From the IMG/VR virus record IMGVR_UViG_2617270938_000004: a stretch of DNA of 11,126 nucleotides; one strand, written 5' to 3'. Source of the stretch: a virus. Lineage: Duplodnaviria > Heunggongvirae > Uroviricota > Caudoviricetes. The notes beneath the pieces were generated by a model. That model was not told the DNA's origin. It saw nothing but the letters and a program-made list of their open reading frames with translations, and did no database searches. Numbering within the stretch: the stretch's first letter is position 1; every line of letters begins with the position of its first letter. The position numbers were made by a program, and so were the translations under genes. Shown one piece after another: positions 1 to 11,126 of this stretch.

Positions 1-1194
1 ATGATCACCGACACAAAGCTCAGGAAGGCGCTCGGCAAGAAAAGAGATGATATCGAGATTATTTCTGATTCGCACGGGCTCAACGCCAGAATCAGCCAGG
101 CCGGAAAAATATCATTTTTCTATCGGTATCGCTGGGCCGGTAAAGCGGTAAAACTCAATGTTGGTGATTATCCTGCAATGAGTATCACCCAGGCAAGAGA
201 GCGTCGCCAACAATTCAGAAACTGGTTAACTGAGGGACTGGATCCGCGAGAGCAGGTGAAGCTGGATAAGCAGACCCGACAGGAAGCGATGTCCGTTGCC
301 GAAGCGTTCAATTACTGGATTGAAAGGCACTGTATCGCTAACGGGCTAGTTAAAGTCGATTACTATCGCCAGGTGTTTGAGAAACATATCGCCGAACCGA
401 TGAAGAATGTCAAAGTCGATAACACAGCGAAAATGCACTGGATCAACGTCTTCGATTCTATAGAAAGCAGGGTGATGGCTCATTACATGCTTTCGCTGTG
501 CAAACGGGCGTTTAGGTTCTGCGTTAACAGAAGTGTGATCGCCTCAAACCCACTCGAGGGATTACTGCCATCTGATGTCGGGCAAAAGCCTAAAAAGAGA
601 ACTCGCAGGATGGACGATGACGATCTGCGCAAAATCTATCAGTGGTTGAAAAGCCATATGTCGATAGAGTCCGTTTTCCTGGTGAAATTTATTATGCTTA
701 CCGGATGCCGTACGGCTGAGATTCGACTTAGTGAGAGATCATGGTTTCGATTGGATGATAATGAGTGGGTCGTGCCTGCGGGCAGTTATAAAACTCGGGT
801 ACATATTAGAAGGGGACTCTCAGACGCCGCCGTTAACCTGGTCAGAAATCACCTCAAGAAAATAAACACCAATCACCTGGTGACTTCACAACGTAAAATT
901 GATGGCGGGATCAAAGATTCGCCCGTTCATTCACCTGTGGCATCCAATTACGCCCGTTCTATTTGGAATGGAACAGGTATGGCAGAGTGGTCGCTTCATG
1001 ATATGAGGCGGACGATAGCCACAAATCTCTCTGAGTTAGGTTGCCCGCCGCACGTAATTGAAAAGCTGCTCGGGCATCAGATGGTGGGGGTTATGGCGCA
1101 TTACAACCTTCATGACTATATCGATGATCAGAAACACTGGCTCCGCGTTTGGCAGAGCCATCTTGAAGAGATCATCGGAGAGCCCTTCAGTTAA
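1..1194 (+). CDS. int: Tyrosine recombinase / phage integrase, P4-type
   Basis: 397-aa ORF. N-terminus '[33 protein letters not shown]' resembles the arm-binding domain of P4-family integrases. Catalytic-domain signatures are present: 'TGCRTAEI' (Arg), 'HDMRRT' (His-x-x-Arg), 'LLGHQ...MAHYNLHDY' (His/Tyr). Stop TAA at 1192-1194. Upstream RBS and att site are outside the window. Confidence 0.9.
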
Positions 1195-1388
1195 TTTATC
1201 TTCTTTTTATCCTCCCACTCTTTGATTGACTCAGAGCGCCAGCGGTTAGGGTTGCCGGGCCAGTCAGGGGGTGGGAACGGGCATACGAAGCCCCGAGGCA
1301 TTGTGTCTGCACTTTGCCATGACCAAAGGGTTTTGCGTGAAATTTTGTAGCGACTGGTCAGGTCTGACGTTACCAAAATATCATCCAT
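1191..1388 (-). CDS. alpA: AlpA-family prophage regulator / excisionase-like HTH protein
   Basis: The ATG at 1388-1386 gives a 65-aa protein '[59 protein letters not shown]', which fits the AlpA pattern (HTH, then FP-P, then W-x-x-E-x-x-W). The ORF-track start at 1433 is a TTG with no RBS; the ATG at 1388 is preceded by a purine-rich 'AGAGAGAG'. The stop overlaps the int stop. Confidence 0.7.
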
Positions 1389-1429
1389 AGCTCTCTCTAG
1401 TTGCCCGTTCGGGCCATTCAAAATCTTTT

Positions 1430-1672
1430 TCAACCAACCTGCCCGGGCAGGGAGCGGAGACGGCGCATGCCGGTCATCGCTGTGGCCACGTAGCTCGCCT
1501 TTCGGTTCACCACCTCCACCCAGACTTTCACGCCTTCAACCTTCACCGTATAAGTCTCTTTCATCTTGCTTCGCCCATAGTCGCCATATGTTTGCAAGTG
1601 AGCTGCCAGCGCGATGTCGCATGCTTGGCGAGCTAAAGGTGATTGCTTACTTCCTCGATTGATCAGTCGCAT
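1430..1672 (-). CDS. Hypothetical small protein (80 aa) in the recombination operon
   Basis: ATG at 1672-1670 preceded by a strong Shine-Dalgarno 'AAGGAG' with a roughly 6-nt spacer (reverse complement of 1673-1684). It sits between the RecT-like and AlpA-like genes on the same strand. No family recognised by eye. Confidence 0.55.
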   Translation of the reverse strand: MRLINRGSKQSPLARQACDIALAAHLQTYGDYGRSKMKETYTVKVEGVKVWVEVVNRKASYVATAMTGMRRLRSLPGQVG

Positions 1673-1710
1673 ATAATCTCCTTGAGGGAGGGTTACCCCT
1701 CCCGGTCTCG

Positions 1711-2829
1711 TCAGGCCACGTATTCCGGTTTCATATCCGCCAGGGTGATGCTGAATTGATCGTGCAGTTCATCGCCTAAGTGACGCTTTGAAGATGCAAG
1801 CATGCGCTCGGCTTCAGCGAACCGTTCGGCTGCATGCGGCTCGTCGGGCTGGGGCAGGGATTTAATAGCCTCCTCAACCTTGTTGCGTGCATCCACTAGG
1901 TAATAACGCTTTACGGCTTTGTTTTTCAGCTCGGTGAATAGTGCGGATCCCAGCGTAGCTTTCGCCGTTTCAATGTCGGCACGCAGCGATTTGGCGCTAT
2001 CCACGTCCTGAGCAGATTCGATGCGTTCGCGGAAATCATCGGCAAGAGAGTCGACATTTACCGACGATTCCTGTGCGCTTTGCGTGGTTGTGACGGTGTC
2101 ACCTGAGATATCAGCCAGGCTAACGCGTTGCGGCGTTGGGTTGATCTCTTTTTCTGTGCGCTGTTCAATCTCATCAGGGGTGTACACACCAAGAACAACT
2201 GCAGGGCAATACAGGCGCGCCCAGTATTTGAGTGCCAGATAAGCGATCTGCTGTTTCGGGTTTGATACCCAAAGTGGAGAATTACGTGTGATTACGCTGG
2301 AGAGGAAAACAGGCTCTCCCCAGGTGATATCACTTTCACCGCGAATAACGGCACCTACCCGTACCGACAGTCCTTGTTCATCAGCACTTTCCCAACCGCG
2401 TACCATTTCTTTCTTGTCGTACGTCCCGCCACCTTTCGCAGGCTTTTTAACGGTTATCTCGCGGCTGCTGGCACATTTCGACCAGTCGCCCTCGTACTCA
2501 TAGTGAAAGCGGCCAACGATGGCGTTTGAGCTGGAGATCACCGCATTAACCAGTTGCGCTTCGTATCCCAGGACACCGTTAACCAGGTGCGTCTTTTGCG
2601 CCACGGCGTAAGGGTTCATACCCCACTGCATCGCCTGCATGATGATGGCCATGCAGTCTGCCGGATTGCCGCGGAGGTGCTCAGGCACCGTTACGGCTGC
2701 CTGTGCCATCAACCCGGCGACAGACTGAAGCTGGGTTAAAGCCTGCACGTTGAAAATGGCATTGCTGGCTGAGATCGTGTTTGGAGTCTGCTGTTCAGCG
2801 GTTACGATATTCGTGTTTTCCATCATCAT
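1711..2829 (-). CDS. RecT/Bet-family single-strand annealing protein
   Basis: 372 aa. Segments 'GNPADCMAIIMQAMQWGMNPYAVAQKTHLV' and 'LWVSNPKQQIAYLALKYWARLYCPAVVLGVYTPDEIE' parallel lambda Bet as I remember it ('...FIALLIVANQYGLNPWTKEIYAF...', '...PWQSHPKRMLRHKAMIQCARLAFGFAGIYDKDEAE'). RBS 'AAGGGGA' lies directly upstream of the ATG triplet at 2829-2821, and the upstream gene's stop is only 5 nt away. Confidence 0.8.
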   Translation of the reverse strand: MMMENTNIVTAEQQTPNTISASNAIFNVQALTQLQSVAGLMAQAAVTVPEHLRGNPADCMAIIMQAMQWGMNPYAVAQKTHLVNGVLGYEAQLVNAVISSSNAIVGRFHYEYEGDWSKCASSREITVKKPAKGGGTYDKKEMVRGWESADEQGLSVRVGAVIRGESDITWGEPVFLSSVITRNSPLWVSNPKQQIAYLALKYWARLYCPAVVLGVYTPDEIEQRTEKEINPTPQRVSLADISGDTVTTTQSAQESSVNVDSLADDFRERIESAQDVDSAKSLRADIETAKATLGSALFTELKNKAVKRYYLVDARNKVEEAIKSLPQPDEPHAAERFAEAERMLASSKRHLGDELHDQFSITLADMKPEYVA

Positions 2830-2834
2830 TCCCC

Positions 2835-3704
2835 TTATGCCTGAGTACGCAGCGCTTCAAGGCGGCGCAGGTCGAAGTCGTTCAGTTCGTCGGTGTAGTC
2901 AGCAGTGATTGGCGCTGGCCATTCACCTGTGTCGAATCCGGTTGCGATATTGCGCATCGCTTTGCGGTACTCGAGCATACCCAGCTCCAGTAGTTCAGCG
3001 GATGCCTCGATGATGGCGATCCAGTGGTAGTTCTCGTCTTTGTTGACGAAAATCCAGAAGAACTGATCCAGCGCTGCGGTTTCGCAGTACATAGCCGCGC
3101 TCAGGTGATAATCACGTTCAATAATTTCCCGGTGTAGCCTGGCGCGCAGGCTTTCCTGCTTAACATTCCACATGCTGATGGTTTTCAGGTCAGCACCGAT
3201 ACGCACGCCGTCTAGGTCGATCTCAAGGTCAGGGCGCACACGAACTTCCAGTCCCGTCTCCTCGTCAAAGCCAAAGTAGCTCACCTCAACGGCGCGGCTC
3301 GGGTGGGTTAGCAGCATGCCTGCGGTCGGGTGCGAGAGCAGTGCTGACTGAATTGCCTGCGCGGTGGCAAGTTGCTGGTGGGTAACCAGCACTTTCCCTT
3401 CCGGGTTGTTGCGCCACGCATCGAGCAGCTCGTCGGCGAACACTGCATCTGGTTTGACTGCCTTCACGGCCTGAATCAGATCGGCCTTCGTGCCAGAGAC
3501 TTTCAGCGGTTGCAGCTTCTGAGCTTCCTGCGCGACCAGGTCAGGATTGATAATCGCAAGTTGTTCGAGTAGTGCGTCGCGGCTGCCGCTGGTTTTAATC
3601 TGCGCTGGCAGGGTGGCGTTGTACTCTTTGATGCACGCCTTCATTGCTGTTGCTGTCTTCTTCTGATCTGCATCGATACGTTGGAATTCAGCTGGCAGCG
3701 CCAT
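2835..3704 (-). CDS. PD-(D/E)XK-superfamily exonuclease (RecE/YqaJ-like partner of the annealing protein)
   Basis: Motif 'VEVSYFGFDEETGLEVRVRPDLEIDLDGVRIGADLKTIS' fits the E...PD...(D/E)xK nuclease core. The gene is immediately upstream of, and co-oriented with, the RecT-like gene. Start placed at the ATG at 3704-3702 ('MALPAEFQ...'); the ORF track extends to a GTG at 3764, which would overlap the divergent GP46-like gene. Confidence 0.7.
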   Translation of the reverse strand: MALPAEFQRIDADQKKTATAMKACIKEYNATLPAQIKTSGSRDALLEQLAIINPDLVAQEAQKLQPLKVSGTKADLIQAVKAVKPDAVFADELLDAWRNNPEGKVLVTHQQLATAQAIQSALLSHPTAGMLLTHPSRAVEVSYFGFDEETGLEVRVRPDLEIDLDGVRIGADLKTISMWNVKQESLRARLHREIIERDYHLSAAMYCETAALDQFFWIFVNKDENYHWIAIIEASAELLELGMLEYRKAMRNIATGFDTGEWPAPITADYTDELNDFDLRRLEALRTQA

Positions 3705-3709
3705 ATAGT
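3681..3709 (+). promoter_or_regulatory. Candidate sigma70-like promoter (TTGGAA-N17-TATAGT) reading toward the baseplate genes
   Basis: 'ttggaa' at 3681-3686 and 'tatagt' at 3704-3709, separated by 17 nt, about 50 nt upstream of the ATG at 3759. Pattern match only. Confidence 0.2.
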
Positions 3710-3758
3710 TCTGCGCCGTTTCATCCAGGCTAACGGCGTACTGACATCTGAGAATGAT

Positions 3759-4121
3759 ATGCACACGGCCATAATTATCAGTTTGTTTACTGACGGACTG
3801 GCGCGCGCTGATGATGATTATGAAGGAACTGACCGCCGCGGCTGGTGGGGGGATCTGGACAACGACCGGAATATTGGCTCAAGGCTGTGGCTACTGCGGC
3901 GTGAAAAACTGACGCGCGAAGTGGCGATGAGAGCTGAAGATTATGCCGAAGAGGCTCTGGCCTGGATGAAGTCGGATGGTATTGCAGCAGCGATAGAGGC
4001 TCAGTCAGAGATTGTTTTCCCGAATAGGCTGAACCTCATCATCCGGTATTTGCCGCCGGCGGGGGACTGGCAGGAGTTCAAATTCTTCTGGCTATGGGAG
4101 CAACTGAATAATGCCATTTAA
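3759..4121 (+). CDS. Phage GP46-family baseplate protein (Mu gp46-like)
   Basis: 'AIIISLFTDGLARADDDYEGTDRRGWWGDLDNDRNIGSRLWLLRREKLT' matches the GP46 family signature (SLFTD...RRGWWGD...GSRLWLL). First ATG in frame is at 3759; the ORF-track start at 3681 is a TTG. The N-terminus may be shortened relative to family members. Confidence 0.7.
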   Translation: MHTAIIISLFTDGLARADDDYEGTDRRGWWGDLDNDRNIGSRLWLLRREKLTREVAMRAEDYAEEALAWMKSDGIAAAIEAQSEIVFPNRLNLIIRYLPPAGDWQEFKFFWLWEQLNNAI

Positions 4122-5259
4122 GCGGAAAACACTGAGCGAGCTCCGGCAGGAGAATCGCCAGTTTATGCAGGCAGAGCTTGAAAGTGTTGGCGCGCTGTTA
4201 CGGTTTGGCAACCTTAAGGTGCTCGCTGATATGGATGCGGGCATGGCCCATCTGCACTACGCCTACCTGGATTATATTGCCCGTCAGAGCACGCCTTTCA
4301 CCTCTACCGATGAGTGGCTTGCCGGATGGATGGCGCTAAAGCAGATTTACCGAAAAGCCGCAACGGCAGCACGCTCTCCGGCGGCGACCGTTACCGGAAC
4401 GCCGGGGAAAACACTGTCAAAAGGGGCGGTGTTAAACCGTGATGATGGTTACCAGTACACAACCGATGATGCCATAACGATAAACACTGCTGGCAGTGCG
4501 TCGGTTGCTGTAACAGCGGTTTTGCCGGATATCACAGACGATGTGACAGGAGGAGGCACTTCCGGAAATGCCGATGCTGGCACCATTCTTACACTGGATG
4601 CTAATGCCCCCGGCATAGACAGCTCGGTTACGCTGATTGAGCCCGCCACCGGCGGCGCCAACATTGAAAGTGAAGAGGATTTCCGATTACGTGGTCTGCT
4701 GGCGTATCAGAATCCCCCGCAGGGCGGGAGTGACACTGATTATAAAAGCTGGGCTTTATCCGTGTCGGGGATCACCAGGGCATGGATACGGCGCCGGGGG
4801 ATGGGGCCGGGTACCGTGGTGATTTACATCATGTGCGACGGCGATGATAAAACCAATCATGGATTCCCTGCAGGAACTGACGGTGTCTCTCAACTGGAAG
4901 AGTGGGGGGCTGTAAAAGCCACCGGGGATCAGGGGAGAGTTGCCGATTATATGTATCCGCTTGCGCCGGTTACCTCCCTTAACTATGTCTGCTCTCCCAT
5001 CGAACGCGTTATCGATTTTGAAATAAGCGGGATATCTGATGCCGACAGCGCAACGACTGCGGCCATTGCTGATGCGATTGACGGGGTATTGTTTGAATCT
5101 GCTAACCCGCTCGGCACAGGGAAAATTTACCTTTCAGATCTCAACCGTGCGATAGGGGATGTTGCCGGTACTTCAGGTTATATCCTTGTGTCGCCTTCTG
5201 CGAATATTGAGCCGGGAGTTGGGGAGCTGGCTGTTCGTGGTGAGGTGAACTACACATGA
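4111..5259 (+). CDS. Baseplate J-like protein (Mu gp47 / e14 JayE-like)
   Basis: 382-aa ORF whose start overlaps the GP46-like gene by 11 nt. Order GP46-J-DUF2313 is as in Mu-like and e14-like tail modules. Judged Baseplate_J-like by overall similarity; HMM confirmation needed. Confidence 0.8.
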   Translation: MPFKRKTLSELRQENRQFMQAELESVGALLRFGNLKVLADMDAGMAHLHYAYLDYIARQSTPFTSTDEWLAGWMALKQIYRKAATAARSPAATVTGTPGKTLSKGAVLNRDDGYQYTTDDAITINTAGSASVAVTAVLPDITDDVTGGGTSGNADAGTILTLDANAPGIDSSVTLIEPATGGANIESEEDFRLRGLLAYQNPPQGGSDTDYKSWALSVSGITRAWIRRRGMGPGTVVIYIMCDGDDKTNHGFPAGTDGVSQLEEWGAVKATGDQGRVADYMYPLAPVTSLNYVCSPIERVIDFEISGISDADSATTAAIADAIDGVLFESANPLGTGKIYLSDLNRAIGDVAGTSGYILVSPSANIEPGVGELAVRGEVNYT

Positions 5260-5930
5260 GCCTTTTCTCAACAGACGATTATCAGAAGGCACTGCAGGCG
5301 CTTATCCCCACCGGCCGAGCGTGGACACGGGATCCAAAAGCTGTTCAGGCCGCTGTACTGCGGGCCATTGCGGCCAGTTTCCAGCGAAGTGATAACGACG
5401 CACTTGCATTGCTGCGCGGTGCCTTTCCAAAAACTGCGACGATTATGCTCACCGAGTGGGAAAAAACACTCGGCTTACCTGATGATTGCTCAATTGGCGA
5501 AGTGGATACGATTGCGAAGCGTCAGTCTGCCATTGTATCGAAACTCATCAGCACCGGCGGGCAGTCAAAGAGCTATTTCATCAGTATTGCCGCAGCAATG
5601 GGTTATACGATTTCGATTAAGGAATACCGGCAGGCGCGTGCTGGCTTATCGGTATGTGGTGACGGGCTAAATGGGGATGACTGGCCATTTGTCTGGCTGG
5701 TAGAGGCAGAAGACACAACGATAACTTATGCCCGTGCAGGTCTGAGTTATTGCGGCGATCCATTACGCTCCTGGGGTAATCGCCAGCTTGAGTGCCGGAT
5801 AAATGCCCTTGCCCCCTCATACACCCTGGTGAAATTTGGCTATATCTATTTCGGTTTTAACGATGAGGGGGTTTACGAAGTCACGCCTGAGTTTGCCAGA
5901 ATATTTGATATCGCTTCCGGTTACGTTTAA
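5256..5930 (+). CDS. Phage tail protein, YmfQ/DUF2313 family (Mu gp48-like)
   Basis: 224 aa with an ATGA start/stop overlap with the upstream J-like gene (ATG 5256-5258, TGA 5257-5259). N-terminus 'MSLFSTDDYQKALQALIPTGRAWTRDP' resembles the YmfQ family. It lies directly upstream of a tail fibre gene. Confidence 0.8.
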   Translation: MSLFSTDDYQKALQALIPTGRAWTRDPKAVQAAVLRAIAASFQRSDNDALALLRGAFPKTATIMLTEWEKTLGLPDDCSIGEVDTIAKRQSAIVSKLISTGGQSKSYFISIAAAMGYTISIKEYRQARAGLSVCGDGLNGDDWPFVWLVEAEDTTITYARAGLSYCGDPLRSWGNRQLECRINALAPSYTLVKFGYIYFGFNDEGVYEVTPEFARIFDIASGYV

Positions 5931-5956
5931 TTCAGACATTTAAAAAGAAGGTTTAT

Positions 5957-6742
5957 ATGAGAAAAGTTGGCAGTACAACTGACACCGCTGATGCTAATGG
6001 TGAATACACTAATGGTAATGTCGCTAATGGTATTTCACCGACAATAATTAATGCTGAGATGATGAATACCTTTCAGCGTGAGCTGGTAAACGTTGTTGAG
6101 GGCGCGGGGCTTGAGCTTGATCCTGATGATGATTCACAGGTTCTTAAAGCGATTGGTGGCGGTCGCCTGCTTAATATTGTCACCTTTACTAAGTCAGGGA
6201 CTTACACTCCAACTAAAGGGACGAAAAGAGTGCGGGTGAAAGTTTGGGGAGCGGGGGGAGGTGGCCAGAATGCTCCAGTTAGTGTGGGCGCATCTGGAGG
6301 TTGTGCTGGTGGATTTTCGGAAGGGTTATTTAATATTTCTGATAACGAAACTATATCTGTGACGATAGGTACTGGTGGCAGTGCTGTTGCTGCTGGTGTC
6401 TCGTCTAAAGGCGGGAATGGTGGTGATACAAGGTTCGGGAGTTTAATCTCAGCTACTGGAGGGAGTGGTGGCGGGGCTACAGTTCCTGCTGGAGGTATCG
6501 GAAGTGGCGGGAACATTTTAAATATTACTGGCGGAATATCTCAAGGTGGTCTGTATTATGGTTCTGATGCTTTTATTGGCGGGGCTGGGGGATCTGCATT
6601 TTCATCAACGGGTGGCAATGGCCACTTCGGTAGTTCTGGCGATGATGGCGGTTTCCCCGGCTCAGGTGGTGCCGGGGGGAATGGTAACTATTCATCAGGA
6701 AAAGGAGCGAATGGTTTAGTTTACCTTGAAGAGTTTTCCTGA
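5957..6742 (+). CDS. Tail fibre protein with conserved N-terminal fibre domain and glycine-rich C-terminal region
   Basis: 261 aa. RBS 'GAAGG' 5 nt before the ATG. N-terminus 'GISPTIINAEMMNTFQRELVNVVEGAGLELDPDDDSQVLKAIGG' matches the conserved tail-fibre N-terminal motif seen in P2/Mu/e14-type fibres. C-terminal 170 aa is Gly-rich ('VKVWGAGGGGQN...GGSGGGATVPAGGIGSGGN...'). Codon usage is AT-rich relative to the upstream baseplate genes. Confidence 0.75.
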   Translation: MRKVGSTTDTADANGEYTNGNVANGISPTIINAEMMNTFQRELVNVVEGAGLELDPDDDSQVLKAIGGGRLLNIVTFTKSGTYTPTKGTKRVRVKVWGAGGGGQNAPVSVGASGGCAGGFSEGLFNISDNETISVTIGTGGSAVAAGVSSKGGNGGDTRFGSLISATGGSGGGATVPAGGIGSGGNILNITGGISQGGLYYGSDAFIGGAGGSAFSSTGGNGHFGSSGDDGGFPGSGGAGGNGNYSSGKGANGLVYLEEFS

Positions 6743-7812
6743 TTATTTTTGCTTTGAGCGTCCGCCCTTATTTTTGCTCTAATTTTAATTAGTGGCTTTT
6801 CTATTAATATTACACAAACGATCCCAAGTGCAATTGATATTGGGTAGCCTAATAAAAAGATGGATAAGCCACGATTTTCACCACCAATAGCAAGCCATGC
6901 TAGAAATCCACCAAAATATTGACAAAGAAAAATTGGATAGGCCAGGTCACCAAACCACTTGAGTATTTTCTCAAGATGTATGTTTGTCTTTATTTTTAAT
7001 AATACCAGGGTTGTAAACAATGCTATTACATTATTGGTGTAGTAAAGTATTATGTTGTACTGACCTAATGCATTAATTGTATATAAATGCCAATTGGTAA
7101 TAAAAATCCCGATGCAAATAAATGTTATTAAAAAAGCTTTGTGTGGAGAAAGATACATAGCTTTGAACTTTCTATGGGCAAAATAACCCAGAGAACCCAT
7201 GCTAAAAGGAAGTGTTGCAGCAAGGAATGGGAAATACGCCATATCAAAAGAATGGTGTACTACATATACGTAAGCATGATAAAGCAGTGAAAGCAGAATC
7301 GACGTAATGGCTGTAAATTTATTTCGGGCTATGAAAAGCCACAATAAAAAATAACATGTTATCTCAACACCCACTGACCATGATGATGTGACTATTCTGA
7401 ATCTATTACCATCAATAGCAAAGTGATAAATGGATGAAAAGGCACCGAATGGATTTGCTACAGCATTATCAGAAAGGAAAGCCCAGGGGAAGATTAAGAG
7501 GTTTCCTAATAAATCTCCAGGTAAGAAATTGCCTGTCCAGTTTGAGTGGAATTCCTTTGCGGATGGAATTAATTTTATAATAAGAAAGCCCATGACGAGA
7601 AAAAATATATATGCCGGGAATAACCTCAGCATTCTATTTTTCCAAAACATAGAGAAGTTGAACTTGTATGTTTCATGCAAAATGTATGTTATTAAAAAAC
7701 CACTAATAACATAGAAGCAATTCACTGCAAAGTTGCCAAGTGCAGGTATGCGAGCCGTTAAGTGAAAAGCAATGACGCACGATGCCAAAAAAAACCTTAT
7801 TAGGCCAAGCAT
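6721..7812 (-). CDS. Acyltransferase family 3 integral membrane protein (O-antigen / polysaccharide O-acetyltransferase-like, Oac/OafA-type)
   Basis: 363 aa and highly hydrophobic. Family hallmarks: 'FHLTARIPALGNFAVNCFYVISGFLITY' and 'FWKNRMLRLFPAYIFF', comparable to the 'G-x-x-GVD-x-FFV-x-SGFLIT' and 'R-x-x-R-I-x-PxY' motifs. The 3' end overlaps the convergent tail fibre gene by 22 bp. Confidence 0.85.
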   Translation of the reverse strand: MLGLIRFFLASCVIAFHLTARIPALGNFAVNCFYVISGFLITYILHETYKFNFSMFWKNRMLRLFPAYIFFLVMGFLIIKLIPSAKEFHSNWTGNFLPGDLLGNLLIFPWAFLSDNAVANPFGAFSSIYHFAIDGNRFRIVTSSWSVGVEITCYFLLWLFIARNKFTAITSILLSLLYHAYVYVVHHSFDMAYFPFLAATLPFSMGSLGYFAHRKFKAMYLSPHKAFLITFICIGIFITNWHLYTINALGQYNIILYYTNNVIALFTTLVLLKIKTNIHLEKILKWFGDLAYPIFLCQYFGGFLAWLAIGGENRGLSIFLLGYPISIALGIVCVILIEKPLIKIRAKIRADAQSKNNQENSSR

Positions 7813-8075
7813 TATTTTATCTCCGCGCCAATATCGCGCATTTTATTTATTACATTGTTAAGTTGCTCATCAGACAGAACAAGCTGAGCTGCAATATAAA
7901 ACAGTATGTGTCTTGACATTACCCTGGGGCTCTCTCCGCCAGTGTATTTCCGCCATTGGCTATCGCTGGCTACACCTGCGAGCCCTGCCATTTGGTTTCC
8001 GGAGTAATTTAGTGCGGATTTCAGTCTGGCTAAATCTTCCTGCGTTGGAGGGGTGTATTTATTTATTAAAATCAT
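7812..8075 (-). CDS. XRE-like helix-turn-helix DNA-binding protein, co-transcribed upstream of the acyltransferase
   Basis: 87 aa from the ATG at 8075-8073. 'TQEDLARLKSALNYSGNQMAGLAGVASDSQWRKYTGGE' fits a Cro/C1-type HTH. Its stop overlaps the acyltransferase start in a TAATG arrangement (7810-7814, minus strand). An 87-codon ORF in AT-rich DNA is unlikely by chance. The ORF-track start at 8099 is a GTG without RBS. Confidence 0.55.
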   Translation of the reverse strand: MILINKYTPPTQEDLARLKSALNYSGNQMAGLAGVASDSQWRKYTGGESPRVMSRHILFYIAAQLVLSDEQLNNVINKMRDIGAEIK

Positions 8076-8107
8076 TCTCTTATTTAACCGTTTAAACACG
8101 TAAGGCG

Positions 8108-8136
8108 ATGTTAGCCCTGAAGGGGCGGGGCGTCAA
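8108..8136 (-). promoter_or_regulatory. Candidate sigma70-like promoter (TTGACG-N17-TAACAT on the minus strand) for the HTH-acyltransferase operon
   Basis: Reverse complement of 8131-8136 is 'TTGACG' and of 8108-8113 is 'TAACAT', with a 17-nt spacer, about 33 nt upstream of the ATG at 8075. Pattern match only. Confidence 0.2.
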
Positions 8137-8176
8137 TCTTAATTGCTTCATTGAAAAGATGAAGACAGGAACAGGT

Positions 8177-10360
8177 ATGGACAAAAGATATAATACCGGC
8201 AATCCAAGACCTTCAAATAGCATGAAGGATCTGAATGATAACGCCCTGGCGTACGATGATTTCCTGAACAGCGAAAGAGATACTTTTATAGATCGTTTTG
8301 GTAACGCCCAGGATACGATAATTGGGGCTACTAAAAAAATGGCAGCTGCTACCGACGCTGTTATTGATGAAGCCCGCCAAAACCTGATCCCTCTGAGCAA
8401 GCAATACATGACGCTTGCTGATGCACAGGCAGATATTGCTAATATCCCCGAGGGGAGCACTACTTATTATCGCAGCCCGGATGACAGCGCCCTCGCGATC
8501 GAGGTCATGAACGTTGGCGGAACGTTGCAGCCAACCGGTCGCAGGATGATTTCTGCTGGATATGTTGACGCGCTGAGAGATTTGGTTGCCACTGAACTGG
8601 CGAAAATTATGGCTTTCGGTGCTGCTCAGACTACCGATGCATACCCAGATATTGCTGAGCTCATTCTTGATAGTGTAGGGCATGCCGTTTATCGCCGTTA
8701 TACCGATGGCACGAGCCAGTTTCCGGCATTGATGATTGGTTCAGGGATTGAGCTTGTGCAAATTGCAGGTGGAGGATTTGTCTGCCAGATGCGCGCCACT
8801 GGTGAAGAAATATTTAACATTTCTGCCCTTGGCAATCTGACACATGGCAGCCTGACCACGTGGTTTGCTGATGATGACAGTGTCAGTGACTATTCTGAAA
8901 TACATATGGACGGACAGGGGAGAATTTTTCGGCGAGTTCGCACAGATGGTACCGTGGAGCAGCTGGGCGATGACACACCTGATGATGACGCCTCTGAATT
9001 CCCAATGGTTGCTTCAGTTGATGGAAATATCATTGCGGTAGATGGCAGCGATGTAACTCAGATCACGAACGACTCCGGAGTTTCAAATATTGCGCCAGTG
9101 GCATATGCGGAATTTTTGCGTTATTTGTCGAATGTCAGCGGCAACTACATCACTTATCGATCCACTTATGACGGGAATTACCGGGCGCGAGAGTCATTGC
9201 GCTTTCTTATTCACCTGATTATAACTGGTCAGTCTCTTGCTGCAGGCGGTTCAACGCAAGCACAAAGCCCTGTAACGACAACAGCGCAGGCAGATTACGG
9301 CATACTCTCGTTTGAGACCGGCCCGAAAGTCGATTTTAAGTATGACACGCTGAATGAATCGCTCCTTGAGGCTGTCATCCCATGCCGGGAGAATGCTGGG
9401 ACGCGGCCTGGACAGGAGTCGCCATCAAGCGGTATGGCGTTTAAAATTCATGATCTCACCGGGCATACGGTTCTGGTTTCCGATGCGTGCTCATCCGGTA
9501 CTGCAATCGCAGACATTTCATCCGGTTCAGCGACTTTTACTGGTGCAACGAAAATGATTCAGTCAGCTGTAGCCATGGCTGAAAAGTTGGGTATGCAGTA
9601 TGTTCCCGTAATGGTGCTTATCCACGGCAACCAGAATGCAGCAGCAGGCACATCTATATCCAGTTATCGCGCCGCAATGGAGACTCTCCGTGCTCAGTAT
9701 GAGTCTGTCATTAACGCGGCAACAGGAAAAAGCCAGTCGCTTCACATGTTTGTAGGCCAGTTATCTAATACCATTCCATACGGCGGAACTGCCGGTTCGA
9801 CCAAAACTAATAACATCGGTATCGCACAATATCAGGAAGCCCGTGATAACGCATTAATCCATCTTGCCAGCGCACAGTATGCCCGCCCGTATTCAGACGG
9901 TGAGCATCTGACCAGCGCAGGGTATCGGACAGAAGGCGAAGTTATTGGCGCGGTGGTTGGTGGGTGGCTGAATGACAATACAAAATCCGCGCTTGTGCCG
10001 ATAGAGTCTGGTGTTGTGCAGTCAGGAACCACAATCACTATACCAGTGGCGGGTTGTGTTGGTGATCTCGTGATTGACACCTCGAGGGTTACCGATCCAG
10101 GCAACTACGGCTTTGTCCTGACCGGGGCCACAATTGCTTCGGTAGCCGTTAGCGGCAGCGGATCAGCAGCAAAAATAGTTATCACCAAGACCGATTCTAC
10201 CACTGCGACGGCGATATCTTATGCAAGCCAGGGGATTGCCGGACAAAACCCCGGCCCTGTAACCGGTTCGCGCGGGTGTATCAGAGATTCCCAAACAGGG
10301 ACGTCACTATCCGGCCTGCCTCTCTATAACGACCTTTGCGTTTTCTCCATCCAGCTTTAA
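8177..10360 (+). CDS. Putative tail fibre / tailspike-like protein with SGNH-hydrolase (sialate-O-acetylesterase-like) domain
   Basis: Start placed at the ATG at 8177 (AGGA 6 nt upstream); the ORF track begins at 8108. Catalytic-type motifs: 'LIITGQSLAAGGS' (GQS at 9227-9235, the SGNH block I serine), 'VLIHGNQNAAAG' (block III-like), 'DGEHLTSAGYRTEGE' (DxxH block V; Asp 9896-9898, His 9905-9907). No N-terminal signal peptide. C-terminal 130 aa is Thr/Ser/Gly-rich and looks beta-rich. It sits in a tail-fibre locus. Confidence 0.7.
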   Translation: MDKRYNTGNPRPSNSMKDLNDNALAYDDFLNSERDTFIDRFGNAQDTIIGATKKMAAATDAVIDEARQNLIPLSKQYMTLADAQADIANIPEGSTTYYRSPDDSALAIEVMNVGGTLQPTGRRMISAGYVDALRDLVATELAKIMAFGAAQTTDAYPDIAELILDSVGHAVYRRYTDGTSQFPALMIGSGIELVQIAGGGFVCQMRATGEEIFNISALGNLTHGSLTTWFADDDSVSDYSEIHMDGQGRIFRRVRTDGTVEQLGDDTPDDDASEFPMVASVDGNIIAVDGSDVTQITNDSGVSNIAPVAYAEFLRYLSNVSGNYITYRSTYDGNYRARESLRFLIHLIITGQSLAAGGSTQAQSPVTTTAQADYGILSFETGPKVDFKYDTLNESLLEAVIPCRENAGTRPGQESPSSGMAFKIHDLTGHTVLVSDACSSGTAIADISSGSATFTGATKMIQSAVAMAEKLGMQYVPVMVLIHGNQNAAAGTSISSYRAAMETLRAQYESVINAATGKSQSLHMFVGQLSNTIPYGGTAGSTKTNNIGIAQYQEARDNALIHLASAQYARPYSDGEHLTSAGYRTEGEVIGAVVGGWLNDNTKSALVPIESGVVQSGTTITIPVAGCVGDLVIDTSRVTDPGNYGFVLTGATIASVAVSGSGSAAKIVITKTDSTTATAISYASQGIAGQNPGPVTGSRGCIRDSQTGTSLSGLPLYNDLCVFSIQL

Positions 10361-10373
10361 AGGACTGTAAATC

Positions 10374-11126
10374 ATGACTACCCGCTTTTATATTGATAAC
10401 GGTGTGACAGCCACGCGTTACCTTGACACTTACCCTTATCCAAACGACATCACCCAACTTCCGGCTTTAATACCGGGGATTATCCTGCAGGCTGATTTTG
10501 ACGTAAAAGACACTGCATCATTAACCAGAAACCGGGTTGGAGCTGCTATGTCCGTTGTTGGCTCTCCTGTTCTTGGTGATTACGGCGTCAGCCTCACTGA
10601 GGCTAACCACCTGGATACAAACATCGACATAGCAGCATATAACGGCAGCGATCTGACAATGGTGACAATAGCTGTCCATCCAGGGGTAATTGGTGCTGTT
10701 GTGGGCCGGGTGCAGATGAACGCGCCACAGCGTACTCGTGGTACACAAACTACGGCTACAGCGTGGAGAGCTAAATGGTTGACTGCAGCAGGTGCAGCAC
10801 AACAGGCCGACCTTATCCCGTCTACTGCCGCAATTGATGGCGAAATGGCAGTCAGTCGGTTTGTGCGAGACAACGGTAGCGGATCAATGCTGACTAAGCT
10901 TGATCTGCCACGCACATCACAGTCAGCAACCCGCACCGCAGCGACGACTCCTTATGCTGTACCTTCGTCAAAAATTCTGCTGGGCGGTTCTGTCGAGGGA
11001 GCCACGACTGCCACTATCTTCATGCGGGCATGCCTGATTGTATCTAGGGCAATAACGGATGTTGAAATGGCAACTATTTACACCTATTACAAAAATTATT
11101 ATCAGCTGAAAGGCAAAAACATTTAA
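10374..11126 (+). CDS. LamG-like (concanavalin A-like lectin fold) domain protein, putative carbohydrate-binding tail accessory protein
   Basis: 250 aa. RBS 'AGGA' 9 nt upstream, immediately after the esterase stop. C-terminal 'ILLGGSVEGATTATIFMRACLIVSRAITDVEMATIYTYYKNY' resembles the LamG/Laminin_G_3 terminal motif (iG....F.G.IDEvRiYnRALs..Ei..lY). Assignment by motif only. Confidence 0.5.
   Translation: MTTRFYIDNGVTATRYLDTYPYPNDITQLPALIPGIILQADFDVKDTASLTRNRVGAAMSVVGSPVLGDYGVSLTEANHLDTNIDIAAYNGSDLTMVTIAVHPGVIGAVVGRVQMNAPQRTRGTQTTATAWRAKWLTAAGAAQQADLIPSTAAIDGEMAVSRFVRDNGSGSMLTKLDLPRTSQSATRTAATTPYAVPSSKILLGGSVEGATTATIFMRACLIVSRAITDVEMATIYTYYKNYYQLKGKNI

Follow-up and report, generated by a model that had tools for sequence, protein, structure and literature searches.

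A strongly conserved DUF4060 gene in the accessory slot between the recombination and excisionase genes of a decayed phi80/HK225-like prophage

In phage lambda, the part of the leftward early operon that separates the recombination genes from the excisionase gene (xis) holds p35, ea8.5, ea22, orf61, orf63 and orf60a, the products of which form a functionally diverse class. The homologous RecE-RecT operon of the Rac prophages has a corresponding slot between recT and xis, occupied by other small accessory proteins. For instance, recT of Rac-SA53, whose product is 64% identical to the RecT of the prophage described here, is followed by ralR, ydaC (rcbA), xis and int, and the Rac prophage of E. 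coli K-12 has the same layout. RalR (Lar) is a Cys-rich zinc-ribbon protein involved in restriction alleviation and also described as a DNase toxin. RecBCD inhibitors of the lambda Gam type are likewise small proteins of the early-left operon, encoded near the recombination genes; Gam mimics DNA through a helical architecture, and among anti-restriction proteins the DNA mimics Ocr and ArdA have an acidic character. Regarding the physiological roles of such genes, two studies report an influence of the exo-xis genes of lambda and Stx phages on lysogenisation and induction (PMC3824215, PMC7093339). In addition, the Gifsy-2 operon STM1005-1009 has been listed among the operons responding to the DNA-damaging mutagen MX (PMC2225428).

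Here, we characterize the gene that fills this slot in a prophage sequence from the IMG/VR database (Caudoviricetes, IMGVR_UViG_2617270938_000004), the window being the whole stretch of 11,126 nucleotides that was analysed. An earlier note, produced from these nucleotides without database searches, had drawn attention to an 80-aa open reading frame (ORF) preceded by a canonical AAGGAG Shine-Dalgarno (SD) motif. It assigned this ORF to an exonuclease-RecT-AlpA operon, found no recognisable homology for its product and proposed it, from its position, as a candidate anti-nuclease or anti-defence factor. The ORF and its ribosome-binding site were both confirmed. The gene (1430..1672, minus strand, stop codon included) runs over 80 codons from an ATG at 1672-1670 to a TGA at 1432-1430 and encodes a protein of 8.9 kDa with a pI of 10.3, while AAGGAG can be read in the sequence at 1683-1678, 5 nt upstream of the ATG. 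Most of the loci related to the window display an SD-like GGAG motif at the matching position.

The statement that the protein lacks recognisable homology proved wrong. Its residues 3-77 align on profile positions 1-74 of 74 of Pfam DUF4060 (PF13269; E=1.5e-34, 118.5 bits for a cutoff of 21), and it covers positions 1-78 of 79 of PHROG 1852, a family labelled 'unknown function' (E=1.5e-43). It is 100% identical to proteins of HK225 and mEp237, 92.5% identical to phi80 gp33 and ~70% identical to STM2634 of Gifsy-1 and STM1007 of Gifsy-2. The exact sequence is recorded in RefSeq as WP_001237029.1 and, named 'DUF4060 family protein', recurs on no fewer than 1000 public contigs. At the nucleotide level, the region extending from 1100 to ~3735 of the window shares 99.9% identity with HK225 and 96.7% with mEp237, and phi80 matches the int-xis-ORF part at 98% identity. 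These similarities identify the ORF as the DUF4060 gene already catalogued in lambdoid prophages of the phi80, HK225 and Gifsy type. The genes of phi80, HK225, mEp237, Gifsy-1 and Gifsy-2 share with it both the family and the place directly upstream of xis; their proteins show no substantive difference from that of the window, the window prophage itself being a deletion remnant. The record of HK225 gp32 (6331-6465 of the HK225 locus, L001) annotates only the last 44 codons, from Met37. The complete 80-codon frame is nevertheless intact in HK225 and identical to the window ORF, and since the 36 N-terminal residues are conserved throughout the family, Met1 is the start of the ORF.

The family is narrow, as an exhaustive profile search among 1.8 billion cluster representatives gathered only 69 clusters (50% identity level); among 5.8 billion proteins searched, 211 homologues were identified. 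The 65 genomic loci recovered with a DUF4060 gene belong nearly all to Enterobacterales, mainly Enterobacteriaceae but also Pantoea, together with Hafnia phages. Despite identities falling to 29% in an alignment of 28 sequences, H25, Y41, Y61 and A63 are invariant and S60 and V62 nearly so, and the window protein has all the family-invariant residues as well as the strand-4 motif S-Y-V-A-T. Over 897 pairs drawn from 61 sequences, dN/dS has a median of 0.08 for a dS of ~1.25, which denotes strong purifying selection. The window ORF is a real and strongly conserved gene, beyond a chance ORF.

The genes of the window surrounding DUF4060 follow one another leftward in a single direction: recE', recT, a gap of 38 nt, the ORF, a gap of 41 nt and xis. 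The upstream gene, recT (1711..2829, minus strand, 372 aa; Pfam RecT E=2.5e-36, PHROG 561), encodes a protein 99.7-100% identical to the RecT of HK225 and mEp237. It is preceded by a truncated recE (2835..3764, minus strand) of 309 codons, versus 3390 bp and 1129 codons in HK225; this remnant corresponds to the C-terminal PD-(D/E)XK nuclease part (DUF3799) and matches the NCBIfam exodeoxyribonuclease VIII profile at positions 667-874 of 877 only. The recE'-recT-ORF order of the operon first described therefore stands, whereas its 'AlpA' gene, directly downstream of the ORF (1191..1388, minus strand, 65 aa), is a phi80-type xis (PHROG 1553, E=1.4e-33; 99.7% DNA identity to the phi80 int-xis record X04051), and the annotations of phi80 and HK225 place xis at the corresponding coordinates. 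Converging with xis over an overlap of 4 nt, a phi80-type tyrosine integrase gene (1..1194, plus strand; Pfam Arm-DNA-bind_3 and Phage_integrase) completes a layout that matches phi80 and HK225. The int gene of related E. coli strains adjoins kch, at the phi80 att region. The DUF4060 gene is thus placed second-to-last in the leftward early operon, in an accessory slot of variable content that separates the recombination genes from xis.

The idea that accessory genes tend to occupy this position was sound, as illustrated by RalR and RcbA in Rac and Rac-SA53 and by phage mEpX1, whose int and xis are those of the window (99.2% DNA identity) and whose slot contains an Ead/Ea22-like protein. This protein, gp29 (3831-4286 of the mEpX1 locus, L150), stops at the base matching the end of DUF4060 (comparison with 1430-1466 of the window), and the mosaic joint falls within the last 11 codons, so that gp29 also ends in RRLRSLPGQVG. 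Since related phages carry other genes in the slot, DUF4060 is dispensable for RecET and Int/Xis function and belongs to the non-essential early genes located between the recombination genes and xis. Such a position, which is that of the lambda exo-xis region, raises the possibility that DUF4060 modulates the lysis-lysogeny decision or the host physiology by targeting a host protein instead of nucleic acid, like lambda Ea8.5, Ea22, Orf60a, Orf61, Orf63 and Orf73; the Ea22-like occupant of mEpX1 and the influence of exo-xis genes on lysogenisation and induction mentioned above both agree with such a role. However, DUF4060 is tied to these genes by position only. Sequence comparisons gave no homology with lambda p35 (hhalign probability 0.58%) or Ea8.5 (0.17%), and no Pfam match of the window protein to the Orf60a, Orf61, Orf63 or Ea22 families. 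Moreover, the lambda exo-xis proteins are mechanistically so diverse that the class predicts little and designates no mechanism for DUF4060. We consider this role unlikely.

The neighbourhood of the gene was compared in 60 loci from other species in which DUF4060 is intact and its neighbours could be scored. The downstream gene encodes an excisionase in ~53 of them, of the DUF1233 type (21 loci), phi80/AlpA-like (17), of the lambda-type Exc family PF07825 (12) or HTH_17 (3), i.e. at least four unrelated families, and the integrases encoded beyond differ too. Upstream neighbours include RecT (25 loci), ASCH (14), Dam (7), PerC/MarR-like (5) and DUF7740 (4) proteins, among others. The distant members of the family (29-39% identity) are found beside an integrase gene or at the end of the early operon, and one of them (P0176) has no integrase within 4 kb. 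The window displays the context typical of the family, at the end of the early-left operon and next to xis and int. A separate observation concerns an orphan distant member (35% identity) at 4001-4249 of locus L159 (GCA_015190655.1): flanked by a NinX-like fragment and located between yebO/mgrB and an amino-acid permease gene, it is apparently the last remnant of a prophage.

These contexts bear on a possible function of DUF4060 as an accessory factor of RecE/RecT recombination, for example in RecT loading or in the handling of host SSB. RecE-RecT genes are present within 3 kb upstream in ~50 of the 65 loci, with RecT directly adjacent in 25, and single-stranded DNA or the acidic tail of SSB are conceivable ligands of a basic protein such as DUF4060 (see below). 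Nevertheless, RecET is missing from about a dozen loci with DUF4060, phi80 and SEN34 combine it with lambda-type exo/bet and a gam-like gene, and the RecET system of Rac-SA53 works without it. Furthermore, RecT is often separated from DUF4060 by other genes, which seldom intervene between DUF4060 and xis. A recombination cofactor thus appears very unlikely to us.

Several elements of the intergenic regions are also shared between loci. The centroid fold predicts a hairpin, GGGAGGG-GUAA-CCCUCCC (1686..1703, minus strand, 7-bp stem), between the recT stop codon and the SD of DUF4060. It recurs in nearly all of the 25 loci with RecT upstream (L084-L141, RecT being present as remnants in L104 and L124), with an almost invariant stem and a variable loop of 4-5 nt (GUAA, GAAA, UUCG, UCCG, GCAA and others). 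Because it is devoid of a U tract, this hairpin is not an intrinsic terminator, and the terminator listing for the window has no entry at 1686-1703. Three Atlantibacter/Citrobacter loci (L134, L136 and L139) have an SD-like GGGAGG upstream of the hairpin and no SD downstream of it. A second, GC hairpin that can be read in the sequence (GCCCG-AA-CGGGC, 1403..1414, minus strand) stands just before the SD of xis, and a GGCCC..GGGCC hairpin occupies the matching place in most of the 17 loci with a phi80-like xis, except L102, L110 and L115. More generally, whatever the type of xis, most loci have a hairpin directly ahead of its SD. Among the loci with a DUF1233 or Exc xis (e.g. L086, L089 and L116), most have stems that differ from one locus to the next yet stay complementary, and a conserved loop, TTTATACT or TTATAAT, that resembles a -10 element. 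The window itself differs from phi80, HK225 and mEpX1 in the ribosome-binding region of xis, which reads ACTAGAGAGAG instead of ACTGGAGAGAG; this single G-to-A change at 1398 weakens the GGAG core.

In 36 of the 60 related loci (L084-L148), irrespective of the xis family, the DUF4060 stop codon forms part of a palindrome, TGATA-N6-TATCA. Defined as 16 nt starting at the stop, it has a background frequency of ~1e-4 per position and could be a protein-binding site; it is absent at the DUF4060 stop of the window, phi80, HK225 and Gifsy-1/2. Another palindrome, CTGCCCGGGCAG, located in the last codons (LPGQ), was considered as a DNA or RNA signal and rejected, as other loci show unconstrained variation at third codon positions, which places the conservation of these codons at the protein level. 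No Rfam family matched the window.

The window prophage bears the marks of decay. Homology with HK225 and with recE of E. coli ends at ~3735 and homology to the GP46 baseplate gene begins at 3731, defining a deletion junction at 3731..3735 (homology breakpoints) where the interior of recE is joined to the start of GP46. The truncated recE and the segment 3681-4121 lie at this junction. The two sides, i.e. the left part up to 3735 and the right part from 3731, are ~31.5 kb apart in E. coli 20KM2222, and none of 5426 complete E. coli genomes has the exact recE-GP46 joint. The window is a decayed phi80/HK225-like prophage, preserved as a deletion remnant. Other E. coli strains contain a matching prophage at the same site beside kch, with different internal deletions. 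For instance, between E. coli 38I23CPO002 and E. coli 22F46 (L153 and L154), one strain has a frameshifted recE and a truncated gp47 and the other a truncated recT joined near GP46; both have kept an intact DUF4060 gene of identical sequence. Since the early promoter region was lost from the window, where only weak promoter-like matches were detected near the joint, normal expression of its DUF4060 gene is doubtful. In the right part, a gene for an acyltransferase-family membrane protein (6721-7812, minus strand) is found on the opposite strand amid the baseplate and tail-fibre genes (GP46, gp47/J, YmfQ and a glycine-rich protein); it resembles a moron, and many E. coli remnants also carry it.

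The window protein contains a single cysteine (C18) and has a net charge of +9. This basic character extends to all of the 61 DUF4060 members analysed (pI 9.7-11.2, net charge +7 to +12). The AlphaFold model built from a diverse alignment (pLDDT 84.6, pTM 0.72) successively comprises strand beta1 (2-5), a helix (12-32), strands beta2 (38-45), beta3 (48-56) and beta4 (60-65) and a tail of low confidence. Although modelled with low confidence, this Arg-rich C-terminal tail, MRRLRxLPGQ, is conserved across DUF4060. According to the model, DUF4060 is a single-domain beta-alpha-beta-beta-beta protein with a flexible Arg-rich tail. The periodicity of the helix and strands suggests that the invariant H25, Y41, Y61 and A63, together with S60 and V62, probably form a core between the Ala-rich face of the helix and the sheet.

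Structure prediction provided a confident domain and no structural analogue of known function. The Foldseek comparison of the model with the PDB returned no match below E=0.09, and searches of PDB sequences with two profiles nothing meaningful. The viral structures of BFVD contained only two matches, both unnamed proteins of 26-29% identity that are probably distant members of the DUF4060 family. No relative of known function was found by sequence or by predicted fold. Weak matches to the Shiga toxin B subunit and its OB fold (E 0.01-0.07, in three HMM libraries), far below threshold, were discarded; they are local, restricted to the region of strands 2-4, and the AlphaFold model is not an OB fold.

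With its N-terminal strand, helix and three-stranded meander, the model loosely recalls RelE/ParE, and DUF4060 was considered as a possible small toxin or growth inhibitor in the manner of the host-killing Kil genes. The TM-scores against RelE/ParE structures are nonetheless weak (only 0.33-0.38), and Pfam gave no match to a toxin family at E<=1. DUF4060 also has no constant antitoxin-like neighbour, the upstream gene being variable and the downstream one xis, and it is kept intact in many decayed prophages, which would be unexpected for an unopposed toxin. We consider a toxin function highly improbable.

In the anti-nuclease or anti-defence function proposed initially, DUF4060 would inhibit RecBCD, restriction or another defence system and shield the phage DNA ends during RecET action. 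Such a function is consistent with the presence of RalR and RcbA in the same slot of Rac and Rac-SA53, and with the association of DUF4060 with RecT: among the 16 phages of our collection with a RecT match over at least 95% of its length, 13 also carry DUF4060, these 13 being all those from Klebsiella, Salmonella or E. coli except Rac-SA53. Likewise, the annotated early-left region of HK225 has no gam, and the strong conservation across Enterobacterales is compatible with a conserved host target. Other observations oppose it. Remote homology comparisons gave hhalign probabilities below 1% for every candidate relative tried, namely lambda Gam (0.11%), RalR/Lar (0.08%) and RcbA (0.12%), in addition to the p35 and Ea8.5 values reported above, and Pfam and PHROGs yielded no Gam family match at E<=1. 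DUF4060 has a single cysteine and a predicted alpha/beta fold, unlike RalR, and its charge is opposite to that of the helical Gam mimic and of the acidic Ocr and ArdA. Together with the coexistence of DUF4060 and a gam-like gene in phi80 and SEN34, the basic charge and the lack of Gam similarity make nuclease inhibition of the Gam or DNA-mimic type unlikely. Furthermore, DUF4060 does without RecET in about a dozen loci, and the PDB and BFVD structure searches gave no match to a known counter-defence fold. PADLOC, whose library covers defence systems and not anti-defence proteins, gave no match for the ORF. Our analysis found no positive support for the hypothesis, and we regard an anti-defence function as unlikely.

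As a tentative explanation, with more doubt than confidence attached to it, we propose for DUF4060 an accessory role linked to the excision/integration step. The protein would be made early after induction or infection, alongside RecE, RecT and Xis. Its conserved positive charge suggests that it may then bind nucleic acid, or an acidic partner, and it would act in excision/integration or in the control of this step, rather than in nuclease inhibition. The connection to excision comes from the one constant neighbour of DUF4060, which is an excisionase gene of whatever family. This adjacency could however merely reflect the operon architecture and the placement of mosaic joints, and the mEpX1 joint inside the last 11 codons is a caveat on any functional reading of it. 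Moreover, the same Int and Xis allow mEpX1 to integrate and excise although it lacks DUF4060, so that a role in excision cannot be an essential one. The literature yielded no experiment or functional study of any DUF4060 protein. A more original possibility, to which we assign a low probability, is that DUF4060 represents a new kind of regulator or architectural cofactor of excision, working with several unrelated excisionase families, or a new basic anti-RecBCD or anti-defence protein that is not a DNA mimic, in either case with a fold new to the PDB.

The new knowledge provided by the window is small, as RefSeq already designates the gene product 'DUF4060 family protein' and the classical phages phi80, Gifsy-1 and Gifsy-2 carry the gene. 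Yet its sequences point to a gene that is under strong purifying selection, restricted to the prophages of Enterobacterales, deprived of structural analogues and nearly always located beside xis. Gifsy and phi80-type prophages matter for Salmonella virulence and as laboratory contaminants, and if DUF4060 were shown to control excision or to block a host nuclease, this would fill a gap in their biology.

Follow-up and report, generated by a model that had tools for sequence, protein, structure and literature searches.

Base-level mapping of the recE-gp46 deletion junction in an Escherichia coli prophage remnant

Introduction

The cryptic prophages of Escherichia coli, such as Rac, e14, DLP12 and Qin, carry int/xis together with scattered early and tail genes, the functions for replication, lysis and morphogenesis having been lost. 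In e14, for example, a J-like gene, ymfQ and fibre genes are kept without the rest of the tail. A related situation is found in the sbcA-type deletions of Rac, in which the 5' part of recE is lost and the C-terminal nuclease domain, together with recT, is joined to foreign upstream DNA. These mutants were selected for RecE expression.

In the present study, we analyse a stretch of 11,126 nucleotides from a tailed-phage record (IMG/VR IMGVR_UViG_2617270938_000004), called the window below, which has the same general character as the cryptic prophages mentioned above. It is located at the phi80 site in yciI and not at the Rac or e14 sites and, unlike for Rac, e14 and the others, its intact parent is known at 99.9-100% identity, which allows the scar to be placed at single-base resolution. 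The closest relatives of its left part are the lambdoid phages phi80, HK225 and mEp237, whose int-xis-DUF4060 segments are 99.1-99.9% identical to that of the window. In HK225, recT and the 3' end of recE are also 99.9% identical, and the att core and chromosomal site of the phi80 module match those of the window prophage. These phages, however, have a full-length recE with no Mu-type baseplate genes beside it, and their matches to the window end at the breakpoint described here. The window shares with the sbcA-type deletions the layout of a C-terminal recE and recT behind foreign upstream DNA.

A first-pass annotation of the sequence had noted that a recombination operon and a set of baseplate genes meet head-to-head, and had proposed that a large internal deletion brought early recombination genes and late tail genes together. 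We will show that this arrangement is a mapped breakpoint rather than a chance feature. We also compare the junction with other deletions in the same prophage family, which raises the question of how the ends of such deletions are chosen.

Results and Discussion

The left arm of the remnant starts with a phi80-type tyrosine integrase of 397 aa (positions 1-1194, plus strand; Pfam Arm-DNA-bind_3 and Phage_integrase). The minus strand then encodes an excisionase as an 80-aa ORF (1191-1433; phrog_1553 excisionase, E = 1.4e-33; annotated xis in phi80), a DUF4060 protein (1430-1672; Pfam PF13269), an intact RecT single-strand annealing protein (1711-2829; Pfam RecT, E = 2.5e-36; 100% identical to that of the intact prophage) and a 3' remnant of recE (2835-3732). 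The right arm, on the plus strand, consists of a 3' remnant of the baseplate wedge gene gp46 (3733-4121; phrog_180), an intact Mu gp47-like Baseplate J gene (4111-5259; Pfam Baseplate_J, E = 4.9e-53), an intact gene for a Mu gp48/YmfQ-like baseplate protein (5256-5930; Pfam Phage_Mu_Gp48), a glycine-rich tail-fibre-like protein (5957-6742; Pfam Gly_rich_2 and PHROG tail-fibre families) and a tail-fibre-like ORF of 750 aa (8108-10360; phrog_4201 tail fiber protein, E = 1e-88). An Acyltransferase_3 family membrane protein is encoded on the minus strand (6721-7812; Pfam PF01757) and is likely a cargo gene for lysogenic conversion. The remaining gene order is int-xis-DUF4060-recT-'recE, head-to-head with 'gp46-J-gp48-fibre-acyltransferase. 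No head, tube, sheath or spike genes are found within the window with Pfam and PHROGs; the first-pass annotation had seen none ahead of the baseplate genes.

The breakpoint could be placed by BLAST of the window against the stitched prophage region of E. coli 20KM2222. Positions 1-3732 are 100% identical to 13565-17296 of that region, and positions 3731-11126 (7396 bp) are 99.88% identical to 48814-56209. The two blocks share 2 bp and nothing is inserted between them, which leaves no IS element at the junction. The junction is the TA at positions 3731-3732, a feature with no strand of its own, which is common to both parents in the BLAST comparison and in three-way alignments. The hybrid hexamer GCTAAC (3729-3734) is derived from GCTAGC in recE and GGTAAC in gp46. 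In the intact prophage, the two parental positions are 31,519 bp apart. The alignments show no repeat of tens of base pairs at both parental sites; TA alone is common and the flanks match at best at 6 of 9 positions. Homologous recombination between repeats does not account for the join, because the parental sites have just TA in common.

The intact 20KM2222 prophage is 44,203 bp long, is bounded by a 17-bp att core at 13362 and 57548, and is located between kch and yciI. This is the phi80 attachment site, at the 3' end of yciI and adjoining kch. The parent is a mosaic: its int/xis/att module is of the phi80 type, its early-left operon is RecET, its head is of the lambda type and its contractile tail is of the Mu type. 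On the source contig of the window (L014), the att core AGAACACTTTCTTAAAT is found between kch and int; the window starts at the int ATG, which leaves attL just outside it. Cores of attL and attR flank the intact prophage and also two other remnants, L004 and L077. The deleted interval contains the immunity, replication, Q (antitermination), lysis, terminase, head, sheath, tube and tape measure genes, as well as most baseplate genes. The annotation of the intact parent includes all gene classes that the window lacks, with the essential modules in canonical order.

The two genes that meet at the junction are both truncated, recE much more heavily than gp46. Of recE, which is 3231-3324 bp long in intact prophages, the first 778 of 1076 codons are deleted and the last 298 remain. 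The ORF that starts at the first ATG of this remnant (3704) encodes 289 aa, a RecE-type PD-(D/E)XK exonuclease fragment that in profile searches aligns to positions 667-883 of 883 of phrog_607 and to positions 680-874 of 877 of NCBIfam PRK09709. The assignment to RecE is made because Pfam, NCBIfam and PHROG profiles match; a comparison with PDB sequences gave no match at E <= 1e-3. In gp46, whose intact product has 149 aa, the first 19 codons and part of codon 20 are gone. The suspicion that the GP46-like protein had lost N-terminal residues is borne out: 29 residues are missing if M30 is the start, and the 120 aa that are read from the first ATG (3759-3761; the first-pass annotation implied about 3757-3760) align to positions 30-147 of 148 of phrog_180. 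An in-frame TTG at 3681 would instead give a chimera of 146 aa, and database records exist for both products (120 aa, WP_248841896.1; 146 aa, KDU15811.1). The ATGs of the exonuclease and the GP46 ORF are 54 bp apart, in line with the distance of about 55 bp given earlier. The reported overlap of the two ORFs also holds, as the minus-strand ORF has an upstream in-frame GTG at 3764; overlap results as well when the TTG at 3681 is used.

Taken with the 31.5 kb that separate recE and gp46 in intact relatives, these results lead us to conclude, with near certainty, that a single non-homologous deletion removed 31,519 bp from within a mosaic temperate prophage of 44.2 kb, and that the junction is the scar it left. 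All the hallmarks of a prophage made defective by internal deletion are present, namely collinear identity with the parent, the att site, truncated genes and the absence of essential modules, and we found no evidence that contradicts a deletion scar.

Two other explanations of the junction itself have to be weighed. An assembly error could have fused two separate parts of an intact prophage into one contig, as the source is a draft short-read assembly and other contigs of the prophage break near the same spot. However, a 2-bp overlap is far under any assembler k-mer, and the window, which is identical to NCBI contig JNMO01000012.1 of the source strain 3-105-05_S3_C3, is not the only sequence with this join. 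A second assembly (run or isolate SRR1186721), which shows 2 SNPs in 8.4 kb, contains it as well, and junctions of the same kind exist in the finished genomes 22F46, KFu022 and 38I23CPO002. An artefact is therefore extremely improbable. The arrangement could also be native. In some phages, a short RecE-type nuclease gene would then normally adjoin the baseplate genes in divergent orientation, and other strains would have gained the 31.5 kb by insertion. Phage genomes are in general mosaic, but we found no evidence that favours this reading here. Both ORFs are truncated relative to family-wide profiles, and the interval in the intact copies consists of essential phage modules in canonical order. 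The first-pass annotation had itself pointed out that complete relatives with the recE region directly beside GP46 would speak for a native order; we looked for such relatives and none has it. With the short order in no phage record or complete genome, the native reading is already contradicted and its probability is practically negligible.

The deletion is also very rare. Among 5,426 complete E. coli genomes there is no match across the junction, the alignments ending at query position 936 or beginning at 932, and of the 22 records that match among 50,697 phage records, 0 span it. A 29-mer spanning the junction has no exact match in 185,579 GTDB species-representative genomes. In the viral and metagenome collections, all 37 copies of the two parental sites are intact; the gp46 site is represented by 11 copies from IMG/VR and 13 from metagenomes, and the recE site by 13 from IMG/VR. 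The junction is present only in the source strain and one near-identical isolate.

We now consider what the deletion means for expression. The first-pass annotation had suggested that a TTGGAA-N17-TATAGT element (3681-3709, plus strand; TTGGAA at 3681-3686 and TATAGT at 3704-3709; 9/12 in the consensus scan) could still drive the baseplate genes. This promoter-like match sits in antisense recE coding sequence and is identical in the recE copies of intact prophages. Because it is unchanged there and lies antisense in recE coding sequence, it was not created by the deletion and did not evolve as a promoter. A second match, CTGATA-N16-TATCAT (3754-3781, minus strand; 9/12), is antisense in gp46 and directed towards the recE remnant. 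In comparison with the sbcA deletions, the DNA upstream of the truncated recE is here antisense gp46 with this 9/12 promoter-like match only. The native early (PL-side) and late (Q-dependent) promoters would have been lost with the deleted interval, and any expression of the truncated recE and recT or of the baseplate genes would therefore need fortuitous or internal promoters. Judging from its gene content, the remnant would be unable to replicate, lyse the cell or form particles.

The junction of the window is not the only one in this widespread phi80-site prophage family. We mapped 14 independent deletion junction types, i.e. 13 besides that of the window; one of these, recT|gp45, is a gene fusion carried by the complete genome 22F46. 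All mapped events come from this one family. Twelve of the 14 junctions cross at TA, the remaining two having AATCC and TTGC. Overlaps are 1-6 bp, there are no extra bases at any junction, and among 77 loci there are only deletions and no inversions. When the events are grouped into 8 independent clusters, 6 of these have TA within the microhomology (P = 7e-6), and a ninth cluster, added later, has it too. Outward from the TA, C is found at +2 in 29 of 36 half-sites from 18 parental sites, compared to a background of 31% (P = 1.7e-9), counts that are not fully independent because the two sites of an event have bases in common. Ten of the 18 parental sites have the full GNTANC against a background of 9.9% (P = 1.9e-6), and the 18 sites fit (G/C)GNTANC(G/C) far above background. 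One parental site has GATGAC instead of GNTANC. Sites have the G and C in common, at a fixed spacing, and the bases between them often differ.

This bias towards TA and GNTANC points to a sequence-directed cut-and-join process. For the window, the TA inside GCTAGC of recE would have been joined to the TA inside GGTAAC of gp46, through cut-and-join or template switching with a sequence bias for TA sites that fit (G/C)GNTANC(G/C). Candidate agents are a relaxed recombinase, an activity of the topoisomerase type and a restriction-like nuclease with religation of the cut ends. We tentatively propose, at a little short of even chances, that the deletions of the family are not random, that a candidate dimeric enzyme or structure-specific process joins TA sites of this form with 0-2 bp overlap, and that the scar in the window is one of its products.

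One may ask whether gp46 also contains a special hot spot, since four different left partners join at the same base of this gene. We reject this, because the 87-bp interval that gives the 120-aa ORF used for the look-up holds only one GNTANC site; the recurrence is due to the motif and to the way in which the variants were ascertained. A 214-aa RecE fragment (P0018) was considered as a further deletion and turned out to be a pseudogene with the upstream DNA still present. K-12 Rac and Rac-SA53 were compared as an independent test, and their homology ends in mosaic boundaries with no mappable junction.

The most serious competitor to a motif-directed process is plain microhomology-mediated illegitimate recombination, by slippage or end joining and possibly assisted by RecET, with no specificity and with the motif as a sampling effect. 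The short-homology recombination described in lambda Spi- assays and linked to RecET or gyrase resembles the present events in being RecA-independent-looking, in its 1-6 bp overlaps and in yielding deletions only, and Ikeda's laboratory has reportedly found RecET-dependent recombination of this type in E. coli. Overlaps of this length are typical of such events, the lack of inversions fits slippage or double-strand-break end joining, and the two junctions without TA are also accommodated. On the other hand, TA is the rarest expected microhomology (3-15% depending on length) and yet is seen in most clusters. Sharing of spaced G/C resembles protein recognition and not base pairing, the discarded site halves carry the motif as often as the retained ones (14/18 vs 15/18), and in L077 the crossover is at a TA despite a perfect 7-bp match 1 nt away. 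To our knowledge, a fixed TA-centred palindromic motif has not been described in studies of short-homology recombination, and our text searches of the literature for such a deletion motif found none. Plain microhomology is a possible explanation, with a chance we put clearly below even.

More specific agents fare less well. Illegitimate recombination by topoisomerase II (gyrase), for example after quinolone exposure, which would in addition favour cells that have lost an SOS-inducible prophage, could be suggested by the several junction sites that read GATACC, TATACC or GGTA. In the E. coli gyrase consensus, CGGCGGTAT-NNNN-ATACCGCCG, GGTAT and ATACC flank a 4-bp stagger (PMC6379681, supplement). 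The halves are 6 bp apart in gyrase sites, but contiguous around one TA here, and scanning the 18 sites with the consensus core only gave no consistent register (best z ~3 among 31 offsets), which makes gyrase unlikely. Site-specific recombination at secondary sites, by the phi80-type integrase or by the Gin-type invertase of the right end, is very unlikely. It is true that both genes are kept in cis in every variant examined and that a serine recombinase would give a 2-bp crossover. The integrase is nevertheless rejected, as the att core is unrelated to the junction sites, and so is the invertase, as there are neither gix-like half-sites nor inversions. The recombinase is 55% identical to Gin, whose known sites differ in form (...AAACC-NN-GGTTT...), and the 18 sites have no conservation beyond ~4 bp from the centre, where the HTH of an invertase would bind (none at half-site positions 5-8 in the 18-site count, and none out to position 20 in an earlier 11-site count). 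The TG of the one deviating parental site also speaks against a recombinase of either type. A pair of TA-duplicating IS copies of the IS630 type could finally have recombined, or been excised as a composite, to leave a clean TA, and the recE site GCTAGC does contain CTAG, the preferred target of IS630. This scenario is highly improbable, as no junction has an extra base, no intact prophage copy examined has an IS at these sites, and most of the sites are not CTAG. Among other candidates, Chi-directed end protection was discarded because none of the Chi sites (3374, 3841 and 6305) is placed or oriented to explain the junction, and Rpn nucleases were discarded because the published account gives no sequence specificity.

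Returning to the motif-directed process, it is important to note that the "non-permissive" TA motif of the Himar1 mariner transposon, (GC)GNTANC(GC) (DeJesus et al. 2017, PMC5241402), is literally the same as that of the deletion sites, with G at -2 and C at +2 around the TA and G or C at +/-3. The Himar1 motif marks TA dinucleotides where the transposase does not insert, whereas here the motif marks deletion joins with no mariner involved. If the two are linked at all, the reason may lie in a physical property common to such TA steps.

Conclusions

The scar represents ordinary prophage decay, by which the prophage has been reduced to a dead remnant, and it provides a well-documented case of a temperate phage becoming a cryptic remnant, at base level through its intact parent. 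For the annotation of the strain, it means that two annotated proteins, the "exodeoxyribonuclease VIII" of 289 aa and the "GP46 family protein" of 120 or 146 aa, are truncation products. The deletion has kept recT and the RecE nuclease domain, i.e. the recombineering pair, which could affect recombination in the host if expressed.

If the ends of such deletions follow a sequence rule, prophage domestication would be partly predictable. In that case, a DNA-cutting or DNA-joining activity new to E. coli would become directly testable, and the identity with the Himar1 motif would reflect a property that these TA steps have in common.

Results

The two arms of the window were defined from the list of open reading frames together with profile searches. 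The left arm comprises a tyrosine integrase (1-1194, plus strand) and, on the minus strand, an excisionase (1191-1433), a DUF4060 protein (1430-1672), RecT (1711-2829) and a fragment of a RecE-type PD-(D/E)XK nuclease (2835 to 3704 or 3764). The right arm holds GP46 (3759-4121, or from the TTG at 3681; plus strand), baseplate J (4111-5259), Mu gp48/YmfQ (5256-5930), a glycine-rich fibre-like protein (5957-6742), an acyltransferase (6721-7812, minus strand) and further fibre-like ORFs beyond it. The first ATGs of the nuclease (3704, minus) and of GP46 (3759, plus) are separated by 54 bp. The head-to-head junction seen in the first-pass annotation is correct as described, except that its GP46 start is off by 2 nt.

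For mapping, 5,426 complete E. coli genomes were searched by megablast with window 2800-4700 as the query. Either half is matched in 118 genomes, and none of these contains both; the left-half matches stop at query position 936 and the right-half matches start at 932. The phage collection gave the same result, no matching record spanning the junction. In strain VE-F5 the order is kch, int, DUF4060, recT, a recE of 3324 bp, and then early and replication genes, while strain 20KM2222 carries a complete prophage extending from kch to yciI. Two loci of the latter were stitched and the window was aligned to them: window 1-3732 corresponds to stitched positions 13565-17296 with 100% identity, and window 3731-11126 to 48814-56209 with 99.88% identity, the two blocks overlapping by the dinucleotide TA. 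The parent prophage is 44,203 bp long with a 17-bp direct repeat (AGAACACTTTCTTAAAT) at both ends, and 31,519 bp of it are absent from the window. Its int-xis-DUF4060 module shares 99.1-99.9% identity with phages phi80, HK225 and mEp237; the parent is therefore mosaic and occupies the phi80 attachment site. The large internal deletion suspected earlier is thus borne out, the two halves mapping 31,519 bp apart in an intact relative, and in the proposed comparison with such relatives no complete E. coli genome or phage record was found to have recE adjoining gp46. What the window holds is a deletion scar in a defective prophage, now mapped precisely; such scars are a feature of a known kind.

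The junction is real, lineage-specific and rare, as follows from its presence in two assemblies, its absence from genome collections and the intactness of the parental sites elsewhere. All 11,126 bp of the window match contig JNMO01000012.1 (E. coli 3-105-05_S3_C3) without a difference; the chimeric 146-aa ORF (KDU15811.1) and the 289-aa nuclease (KDU15795.1) were deposited from this strain. The Logan assembly of SRR1186721 shares the junction, with two SNP differences in 8.4 kb. The junction 29-mer was not found in 185,579 species-representative genomes, and each of the 37 copies of one or other parental site in IMG/VR and metagenome contigs is intact. An assembler artefact is unlikely because the overlap is only 2 bp and two assemblies carry the junction. 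Separately, contigs from four unrelated assemblies start at window 3757 (L008, L011, L012) or 3706 (L016), exactly 2 nt before the gp46 or recE ATG and each beginning ATATG; these shared starts probably reflect look-up bias and repeat-induced contig breaks.

The lost genes were read from the RefSeq annotation of the intact 20KM2222 copy. They include, in the early part, the 5' 2.3 kb of recE, ydaE, a kilR-like gene and a 467-aa moron, followed by the repressor and cro-like pair, ydaT, replication genes, dinI, rusA and Q. Lysis is represented by holin, lysozyme and lysis protein, and packaging and head by small and large terminase, gpW, portal, S49 protease, scaffold, decoration and major capsid proteins and connectors. 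The missing tail genes encode sheath, tube, chaperone, a 617-aa tape-measure-sized protein, a DNA circularization protein and two baseplate proteins. The suggested N-terminal loss from GP46 is confirmed: the first 19 codons and part of codon 20 are deleted, and the remnant covers phrog_180 positions 30-147 of 148. Of RecE only the C-terminal nuclease part is kept (298 codons up to the junction, 289 aa from the first ATG; phrog_607 positions 667-883 of 883, NCBIfam PRK09709 positions 680-874 of 877). Internal repeats in recE code for ...EYNA(T/S)LPA... (window 3590-3735; intact recE in loci L002 and L003), and its length differs among strains (969, 1076, 1107, 1125 and 1129 aa), with frameshifted copies in some; its N-terminal two thirds seem to be dispensable and also unstable.

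A scan of 3300-4200 found three promoter-like sites against 0.4 expected, each matching 9/12 positions: 3681-3709 and 3748-3775 on the plus strand and 3781-3754 on the minus strand. The first of these is the TTGGAA-N17-TATAGT element of the first-pass annotation, present as stated there. All three are unchanged recE or gp46 coding sequence in intact prophages, and none arose through the join. The deleted interval contains the native early and late promoters. The predicted minus-strand site would point into recE'-recT, an arrangement that bears a resemblance, and no more than that, to the sbcA situation in Rac.

The plus strand of the window has three Chi sequences (GCTGGTGG; 3374-3381, 3841-3848 and 6305-6312), the first inside an inverted repeat, TGCTGGTGGGTAACCAGCA, flagged as terminator-like by the scan. 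None of them accounts for the junction position.

To the right of the glycine-rich fibre gene there is a variable cargo zone (window 6721-11126, and in the related copies L001 17991-22396, L004, L006 and L073). The acyltransferase gene, on the opposite strand, overlaps the 3' end of the fibre gene by 22 bp; after it comes a 727/750-aa fibre-like protein, in place of which other strains have TolB-like or SGNH/GDSL hydrolase proteins. In L001, a 20-nt inverted repeat (90% complementary; 22160-22179 and 22699-22718) surrounds a 519-bp stretch just upstream of the Gin-type invertase gene; this stretch could be a small invertible segment. In one prophage variant (L009 459-1836), what lies between Q and the methylase is a caspase-like peptidase (Peptidase_C14) with a TIR protein of the ThsB type, likely a defence-system moron.

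Further junctions were collected from an exact look-up of the 120-aa GP46 remnant, from complete genomes, and from a screen of all collected loci against one another. Among the look-up contigs, the gp46-side sequence TAACGGCG... has four different left partners, namely recE, a gene that follows dinI, the scaffold gene of the head and a DNA-methylase-like gene. In another isolate (L013 9973-9977) the partner of the window's recE TA is a site close to a DUF2513 gene. Other junctions are recT|gp45 in 22F46, recE|Q in KFu022, ydaS|J in 38I23CPO002, two in L004, those in L021, L061 and L059, and a 7.8-kb deletion in L062/L017 equal in size to an alignment gap in E. coli HS. The total is 14 junction types in nine independent clusters.

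Single sites are used again with other partners (L013 9973-9977, L061 666-670, L073 6001-6005); at one recT site (GATACC) the partner is gp45 in 22F46 and another tail gene in L061. A further defective form of this prophage appears to be present in the commensal reference strain HS (NC_009800.1 2067345-2079248) and in several pig isolates; it lacks 7.8 kb between the head and the baseplate genes, and its junction, at a TA, was mapped at base level in L062 and L017 only.

Discussion

The crossover falls at TA in 12 of the 14 junction types, the two exceptions being AATCC and TTGC. When overlap lengths and the k-mer content of the prophage are taken into account, TA within the overlap in at least six of the first eight clusters has P = 7e-6; the ninth cluster also has TA. 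Eighteen parental sites were aligned on TA and read outward on both strands, giving 36 half-sites. C stands at +2 in 29 of these, against a 31% background (P = 1.7e-9), and G or C at +3 in 30; the full GNTANC occurs at 10/18 sites vs 9.9% of all TA sites (P = 1.9e-6). Deletion ends on TA sites of the form (G/C)GNTANC(G/C) are noted across the family, at window 3729-3734 and in the related loci L004, L006, L009, L013, L017, L021, L061, L062, L073, L074 and L077. The 87-bp gp46 interval in which a break gives a 120-aa ORF has only one GNTANC, which explains the apparent hot spot there.

A serious rival, to which we attach a minor but substantial probability, is that plain microhomology without sequence specificity makes the joins. 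The motif is as frequent in the discarded halves as in the kept ones, its N positions are often unlike between the two partners of one event, and in L077 the crossover is at TA despite a perfect 7-bp match one base away. From these sequence patterns, each site looks as if recognised by something symmetric, rather than the partners base-pairing. As to the agent, the phi80-type integrase was rejected, its att core being unrelated to the motif. A Gin-type invertase, sharing 55% identity with PDB 3UJ3, is the recombinase at the right end and was likewise rejected, as the parental sites are without gix-like outer conservation; there are no inversions among 77 loci, and no IS at any junction. For gyrase, the published consensus core (PMC6379681), CGGCGGTAT-NNNN-ATACCGCCG, includes GGTAT and ATACC, and a scan of the 18 sites with this consensus core gave no consistent register. 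Exactly the same motif as at the deletion ends, (GC)GNTANC(GC), is reported as non-permissive for Himar1 insertion (PMC5241402), which may be a coincidence or may reflect a physical property common to TA steps of this kind.

The end-point motif is statistically strong, resting on one prophage family. It is separate from the original finding, and it is directly testable.

Follow-up and report, generated by a model that had tools for sequence, protein, structure and literature searches.

A receptor-binding fibre tip and an antisense acyltransferase operon in a probable recombination hot-spot of a BZS1-like Escherichia coli prophage

The window analysed here, an 11,126-nt stretch of viral DNA, derives from a BZS1-like E. 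coli prophage whose baseplate is of the Mu type. An island within its tail-fibre region is probably the variable content of a recombination hot-spot. This content comprises the receptor-binding tip of a short fibre and an antisense operon in which a small gene, orf87, precedes a gene for an AT3-type acyltransferase. The original prediction of a horizontally swapped module combining a fibre with 'moron' cargo is borne out by breakpoints mapped against related prophages, by the presence of the same collinear block on an unrelated type of baseplate, and by alternative alleles occupying the same slot. The AT3 motifs of the enzyme and the modelled fold of the fibre complete the evidence from which this reading is built.

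Boundaries and base composition of the island

To the left of the cassette lies the baseplate backbone (3731–5930, plus strand), which includes gp46 (3681–4121), baseplate J (4111–5259) and Gp48/YmfQ (5256–5930). The products match the Pfam families GP46, Baseplate_J and Phage_Mu_Gp48, and the baseplate is thus of the Mu type. Its DNA is 79–83% identical to that of three E. coli loci, L002, L005 and L006, and 99% identical to that of a fourth prophage, L015. Homology with L002 and L005 is lost at 6153 and 6156, respectively, returns at 8186 and 8165, and ends at 8554 and 8541; homology with L006 is lost at 5780. As had been anticipated, these related prophages carry other cargo at the same position, each of the three possessing its own fibre tip and its own low-GC cargo. 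The relatives place the left boundary inside the fibre gene, at about codon 66, and the right boundary in the N-terminal part of the spike gene (~8165–8186), rather than at 5931 and 8100, where the edges of the module had been drawn. A smaller exchange distinguishes the 99%-identical L015, in which only the segment 6228–7615 differs (breakpoints 6227 and 7616); the tip and the acyltransferase are thereby swapped, with orf87 and the fibre anchor left in place.

The presumed left recombination arm corresponds to the N-terminal anchor of the fibre (codons 1–66; 5957–6156, plus strand), which is conserved among relatives and for which the structural model predicts helices at residues 33–49 and 61–67. 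This segment exhibits 77% amino acid identity to residues 1–66 of p23 from Serratia phage BZS1, and many database fibres share the anchor alone, at 80–90% identity. The proposal that a conserved fibre N-terminus acts as a plug for incoming modules is in agreement with these comparisons, as approximately 66 residues recur at 77–90% identity ahead of at least four families of C-terminal domains. The right arm takes up ~125 codons at the start of the spike gene (8177–8541, plus strand), whose product is 77–87% identical to the N-termini of other spikes and is shared with BZS1 p27. We propose that the hot-spot lies between these two anchors, and that its content would be exchanged through homologous recombination within them. 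Beyond the right arm begins a second variable cassette (8542–11126, plus strand), composed of the C-terminal part of the spike, extending to 10360, and an ORF of 250 aa (10374–11126). Just 1 of 5,426 E. coli genomes has this second cassette in common with the window. A near-identical first cassette at first appeared to occupy a second backbone, represented by a 280-aa 'fibre' in L093, L096 and L097, and this candidate was rejected as a deletion fusion of RusA with the fibre.

The best two-breakpoint segmentation of the window by GC content delimits positions 6680–7921 (GC 0.352 inside versus 0.514 outside), with a log-likelihood ratio of 58 compared to a maximum of 20.9 among 200 block shuffles. 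Genes of the E. coli host adjoining the same prophage have GC contents of 0.46–0.55, which indicates that the host is not AT-rich; the AT-rich island described earlier is confirmed by these data. However, the drop in raw GC covers only the acyltransferase gene (0.352) and part of orf87 (0.42–0.43), with the flanking gp46, J and YmfQ genes at 0.51–0.54 and the spike gene at 0.50. The claim that all three island genes are AT-rich consequently holds for the acyltransferase and orf87, but the fibre gene has a raw GC content of 0.485 and deviates only at synonymous sites. Its raw GC is near normal because of 60 glycine codons; its GC3 is 0.328, falling to 0.27 for the non-glycine codons of the C-terminal part, compared to 0.51–0.59 for the baseplate genes. 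The values of 16 versus 36 G+C per 60 nt cited earlier represent extreme lines, typical values being 21 for the acyltransferase and 29 for the fibre gene versus 32 for the baseplate. Codon-usage z-scores locate the foreign signal more precisely: fibre codons 67–260 score −4.0 and orf87 scores −3.4, whereas fibre codons 2–66 (−0.4) and the spike anchor (−0.2) do not deviate. In both GC3 and codon usage, the C-terminal part of the fibre resembles the acyltransferase.

These data bear on two alternative accounts of the island. Its AT-richness could be a by-product of amino acid composition and hence uninformative on origin, given that the acyltransferase is a hydrophobic membrane protein with many Ile, Phe, Leu, Asn and Lys residues; GC1 (0.376) and GC2 (0.352) of its gene are indeed low. 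Yet its GC3 (0.327) is just as low and its synonymous codon usage equally aberrant (z = −3.7), the soluble fibre tip is no less deviant, and the compositional break coincides with the homology breakpoints; this account is very unlikely, being largely refuted by the GC3 and codon-usage data. Low GC persists in this cargo family across every host examined, and is no marker of recent import from a low-GC donor. The other account, in which a self-mobile element such as an insertion sequence, a transposon or an integron-type cassette was inserted in the tail region, would fit a discrete compositional block carrying genes on the opposite strand. We regard it as scarcely credible: positions 5931–8176 encode no transposase, recombinase or integrase, a search for repeats linking 5931–5956 with 8076–8110 finds none in either direct or inverted orientation, and the edges fall inside genes, where conserved protein domains end.

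Sequenced phages contain no near-identical DNA, the single match being an irrelevant one of 179 bp. Rfam models had no match anywhere in the window, PADLOC defence models had none among the five cassette and flanking proteins, and NCBIfam gave no significant match for the fibre, the acyltransferase, the orf87 product or the spike.

Products of the cassette

The variable part of the fibre (6157–6742, plus strand) encodes a TNF-like domain followed by a glycine-rich receptor-binding tip, and matches Pfam Gly_rich_2 with 38.8 bits (cut-off 24.3). An AlphaFold model of the fibre has a pLDDT of 84.9, exceeding 90 across the tip, and its best Foldseek match in the PDB is the fibre of cyanophage Pam3 (7ypx_A; E = 2.6e-10, probability 1.0, TM 0.53–0.55). 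The tip thus models as a TNF-like, glycine-rich receptor-binding domain of the Pam3 type. The Pam3 fibre, gp24 (7ypx/7yfw), has the same domain order, in which a helical N-terminal anchor precedes a TNF-like domain and a glycine-rich lattice, at approximately 24% sequence identity. Unlike in Pam3, no gene for a gp25- or Tfa-like chaperone adjoins the fibre gene, whose stop codon lies inside the acyltransferase gene with no ORF between the two, and the anchor suits a Mu-type rather than a Pam3-type baseplate. A copy of the tip that is 78–79% identical is mounted on a different N-terminus in the locus L007, and there resides on a baseplate with Pam3_gp18 and E217_GP41 matches. Glycine-rich tips of the Gp38 type in T-even phages bind outer-membrane proteins, and the receptor of the fibre tip need not be identical to the glycan modified by the acyltransferase. 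The Pam3 fibre is described as binding its host receptor by way of a variable distal tip (PMC9608196).

On the minus strand, among tail genes that are otherwise read from the plus strand, lies the cargo or 'moron' gene (6721–7812), which encodes a 363-aa membrane O-acyltransferase consisting of an AT3 domain only. Residues 4–337 align with positions 6–324 of the 326 in the Pfam model Acyl_transf_3 (PF01757; 56.3 bits versus a cut-off of 31), and the protein matches PHROG 3333, 'O-acetyltransferase', at E = 6.6e-23. Three motifs define this family: R/K-X10-H, with an invariant histidine in the first transmembrane helix, an FFXISG-type motif in the second, and RXXR (PMC7448272). The corresponding sequences are R6-X10-H17, F33YVISG38 and R60MLR63, and H17, F33, S37, R60 and R63 are invariant or nearly so across 30 homologues. 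A crude Kyte–Doolittle scan at a strict threshold finds six hydrophobic segments, compared to about ten transmembrane helices in the AT3 family. In a tblastn search of phage records the best match is just 28% identical. The surrounding prophage appears to be complete in E. coli 20KM2222.

ORF coordinates and sequence confirm that the fibre and acyltransferase genes converge in a 22-bp overlap (6721–6742), in which …LEEFS-stop is antisense to …QENSSR-stop. An identical overlap occurs in L007, L008 and 11 near-identical IMG/VR contigs, and other loci have a gap of 68–69 bp (L015 and L112), an overlap of 17 bp (L011) or a gap of 8 bp (L009). Scans for promoters and terminators detect no terminator here, with counts at or below chance. 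The strand in the acyltransferase sense folds better than shuffled sequences (z = −3.6), but an RNA element was rejected as the explanation: L007 lacks one arm pair, and the GC hairpin, although conserved, codes for a glycine motif that is itself conserved. We therefore treat this folding as a by-product of coding.

Upstream of the acyltransferase gene is orf87 (7812–8075, minus strand), an XRE-like ORF of 87 aa whose stop codon shares 1 nt with the start codon of the acyltransferase gene (TAATG). The RefSeq start and the L007 homologue both give this length rather than the 95 aa assigned earlier. The product matches phrog_20491 (E = 3e-30), is 67% identical to BZS1 p25, annotated as an 'XRE family transcriptional regulator', and has 194 homologues of constant length. 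Its designation as a helix-turn-helix (HTH) gene is weakly supported: NCBI gives the homologues XRE or HTH names, but the profile matches are HTH_31 at E = 0.04, below the cut-off, and RstR at E = 0.06. The model has five predicted helices at a low-confidence pLDDT of 58; Foldseek ranks XRE-type repressors first, all with E >1, and a sequence search of the PDB finds no significant match. In the antisense operon, orf87 probably acts as regulator or leader. The interval from which orf87 and the spike gene diverge (8076–8176) is presumed to hold the promoter. It includes a single sigma-70-like site on the minus strand (8136–8108; TTGACG/17/TAACAT), although promoter-like sites in this region are not above chance (4 found versus 7.5 expected), and it contains no significant RNA structure.

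Transfer of the block and the pairing of tip and enzyme

Evidence for exchange as a unit comes from L007 and L008. Contiguous homology at 68% DNA identity extends over 6160–8007, with the fibre tip, the acyltransferase gene and orf87 collinear (protein identities 78–79%, 64% and 72%, respectively) and joined by the same 22-bp and 1-nt overlaps, on an unrelated baseplate with Wedge1, Sheath_initiator and E217_gp41 matches. Elsewhere the same slot houses other cargo with GC contents of 0.31–0.38: an AT3 gene on the plus strand, a gene for a 431-aa protein, HAD plus GT-A, DUF1796, and AT3 plus SASA. In six of the seven distinct contexts examined, homologues of the acyltransferase clade terminate clusters of tail-fibre genes and converge on the final fibre or chaperone gene, the seventh context being a remnant with the order int-orf87-AT3; the same layout is found at most IMG/VR loci.

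Five distinct pairs combine a glycine-rich tip with an AT3 enzyme of this clade, and tips and enzymes follow roughly the same order of identity to the window (78, 37, 38 and 33% for tips versus 64, 48, 44 and 35% for enzymes). However, L086 and L087 have tips at 45–48% identity beside unrelated cargo, and close homologues of the enzyme also accompany S74-type and gp53-type fibres. The pairing of tip and acyltransferase is therefore frequent but not obligate.

Within E. coli, the cassette is more than 98% identical across 32 genomes, in which only two serotyped lineages are represented, both O9; HS and the Res13 strains are of this serotype. At least 10 of the 32 retain the acyltransferase gene and orf87 despite loss of baseplate genes. 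In a comparison with strain HS, divergence of the cassette (0.19%) is below that of its flanks (0.86% and 3.3%); this pattern is absent in comparison with ECCTRSRTH03, and lower divergence of the cassette was rejected as a general rule.

What unites the components of the cassette can be explained in several ways. The tip and the acyltransferase might be mere neighbours in a general moron hot-spot, transferred together through adjacency, with a benefit to the host that is separate from the fibre receptor, such as a changed serotype, evasion of immune responses or the exclusion of other phages. The variety of unrelated cargo in the slot, the association of AT3 homologues with several types of fibre, the retention of the cassette in decayed prophages, and the occurrence of orf87 homologues in phages of Burkholderia and Bordetella ahead of SGNH or unknown cargo are all consistent with this explanation, which is plausible even though we lean slightly against it: it is opposed by the five co-ordered pairs and by L015, where the replacement is confined to tip and acyltransferase, orf87 and the fibre anchor being kept. 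A more ambitious proposal would make the tip and the enzyme a matched 'key plus lock-changer' pair, in which the enzyme acylates the very glycan bound by the tip and one recombination event confers both a new specificity and self-exclusion. The conserved convergent overlap would then make expression mutually exclusive, the operon being silenced by antisense late read-through, and the orf87 leader, with or without a small transmembrane protein, would act as a general switch for cargo expressed from the prophage. Conservation of this leader extends from Enterobacterales to phages of Burkholderia and Bordetella. We consider this combination of ideas doubtful.

The partner of the acyltransferase might instead be not the short fibre but the esterase-type spike encoded downstream. 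The spike of the virion would remove acetyl groups from the receptor glycan during entry, and the enzyme of the prophage would restore them, a scenario advanced as speculation by the authors of the BZS1 study (PMC7556043). An AT3 gene does adjoin an esterase-like spike in the window, in HS/PCN061 and in BZS1, and the 727-aa spike of the window carries GQS and DGEH motifs and has distant homology to the other two (23–26% identity to BZS1 p27 and the HS/PCN061 spike, which others annotate as esterases; E = 9e-9 and 2.7e-12). These features make the C-terminal part of this spike a candidate esterase of the SGNH/SASA type, but the assignment has no Pfam match at E values up to 1 and no sequence match in the PDB. 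Moreover, in other genomes acyltransferases more than 98% identical reside beside spikes whose C-terminal parts are unrelated (SGNH/GDSL, TolB-like, CotH or 'sialate O-acetylesterase'), and the L007 cassette adjoins no spike, being followed by chaperone-usher fimbrial genes (SCPU/PapD_N/Usher). A functional partnership with the spike is accordingly unlikely.

Relation to known systems and proposed function

The closest precedent for the hot-spot arrangement that we favour is Serratia phage vB_SspM_BZS1, in which the genes occur in the order fibre p23, AT3 p24 (minus), XRE p25 (minus), p26 (minus) and esterase spike p27 (Bujak et al., 2020; PMC7556043). As in the window, a Mup45–48 baseplate is followed by a short fibre, an antisense acyltransferase gene behind an XRE-like gene, and a large spike, and the orf87/p25 homologue lies directly upstream of the cargo, between an anchored fibre and an anchored spike. 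The two loci differ in their fibre tips, which are unrelated, in their AT3 proteins, which fall in separate clades (BLASTP E = 0.015), and in that a gap of 30 bp in BZS1 takes the place of the 3′ overlap. BZS1 also has p26, a protein of 57–58 aa with a single C-terminal transmembrane segment, encoded upstream of the XRE-like gene. Homologues of p26 in L007, L087 and BZS1 share 67% identity, and tblastn with the L007 homologue finds none in the window. Regarding the role of the p25-type gene, the BZS1 authors state that they have "no clue" (PMC7556043).

For the enzyme, the relevant precedents are Oac of Shigella phage Sf6 and OafB (GtrC family II) of Salmonella prophage BTP1, which acetylate O-antigen, block the phage's own tailspike and protect against the respective phages (PMC9558356). 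Like the acyltransferase described here, both are AT3-family proteins of temperate phages transcribed in the opposite direction to the structural genes or separately from them, and all share the R/K-X10-H, FFXISG-type and RXXR motifs, although relatedness is at the family level only (PHROG and Pfam). Sf6 oac is located beside the integrase gene rather than inside a fibre cluster, and OafB has a fused SGNH domain that the AT3-only enzyme lacks. We infer that the acyltransferase is an O-acetyltransferase that is expressed in lysogens and acts on a surface glycan.

Modular exchange of receptor-binding proteins, in which the N-terminal anchor is kept and the C-terminal domain is swapped, is known among tailed phages. 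The hot-spot conforms to this pattern, with the fibre and spike anchors as presumed recombination arms, at least four C-terminal families following the former and several spike C-termini following the latter. It departs from the usual swap in that non-structural genes, located on the opposite strand, form part of the exchanged segment as well.

Together these comparisons suggest how the slot might function when filled, as here, by a Pam3-type tip and a convergent two-gene antisense operon in which orf87 would be translationally coupled to the AT3-only enzyme. The operon may be transcribed from the prophage, independently of the late genes and in the opposite direction, and late read-through across the cassette would generate RNA antisense to it. 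An acyl group, probably acetyl, could be transferred from cytoplasmic acyl-CoA to a surface polysaccharide, either O-antigen or another envelope glycan, and this modification might alter both phage adsorption and serotype, as with Sf6 Oac and BTP1 OafB.

The cassette is an arrangement of the known lysogenic-conversion kind, with a layout already described for BZS1, and is thus real but fairly ordinary; the finding mainly extends the BZS1 arrangement to E. coli and other hosts. Its value lies in being a clean, well-bounded case in which receptor specificity and host surface modification are exchanged together between prophages, with breakpoints that are located to a precision of a few bases and fall at the boundaries of protein domains. 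The conserved 87-aa leader ahead of diverse cargo lends itself to further study. Should tip and enzyme prove to be a matched pair, such cassettes would predict host range and exclusion spectrum from sequence, with uses in phage typing and in the engineering of receptor-binding proteins.

Prophage setting and limits of the exchanged segment

The prophage of E. coli 20KM2222 matches positions 3731-11126 of the window at 99.9% identity, and positions 1-3735 are 99.9% identical to integrase/RecT/RecE-like regions in many E. coli genomes; the whole window is present in no complete E. coli genome. The 20KM2222 element, which adjoins yciI-tonB, is a full myovirus-type prophage with capsid, sheath, tube, Mu-type baseplate (Gp44-48), fibre, spike and a small recombinase. 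The window has none of the early, lysis, head, sheath and tube genes, and its prophage is a deletion remnant; at 3725-3740 its integrase/xis-like/RecT/RecE-like block (1-3735) abuts gp46 (from 3731) directly. The plus strand carries baseplate gp46 (3681-4121), baseplate J (4111-5259), Gp48/YmfQ (5256-5930), a 261-aa fibre (5957-6742; Pfam Gly_rich_2), the large spike (8177-10360, start as given by RefSeq) and a 250-aa ORF (10374-11126). The acyltransferase (6721-7812; Pfam Acyl_transf_3, AT3) and the 87-aa orf87 (7812-8075) occupy the minus strand. A 122-aa minus-strand ORF at 8092-8460, antisense to the spike N-terminus, is probably spurious; RefSeq records of this sequence do not annotate it.

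Borders were mapped by blastn of the window against other loci. Three related E. coli prophages (L002, L005 and L006), with tail genes ~80% identical, carry other cargo at the same position, all with different contents. Homology with L002 and L005 stops at 6153 and 6156, within the fibre at codon ~66, and resumes at 8186 and 8165, running to 8554 and 8541 in the spike N-terminus; with L006 it breaks at 5780. One slot holds a gp53-like tip with a different, plus-strand AT3 gene; another, a 180-aa fibre with a minus-strand 431-aa protein without known function; and another, a fibre and chaperone ahead of HAD and GT-A genes on the minus strand. All cargo genes have GC 0.32-0.34. The 431-aa protein (L005, E. 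coli L37; 8916-10211, minus strand, GC 0.34) is soluble, and Pfam, NCBIfam and PHROGs give no significant family match for it. A closer relative, L015, is 99.1% identical over 3731-6227 and 90% over 7616-8527 and differs only at 6228-7615, where another allele, with 37% identity in the tip and 48% in the enzyme, takes the place of the fibre tip and most of the acyltransferase; its orf87 is retained, with a protein sequence identical to that of the window. In L086, whose backbone is near-identical, the fibre is kept to approximately residue 96 and is followed by another glycine-rich tip and a DUF1796 gene. The varying segment therefore spans ~6157-8164, with nested breakpoints. The original prediction of a horizontally swapped fibre-plus-moron module is thus supported, with limits inside the fibre and at ~8164 replacing 5931 and 8100. 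The 22-bp overlap of the fibre and acyltransferase 3′ ends (6721-6742) is real. No repeats, direct or inverted, were found linking the two proposed borders.

A second variable segment begins at ~8445-8554, within the spike; of 5,426 complete genomes, a single one shares the window's version of this cassette (8445-11126). In genomes with the same acyltransferase, spike C-termini are annotated as SGNH/GDSL hydrolase, TolB-like, CotH kinase or sialate O-acetylesterase. Against E. coli HS (L089), the block of fibre, acyltransferase and orf87 (5931-8075) differs at 4 of 2,145 positions (0.19%), compared with 0.86% for the baseplate genes and 3.3% for the spike N-terminus, a pattern not seen against strain ECCTRSRTH03.

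Composition of the segment

In a two-breakpoint likelihood scan, the raw-GC island spans 6680-7921 (GC 0.352 inside, 0.514 outside). Its log-likelihood ratio is 58; shuffling 60-nt blocks 200 times gave 20.9 at most. The proposed AT-rich island thus holds for the acyltransferase (0.352) but not, in raw GC, for the fibre (0.485); orf87 has 0.42-0.43, the spike 0.50 and the baseplate genes 0.51-0.54. The contrast of 16 versus 36 G+C per 60 nt first put forward reflects extreme lines, the averages being 32 (baseplate), 29 (fibre) and 21 (acyltransferase). The foreign signal of the fibre lies in GC3 and codon usage: its GC3 (0.328) is the same as that of the acyltransferase (0.327), falling to 0.27 in non-glycine codons of its C-terminal part, and its bulk GC is near normal because 60 glycine codons raise it. 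Scored as z against 15 head-to-baseplate genes of the intact prophage, synonymous codon usage is -4.0 for fibre codons 67-260, -3.7 for the acyltransferase and -3.4 for orf87, compared with -0.4 for fibre codons 2-66, -0.2 for the spike N-terminus and -2.0 for the rest of the spike. Composition is thus not uniform, nor is the host AT-rich, as host genes flanking the prophage have a GC of 0.46-0.55.

Homologues of the acyltransferase have a GC of 0.32-0.49 in hosts or contigs of 0.44-0.70. Their GC lies below the surroundings in most loci examined despite mutual identities of only 33-64%, indicating that low GC is long-standing in this cargo pool. Low GC neither dates nor sources a recent import.

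Transfer as a unit and wider occurrence

The closest non-identical acyltransferase (64%; L007) sits on a different baseplate, with Pfam matches to Phage_Wedge1, Sheath_initiator, E217_GP41 and Pam3_gp18. Its fibre joins an unrelated 129-aa N-terminus to a tip 78-79% identical to that of the window, and there is a 1-nt overlap between its orf87 homologue (72%) and the start of the acyltransferase. The fibre/acyltransferase overlap is again 22 bp, with both C-termini conserved (…EEFS* and …QENSS-), and DNA homology is unbroken over 6160-8007 at 68% identity. The block of fibre tip, acyltransferase and orf87 therefore moves as a unit.

Exact-protein look-up gave seven distinct contexts of homologues. 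In six, the AT3 gene ends a tail-fibre cluster and converges on its last fibre or chaperone gene, with backbones of Mu, lambda (GpJ) and Pam3/E217 type; the seventh (L016) is an int-orf87-AT3 remnant whose fibre gene is gone. Most IMG/VR loci likewise have AT3 at the fibre-cluster end, and the 22-bp overlap recurs in all 11 near-identical copies. For distant AT3 homologues in other phyla, 7 of 10 convergent neighbours match phage PHROGs, and other distant homologues apparently lie within same-strand gene clusters. In five distinct pairs, a glycine-rich tip accompanies an AT3 from this clade, and tip and enzyme identities to the window run in roughly the same order (tips 78, 37, 38 and 33%; AT3 64, 48, 44 and 35%). 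Tips 45-48% identical are found alongside DUF1796 or alongside an unrelated AT3 and a SASA gene, and close AT3 homologues are also paired with S74-type and gp53-type fibres. Judged from these sequences, tip-enzyme pairing is recurrent, not obligate.

The window agrees in gene order with Serratia phage BZS1, which also has the fibre anchor (77%), an orf87 homologue (p25, 67%) and the spike N-terminus. The BZS1 authors drew attention to a trio of antisense acyltransferase, HTH and small TM genes and to comparable clusters in prophages of Serratia, and offered O-antigen conversion as a speculation (PMC7556043); the small TM gene is absent from the window. Phages of Serratia, other Enterobacterales, Burkholderia and Bordetella have a conserved two-gene leader (L017 4290-4773; L007 5522-6001; L087 6650-7123; L019 3523-4276; L018 3776-4267), which encodes the 87-aa XRE-like protein and a 57-58-aa protein whose C-terminus has a TM segment. 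The cargo behind it is diverse: AT3, AT3 plus SASA, an SGNH hydrolase or an unknown gene. In Burkholderia phage phiE131 the orf87 homologue precedes an SGNH hydrolase convergent with the tail fibre, and in a Bordetella phage it precedes a gene without known identity. The slot operon of a Serratia fonticola prophage (L087 4855-6653) encodes AT3 and then a separate 254-aa SASA/SGNH protein, resembling a split form of fused AT3-SGNH acetyltransferases such as OafA.

Identity of the parts and a proposed role

The Pfam Acyl_transf_3 match spans the full domain of the acyltransferase, which lacks a fused SGNH domain and matches PHROGs annotated as O-acetyltransferase or O-antigen acetylase. The R/K-X10-H, FFXISG-type and RXXR motifs, defined for characterised AT3 carbohydrate acetyltransferases by Pearson et al. 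(PMC7448272), are all present. The fibre was modelled confidently (pLDDT 84.9), and in the PDB the model is best matched by the fibre of cyanophage Pam3 (E 2.6e-10), by Bxb1 tail-tip proteins and by ALK/LTK TNF-like/glycine-rich domains; its domain boundary, after helix 61-67, coincides with the DNA breakpoints. The product of orf87, a putative HTH protein, belongs to phrog_20491, with 194 homologues, all of the same length and named XRE/HTH by NCBI. The spike C-terminal part, a distant relative of spikes annotated acetylesterase, has no profile match of its own. Around the overlap, RNA of the acyltransferase sense has a better fold than shuffled sequences (z = -3.6; 6655-6677, 6693-6702/6733-6742). 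An inverted repeat flanking both stop codons is not conserved in L007, and the GC-rich hairpin is conserved but encodes the FPGSGGAGG motif.

J/YmfQ has been lost from at least 10 of the 32 carriers in E. coli, yet their acyltransferase, orf87 and spike genes are intact (for example L085, PCN061, 6158-10429); in one carrier lineage (L093/L096/L097), RusA is fused to the fibre at window position 6087. The persistence of these genes in decayed prophages hints at host-side selection. The two serotyped lineages among the carriers are both O9: Res13 strains are O9:H10 by record titles, and E. coli HS is O9:H4.

We propose that recombination occurs in the conserved fibre and spike N-termini, and that the antisense operon would be expressed from the prophage, with antisense interference possibly acting on it during late transcription. 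The Sf6 Oac and BTP1 OafB systems, in which acetylation blocks the phage's own tailspike, are functional precedents (PMC9558356). By analogy, the enzyme may acylate a surface glycan and thereby alter adsorption.

Follow-up and report, generated by a model that had tools for sequence, protein, structure and literature searches.

The locus described here places an acyltransferase gene next to the gene of a tail fibre with an esterase-type head. This raises the question of whether the two enzymes form a coordinated pair, in which one lays down an acetyl mark and the other edits it, or whether they are simply neighbours. The window, i.e., the whole stretch of DNA that was analysed, is 11,126 nucleotides long. 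Our best explanation, which we consider likely, is that its tail end consists of three exchangeable units and that acyltransferase and esterase adjoin without co-adaptation.

The prophage remnant, its first fibre and the antisense cassette

In the window we see the host-range end of a tail module, from a temperate myovirus-type prophage of E. coli whose baseplate is Mu-like and whose recET region is Rac-like. Positions 1-3735 match E. coli 20KM2222 at 99.97% and positions 3731-11126 at 99.88%, and in that genome the two counterparts are about 31 kb apart. The comparison places a deletion junction at 3731..3735 (no strand assigned), with the end of a RecE gene fragment on the left and, on the right, the gp46 baseplate gene, of which about 59 nt of the 5' end is gone. 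The missing part includes the head, sheath and lysis genes. Judged from its sequence, the window copy is an internally deleted, defective remnant, predicted to be incapable of making virions because about 31 kb of the prophage is missing. The receptor-editing system of the first-pass annotation requires virions, which this copy could not supply. The tail end of the prophage would consist of three adjoining, separately exchangeable units: fibre 1, an antisense cargo cassette and fibre 2.

The acyltransferase is an AT3-only membrane protein of 363 aa (6721..7812, minus strand, 35% G+C). As the first-pass annotation had proposed, it belongs to Acyl_transf_3 (PF01757): the match covers the full protein, takes in profile positions 6-324 of 326 and scores 56.3 bits, with the cut-off at 31 (E 3.6e-15). 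In PHROG it hits family 3333 'O-acetyltransferase' (E 6.6e-23) and, weakly, family 6705 'O-antigen acetylase' (E 3.3e-7). The AT3 motifs R6-x10-H17 and R60-x-x-R63 are present, as are hydrophobic segments. The region 6721-8075, earlier taken as one gene, does contain the acyltransferase but is divided into two genes. The other, which is the first gene of the cassette, encodes an 87-aa protein (7812..8075, minus strand; PHROG 20491, E 3.3e-30) and accompanies AT3 in four of the seven further alleles for which the neighbourhood was read. Its ORF and the acyltransferase start share one base (TAATG, read directly), by which the two genes appear to be translationally coupled. The 87-aa protein is possibly a helix-turn-helix or DNA-binding protein, with weak matches to HTH_31 and RstR (E ~0.04-0.05). 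The cassette would be transcribed from its own promoter in the lysogen. A promoter-like site (TTGACG, 17 nt, TAACAT; 8108..8136, minus strand) lies upstream; it is a weak candidate, as the consensus scan that found it gave no excess of such sites over shuffled sequence.

The G+C content of the cassette is 35% against about 50% in the flanks. In related Mu-like backbones, fibre 1 is followed directly by fibre 2; in L045 and L047 the two gene starts are only about 1 kb apart, and a search of the related Mu-like backbones L043-L045, L047, L049, L051, L052 and L065 found no AT3. Relatives of the acyltransferase with 44-64% identity lie antisense directly behind the final fibre gene in tails of the Mu-like, E217-like and lambda-like types, and at least four of the seven other alleles with a known context have no second fibre. 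Because of the low G+C, the cassette-free Mu-like backbones and the relatives behind many tail types, we read the cassette as an insertion into the tail module. The acyltransferase is a probable lysogenic-conversion cargo gene ('moron'), which would O-acylate a surface glycan in the manner of OacA-D from phages and NeaT from a prophage. Candidate substrates are O-antigen, capsule, enterobacterial common antigen and peptidoglycan, among others.

Fibre 1 is a glycine-rich tail fibre of 261 aa (5957..6742, plus strand; Pfam Gly_rich_2, E 1.3e-9; PHROG tail-fibre families), and this short fibre would be the first exchangeable unit. Its 3' end and that of the acyltransferase share 22 nt, and the C-terminal part of the fibre varies in step with the acyltransferase allele. 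In locus L015, AT3 is 64% identical to that of the window and the C-terminal part of fibre 1 75%, while in L012 AT3 is 48% and the whole of fibre 1 55% identical. The baseplate genes of L012 have 98.5% DNA identity, and the break in similarity spans exactly the C-terminus of fibre 1 and the AT3 body. In L015, the fibre-1 C-terminus, AT3 and the 87-aa gene form a unit on an unrelated E217-like tail without a second fibre. By analogy with Sf6, whose Oac blocks the Sf6 tailspike, AT3 may be tied to fibre 1 and not to the esterase fibre, modifying the fibre-1 receptor and excluding related phages from the lysogen. We put this forward tentatively, as a reading that is possible rather than probable. 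There are only three comparison points, such co-variation is expected from physical linkage alone, and AT3 relatives in Pantoea, Serratia and lambda-like contexts adjoin other fibre types (Gp53-like, Peptidase_S74). The proposal is compatible with the three exchangeable units of our best explanation and would refine what the acyltransferase is coupled to.

The second fibre and its esterase head

Fibre 2 (8177..10360, plus strand) is a tail fibre of 727 aa that matches PHROG 4201 'tail fiber protein' (E 1.1e-88), in line with its earlier description as fibre-like. Its start is the one given by PGAP on the 20KM2222 copy (99.8% DNA identity), the mechanical ORF beginning at 8108. The N-terminal anchor (aa 1-130; 8177..8566, plus strand) is conserved, is common to all head variants and marks the head-exchange point. 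From residue 1 to about 130-175 the protein is 75-93% identical to fibres with other heads, seven types from E. coli and one fibre from Klebsiella, and IMG/VR holds 338 stretches related to the anchor. The middle part (aa 131-340; 8567..9196, plus strand) lies within an exchanged Klebsiella-type segment. The C-terminal 400 aa contain a SASA-like SGNH esterase domain (aa 341-602; 9197..9982, plus strand), with Ser353 in GQS and Asp574 and His577 in DGEH, followed by a beta-strand domain (aa 603-727; 9983..10360, plus strand) delimited by the AlphaFold2 secondary structure. The latter, probably a binding or trimerisation module, has the conserved columns D307, G318 and F319 and aligns to the C-terminus of the Pan3 tailspike. 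Fibre 2 would be a modular side fibre, in which the first ~130 aa dock to the tail and the head is swappable.

Searched alone, the fibre 2 protein has no match in Pfam, NCBIfam or the PDB sequences. A profile of 30 relatives, however, finds the tailspike of the cyanopodophage Pan3 (PDB 9vyh, E 1.6e-26) as well as the SASA-type esterases 2apj and 1zmb, the latter with GQS, HGE.D and DG.H in register, and Pfam SASA recognises 20 of the 30 relatives. The profile-HMM check suggested in the first-pass annotation thus succeeds for AT3 and for the fibre family, but not for the fibre protein by itself. The suggested structure prediction agrees with an esterase: the AlphaFold2 model has a pLDDT of 90.5, and its Foldseek matches include carbohydrate acetylesterases. 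The triad columns are conserved among the family representatives (Ser353 in 138/139, Asp574 in 131/148, His577 in 149/149). From alignment and model, fibre 2 appears to be a fibre with an SGNH-type esterase head and an intact Ser353/Asp574/His577 triad, and the GQS...DxxH core seen earlier is confirmed at this level. The head would bind and de-O-acetylate capsule or O-antigen at adsorption, like G7C gp63.1 and the SGNH fibres of Klebsiella prophages.

Catalysis by the head is uncertain because the window has HGNQN in place of the family HGExD, i.e., Asn at a position that is Glu in 131 of 148 relatives, with a second Asn at one that is Asp in 120 of 148. Together with the failure of Pfam SASA to detect the protein directly, this could indicate a non-catalytic lectin on an esterase scaffold, which binds acetylated or other glycans without cleaving them. 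We find this unlikely, as the protein retains Ser353, Asp574, His577, the glycine of HG and, in the numbering of the 400-aa piece, Glu87 and Gln201; the Asn variants at the two positions recur in 12 and 21 of 148 representatives, and P0132, a 47%-identical relative, has HGNQD.

Directly downstream, a 250-aa protein (10374..11126, plus strand) is predicted to have a concanavalin-like lectin jelly-roll fold (AlphaFold2 pLDDT 91), and Foldseek matches it to the receptor-binding domains (Hc) of the tetanus and botulinum toxins (E ~1e-7). It invariably accompanies the head type of the window, with 95% identity in Klebsiella and 68% in the virulent Klebsiella phage VIK251, which encodes both head and partner. 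Positions 8360-11126 have about 96-97% DNA identity to the K. pneumoniae loci L005-L008, siphovirus prophages with no AT3 within 8 kb. Protein identity of the head is 94-98% with proteins of Klebsiella prophages and 71% with the VIK251 fibre. The esterase head and beta domain would have come, with the lectin-fold partner, from Klebsiella-type phages.

Co-occurrence of acyltransferase and esterase head

The first-pass annotation had combined the two genes into a coordinated receptor-editing system, in which AT3 acetylates the host polysaccharide and the esterase on virions of that element recognises or removes this acetyl group or one next to it; the outcome would be superinfection exclusion, the creation of a receptor or receptor-destroying release. 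Both enzyme types are indeed present and adjoining, and acetyltransferases as well as SGNH fibres are known from Klebsiella prophages (PMC13123978). By megablast, AT3 is present in 32 of 5,426 E. coli genomes at a DNA identity of at least 98.4%, and an esterase-type head is on the neighbouring fibre in 25-26 of the 32; these are raw genome counts, which may reflect a functional link at the level of lineages. However, this one near-invariant allele (98.3-99.4% amino-acid identity) stands next to a fibre that keeps its N-terminus and carries at least eight different heads. They are SASA-type in 16 genomes, GDSL of two types in 3 and 5, TolB-like in 3, beta-helix in 2, and CotH, weakly SASA-like and the window type in 1 each; thus two esterase families and three non-esterase folds (TolB-like, CotH, beta-helix) are found beside AT3.

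Conversely, the window head occurs in three of the 5,426 E. coli genomes, only one of which also has AT3; in the other two it belongs to siphovirus prophages without AT3. Four of the five IMG/VR contigs with this head lack AT3, as do the Klebsiella siphovirus prophages and the virulent phage. Nor are esterase heads enriched beside AT3 (6/9 head clusters with an upstream AT3 against 15/27 without; Fisher p = 0.70, in a sample of only 36 head clusters). With AT3 cassettes that lack a second fibre, and a window copy unable to form virions, a coordinated pair becomes very improbable, and we do not retain that claim.

The two proteins could also form one enzyme, with AT3 and the SGNH head acting in trans as a two-part acetyltransferase, cf. 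OafA and OatA, in which AT3 and SGNH are fused, or the pair WecH and PatB. Proteins that consist of AT3 alone may depend on an SGNH partner, and WecH is able to pass acetyl groups to PatB (PMC9558356). Fibre 2 is, however, not expected in the periplasm, because it has a hydrophilic N-terminus without a signal peptide and a tail-fibre anchor. The nearest folds of the head are SASA and CE20 esterases, most occurrences of the head lack an AT3, and AT3 lies beside non-SGNH heads or has no second fibre. We regard such an enzyme as extremely improbable.

The distribution instead suggests that acyltransferase and esterase head assort independently, by ordinary module shuffling and not as a co-adapted pair. 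Here two modules of known kinds adjoin. Their adjacency would arise because a cargo slot sits between the two fibre genes of this prophage lineage and because esterases are the commonest head type in the fibre family.

Comparison with known systems

The closest solved structure to the head of fibre 2 is the Pan3 tailspike (9vyh; Foldseek E 5e-20, TM 0.74), likewise a receptor-binding protein of the virion, whose esterase core has the pattern GQS...HGE...D..H; the profile match to Pan3 extends across both the esterase and the C-terminal beta domains. Identity is only 17-18%, and Pan3 differs in its cyanobacterial hosts and its N-terminal attachment region; we found no paper on the activity of this tailspike. 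The head shares fold and motif order with SASA/CE20-type O-acetylesterases (XAC1771 7kmm, mammalian SIAE 8f9o, 1zmb, At4g34215 2apj and NanS 3pt5). These are soluble enzymes and not fibre heads, and the window protein differs by falling below Pfam detection and by having HGNQN in place of the (H/Q)GE.D block. In concept it resembles G7C gp63.1 and the SGNH fibres of Klebsiella prophages (PMC13123978, in which the proteins 164_08 and 174_38 were tested), whose heads de-O-acetylate surface polysaccharide without depolymerisation. However, gp63.1 is outside the best 50 Foldseek matches, and the window head belongs to a SASA-like branch.

The acyltransferase resembles OacA-D (Sf6, SfII) and phiV10 Oac: these temperate-phage proteins are likewise AT3-only and contain R/K-X10-H and RXXR (for a review of AT3 motifs and phage Oac proteins, see PMC9558356). 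It has no detectable similarity to the AT3s of these phages (tblastn, 50,697 phage records, E <= 1e-3), and it lies between two fibre genes, not beside an integrase. The expected role is the same, lysogenic conversion or exclusion through glycan O-acetylation. For its location the nearest parallel is NeaT, a low-G+C antisense AT3 gene that directly follows the tail-fibre genes in a P2-like prophage (PMC3573123). NeaT is a different allele (CFT073 is absent from the 32 genomes matched by megablast), follows a P2-like tail instead of the Mu-like baseplate of the window prophage, and has no reported counterpart of the 87-aa upstream gene. Both are nevertheless low-G+C PF01757 genes opposed to the flanking tail genes, carried as cargo after the tail-fibre genes of temperate phages.

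Gene order of the prophage remnant

The gene order of the window was drawn from an ORF map, family scans and the annotation of a matching E. coli prophage. An integrase gene (1-1194, plus strand) and two small ORFs are followed by RecT (1711-2829, minus strand) and by a RecE fragment consisting of the last 300 codons (2835-3764, minus strand). Next come three Mu-type baseplate genes: gp46 (3681-4121, plus strand, with about 59 nt missing at the 5' end), J (4111-5259) and gp48/YmfQ (5256-5930). These are followed by a glycine-rich tail fibre (5957-6742), referred to as fibre 1, an antisense acyltransferase (6721-7812, minus strand), referred to as AT3, an antisense 87-aa gene (7812-8075, minus strand), a 727-aa fibre (8177-10360, plus strand), referred to as fibre 2, and a 250-aa gene (10374-11126, plus strand), its partner.

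An intact prophage, about 44 kb in length and flanked by kch and yciI, is present in E. coli 20KM2222. Positions 1-3735 of the window are 99.97-100% identical to this prophage and positions 3731-11126 are 99.9% identical, but in 20KM2222 about 31 kb separates the two. Thus, the window is a deletion remnant. By comparison with 20KM2222, the absent 31 kb or so contains the replication, lysis, terminase, head, sheath, tube and baseplate-hub genes, and virion assembly from the window copy is impossible. The deletion junction (3731-3735) lies inside gp46, where RecE and gp46 are joined across a 5-nt overlap, and the reading frames of RecT and the C-terminal part of RecE are still open in the remnant. 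This exact junction was found in no complete E. coli genome of the collection. In strain 22F46, a prophage of this type has undergone a different deletion, independent of that of the window, which left gp46 whole.

Some searches addressed the locus as a whole. A megablast of positions 6000-11126 against 50,697 phage genomes returned a single 179-bp match, and none of five proteins matched the PADLOC defence models. In the intact prophage (L001) a DNA invertase-like recombinase gene is located at 25797-26345, about 700 bp past the end of the window, and we therefore looked for the inverted repeats of an invertible fibre segment; no inverted repeat resembling known crossover sites was found. One 20-nt inverted repeat, I2, is 90% complementary (L001 24891-24910 and 25430-25449, the left arm being window 10890-10909) and encloses the end of the 250-aa gene as well as the small genes that follow it.

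The predicted esterase head of fibre 2 and its partner gene

From the sequence alone, the first-pass annotation had proposed that the product of 8177-10360 contains an SGNH esterase core with a GQS...DxxH signature, to be checked by profile and structure comparison. Searched alone, fibre 2 has no match in Pfam (at E <= 0.01 and at E <= 10), in NCBIfam or among PDB sequences, so that the fold is seen only through a profile of relatives. An exhaustive HMMER search with the last 400 residues found 1,664 representative relatives; in most of the 150 listed, the matching region is the C-terminal domain of a longer protein, about 500-2,300 residues in length. An alignment of 30 relatives contains conserved GQSLA.G, E(T/S)P.SG, HGE.D, Q.SSW and DG.HLT blocks. 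The profile built from it matches the tailspike of the cyanopodophage Pan3 (9vyh, E 1.6e-26) as well as the SASA-type esterases 2apj and 1zmb, with the catalytic motifs in register with those of 1zmb (GQSN, DGIH), and Pfam SASA (PF03629) is matched by 20 of the 30 relatives.

The AlphaFold2 model of the head (pLDDT 90.5, pTM 0.90) has the SGNH alpha/beta/alpha fold. Its best Foldseek match is again the Pan3 tailspike (E 5e-20), for which a literature search found no paper describing PDB 9VYH, followed by the carbohydrate acetylesterase XAC1771 (E 8e-12) and the sialic-acid esterase SIAE (E 1e-11); matches to 1zmb (E 2e-7), the FI8 deacetylase, NanS and several phage fibre proteins are weaker. 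The predicted triad consists of S353 in block I (GQS) and D574 and H577 in block V (Asp-x-x-His), and these columns are conserved among the family representatives (138/139, 131/148 and 149/149, respectively). In block III the window has HGNQN, whereas the branch has (H/Q)GE.D, so that two Asn residues occupy positions that are Glu in 131 and Asp in 120 of 148 relatives, respectively. The proposed core, fold and Ser/Asp/His triad are therefore all present, although missed by standard annotation, and the assignment of the head to SASA rests on the profile of relatives together with the fold. Fibre 2 adds a family of SASA-like esterase heads with about 1,660 representative clusters. As Pfam and NCBIfam do not see the head in fibre 2, prophage annotation probably misses many such acetylesterase heads.

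Fibre 2 matches PHROG 4201 (E 1.1e-88), lies in the tail module downstream of gp46, J and gp48 of the baseplate, and has a homologue within the baseplate cluster of phage VIK251. By family, position and an N-terminal anchor with exchangeable heads, it is classified as a predicted virion receptor-binding protein, i.e., a tail fibre or tailspike. Its head would de-O-acetylate capsule or O-antigen during adsorption.

Over positions 8360-11126, the window has a DNA identity of about 96-97% with K. pneumoniae prophages (L005-L008) whose tails, with a tape-measure protein and an NlpC/P60 protein, are of siphovirus type. The baseplate cluster of the virulent Mydovirus VIK251 encodes both the head (71% identity) and the 250-aa partner (68% identity). 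The partner itself has no family match, and its AlphaFold2 model (pLDDT 91) is a concanavalin-like jelly roll, with the receptor-binding (Hc) domains of tetanus and botulinum toxins as best Foldseek matches. The N-terminal half of these Hc domains is a lectin-like jelly roll. In E. coli, Klebsiella, Raoultella and the virulent phage VIK251, the partner always accompanies the window-type esterase head, which it would assist. In L012, a K. pneumoniae locus with another head type, the downstream gene contains an arabinofuranosidase-like domain.

On sequence grounds, these similarities point to a host-range cassette of fibre body and partner gene that was recently exchanged between genera and tail types: one head and its lectin-fold partner would have moved among Klebsiella siphoviruses, a virulent Klebsiella myovirus and an E. 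coli myovirus-type prophage. The near-identity of the head to Klebsiella phage proteins also suggests that it acts on a polysaccharide of Klebsiella type whose acetyl groups are added by chromosomal enzymes and not by the AT3 of the window.

Independent assortment of the acyltransferase and esterase heads

The other enzyme of the locus had been described as a minus-strand Acyl_transf_3 membrane protein, and this description is confirmed. The 363-residue AT3 is a full-length member of Pfam Acyl_transf_3 (PF01757; E 3.6e-15, 56.3 bits against a cut-off of 31, covering profile positions 6-324 of 326), and a crude hydropathy scan reveals several hydrophobic segments along it. Two motifs are essential in AT3 proteins (PMC9558356): R/K-X10-H, which lies in transmembrane helix 1, and RXXR, which lies in cytoplasmic loop 1. 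In the translation they are found as R6...H17 and R60-M-L-R63. The Pfam scan found no second domain, and a fused SGNH domain is absent. The G+C content of the gene is 35%, compared with about 50% on either side.

The minus-strand cassette at 6721-8075 is not a single gene. AT3 occupies 6721-7812, as proposed, while the remainder is a separate 87-aa ORF whose stop overlaps the AT3 start (TAATG). The 87-aa protein matches PHROG 20491, and its resemblance to helix-turn-helix proteins is weak. In a comparison with L012, L015, L022 and L024, it is 99% identical to its copy in L012, while the coupled AT3 there is only 48% identical; on several tail types it is 63-72% identical where the accompanying AT3 alleles are at 44-64%.

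When AT3 was searched by tblastn in 50,697 phage records, the only matches were a Vibrio phage (28% identity) and a few weak ones, and Sf6, SfII and phiV10 were not among them. Because no relative of AT3 could be detected in the characterised Oac phages, an O-antigen substrate is no more than a reasonable guess. The cassette would be expressed in the lysogen, where AT3 would O-acylate an envelope glycan, resulting in lysogenic conversion or exclusion.

It had further been suggested that the two enzymes form a coordinated receptor-editing system, in which AT3 adds an acetyl mark and the fibre 2 esterase recognises or removes the same or a neighbouring one. Such a co-adapted pair, if true, would be a compact model of phage-driven receptor editing. 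However, the inheritance of the two genes does not support it. AT3 is present in 32 of 5,426 complete E. coli genomes, at a DNA identity of at least 98.4% (protein 98.3-99.4%). The fibre beside it keeps the first ~130 residues (75-93% identity) and then continues into at least eight different heads: a Pfam SASA type in 16 genomes (strain HS included), GDSL type B in five, GDSL type A in three, TolB-like in three, a right-handed beta-helix in two, and CotH, a weakly SASA-like head and the window type in one each. The downstream gene differs with the head, each head type having its own, unrelated one. Conversely, the head of the window occurs in only three E. coli genomes, in two of them in a TipJ-type siphovirus prophage without AT3, and no AT3 was found within 8 kb of a window-type head in K. 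pneumoniae prophages.

A survey of the fibre anchor in 80 viral loci (IMG/VR) and six genome loci yielded 62 complete fibres in 38 head clusters. In the window-type cluster, AT3 accompanies one of five members. Counting as esterase heads those that belong to the SASA-like family by profile or to Pfam GDSL, such heads are not enriched beside AT3 (6/9 clusters with upstream AT3 against 15/27 without; odds ratio 1.6, Fisher p = 0.70). Among the anchor sequences, L027 (NZ_JBFBIU010000098.1, 1,095 bp, labelled Streptomyces sp.) encodes an enterobacterial fibre anchor at 61% identity, which looks like contamination rather than a genuine Streptomyces gene.

Some uncertainty about the receptor-editing pair persists because most AT3-bearing E. 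coli prophages carry an esterase head of some kind, which adjoins AT3 in 25-26 of the 32 genomes. This proportion would also be explained by an arms race within one tail locus, acting at the level of the prophage lineage, in which the pairing would be no accident. The conserved AT3 would then acetylate an envelope glycan that is widely shared (such as an O-unit with GlcNAc, enterobacterial common antigen or the LPS core) and thereby exclude related phages whose adsorption uses fibre 1, and second fibres with esterase heads of several unrelated SGNH types would act as counter-measures by stripping acetyl shields, the one made by AT3 included. We regard such an arms race as very improbable. The adjacency of AT3 and esterase heads is explained by a conserved cargo slot and a high background rate of esterase heads. 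A two-part acetyltransferase made of AT3 and an SGNH protein was also considered but rejected, as fibre 2 lacks a signal peptide and is inherited independently of AT3.

The cargo slot and fibre 1

In closely related Mu-like backbones (e.g. L045 and L047), fibre 1 is followed directly by fibre 2, with no space for the cassette, which is therefore an insertion. Relatives of AT3 at 44-64% identity are found in Klebsiella, Pantoea, Serratia, E. coli and other assemblies. With one exception, they are antisense and immediately 3' of the last tail-fibre gene, behind tails as diverse as Mu-like, E217-like and lambda-like; L022 departs from this, being a remnant whose cassette adjoins an integrase. The 87-aa gene accompanies four of seven relatives, and the second fibre is absent in at least four.

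The fibre 1 and AT3 genes overlap by 22 nt. Between L012 and the window, the baseplate genes are 98.5% identical in DNA, the break spans exactly the fibre 1 C-terminus and the AT3 body, and similarity returns, at 90% in DNA, in the 87-aa gene and the fibre 2 anchor. This hints, as far as sequence comparison goes, that AT3 may be tied to fibre 1 and not to fibre 2, and that the C-terminal part of fibre 1 is what co-varies with the AT3 allele, if anything does. Compared with L012 and with L015, a locus with an E217-like tail, window 6227-7615 (the fibre 1 C-terminal part and the AT3 body) was apparently swapped as one block. A further locus, L036 (IMGVR_UViG_2767802181_000004, ~3180-4900), has the same backbone and the 87-aa gene at 95% identity. 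Neither the C-terminal part of the window's fibre 1 nor any AT3 was detected between that backbone and the 87-aa gene, and its cargo slot may have different content.

The locus is thus a well-sampled case of host-range module assembly in temperate phages, with a fixed slot for AT3 cargo and an anchor that takes many heads. It also carries a caution: where enzymes of "opposite" activity are adjacent in mosaic phage loci, co-inheritance should be checked before a system is called. AT3 and fibre 2 are both fresh examples of kinds already known. In the P2-like prophage of CFT073, NeaT is encoded by a gene of low G+C in the opposite orientation just 3' of the fibre genes (PMC3573123), and the AT3 relatives of the window follow this same pattern of placement: low G+C, antisense and after the fibre genes.

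Follow-up and report, generated by a model that had tools for sequence, protein, structure and literature searches.

Positions 6721–8136 of an 11,126-nucleotide stretch of viral DNA (the window, by which we mean that whole stretch) probably form a lysogenic-conversion cassette of a defective, Mu-tail-type (BZS1-like) Escherichia coli prophage, a cassette that represses itself through a small helix-turn-helix (HTH) protein. A near-consensus σ70 promoter at 8136–8108 would produce a bicistronic mRNA whose first gene encodes an XRE-type HTH protein of 87 aa and whose second, presumably translationally coupled to it through a TAATG overlap, encodes an AT3 acyltransferase. The likeliest target of O-acylation by this enzyme is lipopolysaccharide or some other surface glycan, and its action would change the receptor presented to phages and antibodies. 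The HTH protein, as a dimer, most likely binds a palindrome in the promoter spacer (8127–8113) and represses its own promoter, much as Aca proteins and restriction-modification controller proteins do; its DNA binding and its regulatory sign are both read from sequence. The strong promoter would give rapid expression on entry, and autorepression would then hold a polytopic membrane enzyme at a capped steady level in the lysogen. The relevant features are these:

5957..6742, plus strand: convergent Gly-rich tail-fibre gene (Pfam Gly_rich_2)
6721..7812, minus strand: AT3-only membrane O-acyltransferase, 363 aa, the exchangeable cargo enzyme (Pfam PF01757, phrog_3333)
7810..7814, minus strand: TAATG stop/start overlap of the HTH and acyltransferase genes, seen in the sequence and presumed to couple their translation
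7812..8075, minus strand: XRE-type HTH protein, 87 aa, the constant cassette component and probable autorepressor
8076..8107, minus strand: short 5′ leader, in which AAGAGA is a weak ribosome-binding site for the HTH gene (sequence comparison with canonical loci)
8108..8136, minus strand: σ70-type promoter, with −35 TTGACG at 8136–8131, a 17-nt spacer, and −10 TAACAT at 8113–8108 (consensus scan)
8113..8127, minus strand: CGCCCC-TTC-AGGGCT, an imperfect 6-3-6 palindrome lying within the promoter spacer and probably the operator bound by an HTH dimer
8177..10360, plus strand: divergent tail spike/fibre, a neighbour and not a part of the cassette (RefSeq starts, phrog_4201 tail fibre)

The original prediction, made from this DNA alone, described an AT-rich gene pair lying antisense between tail genes, and the composition and strands agree. 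GC content is 0.33–0.38 across 6800–7800 against ~0.50–0.56 in the flanks, with the HTH gene at ~0.40–0.43, and both cassette genes run antisense to both adjoining tail genes (the fibre at 5957–6742 and the spike from 8177). The predicted overlap is also there: on the minus strand, the HTH stop TAA (7814–7812) and the acyltransferase ATG (7812–7810) have base 7812 in common. Overlap is moreover a conserved feature: of 30 distinct cassettes with AT3 cargo, 18 show a start/stop overlap, its length being 1, 4, 11, or 35 nt. In the divergent spike, the N-terminal anchor is conserved and the annotation of the C-terminal domain is SGNH / sialate O-acetylesterase. An alternative spike start at ATG 8108 was rejected together with an antisense ORF at 8092–8460, as homologues support the start at 8177.

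General searches added little. Rfam, at E up to 1, returned no RNA family for the window and nothing but the neighboring tmRNA for three related loci, and NCBIfam gave zero matches among the five proteins tested. PADLOC, also at E up to 1, gave no match for the HTH protein, the acyltransferase, or the tail spike, and we therefore dropped a defense-system reading. Megablast of 6500–8400 against the phage collection found no match; prophages and IMG/VR contigs are the only known sources of the element.

The second gene was assigned correctly to Acyl_transf_3, as the Pfam match (PF01757) scores 56.3 bits (cut-off 31) and covers the full domain, residues 4–337 aligning with profile positions 6–324 of 326. 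The protein also matches the phrog_3333 O-acetyltransferase family. By eye, its N-terminal part contains IRFFLASCVIAFH (R6-x10-H17), CFYVISGF, and NRMLRLFP, so that the 363 residues include everything we take to be an AT3 signature: R-x10-H within the first helix, F-F/Y-x-I-S-G, and a motif of the RxxR type. Its 81 homologues are all uncharacterized “acyltransferase family protein” entries. At E 1e-5 its matches in the phage collection are limited to a hypothetical protein of a Vibrio phage and one unannotated record, with no named phage acetylase among them; no relative was found among solved structures, nor close homology to a proven serotype-converting O-antigen acetylase of the Oac/OafA type.

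The HTH reading frame spans 7812–8099, and homologues support the ATG at 8075, which gives the 87-aa protein (MILINKY...); the same start methionine occurs in all 34 aligned homologues. In RefSeq this gene often has no annotation, E. coli HS being one example among several, or is given too short a frame. It is intact, as is the acyltransferase gene, in each of the six E. coli relatives compared, whose DNA identity goes as low as 98.6%; the 87-aa frame is thus neither absent from its close homologues nor disrupted in them. Across the HTH family, synonymous sites are saturated (pS ~0.75–0.97) with pN at ~0.09–0.24, which indicates purifying selection on the gene. The protein belongs to phrog_20491 (E 3.3e-30), a family conserved in temperate phages of Enterobacterales and Burkholderiales. 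Its homologues fall into 194 clusters, mostly of 86–90 aa (146 representatives at 50% identity), and a relative is encoded on 244 viral contigs. Conservation is strong across genera while the surroundings vary.

The proposal that this protein is XRE-like stands on its fold, confidently predicted to have the five helices of the XRE type, and finds no significant match among Pfam HTH models, the best being HTH_31 (E 0.041, 14.6 bits against a cut-off of 27). By predicted structure, two autorepressors, Aca10 and AcrIF24, are its closest solved relatives. A sequence search of the PDB likewise puts AcrIF24 first, at non-significant scores (E 0.19 with a profile, 1.9 with the single sequence). Structural neighbors further include HigA-type antitoxins and restriction-modification controller proteins.

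The case for autoregulation comes from the promoter. The string TTGACG-CCC-CGCCCC-TTC-AGGGCT-AACAT at 8136–8108 can be aligned base for base with the conserved promoter that related cassettes share; its arms are less symmetric than is usual in the family. The family consensus site is TAGCACCAAAGGGGCTA, and the window has a one-mismatch match to GCCCCNNNGGGGC at 8114–8126, the position homologous to the family palindrome. Only four of the six arm positions are symmetric, and an inverted-repeat search with a 6-base seed overlooked the site. Within the window, the single palindrome match is non-significant alone, a promoter scan of 2.1 kb gave four promoter-like matches with no excess over shuffles, and no second operator-like site was found. 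Across the family, by comparison, a −35 hexamer followed by the 6-3-6 palindrome precedes the HTH homologue at 105 of 170 distinct loci and occurs in 1 of 170 control regions. Likewise, all 21 motif matches on viral contigs that have a correctly spaced −35 have an HTH gene within 600 nt, whereas the remaining 58 matches have neither the −35 nor an HTH gene. The expectation that the cassette has a promoter of its own is thus supported.

The palindrome arms also vary symmetrically, as AGCCCC/GGGGCT, AGGCCC/GGGCCT, AGACCC/GGGTCT, and GTTCCC/GGGAAC. These changes track HTH residues 38–39, at the start of the recognition helix: NS, GQ, and NN go with C, GR with G, and DH with A. All three arm/residue classes are found in the single genus Cupriavidus, and the covariation is partly confounded by shared clade ancestry. 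Together, these comparisons indicate that the spacer palindrome is probably an autoregulatory operator for the HTH dimer. The window copy itself differs from the consensus at several positions that hardly vary in the family (R2I, T25S, D31G, and N38D). For this copy and its close relative L095, dN/dS is 0.27, in keeping with somewhat relaxed constraint and substitutions at otherwise conserved positions. Given these departures and its degenerate palindrome, the window copy may regulate weakly or differently.

The constant unit of the family is the HTH gene with its promoter and spacer palindrome, and what follows it is variable. Among 59 distinct cargo-bearing Enterobacterales-type cassettes, AT3 enzymes are the commonest cargo (30), and hexapeptide acetyltransferases account for 12. 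Further cargo comprises WaaZ_KDO_III, Wzy_C, GT25, and phrog_1962 glycosyltransferase proteins, an SGNH hydrolase in Burkholderia phage phiE131, and several proteins with no family assignment. In one Salmonella cassette the cargo ORF reaches upstream of the HTH stop. A neighborhood survey found that the order of HTH gene then acyltransferase gene recurs in many genera. Even so, the HTH protein is not dedicated to an acetylase, as had been supposed: an identical 87-aa HTH protein precedes a 48%-identical AT3 elsewhere, and a 95%-identical one precedes a DUF1796 protein. Conversely, AT3 homologues without an HTH gene occur as morons in Pantoea and Sodalis, and the regulator is therefore dispensable for the enzyme.

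In E. coli, Salmonella, Citrobacter, and Serratia phage BZS1, cassettes converge on tail-fibre genes; other contexts, which have no divergent tail gene, are P2-like fibre ends, the interval between Q and holin, and sites beside integrases. In the window, homology breakpoints against two related loci (L317 and L122) show that the C-terminal part of the fibre at 5957–6742, from ~6228–6265 onward, has been exchanged along with the cargo. The fibre in the exchanged block is the convergent one and not the tail spike. A functional match between the acyltransferase and the esterase-type spike, as proposed for BZS1, was rejected, since the cassette is found >99% identical beside SGNH, TolB-like, and CotH-like spikes. 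Both cassette genes are intact in decayed prophages, and this retention suggests a benefit to the host. A broader reading, to which we give slightly less than even credence, is that promoter, operator, and HTH gene together form a portable, self-limiting platform that serves surface-glycan enzymes of unrelated fold and is shared by temperate phages of at least two proteobacterial classes. In the E. coli lineage, enzyme and distal fibre would be exchanged together, so that the means of recognizing a receptor and of modifying it would move as a unit. Cassettes in co-resident prophages would also cross-regulate one another, because their operators are near-identical.

The description of a two-gene unit holds for the window and fails for the family, where cassettes usually include a third gene, placed ahead of the HTH gene and encoding a 57-aa tail-anchored membrane protein with a coiled-coil and a C-terminal membrane anchor. 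This protein has no match in the window, where the gene upstream of the HTH gene is the divergent tail spike and where, as comparison with L095 shows, a 32-nt leader from promoter to HTH ATG takes the place of the canonical long structured leader and 57-aa gene. Among 92 distinct Enterobacterales-type loci, the 57-aa gene lies ~37–44 nt upstream of the HTH gene in 70 and is missing in 22; it is thus frequent, not universal. In 28 of the 70, there is an HTH gene and no cargo, one such locus being in a lambdoid prophage of Klebsiella, where the pair lies between Q and holin. Since the 57-aa gene and the HTH gene are all there is to many cassettes, this pair may have a function of its own, unrelated to cargo.

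The strongest competing explanation builds on that pair. The HTH protein would chiefly be the partner of the 57-aa membrane protein, as antitoxin, immunity factor, or dedicated regulator in an addiction or exclusion module on which the enzymes hitch-hike, and the window copy would be an orphan that has lost its membrane-protein gene. The usual place of the 57-aa gene close upstream, the cargo-free loci, the HigA-type structural neighbors, and the altered conserved residues of the window copy and L095 all fit such a module, and autoregulation is compatible with it because antitoxins autoregulate too. Yet it is the promoter-palindrome and the HTH gene that are constant, and the membrane protein that is not. 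The HTH gene, a cargo gene, and the promoter persist in at least seven different variants that lack the 57-aa gene, with promoter and palindrome directly before the HTH gene, and in many Citrobacter braakii genomes the 57-aa gene is a pseudogene beside an intact HTH gene and WaaZ-like gene. Pfam, toxin families included, has no match for the 57-aa protein, and PADLOC has none for the HTH protein, the acyltransferase, or the tail spike. No gene for a RelE/HigB-fold toxin adjoins the HTH gene in the window or in related loci, and an apparent HigBA pair in Pseudomonas and Burkholderia was discarded because its upstream ORF of ~85–100 aa is an over-extended call of the 57-aa gene. We regard this explanation as unlikely, while giving it more weight than the others.

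Less probable still is that the HTH protein acts mainly in trans on outside targets, such as host surface-polysaccharide genes, the divergent tail-spike gene, or co-resident cassettes; that it adjoins the acyltransferase gene would then stem from a shared conversion function and not from autoregulation. Its very strong conservation amid changing surroundings would suit such a role, as would the position of the promoter region, which in the window is common to the cassette and the divergent spike gene (ATG 8177). Conversion by phage epsilon15 reportedly includes repression of a host acetylase. The single genome of Serratia proteamaculans 336X harbors three cassettes (PMC7556043), which makes cross-talk between near-identical operators plausible. 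These points are outweighed by the restriction of the correctly spaced −35 and palindrome to sites beside an HTH gene (all 21 in the scanned sample), by the cassette contexts that have no divergent tail gene, and by the single operator-like site in the window. Finally, the notion that the 87-aa frame is a non-functional leftover or chance ORF, with the acyltransferase expressed alone like Sf6 oac, would accord with its missing RefSeq annotation, its lack of a significant Pfam match, and the AT3 homologues that have no HTH gene, but is already contradicted by the constant start codon, the intact frame in every relative, the narrow length range of the 194 clusters, the substitution pattern, and the predicted fold, and we consider it scarcely credible.

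Self-repression through the HTH protein thus remains our preferred reading, and its implications extend beyond this prophage. Judged by sequence comparison, the cassette family is widespread and barely described, with the same regulator and promoter carrying interchangeable, putatively LPS-modifying enzymes. Phage-borne modification of O-antigen and LPS alters serotype, vaccine epitopes, and phage susceptibility, and we know of little on how conversion genes are controlled beyond the phase-variable gtr operons. If the regulator is indeed shared, it would offer a common handle on conversion enzymes in prophages of Escherichia, Salmonella, Klebsiella, Citrobacter, Serratia, Pseudomonas, and Burkholderia. 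The HTH gene and promoter motif could serve as a search key for uncharacterized surface-modifying genes. In addition, the joint exchange of cargo and fibre tip suggests that cassettes record the receptor used by the phage, which would be useful in predicting host range and superinfection exclusion.

The nearest precedent is the p24–p26 trio of Serratia phage vB_SspM_BZS1 (Int J Mol Sci 2020), which was noted with no function given (PMC7556043). The original prediction had called the arrangement one not recognized as standard; it is not unique, and its function was indeed left undescribed in that paper, the only one we found on a regulator of this kind. Its authors observed that homologous HTH/TM pairs in Serratia each adjoin a different acetyltransferase (PMC7556043). 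BZS1 and the window are alike in having Mu gp45–48 baseplate genes, a tail fibre, an antisense cassette, and then an esterase-type tail fibre (p27 in BZS1, which the spike of the window resembles), as well as AT3 cargo and an HTH protein, p25 being 67% identical to that of the window. The 57-aa gene (p26), the long structured leader, and a hairpin resembling a terminator are features of BZS1 alone, and the AT3 proteins of the two have no detectable similarity beyond family motifs. SEN1990, considered in connection with oafB, was set aside as an unrelated winged-helix protein encoded elsewhere (PMC10655114), and a preprint on Hf4s proved uninformative.

Like the cassette enzyme, Sf6 oac and OafA/OafB are phage-borne AT3 proteins whose genes are AT-rich, antisense to structural genes, and near the tail or integrase end. 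Such genes occur singly or, according to reports on Salmonella, are phase-variable. The cassette enzyme, by contrast, comes second, apparently coupled behind a conserved regulator with its own putative operator, and is AT3-only, whereas OafA/OafB carry a fused SGNH domain. In both cases the expected outcome is an O-acylated surface glycan with altered phage adsorption, the background on Sf6 being cited in PMC7556043.

Restriction-modification controller (C) proteins and HigA antitoxins are, like the HTH protein, small XRE-type proteins, and they autoregulate a short operon with a potentially harmful product, as it probably does. Unlike them, it has neither restriction-modification genes nor a RelE/HigB-type toxin gene beside it. 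A further parallel is with the Aca proteins, which bind inverted repeats overlapping a strong promoter and so cap its output. Aca10, Aca1, Aca2, and the HTH domain of AcrIF24 are small, dimeric, and XRE-type, and they sit in a short operon with a phage accessory gene, as here. In the cassettes, however, the HTH gene comes first rather than last, and its neighbors are not anti-CRISPRs but surface-glycan enzymes: downstream lie AT3, hexapeptide acetyltransferase, glycosyltransferase, WaaZ-like, or Wzy-like genes, with no adjoining anti-CRISPR gene. The protein belongs to no defined Aca family, and its sequence similarity to these proteins is below significance. The anatomy of the cassette nonetheless suggests the same promoter-capping logic, and the HTH protein may work like an Aca protein without being one.

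The two cassette genes lie on the minus strand between tail-fibre and tail-spike genes, in the following layout.

1–1194, P4-type integrase gene
1191–1433, 80-aa ORF
1430–1672, 80-aa ORF; the corresponding ORF of strain 22F46 carries a DUF4060 annotation
1711–2829, RecT gene
2835–3764, minus strand, PD-(D/E)XK exonuclease gene
3681–5930, Mu-type baseplate genes GP46, Baseplate_J and gp48/YmfQ
3681–4121, plus strand, GP46 ORF
5957–6742, Gly-rich tail-fibre gene, preceding the two cassette genes
7812–6721, minus strand, 363-aa acyltransferase ORF (ATG 7812–7810, stop 6723–6721)
8075–7812, minus strand, 87-aa HTH ORF (ATG at 8075, stop 7814–7812)
8177–10360, tail-spike gene, after the cassette genes
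10374–11126, ORF with a phrog_4390 match, cut by the window end, in the position of p28 of Serratia phage vB_SspM_BZS1 (BZS1), which is annotated as a virion-associated protein

This is Escherichia coli DNA: of 5,426 complete E. coli genomes, 32 carry positions 6500–8400 at 98.6–99.9% identity, in every case in the chromosome. Strain 20KM2222 has an apparently complete prophage (locus L109) that the window matches at 99.9% identity from 3731 to the window end; the part before 3731 bears no relation to it. Because identity stops at this point, the early region (integrase, RecT and exonuclease) has been joined to codon 20 of GP46 by deletion or recombination. The exonuclease and GP46 ORFs overlap by 84 nt (3681–3764), with the junction at 3730/3731. 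The prophage lacks every head gene and most of its tail genes, and so is a defective remnant. A related deletion in strain 22F46 (L108) is larger.

The original prediction described an AT-rich two-gene unit in which the stop of an XRE-like HTH gene overlaps the start of an acyltransferase gene, and this was borne out. The two ORFs have base 7812 in common, within TAATG, and the 363-aa protein is assigned to Acyl_transf_3 (AT3) by Pfam (56.3 bits against a cut-off of 31), with GC content down to 0.33–0.38 over its gene. The enzyme is AT3-only, without a fused SGNH domain, and by eye its N-terminus carries the motifs R6-x10-H17, FYVISGF and RMLRLFP. Its 3′ end is overlapped by the last 22 nt of the Gly-rich fibre gene. 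In Pantoea and Sodalis, AT3 homologues of the window enzyme stand as single-gene morons with no HTH gene. On the other flank, 8177 is the start of the tail-spike gene, in line with RefSeq relatives, so the divergent intergenic region is 101 bp long; it contains a promoter-like TTGACG-17 nt-TAACAT on the minus strand (8136–8108). A tail-spike start at ATG 8108, which those relatives do not use, looks spurious, as does an antisense ORF at 8092–8460.

When absence or disruption of the 87-aa ORF was looked for in close homologues, both ORFs proved intact in six E. coli relatives covering the full identity range, and all homologues begin at the same methionine. RefSeq annotation of the gene is inconsistent: E. 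coli HS has no entry for it, strain ECCTRSRTH03 a truncated one, and strain W21 a "transcriptional regulator". Among NC_009800, NZ_CP147032, NZ_CM184352 and NZ_CP041110 it is unannotated in several, and one RefSeq genome calls it as a 59-aa fragment; the ORF is intact in all of these. Against Pfam, the protein falls into no recognised family (best match HTH_31, E = 0.04), and it matches phrog_20491 (E = 3e-30). Homology searching placed it in a tight family of 194 clusters at 90% identity, mostly of 86–90 aa and named "XRE family" or "helix-turn-helix" at source; an exhaustive search gave 146 representatives at 50% identity. Members come from Enterobacterales, Pseudomonas and many Burkholderiales, as well as from 244 viral contigs. 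Comparisons between members give saturated synonymous sites and a pN of ∼0.09–0.24, so the gene is under purifying selection.

The neighbourhoods of these homologues contain a recurring antisense cassette, usually convergent with tail-fibre or tail-fibre-assembly genes and usually placed where a P2-like or Mu-tail-type prophage ends; one Klebsiella lambdoid prophage has it between Q and the holin gene. Canonical cassettes are arranged as follows.

First, promoter TTGACA-GAT-AGCACC-AAA-GGGGCT-ATTAT
Second, conserved ∼45-nt leader with a hairpin
Third, 57-aa gene (phrog_6330), whose product has a coiled coil at its N-terminus and a membrane anchor at its C-terminus
Fourth, terminator-like hairpin AGCCCC-GAAA-GGGGCT, then a run of T
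Fifth, HTH gene
Sixth, cargo gene, often present

The 57-aa gene is found in 70 of 92 distinct Enterobacterales-type loci. Compared with canonical loci, the window and its relative L095 lack the leader, the 57-aa gene and the hairpin, and this short variant has a family-type promoter 32 nt before the HTH ATG. Because further variants without the 57-aa gene arose with different leaders (loci L003, L148, L151, L158/L163 and L202/L242), the promoter, its palindrome and the HTH gene are the invariant core of the family.

Several features of related loci deserve mention. The canonical leader, between promoter and 57-aa gene, is strongly conserved (e.g., L104 3708–3790, L083 7705–7787, L191 about 4205–4290). 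It contains a hairpin, GGUAGCG-N...N′-CGCAGCC, in which one pair has three compensatory types (C-G 9, A-U 7, G-C 7); CCCGAAAGGAAG follows it, and the element corresponds to no Rfam family. The 57-aa gene is usually the first in the cassette (e.g., L104 3790–3960; L191 4290–4463, BZS1 p26), its product has no Pfam family, and 28 distinct loci combine it with the HTH gene and no cargo. The terminator-like hairpin occupies the ∼37- to 44-nt spacer between these genes (e.g., L104 3961–4000). The core of its arms matches that of the promoter palindrome, and it could be an attenuator, a second operator, or both. In Citrobacter braakii (L089–L094), a cassette of HTH gene and WaaZ-like KDO transferase, in which a stop codon has inactivated the 57-aa gene, is fixed beside tail-fibre-assembly remnants. 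Its other side varies by strain among a CP4-57-like element, a P2 tail module, and islands with Thoeris-like SIR2/TIR or Hachiman-like genes; these differences point to an integration hot spot.

Several lines of evidence suggest that the HTH protein acts on its own promoter. A 6-3-6 palindrome with at most one mismatch, preceded by a −35 hexamer and ending at the −10, occurs in the 450 nt upstream of HTH in 105 of 170 distinct loci, and in 1 of 170 downstream control regions of equal length. A viral-contig scan for TAGCACCNNNGGGGCTA gave 80 loci. The HTH gene is within 600 nt of every one of the 21 matches with a correctly spaced −35; 58 have neither HTH nor −35, as expected of chance matches to 14 bases, and one has the HTH gene and no recognisable −35. 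RNA structure cannot explain the palindrome, because it sits in non-transcribed spacer. Its arms vary symmetrically (AGCCCC/GGGGCT, AGGCCC/GGGCCT, AGACCC/GGGTCT, GTTCCC/GGGAAC), and the third arm base tracks HTH residues 38–39, directly before the invariant QWRKY of helix 3: NS, GQ or NN with C, GR with G, and DH with A. Host phylogeny alone is an inadequate explanation for this pattern, since a single genus, Cupriavidus, includes all three classes (L055 and L078, L061, L070).

An XRE dimer sitting between the −35 and −10 hexamers of a near-consensus promoter would repress that promoter, and Aca and C-proteins, as the closest structural relatives, act in this way. For this reason we propose negative autoregulation, by which the HTH protein would cap expression of the coupled membrane enzyme; we infer that it binds DNA, in which direction it regulates, and that the lysogen expresses the cassette. 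Regulation of the window copy may be weak or different, because its site (CGCCCC-TTC-AGGGCT, 8127–8113) is less symmetric than the consensus and its HTH protein has D38 in place of N38, among other consensus departures.

The downstream enzyme is exchangeable. Counting as cargo any ORF that starts −60 to +150 nt from the HTH stop, 59 of the 92 Enterobacterales-type loci carry one. The neighbourhood survey called for by the original prediction found AT3 acyltransferases in 30 of the 59, and hexapeptide (LbH) acetyltransferases in 12. The others include the WaaZ-type KDO transferase of C. braakii, a Wzy_C protein, a phrog_1962 glycosyltransferase (Salmonella), a DUF1796/DUF4214 protein, a T5orf172 protein and several without family assignment. 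Outside this census, a GT25 LPS glycosyltransferase follows HTH in L156 (flank too short to count) and an SGNH hydrolase does so in Burkholderia phage phiE131. Since the AT3 start overlaps the HTH stop by 1, 4, 11 or 35 nt in 18 of 30 cassettes, the TAATG of the window is a family trait.

Two comparisons locate the exchange. Loci L317–L319 have an identical 87-aa protein and promoter before a 355-aa AT3 enzyme 48% identical to that of the window, and L122 has a 95%-identical HTH protein before a DUF1796 protein. DNA homology extends from the N-terminal part of the tail spike across the HTH gene to 7615 (L317) or 7824 (L122), and resumes only at 6227 or 6264, respectively, inside the convergent Gly-rich fibre gene. 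By these breakpoints, the block exchanged in the two comparisons is cargo plus the C-terminal part of the fibre (6228–6742), while HTH, promoter and tail-spike N-terminus stayed constant. Replacement of the distal fibre together with the cargo suggests that receptor recognition and receptor modification are inherited as one block. The tail spike varies independently of the cassette: RefSeq SGNH, TolB-like or CotH-like versions stand beside >99%-identical cassettes. Its N-terminal ∼120 aa, to about 8540, are conserved (L001, L002, L107–L110), and its distal part differs among near-identical E. coli prophages (sialate O-acetylesterase/SGNH, TolB-like or CotH-like annotations).

The original prediction regarded the arrangement as nonstandard and read it as a possible regulated lysogenic-conversion or superinfection-exclusion unit. 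The cassette is real and that reading essentially right, but the arrangement is less singular than supposed. Phage AT3 acetylases such as Oac of Sf6 are the known kind; they are single genes, and the window enzyme matched no named acetylase in the phage collection at E = 1e-5. The HTH protein may work like Aca and the C-proteins, but it lacks their defining context, and likewise that of the HigA family. The only description of the HTH/membrane-protein/acyltransferase arrangement that we found in the literature is the BZS1 genome paper (PMC7556043), which already noted it: a tail fibre and an esterase-type fibre flank the trio of p26 (membrane protein), p25 (HTH) and p24 (AT3), and Serratia proteamaculans has three similar pairs beside different acetyltransferases. 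Its authors proposed cooperation and professed no clue to the role (PMC7556043). BZS1 p25 is 67% identical to the window HTH protein, in the same module context. To that description our work adds a family-wide, portable promoter–operator–HTH platform, its range of exchangeable surface-modifying cargo, the joint exchange of cargo and fibre tip, and the covariation of protein and operator.

Follow-up and report, generated by a model that had tools for sequence, protein, structure and literature searches.

The gene considered here very probably encodes a complete, single-protein 'simplified' fibre of the Pam3 gp24 type, which is part of a myovirus prophage whose baseplate is of the Mu type and would unite baseplate docking and receptor binding in one chain without a Tfa chaperone. 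It lies in a stretch of 11,126 nucleotides (hereafter the window), whose features are collected in Table 1. The gene is intact, no Tfa homologue accompanies it, its tip has been exchanged in mosaic fashion, and by family, fold and synteny its product is a complete and unexceptional member of a widely distributed family of short fibres for which a structure has been solved (7YPX/7YFW). In this article, I will set out the evidence for this reading, weigh the alternatives and discuss what the arrangement may mean for temperate phages.

Table 1. Features of the window, numbered from its first nucleotide, with the evidence for each.
Feature	Positions	Strand	Evidence or remark
Deletion joint with 5-bp microhomology, recE interior / gp46	3731-3735		~31.5 kb of prophage missing
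gp46-family gene (sheath-initiator homologue), 5'-truncated	3731-4121	+	Pfam GP46; homology from 59 nt into the intact gene (BLAST)
Baseplate J / Mu gp47-type wedge gene	4111-5259	+	Pfam PF04865, E 4.9e-53
Mu gp48 / YmfQ-type wedge gene	5256-5930	+	Pfam PF10076, E 5.5e-31; homologous to Pam3 gp23
Shine-Dalgarno-like AAGAAGG	5943-5949	+	7 nt before the ATG of the fibre gene; read from the sequence
Fibre gene	5957-6742	+	261 aa, ATG start, complete ORF; identical to RefSeq WP_001310746.1
Residues 1-67, putative N-terminal baseplate-docking segment with helices 33-49 and 61-67	5957-6157	+	AF2, PHROG
Residues 68-261, predicted receptor-binding domain: TNF-like beta-sandwich interleaved with glycine-rich lattice	6158-6739	+	AF2, Foldseek
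Recombination breakpoint at codon ~103, just after WGAGGGG; suggested left end of the exchangeable cassette of tip and neighbour	6264-6265		Window compared with L003
Convergent AT3-family acyltransferase, O-antigen acetylase-like, accessory 'moron'	6721-7812	-	Pfam PF01757 (Acyl_transf_3); PHROG 3333 O-acetyltransferase; 35% G+C
95-aa XRE/HTH-like protein, co-oriented with the acyltransferase	7812-8099	-	PHROG 20491; weak HTH_31 and RstR matches
Second, large tail protein, 727 aa from the annotated start	8177-10360	+	PHROG 4201 tail fibre, E 1e-88
250-aa protein, concanavalin-A/LamG-type lectin fold	10374-11126	+	AF2 pLDDT 91

Glycine accounts for 25% of the whole 261-aa protein and for 32% (55/171) of residues 91-261 (binomial P = 3e-21 against a background of 7.4%), and the motif VKVWGAGGGG occupies residues 94-103, which bears out the original prediction of a short tail fibre whose C-terminal ~170 residues are glycine-rich and open with that motif. 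Runs of GG or longer number 19 and the glycine motifs are irregularly spaced; a tandem-repeat origin of these motifs is ruled out by Tandem Repeats Finder, which returned no tandem repeats in the glycine-rich part and whose sole unit in the gene (15 nt, 5993-6032) lies in the N-terminal part. The single cysteine, C116, falls within the glycine-rich domain. Escherichia coli HS and 20KM2222 carry the same protein, their DNA differing at one synonymous site (6589), and the names given to it in RefSeq vary between 'glycine-rich domain-containing protein', 'phage tail protein' and 'hypothetical protein'.

The assignment as a short tail fibre draws on its family, its fold and its gene neighbourhood together. 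The protein scores 38.8 bits on Pfam PF21722 (Gly_rich_2; cut-off 24.3), with residues 80-257 aligned to positions 3-223 of the 226 in the profile (a family on which a literature search found no paper), and its PHROG matches are tail and tail-fibre families, the C-terminus extending to the profile ends. When the PDB was searched by sequence with phmmer, the Pam3 fibre chains 7YPX_A/7YFW_a matched residues 41-261 and did so into the C-terminal region of those chains; the N-terminal 90 aa used as a query on the PDB gave no meaningful match, and tblastn against a phage collection returned N-terminal matches only, because its low-complexity filter masks the tip. The AlphaFold2 model, a monomer built from 28 homologues (pLDDT 83), has pLDDT values of 77-97 in 10-residue blocks over residues 71-261 and low confidence in the N-terminal 30 residues, and it places both helices ahead of beta structure that begins at residue 71. 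The best Foldseek match of this model in the PDB is again the Pam3 fibre (7YPX_A, E 2.7e-10, probability 1.0), followed by the tail tip of mycobacteriophage Bxb1 (9D93_Q) and the TG domains of ALK/LTK, with a weak match of the N-terminal part to the Mu baseplate chain 9KI1_j. Among viral models (BFVD), 278 matches were obtained at E<=1e-3; proteins annotated as tail fibres in Xanthomonas phage FoX6 and in Escherichia phage Goslar are among them, as is Gp38 of Synechococcus phage syn9. The beta-structured receptor-binding region that the original prediction had suggested for the C-terminal domain is thus supported by a predicted TNF-like/glycine-rich fold with the Pam3 fibre as its first structural match.

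Pam3 gp24 is the best PDB match both by sequence and by fold, and the comparison is instructive for what is shared and for what is not. At 280 aa it is slightly longer and only 23% identical over the Foldseek alignment, yet it has the helical N-domain, the TNF-like sandwich and the glycine-rich lattice of roughly 12 motifs that the model predicts here, and the part of it that corresponds to helices 33-49 and 61-67 constitutes the shaft and the trimerisation region. In Pam3 the variable distal tip of the glycine-rich domain was proposed as the receptor binder, and gp24, which resembles S16 gp38, is mostly insoluble without the Tfa-like gp25 encoded directly downstream (PMC9608196), while the fibres are attached to gp23, a wedge protein in a Mu-like baseplate of six components (PMC9942802). 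In contrast, the present locus has no chaperone gene in that position. Pam3 fibres are anchored by Cys28 disulfides, whereas this fibre lacks an N-terminal cysteine, and therefore the attachment chemistry differs. S16 gp38 and the TG domains of ALK/LTK also use a domain of glycine-rich motifs to bind a receptor or ligand, as predicted here, and S16 gp38 was absent from the best 50 Foldseek matches of the fibre. It should be added that gp38 of T-even phages caps a long fibre as a separate protein and requires gp57A, and that ALK and LTK are eukaryotic receptors.

The neighbourhood upstream tells the same story, since the order GP46, Baseplate_J, Mu_Gp48 and fibre is that of Pam3 gp21-24, and Mu, too, has its fibre after gp46-gp47-gp48. 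The e14/Mu/P2 modules likewise have Mu-type baseplate genes upstream, including a YmfQ/gp48 homologue, but this fibre is much shorter than theirs, has another tip fold and comes without a Tfa and without an invertible segment. Many tail-fibre PHROGs have an N-terminus that residues 1-66 match from residue 1 onward, and short fibres bearing other tips, namely gp53-like (PF21882), PF07484 and PF21939, are 80-90% identical to this one at the N-terminus; judged by such alignments, residues 1-67 are almost invariant among fibres with otherwise unrelated tips.

The region is E. coli prophage DNA and is present in 32 of 5426 complete genomes. Strain 20KM2222 carries the fibre gene in an intact-looking myovirus prophage whose head is of the lambda type and whose tail and baseplate are of the Mu type, its early region being lambdoid and including RecE/RecT. 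The window is a deletion derivative of this prophage: positions 1-3735 correspond to L010 25437-21703 (99.97%), a segment that starts at the integrase and ends inside recE, and positions 3731-4200 to L002 12475-12944 (100%), the join falling 59 nt inside gp46. The remnant has no sheath, tube or hub genes and its fibre ORF is untouched; with ~31.5 kb missing, the copy in the window therefore cannot build a tail.

Now considering the chaperone, the original prediction held that a tfa gene normally follows the fibre gene in e14/P2/Mu-type loci and that none is recognisable downstream here. The latter statement was upheld using an HMM that detects Caudo_TAP-type chaperones only. It was built from 28 ORFs of ~135-146 aa located behind related fibres among 80 viral loci with related tips, and Pfam assigned two of these 28 to Caudo_TAP. 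Run without filters at a threshold of E<=10, it found no Tfa in the window, in L001, in the whole 20KM2222 prophage (L002 and L010) or in L003-L011; none was found in HS and the sister loci of E. coli, Klebsiella and Serratia or in Serratia phage BZS1, and none at E<=1 in L094-L097. A tblastn search of the window and the intact prophage with the Tfa of Pantoea phage AH07 also returned nothing, in agreement with the profile search, so that the search elsewhere in the element for which the original prediction called ended without a homologue. Two other ORFs of the window were considered as chaperones and rejected, the 95-aa minus-strand product as it is XRE/HTH-like and the 250-aa product as it has a ConA/LamG lectin fold and no Tfa-HMM match, and ORFs of 66 aa and 99 aa beyond the window had no family matches.

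Pam3 and AH07 do have an adjacent Tfa, and of the ~46 usable fibre clusters ~23 have a full one, 8 a short or split one and ~15 none; the present prophage lineage has none. In AH07 a homologous fibre of 282 aa (gp23, 34% identity) follows a Mu-type baseplate and has a convergent acyltransferase nearby, as here, yet between the two AH07 keeps a 140-aa Caudo_TAP Tfa (gp24) that is absent from our locus. In the lytic Klebsiella jedunavirus KpV52 the genes behind a 297-aa fibre (gp45) encode spanin and endolysin and are convergent to it, and the 9.6-kb fibre locus gave no significant match to the Tfa HMM (best E 0.75). This prophage lineage as a rule has no Tfa, and the absence recurs in the family; it is therefore not a local defect. 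From a lineage that lacks any Tfa-type gene I infer that the fibre folds without a dedicated chaperone, a property that is not family-wide, given that about half of the related loci and AH07 do have an adjacent Tfa; a different type of chaperone, a host factor or the Tfa of another prophage may act as a helper.

Furthermore, the tip is mobile. Compared with L003, the window is 98.6% identical over 3731-6264, has no similarity over 6265-7824, recovers to 96% over 7825-8541 and is unrelated beyond; the unrelated stretch covers both the tip and the convergent gene, which is the acyltransferase that the original prediction had placed next to the fibre and whose 3' end overlaps that of the fibre gene by 22 nt. 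The comparison with related prophages that had been proposed as a check therefore revealed a shared N-terminus, differing tips and an exchange point at codon ~103, and sister prophages whose fibre N-terminus is 100% identical indeed bear different tips (P0003, P0005, P0007). The neighbour varies with the tip: it is an acyltransferase in the window and P0009, a DUF1796 protein in P0003, an unassigned 317-aa protein in P0007 and a SASA protein plus an acyltransferase in Serratia P0006, while in P0005 and Klebsiella P0012 a plus-strand gene of the size of a large tail protein directly follows the fibre with no convergent gene. Because different tips come with different neighbours, these loci, a small sample, suggest that the glycine-rich tip and the adjoining convergent, surface-modifying gene are exchanged as one cassette. 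Beyond the acyltransferase, the annotation of the BZS1 counterpart of the 95-aa gene reads XRE family regulator, and Serratia L008 has an 87-aa gene at the same position, with window positions 7825-8066 aligning at 70% DNA identity.

The large tail protein further downstream has its N-terminal 60-170 aa conserved and its remainder different in L001, L003, L006, L008, L011, L096 and L097, so that an N-terminal anchor is conserved while the C-terminal part can be exchanged. The 250-aa protein behind it resembles, in Foldseek (E ~3e-7), the Hc of tetanus and botulinum toxins and the lectin domain of trans-sialidase, and none of the 250-, 750- and 95-aa proteins matched the PDB by sequence. A guide to how such a pair may function comes from Klebsiella phage SCNJ1-Y, in which the 297-aa TFP_Y binds LPS and triggers DNA ejection, host-range mutations map to its glycine-rich domain, and TFP_Y expressed alone from pET22b was active and blocked LPS-triggered DNA ejection, in a two-receptor scheme that begins with an enzyme-bearing protein and continues with the small fibre (PMC12671077). 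These jedunavirus fibres (TFP_Y and KpV52 gp45, ~297 aa) share with ours a gp24-like architecture in an enterobacterial myovirus, the lack of an adjacent Tfa, a separate receptor-binding partner (enzyme-bearing in their case) and a common C-terminal motif (...GLVIIEEYS in theirs), but differ in their N-terminal docking segment, in belonging to lytic phages and in having lysis genes next to the fibre rather than a convergent accessory gene. Since the Klebsiella phage homologues bind LPS, LPS/O-antigen is most likely the receptor here as well, and a large protein with a conserved N-terminus and a variable C-terminus fits the SCNJ1-Y scheme.

Several other readings of the locus deserve consideration. 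That the ORF might be a truncated or frameshifted piece of a longer fibre gene, with the stop at 6742 arising from a frameshift, was the outcome by which the original prediction itself could have failed, and 261 aa is indeed very short next to fibres of the e14/Mu/P2 type; longer relatives exist, the profile of PHROG 863 being 690 positions long and fibres of 541-1423 aa in the IMG/VR loci L054, L057 and L091 sharing the tip. Nevertheless, of 1.84 billion cluster representatives scanned, 2984 matched at E<=1e-3 and most end-to-end matches were 250-300 aa long; homologues both close and distant measure 255-294 aa. As for the two ends, the first matches fibre N-termini from its first residue, and the C-terminal ...GLVYLEEFS is in register with 27 homologues and Pam3 gp24, every member of the family alignment ending in ...G.VI.EY[SA] and the invariant glycines being present. 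Real frameshifting (P0008) and fusion (P0002, P0025) do occur among the relatives, and the resulting proteins look unlike this fibre. Homologue lengths and end-to-end alignments thus refute truncation, to which I give almost no credence. A second possibility concedes that the ORF is whole and supposes that the fibre needs a chaperone that its lineage has lost, for example through insertion of the acyltransferase, leaving a relic that makes no working fibres. The dependence of Pam3 gp24 on gp25 (PMC9608196) would speak for such a loss, as would the order of fibre, Tfa and convergent acyltransferase in AH07, the remnant state of the prophage in the window and three loci (L024, L031, L055) that keep only the N-terminal ~55-60 Tfa residues directly before a convergent acyltransferase and can be read as stages of a stepwise loss. 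It is improbable nonetheless: prophages of E. coli, Klebsiella and Serratia share the Tfa-less order with their ORFs intact, and the one in 20KM2222 appears complete. In BZS1 and KpV52, both of them viable phages, no Tfa comes after the fibre; TFP_Y is active when expressed alone (PMC12671077), and the tip is actively exchanged and retained. Displacement of tfa by the acyltransferase is weakened as a general explanation because sister loci in which no convergent gene follows the fibre (L006, L096) lack Tfa too.

Another reading would make the fibre part of an invertible host-range switch of the e14/Mu type whose other half lies outside the window, and here the intact prophage offers a candidate: a 182-aa small serine recombinase (L002 20540-21088) encoded ~5 kb downstream of the fibre gene, with weak similarity to the Mpi invertase family. 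The DNA between them does not behave accordingly, for no long inverted repeats flank any segment between fibre and recombinase, no meaningful inverted repeats occur in the window or in L002 14000-21300, gix/hix-like core matches are no more frequent than expected by chance, and the opposite strand holds neither an alternative fibre C-terminus nor a Tfa; the same method did detect inverted duplicate Tfa pieces in L046, L085 and L092. A switch of this kind is therefore hardly tenable, and the earlier remark that the window contains no candidate invertase and no inverted fibre segment survived both the repeat and the core-site searches. A final alternative grants the fibre a structural role only, as an adaptor that anchors the 727-aa tail protein, taken to be enzyme-bearing, to the baseplate and does not itself bind a receptor. 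The short fibre and the large N-terminally anchored protein are paired in all related loci and there are two fibre sites on the Pam3 wedges (PMC9942802), but a tip that is hypervariable and exchanged like a receptor-binding domain, in a family whose homologues bind LPS directly (PMC12671077), makes an adaptor quite unlikely.

Returning to the complete, chaperone-less fibre as the preferred reading, its proposed mode of action can be outlined as follows. By homology to Pam3 the protein would form a trimer, residues 1-67 docking on the gp47/gp48 wedge and building a short helical shaft, while residues 68-261 would fold, without a dedicated chaperone, into a TNF-like beta-sandwich whose strands extend into the glycine-rich lattice, exposing variable loops at the far end of the tip for binding to the host receptor. 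It would probably work with the large tail protein in a two-receptor scheme, in which the enzyme-bearing protein acts first and the small fibre then binds LPS and triggers ejection.

These observations move an E. coli prophage protein known as 'hypothetical' or 'glycine-rich domain-containing' into a structurally solved class of receptor-binding proteins. Also, host range can conveniently be engineered on single-protein fibres of ~260 aa that swap sharply at codon ~103 and lack a chaperone gene. A more speculative extension, which I regard as possible and rather less than probable, is that the tip and the surface-modifying enzyme form a matched, co-swapped pair that excludes phages with the same tip, and that TNF-like/glycine-rich fibres fold without a dedicated chaperone. 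If this is true, the enzyme would alter the receptor of the very tip with which it travels, and adsorption specificity would be coupled to superinfection exclusion in temperate phages.

The prophage in the window is an internal deletion derivative of a prophage that E. coli 20KM2222 carries intact; about 31.5 kb has been lost, and the deletion fuses the interior of recE to gp46, entering the latter 59 nt inside the gene (see the table). Among the complete E. coli genomes in the collection, none carries the exact arrangement of the window over at least 80% of its length. Similar events appear to have left their mark elsewhere, since two homologues of the glycine-rich tail fibre, P0002 (a cluster of 63 member sequences) and P0025, are chimeric ORFs in which a foreign N-terminal sequence has the fibre fused behind it, and these fusions point to more deletion remnants of the same prophage family in other strains. 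The intact prophage also encodes a small serine recombinase, located at the prophage end and adjoining yciI, and neither inverted repeats nor an invertible segment was detected for this enzyme in that locus.

Coordinates of features in the window and in related loci
Feature	Size	Location	Strand	Remarks
Deletion joint		window 3731-3735		5-bp microhomology; flanks are window 1-3735 and 3731-11126
AT3 acyltransferase		window 6721-7812	-	low G+C (35%)
XRE-like gene	95 aa	window 7812-8099	-
Second tail protein	727 aa	window 8177-10360	+
Lectin-fold ORF (predicted)	250 aa	window 10374-11126	+	ends at the exact edge of the window
Small serine recombinase	182 aa	L002 (intact 20KM2222 prophage) 20540-21088		about 0.7 kb past the window's right end
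Mini-Tfa ORF		L024 4594-4770
Mini-Tfa ORF		L031 4609-4845
Mini-Tfa ORF		L039 4660-4848
Mini-Tfa ORF		L055 4651-4839
P0002, chimeric fibre	280 aa	L014, L016		fusion at about residue 45
P0025, chimeric fibre	442 aa			DNA-circularisation N-domain; fusion at about residue 167

Within the late region, the acyltransferase and the XRE-like gene form an antisense accessory-gene unit with the two late tail genes on either side, a layout shared with Serratia phage BZS1 and a Serratia prophage. This unit overlaps the stop region of the fibre gene by 22 nt, and there is no terminator between the two. Inside the fibre gene itself, a 104-aa proline-rich antisense ORF (6202-6516, minus strand) was rejected as a gene, as it simply reflects the GGN codons for glycine on the opposite strand. 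Also, 5993-6032 contains 2.7 copies of a 15-nt repeat unit, coding for the stretch ANGEYTNGNVANG in the conserved fibre N-terminus.

Mini-Tfa ORFs occur in some of the related viral loci; they retain only the N-terminal 55-60 or so residues of this fibre-assembly chaperone, i.e., the fibre-binding half, and in L024, L031 and L055 a convergent gene of acyltransferase size follows directly. Other loci, including L080 and L088, have Tfa split over two frames. These mini- and split-Tfa ORFs may be either decay products or working minimal chaperones.

Comparison with the sister prophage L003 reveals abrupt mosaic limits at 6264/6265, 7824/7825 and about 8541, delimiting two exchangeable blocks, one comprising the glycine-rich tip of the fibre together with the convergent gene, and the other the second tail protein's C-terminal part plus the next gene; E. 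coli HS, which has the same fibre protein, parts from the window at about 8551. The 250-aa ORF after the second tail protein is missing in sister loci with other C-terminal cassettes, and its homologues, including one in Klebsiella phage vB_KpnM_VIK251, are about 250 aa throughout. A confident model (pLDDT 91) predicts a concanavalin-A/LamG lectin fold, whose nearest counterparts are the Hc N-subdomain of the tetanus and botulinum toxins and the lectin domain of trans-sialidase.

The second tail protein keeps its first 60-170 or so residues in all related loci, and the rest varies. Its HS allele is annotated as a sialate O-acetylesterase and one sister allele has a faint GDSL-lipase match which, taken together with the adjoining acyltransferase, suggests a single element able to attach acyl groups to surface sugars and also to take them off.

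Follow-up and report, generated by a model that had tools for sequence, protein, structure and literature searches.

The gene at 8177-10360 of the window, by which we mean the whole 11,126-nt stretch of DNA analysed here, very probably encodes an ordinary modular receptor-binding tail fibre or spike with an SGNH esterase in its tip; the phage would be temperate and have a contractile tail of the Mu type. The features on which this reading is built are given below, where close homologues denote a set of 120 proteins from several genera that are 72-100% identical to the fibre protein, and A1 and A3 are family profiles.

3681..6742, plus strand: Mu-type baseplate genes gp46, gp47 (J) and gp48 (YmfQ), and a 261-aa Gly-rich fibre (Pfam GP46, Baseplate_J, Phage_Mu_Gp48, Gly_rich_2)
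6721-7812, minus strand: Acyl_transf_3 O-acetyltransferase (Pfam), adjoining the fibre gene and divergent from it
8076..8176, no strand: intergenic region separating the fibre gene from a small gene that points leftward, bounded by RefSeq gene ends; holds the non-start ATG at 8108
8177..10360, plus strand: complete coding sequence of the receptor-binding tail fibre or spike, 727 aa plus stop; RefSeq annotates the same coordinates
8177..8362, plus strand: head, residues 1-62, putative helical anchor like that of Sf11 gp13, with the pattern NPxPS...D...NS...DRFG...G
8363..8551, plus strand: neck, residues 63-125, RQNLIPLSKQYMTLADAQADIANIP...GGTLQPTGR, with invariant or near-invariant columns in A3
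8552..8614, plus strand: predicted long helix, residues 126-146 (placed at 127-146 by the structure model)
8615..9202, plus strand: beta-rich middle region, residues 147-342, part of the variable body; pLDDT mostly <65
9203..9985, plus strand: predicted SGNH carbohydrate O-acetylesterase core of SASA/CE20 type, residues 343-603, from family profile and structure model
9230..9235, plus strand: block I GQSLA, Gln352-Ser353, conserved in 97 of the 120 close homologues
9623..9637, plus strand: block III variant HGNQN, residues 483-487, present in 112 of the 120
9896..9907, plus strand: block V D574-G-E-H577 (DxxH); SDGEH[LM]T in all 120
9986..10357, plus strand: C-terminal beta-sandwich, residues 604-727, with motifs PGNYGF and RG.LRDS; always accompanies this esterase type
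10374..11126, plus strand: partner gene, 250 aa, directly downstream and inherited together with the esterase body

Gene start and general character of the protein

The uninterrupted open reading frame listed for the window runs from 8108 to 10360, and the original prediction had placed the true start probably at 8177 instead of 8108. Comparison with related sequences sets the start at 8177, because three sources agree on it: the RefSeq coding sequence in E. coli 20KM2222, which at 2184 nt corresponds exactly to the fibre gene (99.9% nucleotide identity), the database protein P0001, identical to the fibre protein over 727 aa, and Klebsiella orthologues with the same head, which begin at the equivalent Met. 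The ATG at 8177 is preceded on its 5' side by AGGAACAGGT. For a divergent promoter in the gap ahead of the fibre gene the evidence points neither way: one leftward sigma-70-like match in 8076..8176 lies at 8136-8108, and a promoter and terminator scan of this region returned no more matches than shuffled sequence.

The fibre-like character that had been proposed for the protein is borne out by PHROG 4201, 'tail fiber protein', which matches residues 44-726 and thus nearly the full length (E 1.8e-88). A signal peptide, which had been named as an argument against a fibre role, was looked for by Kyte-Doolittle hydropathy together with a transmembrane segment, and neither was found: the maximum was 0.16 in residues 1-50 with a 10-residue window and 1.51 over the whole protein with a 19-residue window. 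Single-sequence searches of Pfam, NCBIfam and the PDB with the fibre protein gave nothing useful. RefSeq lists the protein, as WP_021543319.1, without functional annotation.

An Sf11 gp13-type head on a widespread constant module

The remote-homology search and per-domain structure prediction that had been suggested as a check were run, and they recovered both an SGNH fold and a head of the Sf11 gp13 type. Profile A3 matches residues ~4-57 to chain 9occ_G of the PDB (Sf11 gp13 residues 3-56; E 3.1e-6), BLASTP of the head against gp13 gives 40% identity (E 5e-10), and Foldseek superimposes the two with probability 1.00, an rmsd of 1.5 A and 35-38% identity. By profile and model, residues ~4-57 are therefore assigned as homologous to the N-terminal docking helices of the tailspike gp13 of Shigella phage Sf11. 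In that phage, the gp13 trimer docks through a bundle of three such helices and a single helix from gp17, the distal tail protein (PMC12724387).

The neck, modelled at a pLDDT of 81-90, closes the constant region and marks a recombination junction. E. coli proteins with different tips match the fibre gene only from nt 1 to ~330-366, and the tips fused to this constant module (residues 1-~120) in E. coli prophages are TolB-like, CotH-like or of another SGNH kind; the module is also widespread in Klebsiella. These results contradict the earlier suggestion that the N-terminal region could be a novel adaptor. The statement that this region has no assignable motif stands for Pfam and for single-sequence PDB searches, and falls for PHROGs and for the profile search. 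As had been noted, the N-terminal motif of the neighbouring fibre is missing here, the N-terminal PHROG families of that protein being absent from the fibre protein.

Beyond the neck, the helix at residues 126-146 is probably a trimeric coiled-coil stalk as judged from the structure model, in which confidence falls along residues 127-146 from ~71 to ~45. The model of residues 1-345 is poor as a whole (pLDDT 58.5), and the BamB/beta-propeller matches that Foldseek returned for it, with a TM of ~0.12, were discarded as meaningless. A Pfam search with residues 147-342 gave no match. The homologue in phage VIK251 aligns over residues 75-727 at 57% identity, middle region included. Thus, the description of the flanks of the esterase as uncharacterised remains apt for residues ~147-342 only; the head, the neck and the C-terminal beta-sandwich can now be described.

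A predicted SASA/CE20-type esterase core followed by a beta-sandwich

An internal SGNH esterase core had been predicted, and profile A1, Pfam SASA matches in relatives and Foldseek all uphold it. Against the PDB, A1 matches the tailspike 9vyh (E 1.4e-29), 2apj (2.4e-5) and 1zmb (7.8e-3), and 22 of 31 relatives match Pfam SASA (PF03629) at E<=0.1, the best at 1.3e-10. One of the eight relatives that were rescanned exceeds the SASA cut-off, and neither the whole fibre protein nor residues 340-727 gave a Pfam match, the SASA gathering threshold not being reached. By these searches the fibre esterase is placed as a remote relative of Pfam SASA and not as a formal member. The esterase module was modelled with a pLDDT of 83.7 and a pTM of 0.87; its Foldseek matches comprise 9vyh (TM 0.77), 7kmm, 8f9q, 1zmb, 2apj, 9h4u and 9ega, as well as the polysaccharide-deacetylating ViI and Vi06 fibres and GDSL esterases; SIAE and the CE20 enzymes XAC1771, Fl8 and Pp are among them. 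The three-layer alpha/beta/alpha, flavodoxin-like fold of the model is shared with many SGNH structures at a Foldseek probability of 1.00. Profile and model together assign residues 343-603 to a SASA/CE20-type SGNH domain. The boundaries given originally, residues 365-620 counted from 8108, become 342-597 when counted from 8177 and agree with the modelled core at ~343-603.

Within the core, GQS occupies residues 351-353, with Gln352 encoded by CAG at 9230-9232 and Ser353 by TCT at 9233-9235, so that the GQS serine codon formerly assigned to 9230-9232 was off by one codon; the histidine codon at 9905-9907 was correct and specifies His577 of DGEH. Ser353 is the predicted catalytic nucleophile. 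Gln352 likely contributes to the oxyanion hole by analogy with CE20 enzymes, in which the Gln of GQSNM has this role (PMC12313940). The block II-like stretch E414-S-P-S-S-G419 is present and conserved, and His577 is invariant across the wide family alignment A1 (H238 of the fragment).

The last ~127 aa contain 12.6% each of Thr, Ser and Gly, and the earlier characterisation of the C-terminal 130 aa as Ser/Thr/Gly-rich is accurate as to composition; low complexity does not apply, since the region is a conserved, folded beta-sandwich. It is modelled mostly at a pLDDT of 92-97, is conserved to its last residues in A1, and aligns with the C-terminus of the Pan3 tailspike. Pfam SWM_repeat is matched by 7 of 31 relatives, counted per protein and at any position.

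A decayed prophage and an exchangeable body

The gene sits in a decayed E. coli prophage, which in this window has lost its head genes and the greater part of its tail genes; a gene scan showed no capsid, sheath or tube gene. The fibre gene is intact, yet it cannot build a virion in the present window because of these losses, and its virion role here is vestigial. In the prophage of 20KM2222 the 99.9%-identical fibre gene lies in the tail module, and capsid, sheath, tube and baseplate genes are retained. Klebsiella locus L010 combines the same head type with the same baseplate gene order.

Close relatives share the body and carry at least four recurrent alternative heads of ~60 aa, and four head types could be traced to a Mu-like, a siphovirus, a lambda-like and another myovirus tail. 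From sequence comparison, everything past residue ~120 is classed as exchangeable body. Homologues up to 93% identical to the fibre protein occur in K. pneumoniae prophages, and one lies among the baseplate genes of the virulent phage VIK251. Directly behind the body, the 250-aa gene follows in loci L006, L007, L010, L011 and L012; its product is 68% identical to that of the gene downstream of the VIK251 homologue and shows no relationship to the product of the gene that accompanies the TolB-type tip. It matched neither Pfam nor the PDB, even with a 21-sequence profile, and its position makes it a candidate assembly factor or accessory subunit.

Some related loci carry an invertase. In the Klebsiella prophage L011, the esterase fibre belongs to one of two convergent fibre operons beside an invertase. 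Inverted repeats of 375 nt, with hix-like sites, lie on either side of the operons, and the repeat arm ends at codon ~108; in the 20KM2222 prophage an invertase gene lies near the fibre gene. For the present prophage an invertible segment was considered and rejected, as the window and locus L001 lack paired inverted sites: neither has a second inverted fibre copy or a paired site, the window has no hix-like site, and L001 has no significant inverted repeat and hix-like matches at chance frequency.

A more far-reaching reading would combine the body with the 250-aa gene and another of ~64 aa into a portable three-gene cassette, fitted by a swap of the ~60-residue head to at least four tail architectures and to a virulent Mydovirus, phase-switched by an invertase in some prophages, with the 250-aa protein as a new kind of cognate accessory that would act either in assembly, as a chaperone, or in binding, as a distal subunit. 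We regard this as possible though rather doubtful.

Proposed function and alternative explanations

As an ordinary receptor-binding fibre, the protein would be trimeric, as assumed from other fibres, and its head helices would dock it onto the tail in the manner of Sf11 gp13; in the window, the Mu-type tail module at 3681..6742 is the remaining module on which it would dock. The putative stalk is followed by the beta-rich region, the SASA/CE20-type SGNH esterase and the C-terminal beta-sandwich. In the esterase, Ser353 would serve as nucleophile and His577 as base together with Asp574, and Gln352 and a glycine would form the oxyanion hole. The tip would bind a surface polysaccharide that bears O-acetyl groups, either capsule or O-antigen, and would strip these groups without cutting the glycan chain. 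This may let the virion move through the glycan layer or commit to it, as was demonstrated for gp63.1 of phage G7C and proposed for fibres of Klebsiella prophages. The body travels between phages in company with the 250-aa gene.

An active esterase is suggested by the tested members of the class and by the conserved catalytic residues. Activity is nevertheless not guaranteed, because block III reads HGNQN; the wider family has the consensus HGExD, with Glu after Gly in ~90% of the A1 family, and Asn485 occupies this place here. Since the fibre protein also falls below every Pfam SGNH/SASA threshold, one could imagine a catalytically dead, lectin-like module by which the glycan is recognised and not deacetylated. 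This is improbable: Ser353, Gln352, Asp574 and His577 are all present and conserved in the 72-100%-identical homologues, the histidine never varies across the wide family, activity has been shown for class members that were tested, and retention of HGNQN in 112 of 120 suggests a functional variant over decay. An active enzyme might instead address a non-glycan or cell-wall substrate, such as O-acetylated peptidoglycan or a lipid ester, and aid penetration and not recognition; the SGNH superfamily does include lipases and other esterases, and distant GDSL lipase and thioesterase matches appear in Foldseek. The closest profile and structure matches, however, are carbohydrate O-acetylesterases (SASA, CE20, SIAE) and phage tailspikes, and a tip in distal position, exchanged in the way of host-range determinants, accords with surface-glycan recognition, so that we give a cell-wall substrate hardly any credence.

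The genomic neighbourhood invites yet another explanation, in which the protein is no virion component and acts as a prophage 'moron' enzyme that edits the surface acetylation of the lysogen with the adjacent Acyl_transf_3 protein. The acyltransferase and fibre genes are adjacent and divergent, at the kch-yciI site several remnants that were truncated independently retain the acyltransferase-fibre block, and such a role would account for the survival of both genes in decayed prophages. Still, the fibre protein has neither signal peptide nor membrane segment and its N-terminus is a putative tailspike anchor. Moreover, the acyltransferase is ~98-99% conserved beside quite different tips (TolB-like, CotH-like) and thus not specifically paired with the esterase; in Klebsiella L006, L007 and L012 it is not adjacent at all, since there the fibre gene follows the upstream tail gene without any gene in between. 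On these two observations a functional pairing of acyltransferase and esterase was rejected, and the moron reading as a whole appears very unlikely. The receptor-binding fibre with a putatively deacetylating tip is the interpretation that we retain.

Comparison with known systems

Klebsiella and E. coli phages with SGNH-esterase fibres are already known from the literature, and for temperate phages such fibres were published and shown to be active (PMC13123978). Among the Klebsiella prophage fibres, two hydrolyse pNPA (164_08 and 174_38) and may belong to the cluster of the present protein or to another (Otwinowska et al., PLoS Biol 2026, PMC13123978); their sequence strings were not found in the available supplements of that paper. 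Like the K. pneumoniae prophage fibres, for which deacetylation as opposed to depolymerisation was proposed, the protein studied here would be a temperate-phage receptor-binding protein with a C-terminal SGNH module, whereas it resides in E. coli and in a defective prophage. It adds a case from E. coli to a class of temperate-phage fibres, recognised only recently, whose members remove acetyl groups from surface polysaccharides in place of depolymerising them. By itself, the fibre opens no new biological question.

The best solved relative of the entire esterase and beta-sandwich module is the tailspike of the cyanopodophage Pan3 (9vyh), to which the profile match of 1.4e-29 extends over residues 317-740 (Foldseek E 2e-18, TM 0.77), although the two share 16-17% identity and the Pan3 protein comes from a cyanobacterial podovirus and has a different N-terminal part. 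Our literature search found no paper citing 9VYH, and a term search for the Pan3 tailspike gave none describing it. With Sf11 gp13, only the head (~55 N-terminal residues) is related: gp13 is described as a P22-like, LPS-hydrolysing tailspike and not as an esterase, and Sf11 is a siphophage, whereas the fibre's own tail is of the Mu-type contractile kind.

The enzymes of the SASA/CE20 group (2apj At4g34215, 1zmb, 7kmm XAC1771, 9h4u Fl8CE20_II and 8f9q SIAE) share with the fibre the fold, the GQS of block I with Gln beside the nucleophile, and the His of block V. In contrast to them, the fibre has DxxH in block V (DxH in CE20) and HGNQN in block III, lies below Pfam detection, and carries its esterase domain within a phage fibre, joined to a characteristic beta-sandwich on the C-terminal side. 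Furthermore, gp63.1 of the E. coli phage G7C, according to the account cited in PMC13123978, is an SGNH receptor-binding protein that removes O-acetyl groups from O-antigen and is needed for infection. It belongs to another SGNH sub-family, is attached differently and serves as a functional precedent; homology was rejected, with an hhalign probability of 0.1 against A1 (E 0.73) and gp63.1 outside the top 50 Foldseek PDB matches.

Resolving the fibre into head, neck, body and partner, with the junctions placed exactly, helps to annotate 'hypothetical' prophage proteins, and heads and bodies that are visibly interchangeable at the RQNLIPLS...GGTL.PTGR junction are useful for the engineering of receptor-binding proteins. 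This arrangement is also reminiscent of the Mu G, P1 C and e14 P segments, in which a constant N-terminus likewise precedes a variable tip, with a partner gene downstream; unlike in those systems, the sites in L011 enclose whole genes and not only C-terminal parts.

Identity of the fibre gene and its prophage

Our analysis partly supports the original prediction for the gene at 8177-10360 (+), namely a virion fibre with an internal SGNH esterase core and an N-terminal region that might act as a novel adaptor: the fibre with its SGNH core is upheld, but the adaptor is not novel. The gene lies within a single uninterrupted ORF (8108-10360), with AGGAACAGGT directly 5' of the internal ATG at 8177. 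This ATG, already favoured as the start, is indeed the right one, since RefSeq gives the identical 2184-nt CDS extent in E. coli 20KM2222 (WP_021543319.1, "hypothetical protein"; 99.9% nucleotide identity to the window), a recorded protein (P0001) has the same 727-aa sequence, and the equivalent Met is the first residue of same-head Klebsiella orthologues (MTQRYNTGNP, MVNRYNTGNP). The proposed catalytic His codon at 9905-9907 is correct (His577), and the supposed GQS serine codon at 9230-9232 is CAG, encoding Gln352, with Ser353 being TCT at 9233-9235; with this one-codon correction, the original observation is confirmed. Neither a hydrophobic N-terminal segment nor a transmembrane-like stretch was found in the protein sequence.

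The window corresponds to a decayed (defective) prophage that occupies the E. coli kch-yciI/tonB site and has the following content:

1-1194, integrase, first gene in the window
After the integrase, in this order: excisionase (Xis)-like ORF, DUF4060 ORF, RecT
Next, RecE C-terminal fragment, abutting the Mu-type baseplate gene gp46 at ~3731
After gp46, gp47(J) and gp48
5957-6742 (+), 261-aa Gly-rich fibre following gp48, with a conserved fibre N-terminus and a Gly_rich_2 domain
6721-7812 (-), Acyl_transf_3 O-acetyltransferase of low GC (35%)
7812-8075/8099 (-), small gene, weakly matching HTH
8177-10360 (+), esterase fibre gene, and 10374-11126 (+), 250-aa partner gene, forming the right end

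Since the RecE fragment directly abuts gp46, the window lacks genes for capsid, sheath, tube, and tape measure (deletion junction: 1-3764 joined to 3681-5930). In E. coli 20KM2222 the same right-hand part stands behind capsid, sheath, tube, a large gene at the tape-measure position, and baseplate genes, and in other strains different, independent deletion junctions retain the right-hand block. Compared with this fuller prophage, the element in the window is therefore unable to make a virion, although its fibre gene is intact. The 261-aa neighbour could be either a short fibre itself or a platform bearing the esterase fibre.

The acetyltransferase and the small gene, placed on the opposite strand between the two fibre genes, look like a lysogenic-conversion insert. 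A role of the acyltransferase as dedicated partner of the esterase was ruled out, because it is 98-99% conserved in strains with a quite different downstream fibre tip, and because in three Klebsiella loci (L006, L007, L012) the upstream tail gene adjoins the fibre gene with no gene between.

The esterase module

Direct searches of Pfam, NCBIfam, and PDB with the fibre protein gave no match. An exhaustive search with residues 340-727 yielded 1657 representative clusters, the full 388-residue module being mostly C-terminal in proteins of widely differing length. An alignment of 31 diverse members of this family exhibits four conserved blocks (GQSL, E(T/S)PxSG, HGExD, and DGxHLT) as well as PGNYGF and RG.LRDS motifs in its C-terminal region. 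Its profile matched the tailspike of cyanopodophage Pan3 (9vyh; E 1.4e-29) across both esterase and C-terminal domain, followed by the solved SASA-family esterases 2apj (E 2.4e-5) and 1zmb (E 7.8e-3). Taken singly, 22 of the 31 members matched Pfam SASA (PF03629) and seven matched SWM_repeat; the curated Pfam cut-off was passed by one of eight members rescanned. A sequence relationship of this family to the G7C gp63.1 esterase was undetectable.

The AlphaFold2 model of residues 340-727 (pLDDT 83.7, pTM 0.87) comprises a disordered insertion (residues ~375-412) and, from ~606 to the C-terminus, a beta-sandwich of very high confidence. Foldseek against PDB again retrieved 9vyh (TM 0.77, probability 1.00) and, likewise with probability 1.00, the CE20 acetylesterases XAC1771, Fl8CE20_II, and PpCE20_II, mammalian sialate O-acetylesterase, 1zmb, 2apj, fibre proteins of Shigella phages Moo19 and B2, and classical GDSL esterases; many phage fibres, including ViI and Vi06 proteins, were matched among viral models. 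The catalytic residues hold up across the 120 closest homologues, with SDGEH[LM]T kept in all, HGNQN in 112, and GQSLA in 97; HGNQN constitutes a stable sub-family variant of the family HGExD. From profile, fold model, and motifs we conclude that residues ~343-603 are a predicted SASA/CE20-like SGNH carbohydrate O-acetylesterase, which bears out the proposed core, and that its obligatory partner domain is the beta-sandwich of residues 604-727. The flanks had been regarded as uncharacterised and the C-terminal one as Ser/Thr/Gly-rich; the latter has an assignable fold and is not a low-complexity tail. The Gln of GQSNM contributes to the oxyanion hole of CE20 enzymes (PMC12313940), an analogy that suggests a similar role for Gln352.

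Some short homologues in the family alignment, e.g. P0138, P0146, P0191, and P0244, consist of esterase and beta-sandwich alone, with hydrophobic, signal-peptide-like N-termini, and the module may also exist apart from phage fibres, as a free enzyme that is secreted.

An exchangeable anchor related to Sf11 gp13

A profile covering the N-terminal region matched residues 3-56 of the Sf11 tailspike gp13 (9occ; E 3.1e-6), pairwise BLASTP gave 40% identity (E 5e-10), and the modelled N-terminus superposed on 9occ chains with an rmsd of 1.5 A (Foldseek probability 1.00); outside this Sf11-like part the model of residues 1-345 is poor (pLDDT 58.5). This homology rules against a novel adaptor. In Sf11, three gp13 chains (residues 4-59) join a single adaptor helix supplied by gp17, the distal tail protein, in a helical bundle by which the spike is attached (PMC12724387), and the question of fibre attachment thus receives an answer based on precedent. 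However, gp13 docks on a distal tail protein, whereas the fibre in the window belongs to a Mu-type baseplate setting.

This N-terminus recurs in hundreds of proteins from Klebsiella, Raoultella, and E. coli, many of which bear the names GDSL lipase or sialate O-acetylesterase, and residues ~5-140 are common to several otherwise unlike PHROGs families. The 120 closest homologues share 72-100% identity over the body (after ~residue 120) and possess several different first ~60 residues, all joined to the body at a conserved ETRQNLIPLSRQYMTLAAAQADIANIP neck. Four recurrent head types were traced to their genomic setting:

Head types and their settings
Head A: starts (M)xxRYNTGNPRPS, as in the window; 3' of Mu-type baseplate genes, separated from these by a short fibre gene and one gene on the reverse strand; E. 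coli and K. quasipneumoniae
Head B: starts MAEVPLPTPTDN; siphovirus tip, 825-aa hub 98% identical between two loci
Head C: starts MAFNPELG; lambda-like prophage with a GpJ-type protein
Head D: starts MATTDTQQAAQF; myovirus baseplate of a different kind

Among the rarer N-termini are MADQKVKITQLP (one protein) and MADCSNYISADD. When the Sf11 head is aligned with heads A-C and the A-like variants, all have the pattern NPxPS...D...NS...DR.G...G in common, and hence seem to have diverged from a single anchor.

Beyond the fibre fold, motifs, anchor homology, and exchange pattern demonstrated here, we propose that a putatively trimeric fibre most likely docks via its N-terminal helices onto a presumed tail partner, and that the distal esterase would most likely bind and de-O-acetylate capsule or O-antigen. 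Two Klebsiella prophage SGNH fibres hydrolyse pNPA (PMC13123978), and in a 2026 preprint receptor-binding proteins of this sort, Mydovirus ones included, are classed as "capsule surface remodellers".

Tip variation and the downstream partner

In E. coli genomes, sharing is confined to the 5'-terminal ~330-366 nt of the gene (89-97% identity), and carriers at the same chromosomal locus are annotated TolB-like (beta-propeller), CotH kinase-like, or other SGNH/GDSL. The same ~120-aa N-terminus was seen at this position in loci L002 (18125-20236) and L008 (11933-14044) and in other strains. This receptor-binding locus is hypervariable, its junction being fixed at ~residue 110-122.

A Klebsiella metagenome contig (L011, 8340-16333) carries 375-nt inverted repeats (91% complementary) spanning, for the esterase fibre gene and likewise for a 1359-aa fibre gene convergent with it, the first ~108 codons and the region 5' of them. 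A hix-like dyad (TTCGCTCAAACCCTCGTTTGCGCGAA) precedes the ATG in both cases, and a Resolvase/HTH_7 gene for an invertase lies alongside; judging from this arrangement, the locus probably holds two complete fibre operons switched by an invertase. The 20KM2222 prophage (L001) is closed by an invertase-like serine recombinase of 182 aa (17535-18168, ~1.4 kb past the window end), just 5' of which lies a single degenerate hix-like sequence (CTCCCAAACCAACCTTTTTTATAA). As neither a partner hix site nor an inverted fibre copy was found in this locus, gene and site may be the remnant of a former switch.

At all traced loci of heads A-D, the body is followed by the 250-aa gene and then by a ~64-69-aa gene. 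The 250-aa ORF, which in the window terminates exactly at the edge, always follows the esterase body, in a virulent Mydovirus as well as in siphovirus, lambda-like, and myovirus prophages, and the gene after the TolB-type tip is unrelated to it. Pfam and PDB searches, profile included, gave no match for the 250-aa protein. Its family is narrow (51 clusters in Klebsiella/Raoultella/E. coli), and the window ORF shares 68% identity with the gene after the homologue in virulent Mydovirus VIK251.

Follow-up and report, generated by a model that had tools for sequence, protein, structure and literature searches.

What does a 250-aa protein encoded immediately behind an esterase-bearing tail fiber do, and does it do it together with that fiber? 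The stretch of phage DNA analyzed here (the window, 11,126 nt) ends with such a gene, at 10374..11126 on the forward strand with the stop codon counted in: it has an ATG start, 250 codons and a TAA that is the final triplet of the window. The ATG lies 13 nt past the stop of the 750-codon fiber ORF (8108-10360), confirming the earlier note's observation that the gene, starting at 10374, directly follows an esterase fiber ending at 10360. A Shine-Dalgarno sequence, AAGGA, can be read from the sequence at 10360..10364 (+), 9 nt before the ATG and overlapping the fiber stop. That the gene is genuine is clear from its relatives: Escherichia, Klebsiella and Raoultella have 51 homologues of about 250 aa, the lytic Klebsiella phage vB_KpnM_VIK251 has one more, and dN/dS is 0.07-0.12 against the six homologous loci for which dS could be estimated. 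It is also rare, being present in three of 5426 complete E. coli genomes. The protein matches no Pfam family at E <= 1, and searches of NCBIfam and the PDB (phmmer, profile) were likewise without a match; its only PHROG matches are phrog_4390 and phrog_29436, each of "unknown function." A conserved ORF of 64-71 aa, itself without a family match, follows the gene in 17 loci (for example at L001 15137-15331, just beyond the point where the window ends, and at L003 6779-6988), with 42% identity even between Mu-like and P2-like contexts.

The upstream gene (8108..10360, +) encodes a 750-aa fiber consisting of an N-terminal anchor, a repeat or shaft region, a SASA-type SGNH esterase and a C-terminal beta-sandwich, and matching phrog_4201 ("tail fiber"). 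The longest ORF begins at 8108, but the RefSeq start, a Met at 8177, is favored because homology to other fibers begins at about residue 24. The anchor (aa 24-153; 8177..8566, +) is exchangeable: it is 77-93% identical to those of fibers annotated as CotH, TolB, GDSL or SASA, and recurs in other E. coli prophages on fibers with unrelated C-terminal modules. The esterase domain occupies aa ~365-628 (9200..9990, +), with catalytic residues Ser376 (9233-9235), Asp597 (9896-9898) and His600 (9905-9907), all on the forward strand. Four SGNH blocks are invariant in the fiber alignment (S376 in GQS, G464, G507-N508, and D597/H600), and the domain has the SGNH fold, blocks I, II, III and V, and the catalytic Ser/Gly/Asn/Asp-x-x-His set by which SASA-type SGNH esterases are recognized. 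It is followed by the C-terminal beta-sandwich and an almost invariant tail (...GSRGCIRDS...PLYNDL...; 9992..10357, +), evident from strands in fragment residues 290-411 and from invariant columns 715-746; the tail motif also aligns in gp14 of the cyanopodophage Pan3. Residues 340-750 of the fiber (9125-10357, +) are 100% identical to P0118, a Klebsiella pneumoniae protein, suggesting that Klebsiella and E. coli have recently exchanged the cassette.

Several other features of this prophage deserve mention in their own right. Between the esterase fiber and a short glycine-rich fiber, on the opposite strand, is an Acyl_transf_3 O-acetyltransferase-like gene (6721-7812, -; Pfam E 3.6e-15, with a PHROG O-acetyltransferase match); the prophage thus holds acetylase and deacetylase genes together, and an Acyl_transf_3 gene also adjoins the same cassette in a Serratia prophage (L034 7778-8782). 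A 95-aa ORF divergent from the fiber gene (7812-8099, -) shows weak helix-turn-helix similarity (phrog_20491, E 3e-30) and may regulate either the moron or the fiber operon. The glycine-rich protein itself (261 aa; 5957-6742, +) follows a YmfQ/P2-I-like gene and matches PF21722 (Gly_rich_2) and PHROG tail fiber families, so that the prophage encodes a short fiber besides the esterase fiber; at its 3' end the gene shares 22 nt with the convergent acyltransferase ORF. The match to an intact Mu-like prophage, that of E. coli 20KM2222, covers only positions 3731-11126 of the window (99.9%). Among the genes at positions 1-3730 are an integrase and a RecT-like gene, the junction falls inside the gp46 gene, and the prophage to which the tail module belongs may be truncated or mosaic. 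Downstream of the cassette, adjoining yciI-tonB, there is a Pin/Hin-type recombinase gene (L001 15797-16345); a search of E. coli 20KM2222 for an invertible fiber segment served by this Pin-like recombinase yielded no convincing flanking inverted repeats. Promoter and terminator scans gave nothing informative.

What kind of protein is the downstream gene product? An AlphaFold2 model built on a 27-sequence alignment of its close subfamily has a pLDDT of 91 and a pTM of 0.87. It is a jelly-roll of two sheets whose strands lie within residues 36-223 (10479..11042, +), followed by a C-terminal helix (229-244), with a poorly modeled N-terminus, and it can be superposed on solved ConA-like/LamG domains. 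Its top matches in the fold search are non-catalytic lectin domains, and a BFVD Foldseek search returned many stand-alone phage proteins of 230-260 aa named ConA-like or LamG. The LamG or ConA-like lectin fold proposed in the earlier note is therefore supported by structure prediction and fold search, although no conserved residues could be assigned to the binding of carbohydrate or Ca2+. The note's caveat, that the LamG call came from a C-terminal motif only, was right. The LamG_3-type signature at aa 196-240 (...ILLGGS...FMRACLIVSRAITDVEMATIYTYY; 10959..11093, +), which runs into the C-terminal helix, is the sole part that matches LamG_3-bearing proteins by HMM and hhalign, and an exhaustive profile search reached the giant LamG_3-bearing proteins through residues ~185-247 only. 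Aligned with the five LamG_3 domains of P0071 by hhalign, the close subfamily scores 87% (E 4e-6) over only 45 C-terminal columns; a sister subfamily of more distant members, about 245 aa long, scores 91% (E 9e-7) against LamG_3 domains over 153 columns.

The family and the Laminin_G_3 superfamily thus have a common fold and a common C-terminal signature, but there are also clear differences. The target family lies below the Pfam threshold (none of 27 members matches Laminin_G_3, PF13385, at E <= 10), bears roughly 30 conserved extra residues at the N-terminus and a helix at the C-terminus, and is a stand-alone phage protein tied to one fiber type. The large distant matches, by comparison, are adhesin-like bacterial proteins built of several domains (LamG_3, Big_9, cadherin-like); among the distant matches, a fusion of the LamG-like protein to an esterase was sought, and none had a SASA domain. 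The N-terminal extension (aa 1-33; 10374..10472, +) lies ahead of the first sandwich strand. Residues 1-20 are modeled with low confidence (pLDDT 46-56). Residues 13-33 are unpacked in the model though among the most conserved, with a mean column conservation of 0.82 against 0.60-0.75 across most of the domain, and the two subfamilies do not align in this N-terminal segment. The extension, and residues 13-33 especially, is a candidate docking segment.

Docking to what? The gene neighborhoods point to the fiber. A close homologue of the target was found in 23 loci, two of which have it cut by a contig end; in all 21 with both genes whole, it directly follows a fiber of 700-890 aa that is 38-100% identical to the window fiber from about residue 100-180 onward. 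In 20 of these loci the two genes are separated by 8-13 nt; the other (L016) has an upstream alternative start. The fiber N-terminus and the neighboring tail genes vary among these loci, whose contexts include Mu-like (E. coli 20KM2222), P2-like (gene order V-W-J-I-fiber-X) and rV5-like (the Mydovirus VIK251). Members of the sister subfamily are only 25-30% identical to the target family, but the two sets of partners are homologous (hhalign 99.8%, E 2e-27), as are the distant fibers and the window fiber (99.5%, E 1e-22), and the pairing holds down to about 28% fiber identity. In seven distant loci a family member again directly follows a homologous fiber: Burkholderia phage KS10 (gp48/gp49), Klebsiella prophage ST147-VIM1phi7.1 (gp25/gp26), Serratia phages Kashira (00480/00470) and Serbin (gp26/gp27), the lambda-like Klebsiella phage KpF5, and the Serratia loci L033 and L035; the contexts include a Serratia siphoviral prophage and a GTA-like tail cluster. 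In all, the pair is carried by Mu-like, P2-like, lambda-like, other siphoviral, rV5-like and GTA-like tails, with the N-terminal anchor of the fiber exchanged from one to another.

A comparison within one kind of prophage is also instructive. On a single E. coli Mu-like backbone with a constant fiber anchor, the downstream gene varies with the C-terminal module of the fiber. Behind a GDSL_2-type SGNH fiber there is a family member (E 1.6e-42); behind a CotH fiber the gene is unrelated to the target family; and the genes behind the SASA fiber of E. coli HS (266 aa) and a "TolB" fiber (267 aa) have no significant similarity to it. It is thus the esterase module that the partner follows, rather than the baseplate. 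The loci concerned (L029-L032, from E. coli B18271, ES2, HS and Ec1117; ~5178-8460) represent one backbone position with anchors 77-93% identical, and their TolB-like, CotH, SASA or GDSL_2 modules each have their own downstream gene of 250-370 aa.

A precedent for such a partnership comes from the cyanopodophage Pan3, whose tailspike entry (PDB 9VYH) contains gp14 and gp15 deposited together, with three chains each. In the Pan3 genome (GenBank ON968454) the genes are Pan3_14 (13298-15535) and Pan3_15 (15537-16349). Here, as in the window, a gene for a protein of the same fold is immediately downstream of the esterase spike or fiber gene; gp14 is a homologue of the window fiber, and gp15 and the target have a common fold. 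The relation between the target and gp15 rests on fold, gene order and partner homology, because sequence similarity is undetectable: hhalign gave <= 1% for both subfamilies against gp15, whether alone or as a profile that is shallow (Neff 1.6), only five close sequences being in existence. The two systems differ in other respects. The Pan3 spike has a P22-like head-binding N-terminus, in a podovirus, while the window fiber has a Mu-like myovirus anchor, and the hosts are a cyanobacterium and Enterobacteriaceae, respectively. The idea, raised from the sequence alone, that the lectin-fold protein acts as a partner to the esterase is strongly supported by the invariant pairing across very different phages, and further by this entry, in which a homologous esterase tailspike is combined with a same-fold protein. 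The earlier note's interpretation is thus supported in part: carbohydrate binding is still a prediction, and the protein may be a lateral accessory subunit instead of the alternative receptor-binding tip that the note suggested.

How might the two proteins work together? The explanation that we consider probable is that the target is a gp15-like, dedicated accessory subunit of a SASA-type O-acetylesterase fiber, with binding to the fiber and recognition of a sugar as its predicted properties. Fiber shaft, esterase, C-terminal sandwich and the 250-aa gene (with the 64-71-aa gene usually added in the close subfamily) would form a portable cassette, grafted onto varied N-terminal anchors of Mu-like, P2-like, lambda-like, other siphoviral, rV5-like and P22-like tails. 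The genes for fiber and partner lie close together and are probably coupled in translation; the partner would then bind the trimeric fiber in roughly equal numbers, by analogy with the three chains each of gp15 and gp14, possibly docking via its conserved, unstructured N-terminal segment. In the virion, it would add a lectin-type surface beside the esterase, allowing the fiber to stay attached to an O-acetylated surface polysaccharide (O-antigen, capsule or the like) during its deacetylation. A comparable arrangement within one chain is found in NanS-p (vb_24B_21), a sialate O-acetylesterase of Stx prophages in which a SASA domain is joined to a C-terminal lectin-like jelly-roll domain (PDB 6YP6) thought to aid glycan binding (PMC10462455). 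NanS-p is not a tail fiber, however, whereas here the esterase is in the fiber and the lectin fold is encoded by a separate gene.

An alternative is that the target is a dedicated assembly chaperone for fiber trimerization or folding, analogous to P2 gpG, Mu U or lambda Tfa, and absent from or dispensable in the virion. Specificity for one module and translation coupled to that of the fiber are typical of Tfa-type chaperones. The target is specific to the fiber C-terminal module, its translation is tightly and probably coupled to that of the fiber, and in P2-like prophages (V-W-J-I-fiber-X) it sits at the gpG position. P2 gpG, Mu U, lambda Tfa and T2/S16 gp38 all have the same place after the fiber and the same distal-module specificity, but their folds are unrelated to that of the target, which is a lectin-type sandwich, and there is no sequence similarity. 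Homology to a tail fiber assembly chaperone, which the earlier note had named as the alternative outcome, did not materialize: no similarity to Caudo_TAP (PF02413) or to another chaperone family was found in Pfam, NCBIfam or the PHROG tail fiber assembly families. The deposition of Pan3 gp15, with the same fold and gene position, within a tailspike entry also argues against this explanation, as does the behavior of a fiber from the sister subfamily. The 164_08-KL2 fiber, made alone in E. coli, was obtained in high yield and hydrolyzed pNPA, its trimeric state going unreported there (PMC13123978). The fiber of KpF5, which has a family member directly downstream, is 95% identical to 164_08-KL2, a link drawn from the first 399 residues of the latter. 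Activity of a fiber made alone counts against an obligate folding role for the partner, and a chaperone function overall seems unlikely.

Less likely still is that the target is a small receptor-binding protein or spike in its own right, carried on the baseplate or on another fiber and only genetically linked to the esterase fiber. Many stand-alone ConA-like phage proteins of 230-330 aa exist, some of them annotated as virion structural proteins (in S-PM2, for example), but the target co-transfers with the fiber C-terminal module across baseplates ranging from Mu-like and P2-like to siphoviral and rV5-like, and where the module is replaced within one baseplate type, the target is replaced too. 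That it is a ConA-fold enzyme, a glucanase or polysaccharide lyase degrading capsule or O-antigen alongside the esterase, is very improbable, because the two subfamilies have no conserved candidate active site in common: their shared invariant residues (N53, G63, P65, G204, R225, E231) all belong to structural motifs, E231 of the C-terminal motif being the only acidic residue invariant in both, the GH16 motif ExDxxE is absent from a protein with just four Glu, and the top structural matches are, as noted, lectin domains without catalysis.

If, as we favor, the target is an accessory subunit of its fiber, how does it relate to known receptor-binding proteins? SGNH esterase receptor-binding proteins are a related known kind, including G7C gp63.1 and the Klebsiella prophage fibers 164_08-KL2 and 174_38-KL55. 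G7C gp63.1 carries a second large tailspike, gp66. An esterase spike with a ConA-fold subunit is likewise of an already known kind; what is new is its generality, the pair recurring in enterobacterial phages of very different tail types. No description of an esterase fiber paired with a lectin-fold gene was found in the searchable literature; in the searchable portion of that on the SGNH fibers of Klebsiella phages, there is no mention of LamG, concanavalin or lectin, no downstream partner gene is described, and the fibers are treated as single-gene receptor-binding proteins. A bolder possibility, which we put forward tentatively and regard as rather doubtful, is that SASA/SGNH esterase fibers, which now count among the commonest receptor-binding proteins of temperate phages of Klebsiella and other enterobacteria, are two-subunit machines in general, with a lectin subunit responsible for glycan recognition, and so helping to determine host range, and a fiber responsible for receptor modification. 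If so, they would be a bacteriophage version of a hemagglutinin-esterase with its functions split over two genes, and the lectin gene would be an overlooked determinant of specificity, needed for native activity in vitro.

These considerations have some practical bearing. According to one recent study, SGNH esterase fibers rank with the most frequent receptor-binding proteins in Klebsiella prophages, and they predict capsule type (PMC13123978). If every such fiber has a lectin-fold subunit, host-range prediction or GWAS based on a single receptor-binding protein gene would miss part of the determinant, recombinant fibers made alone may fall short of the native affinity for their substrate, and engineering or swapping of fibers should transfer both genes. 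In addition, "hypothetical proteins" of about 250 aa in (pro)phages of Escherichia, Klebsiella, Raoultella, Serratia and Burkholderia gain a testable role, and a link to a solved cyanophage tailspike.
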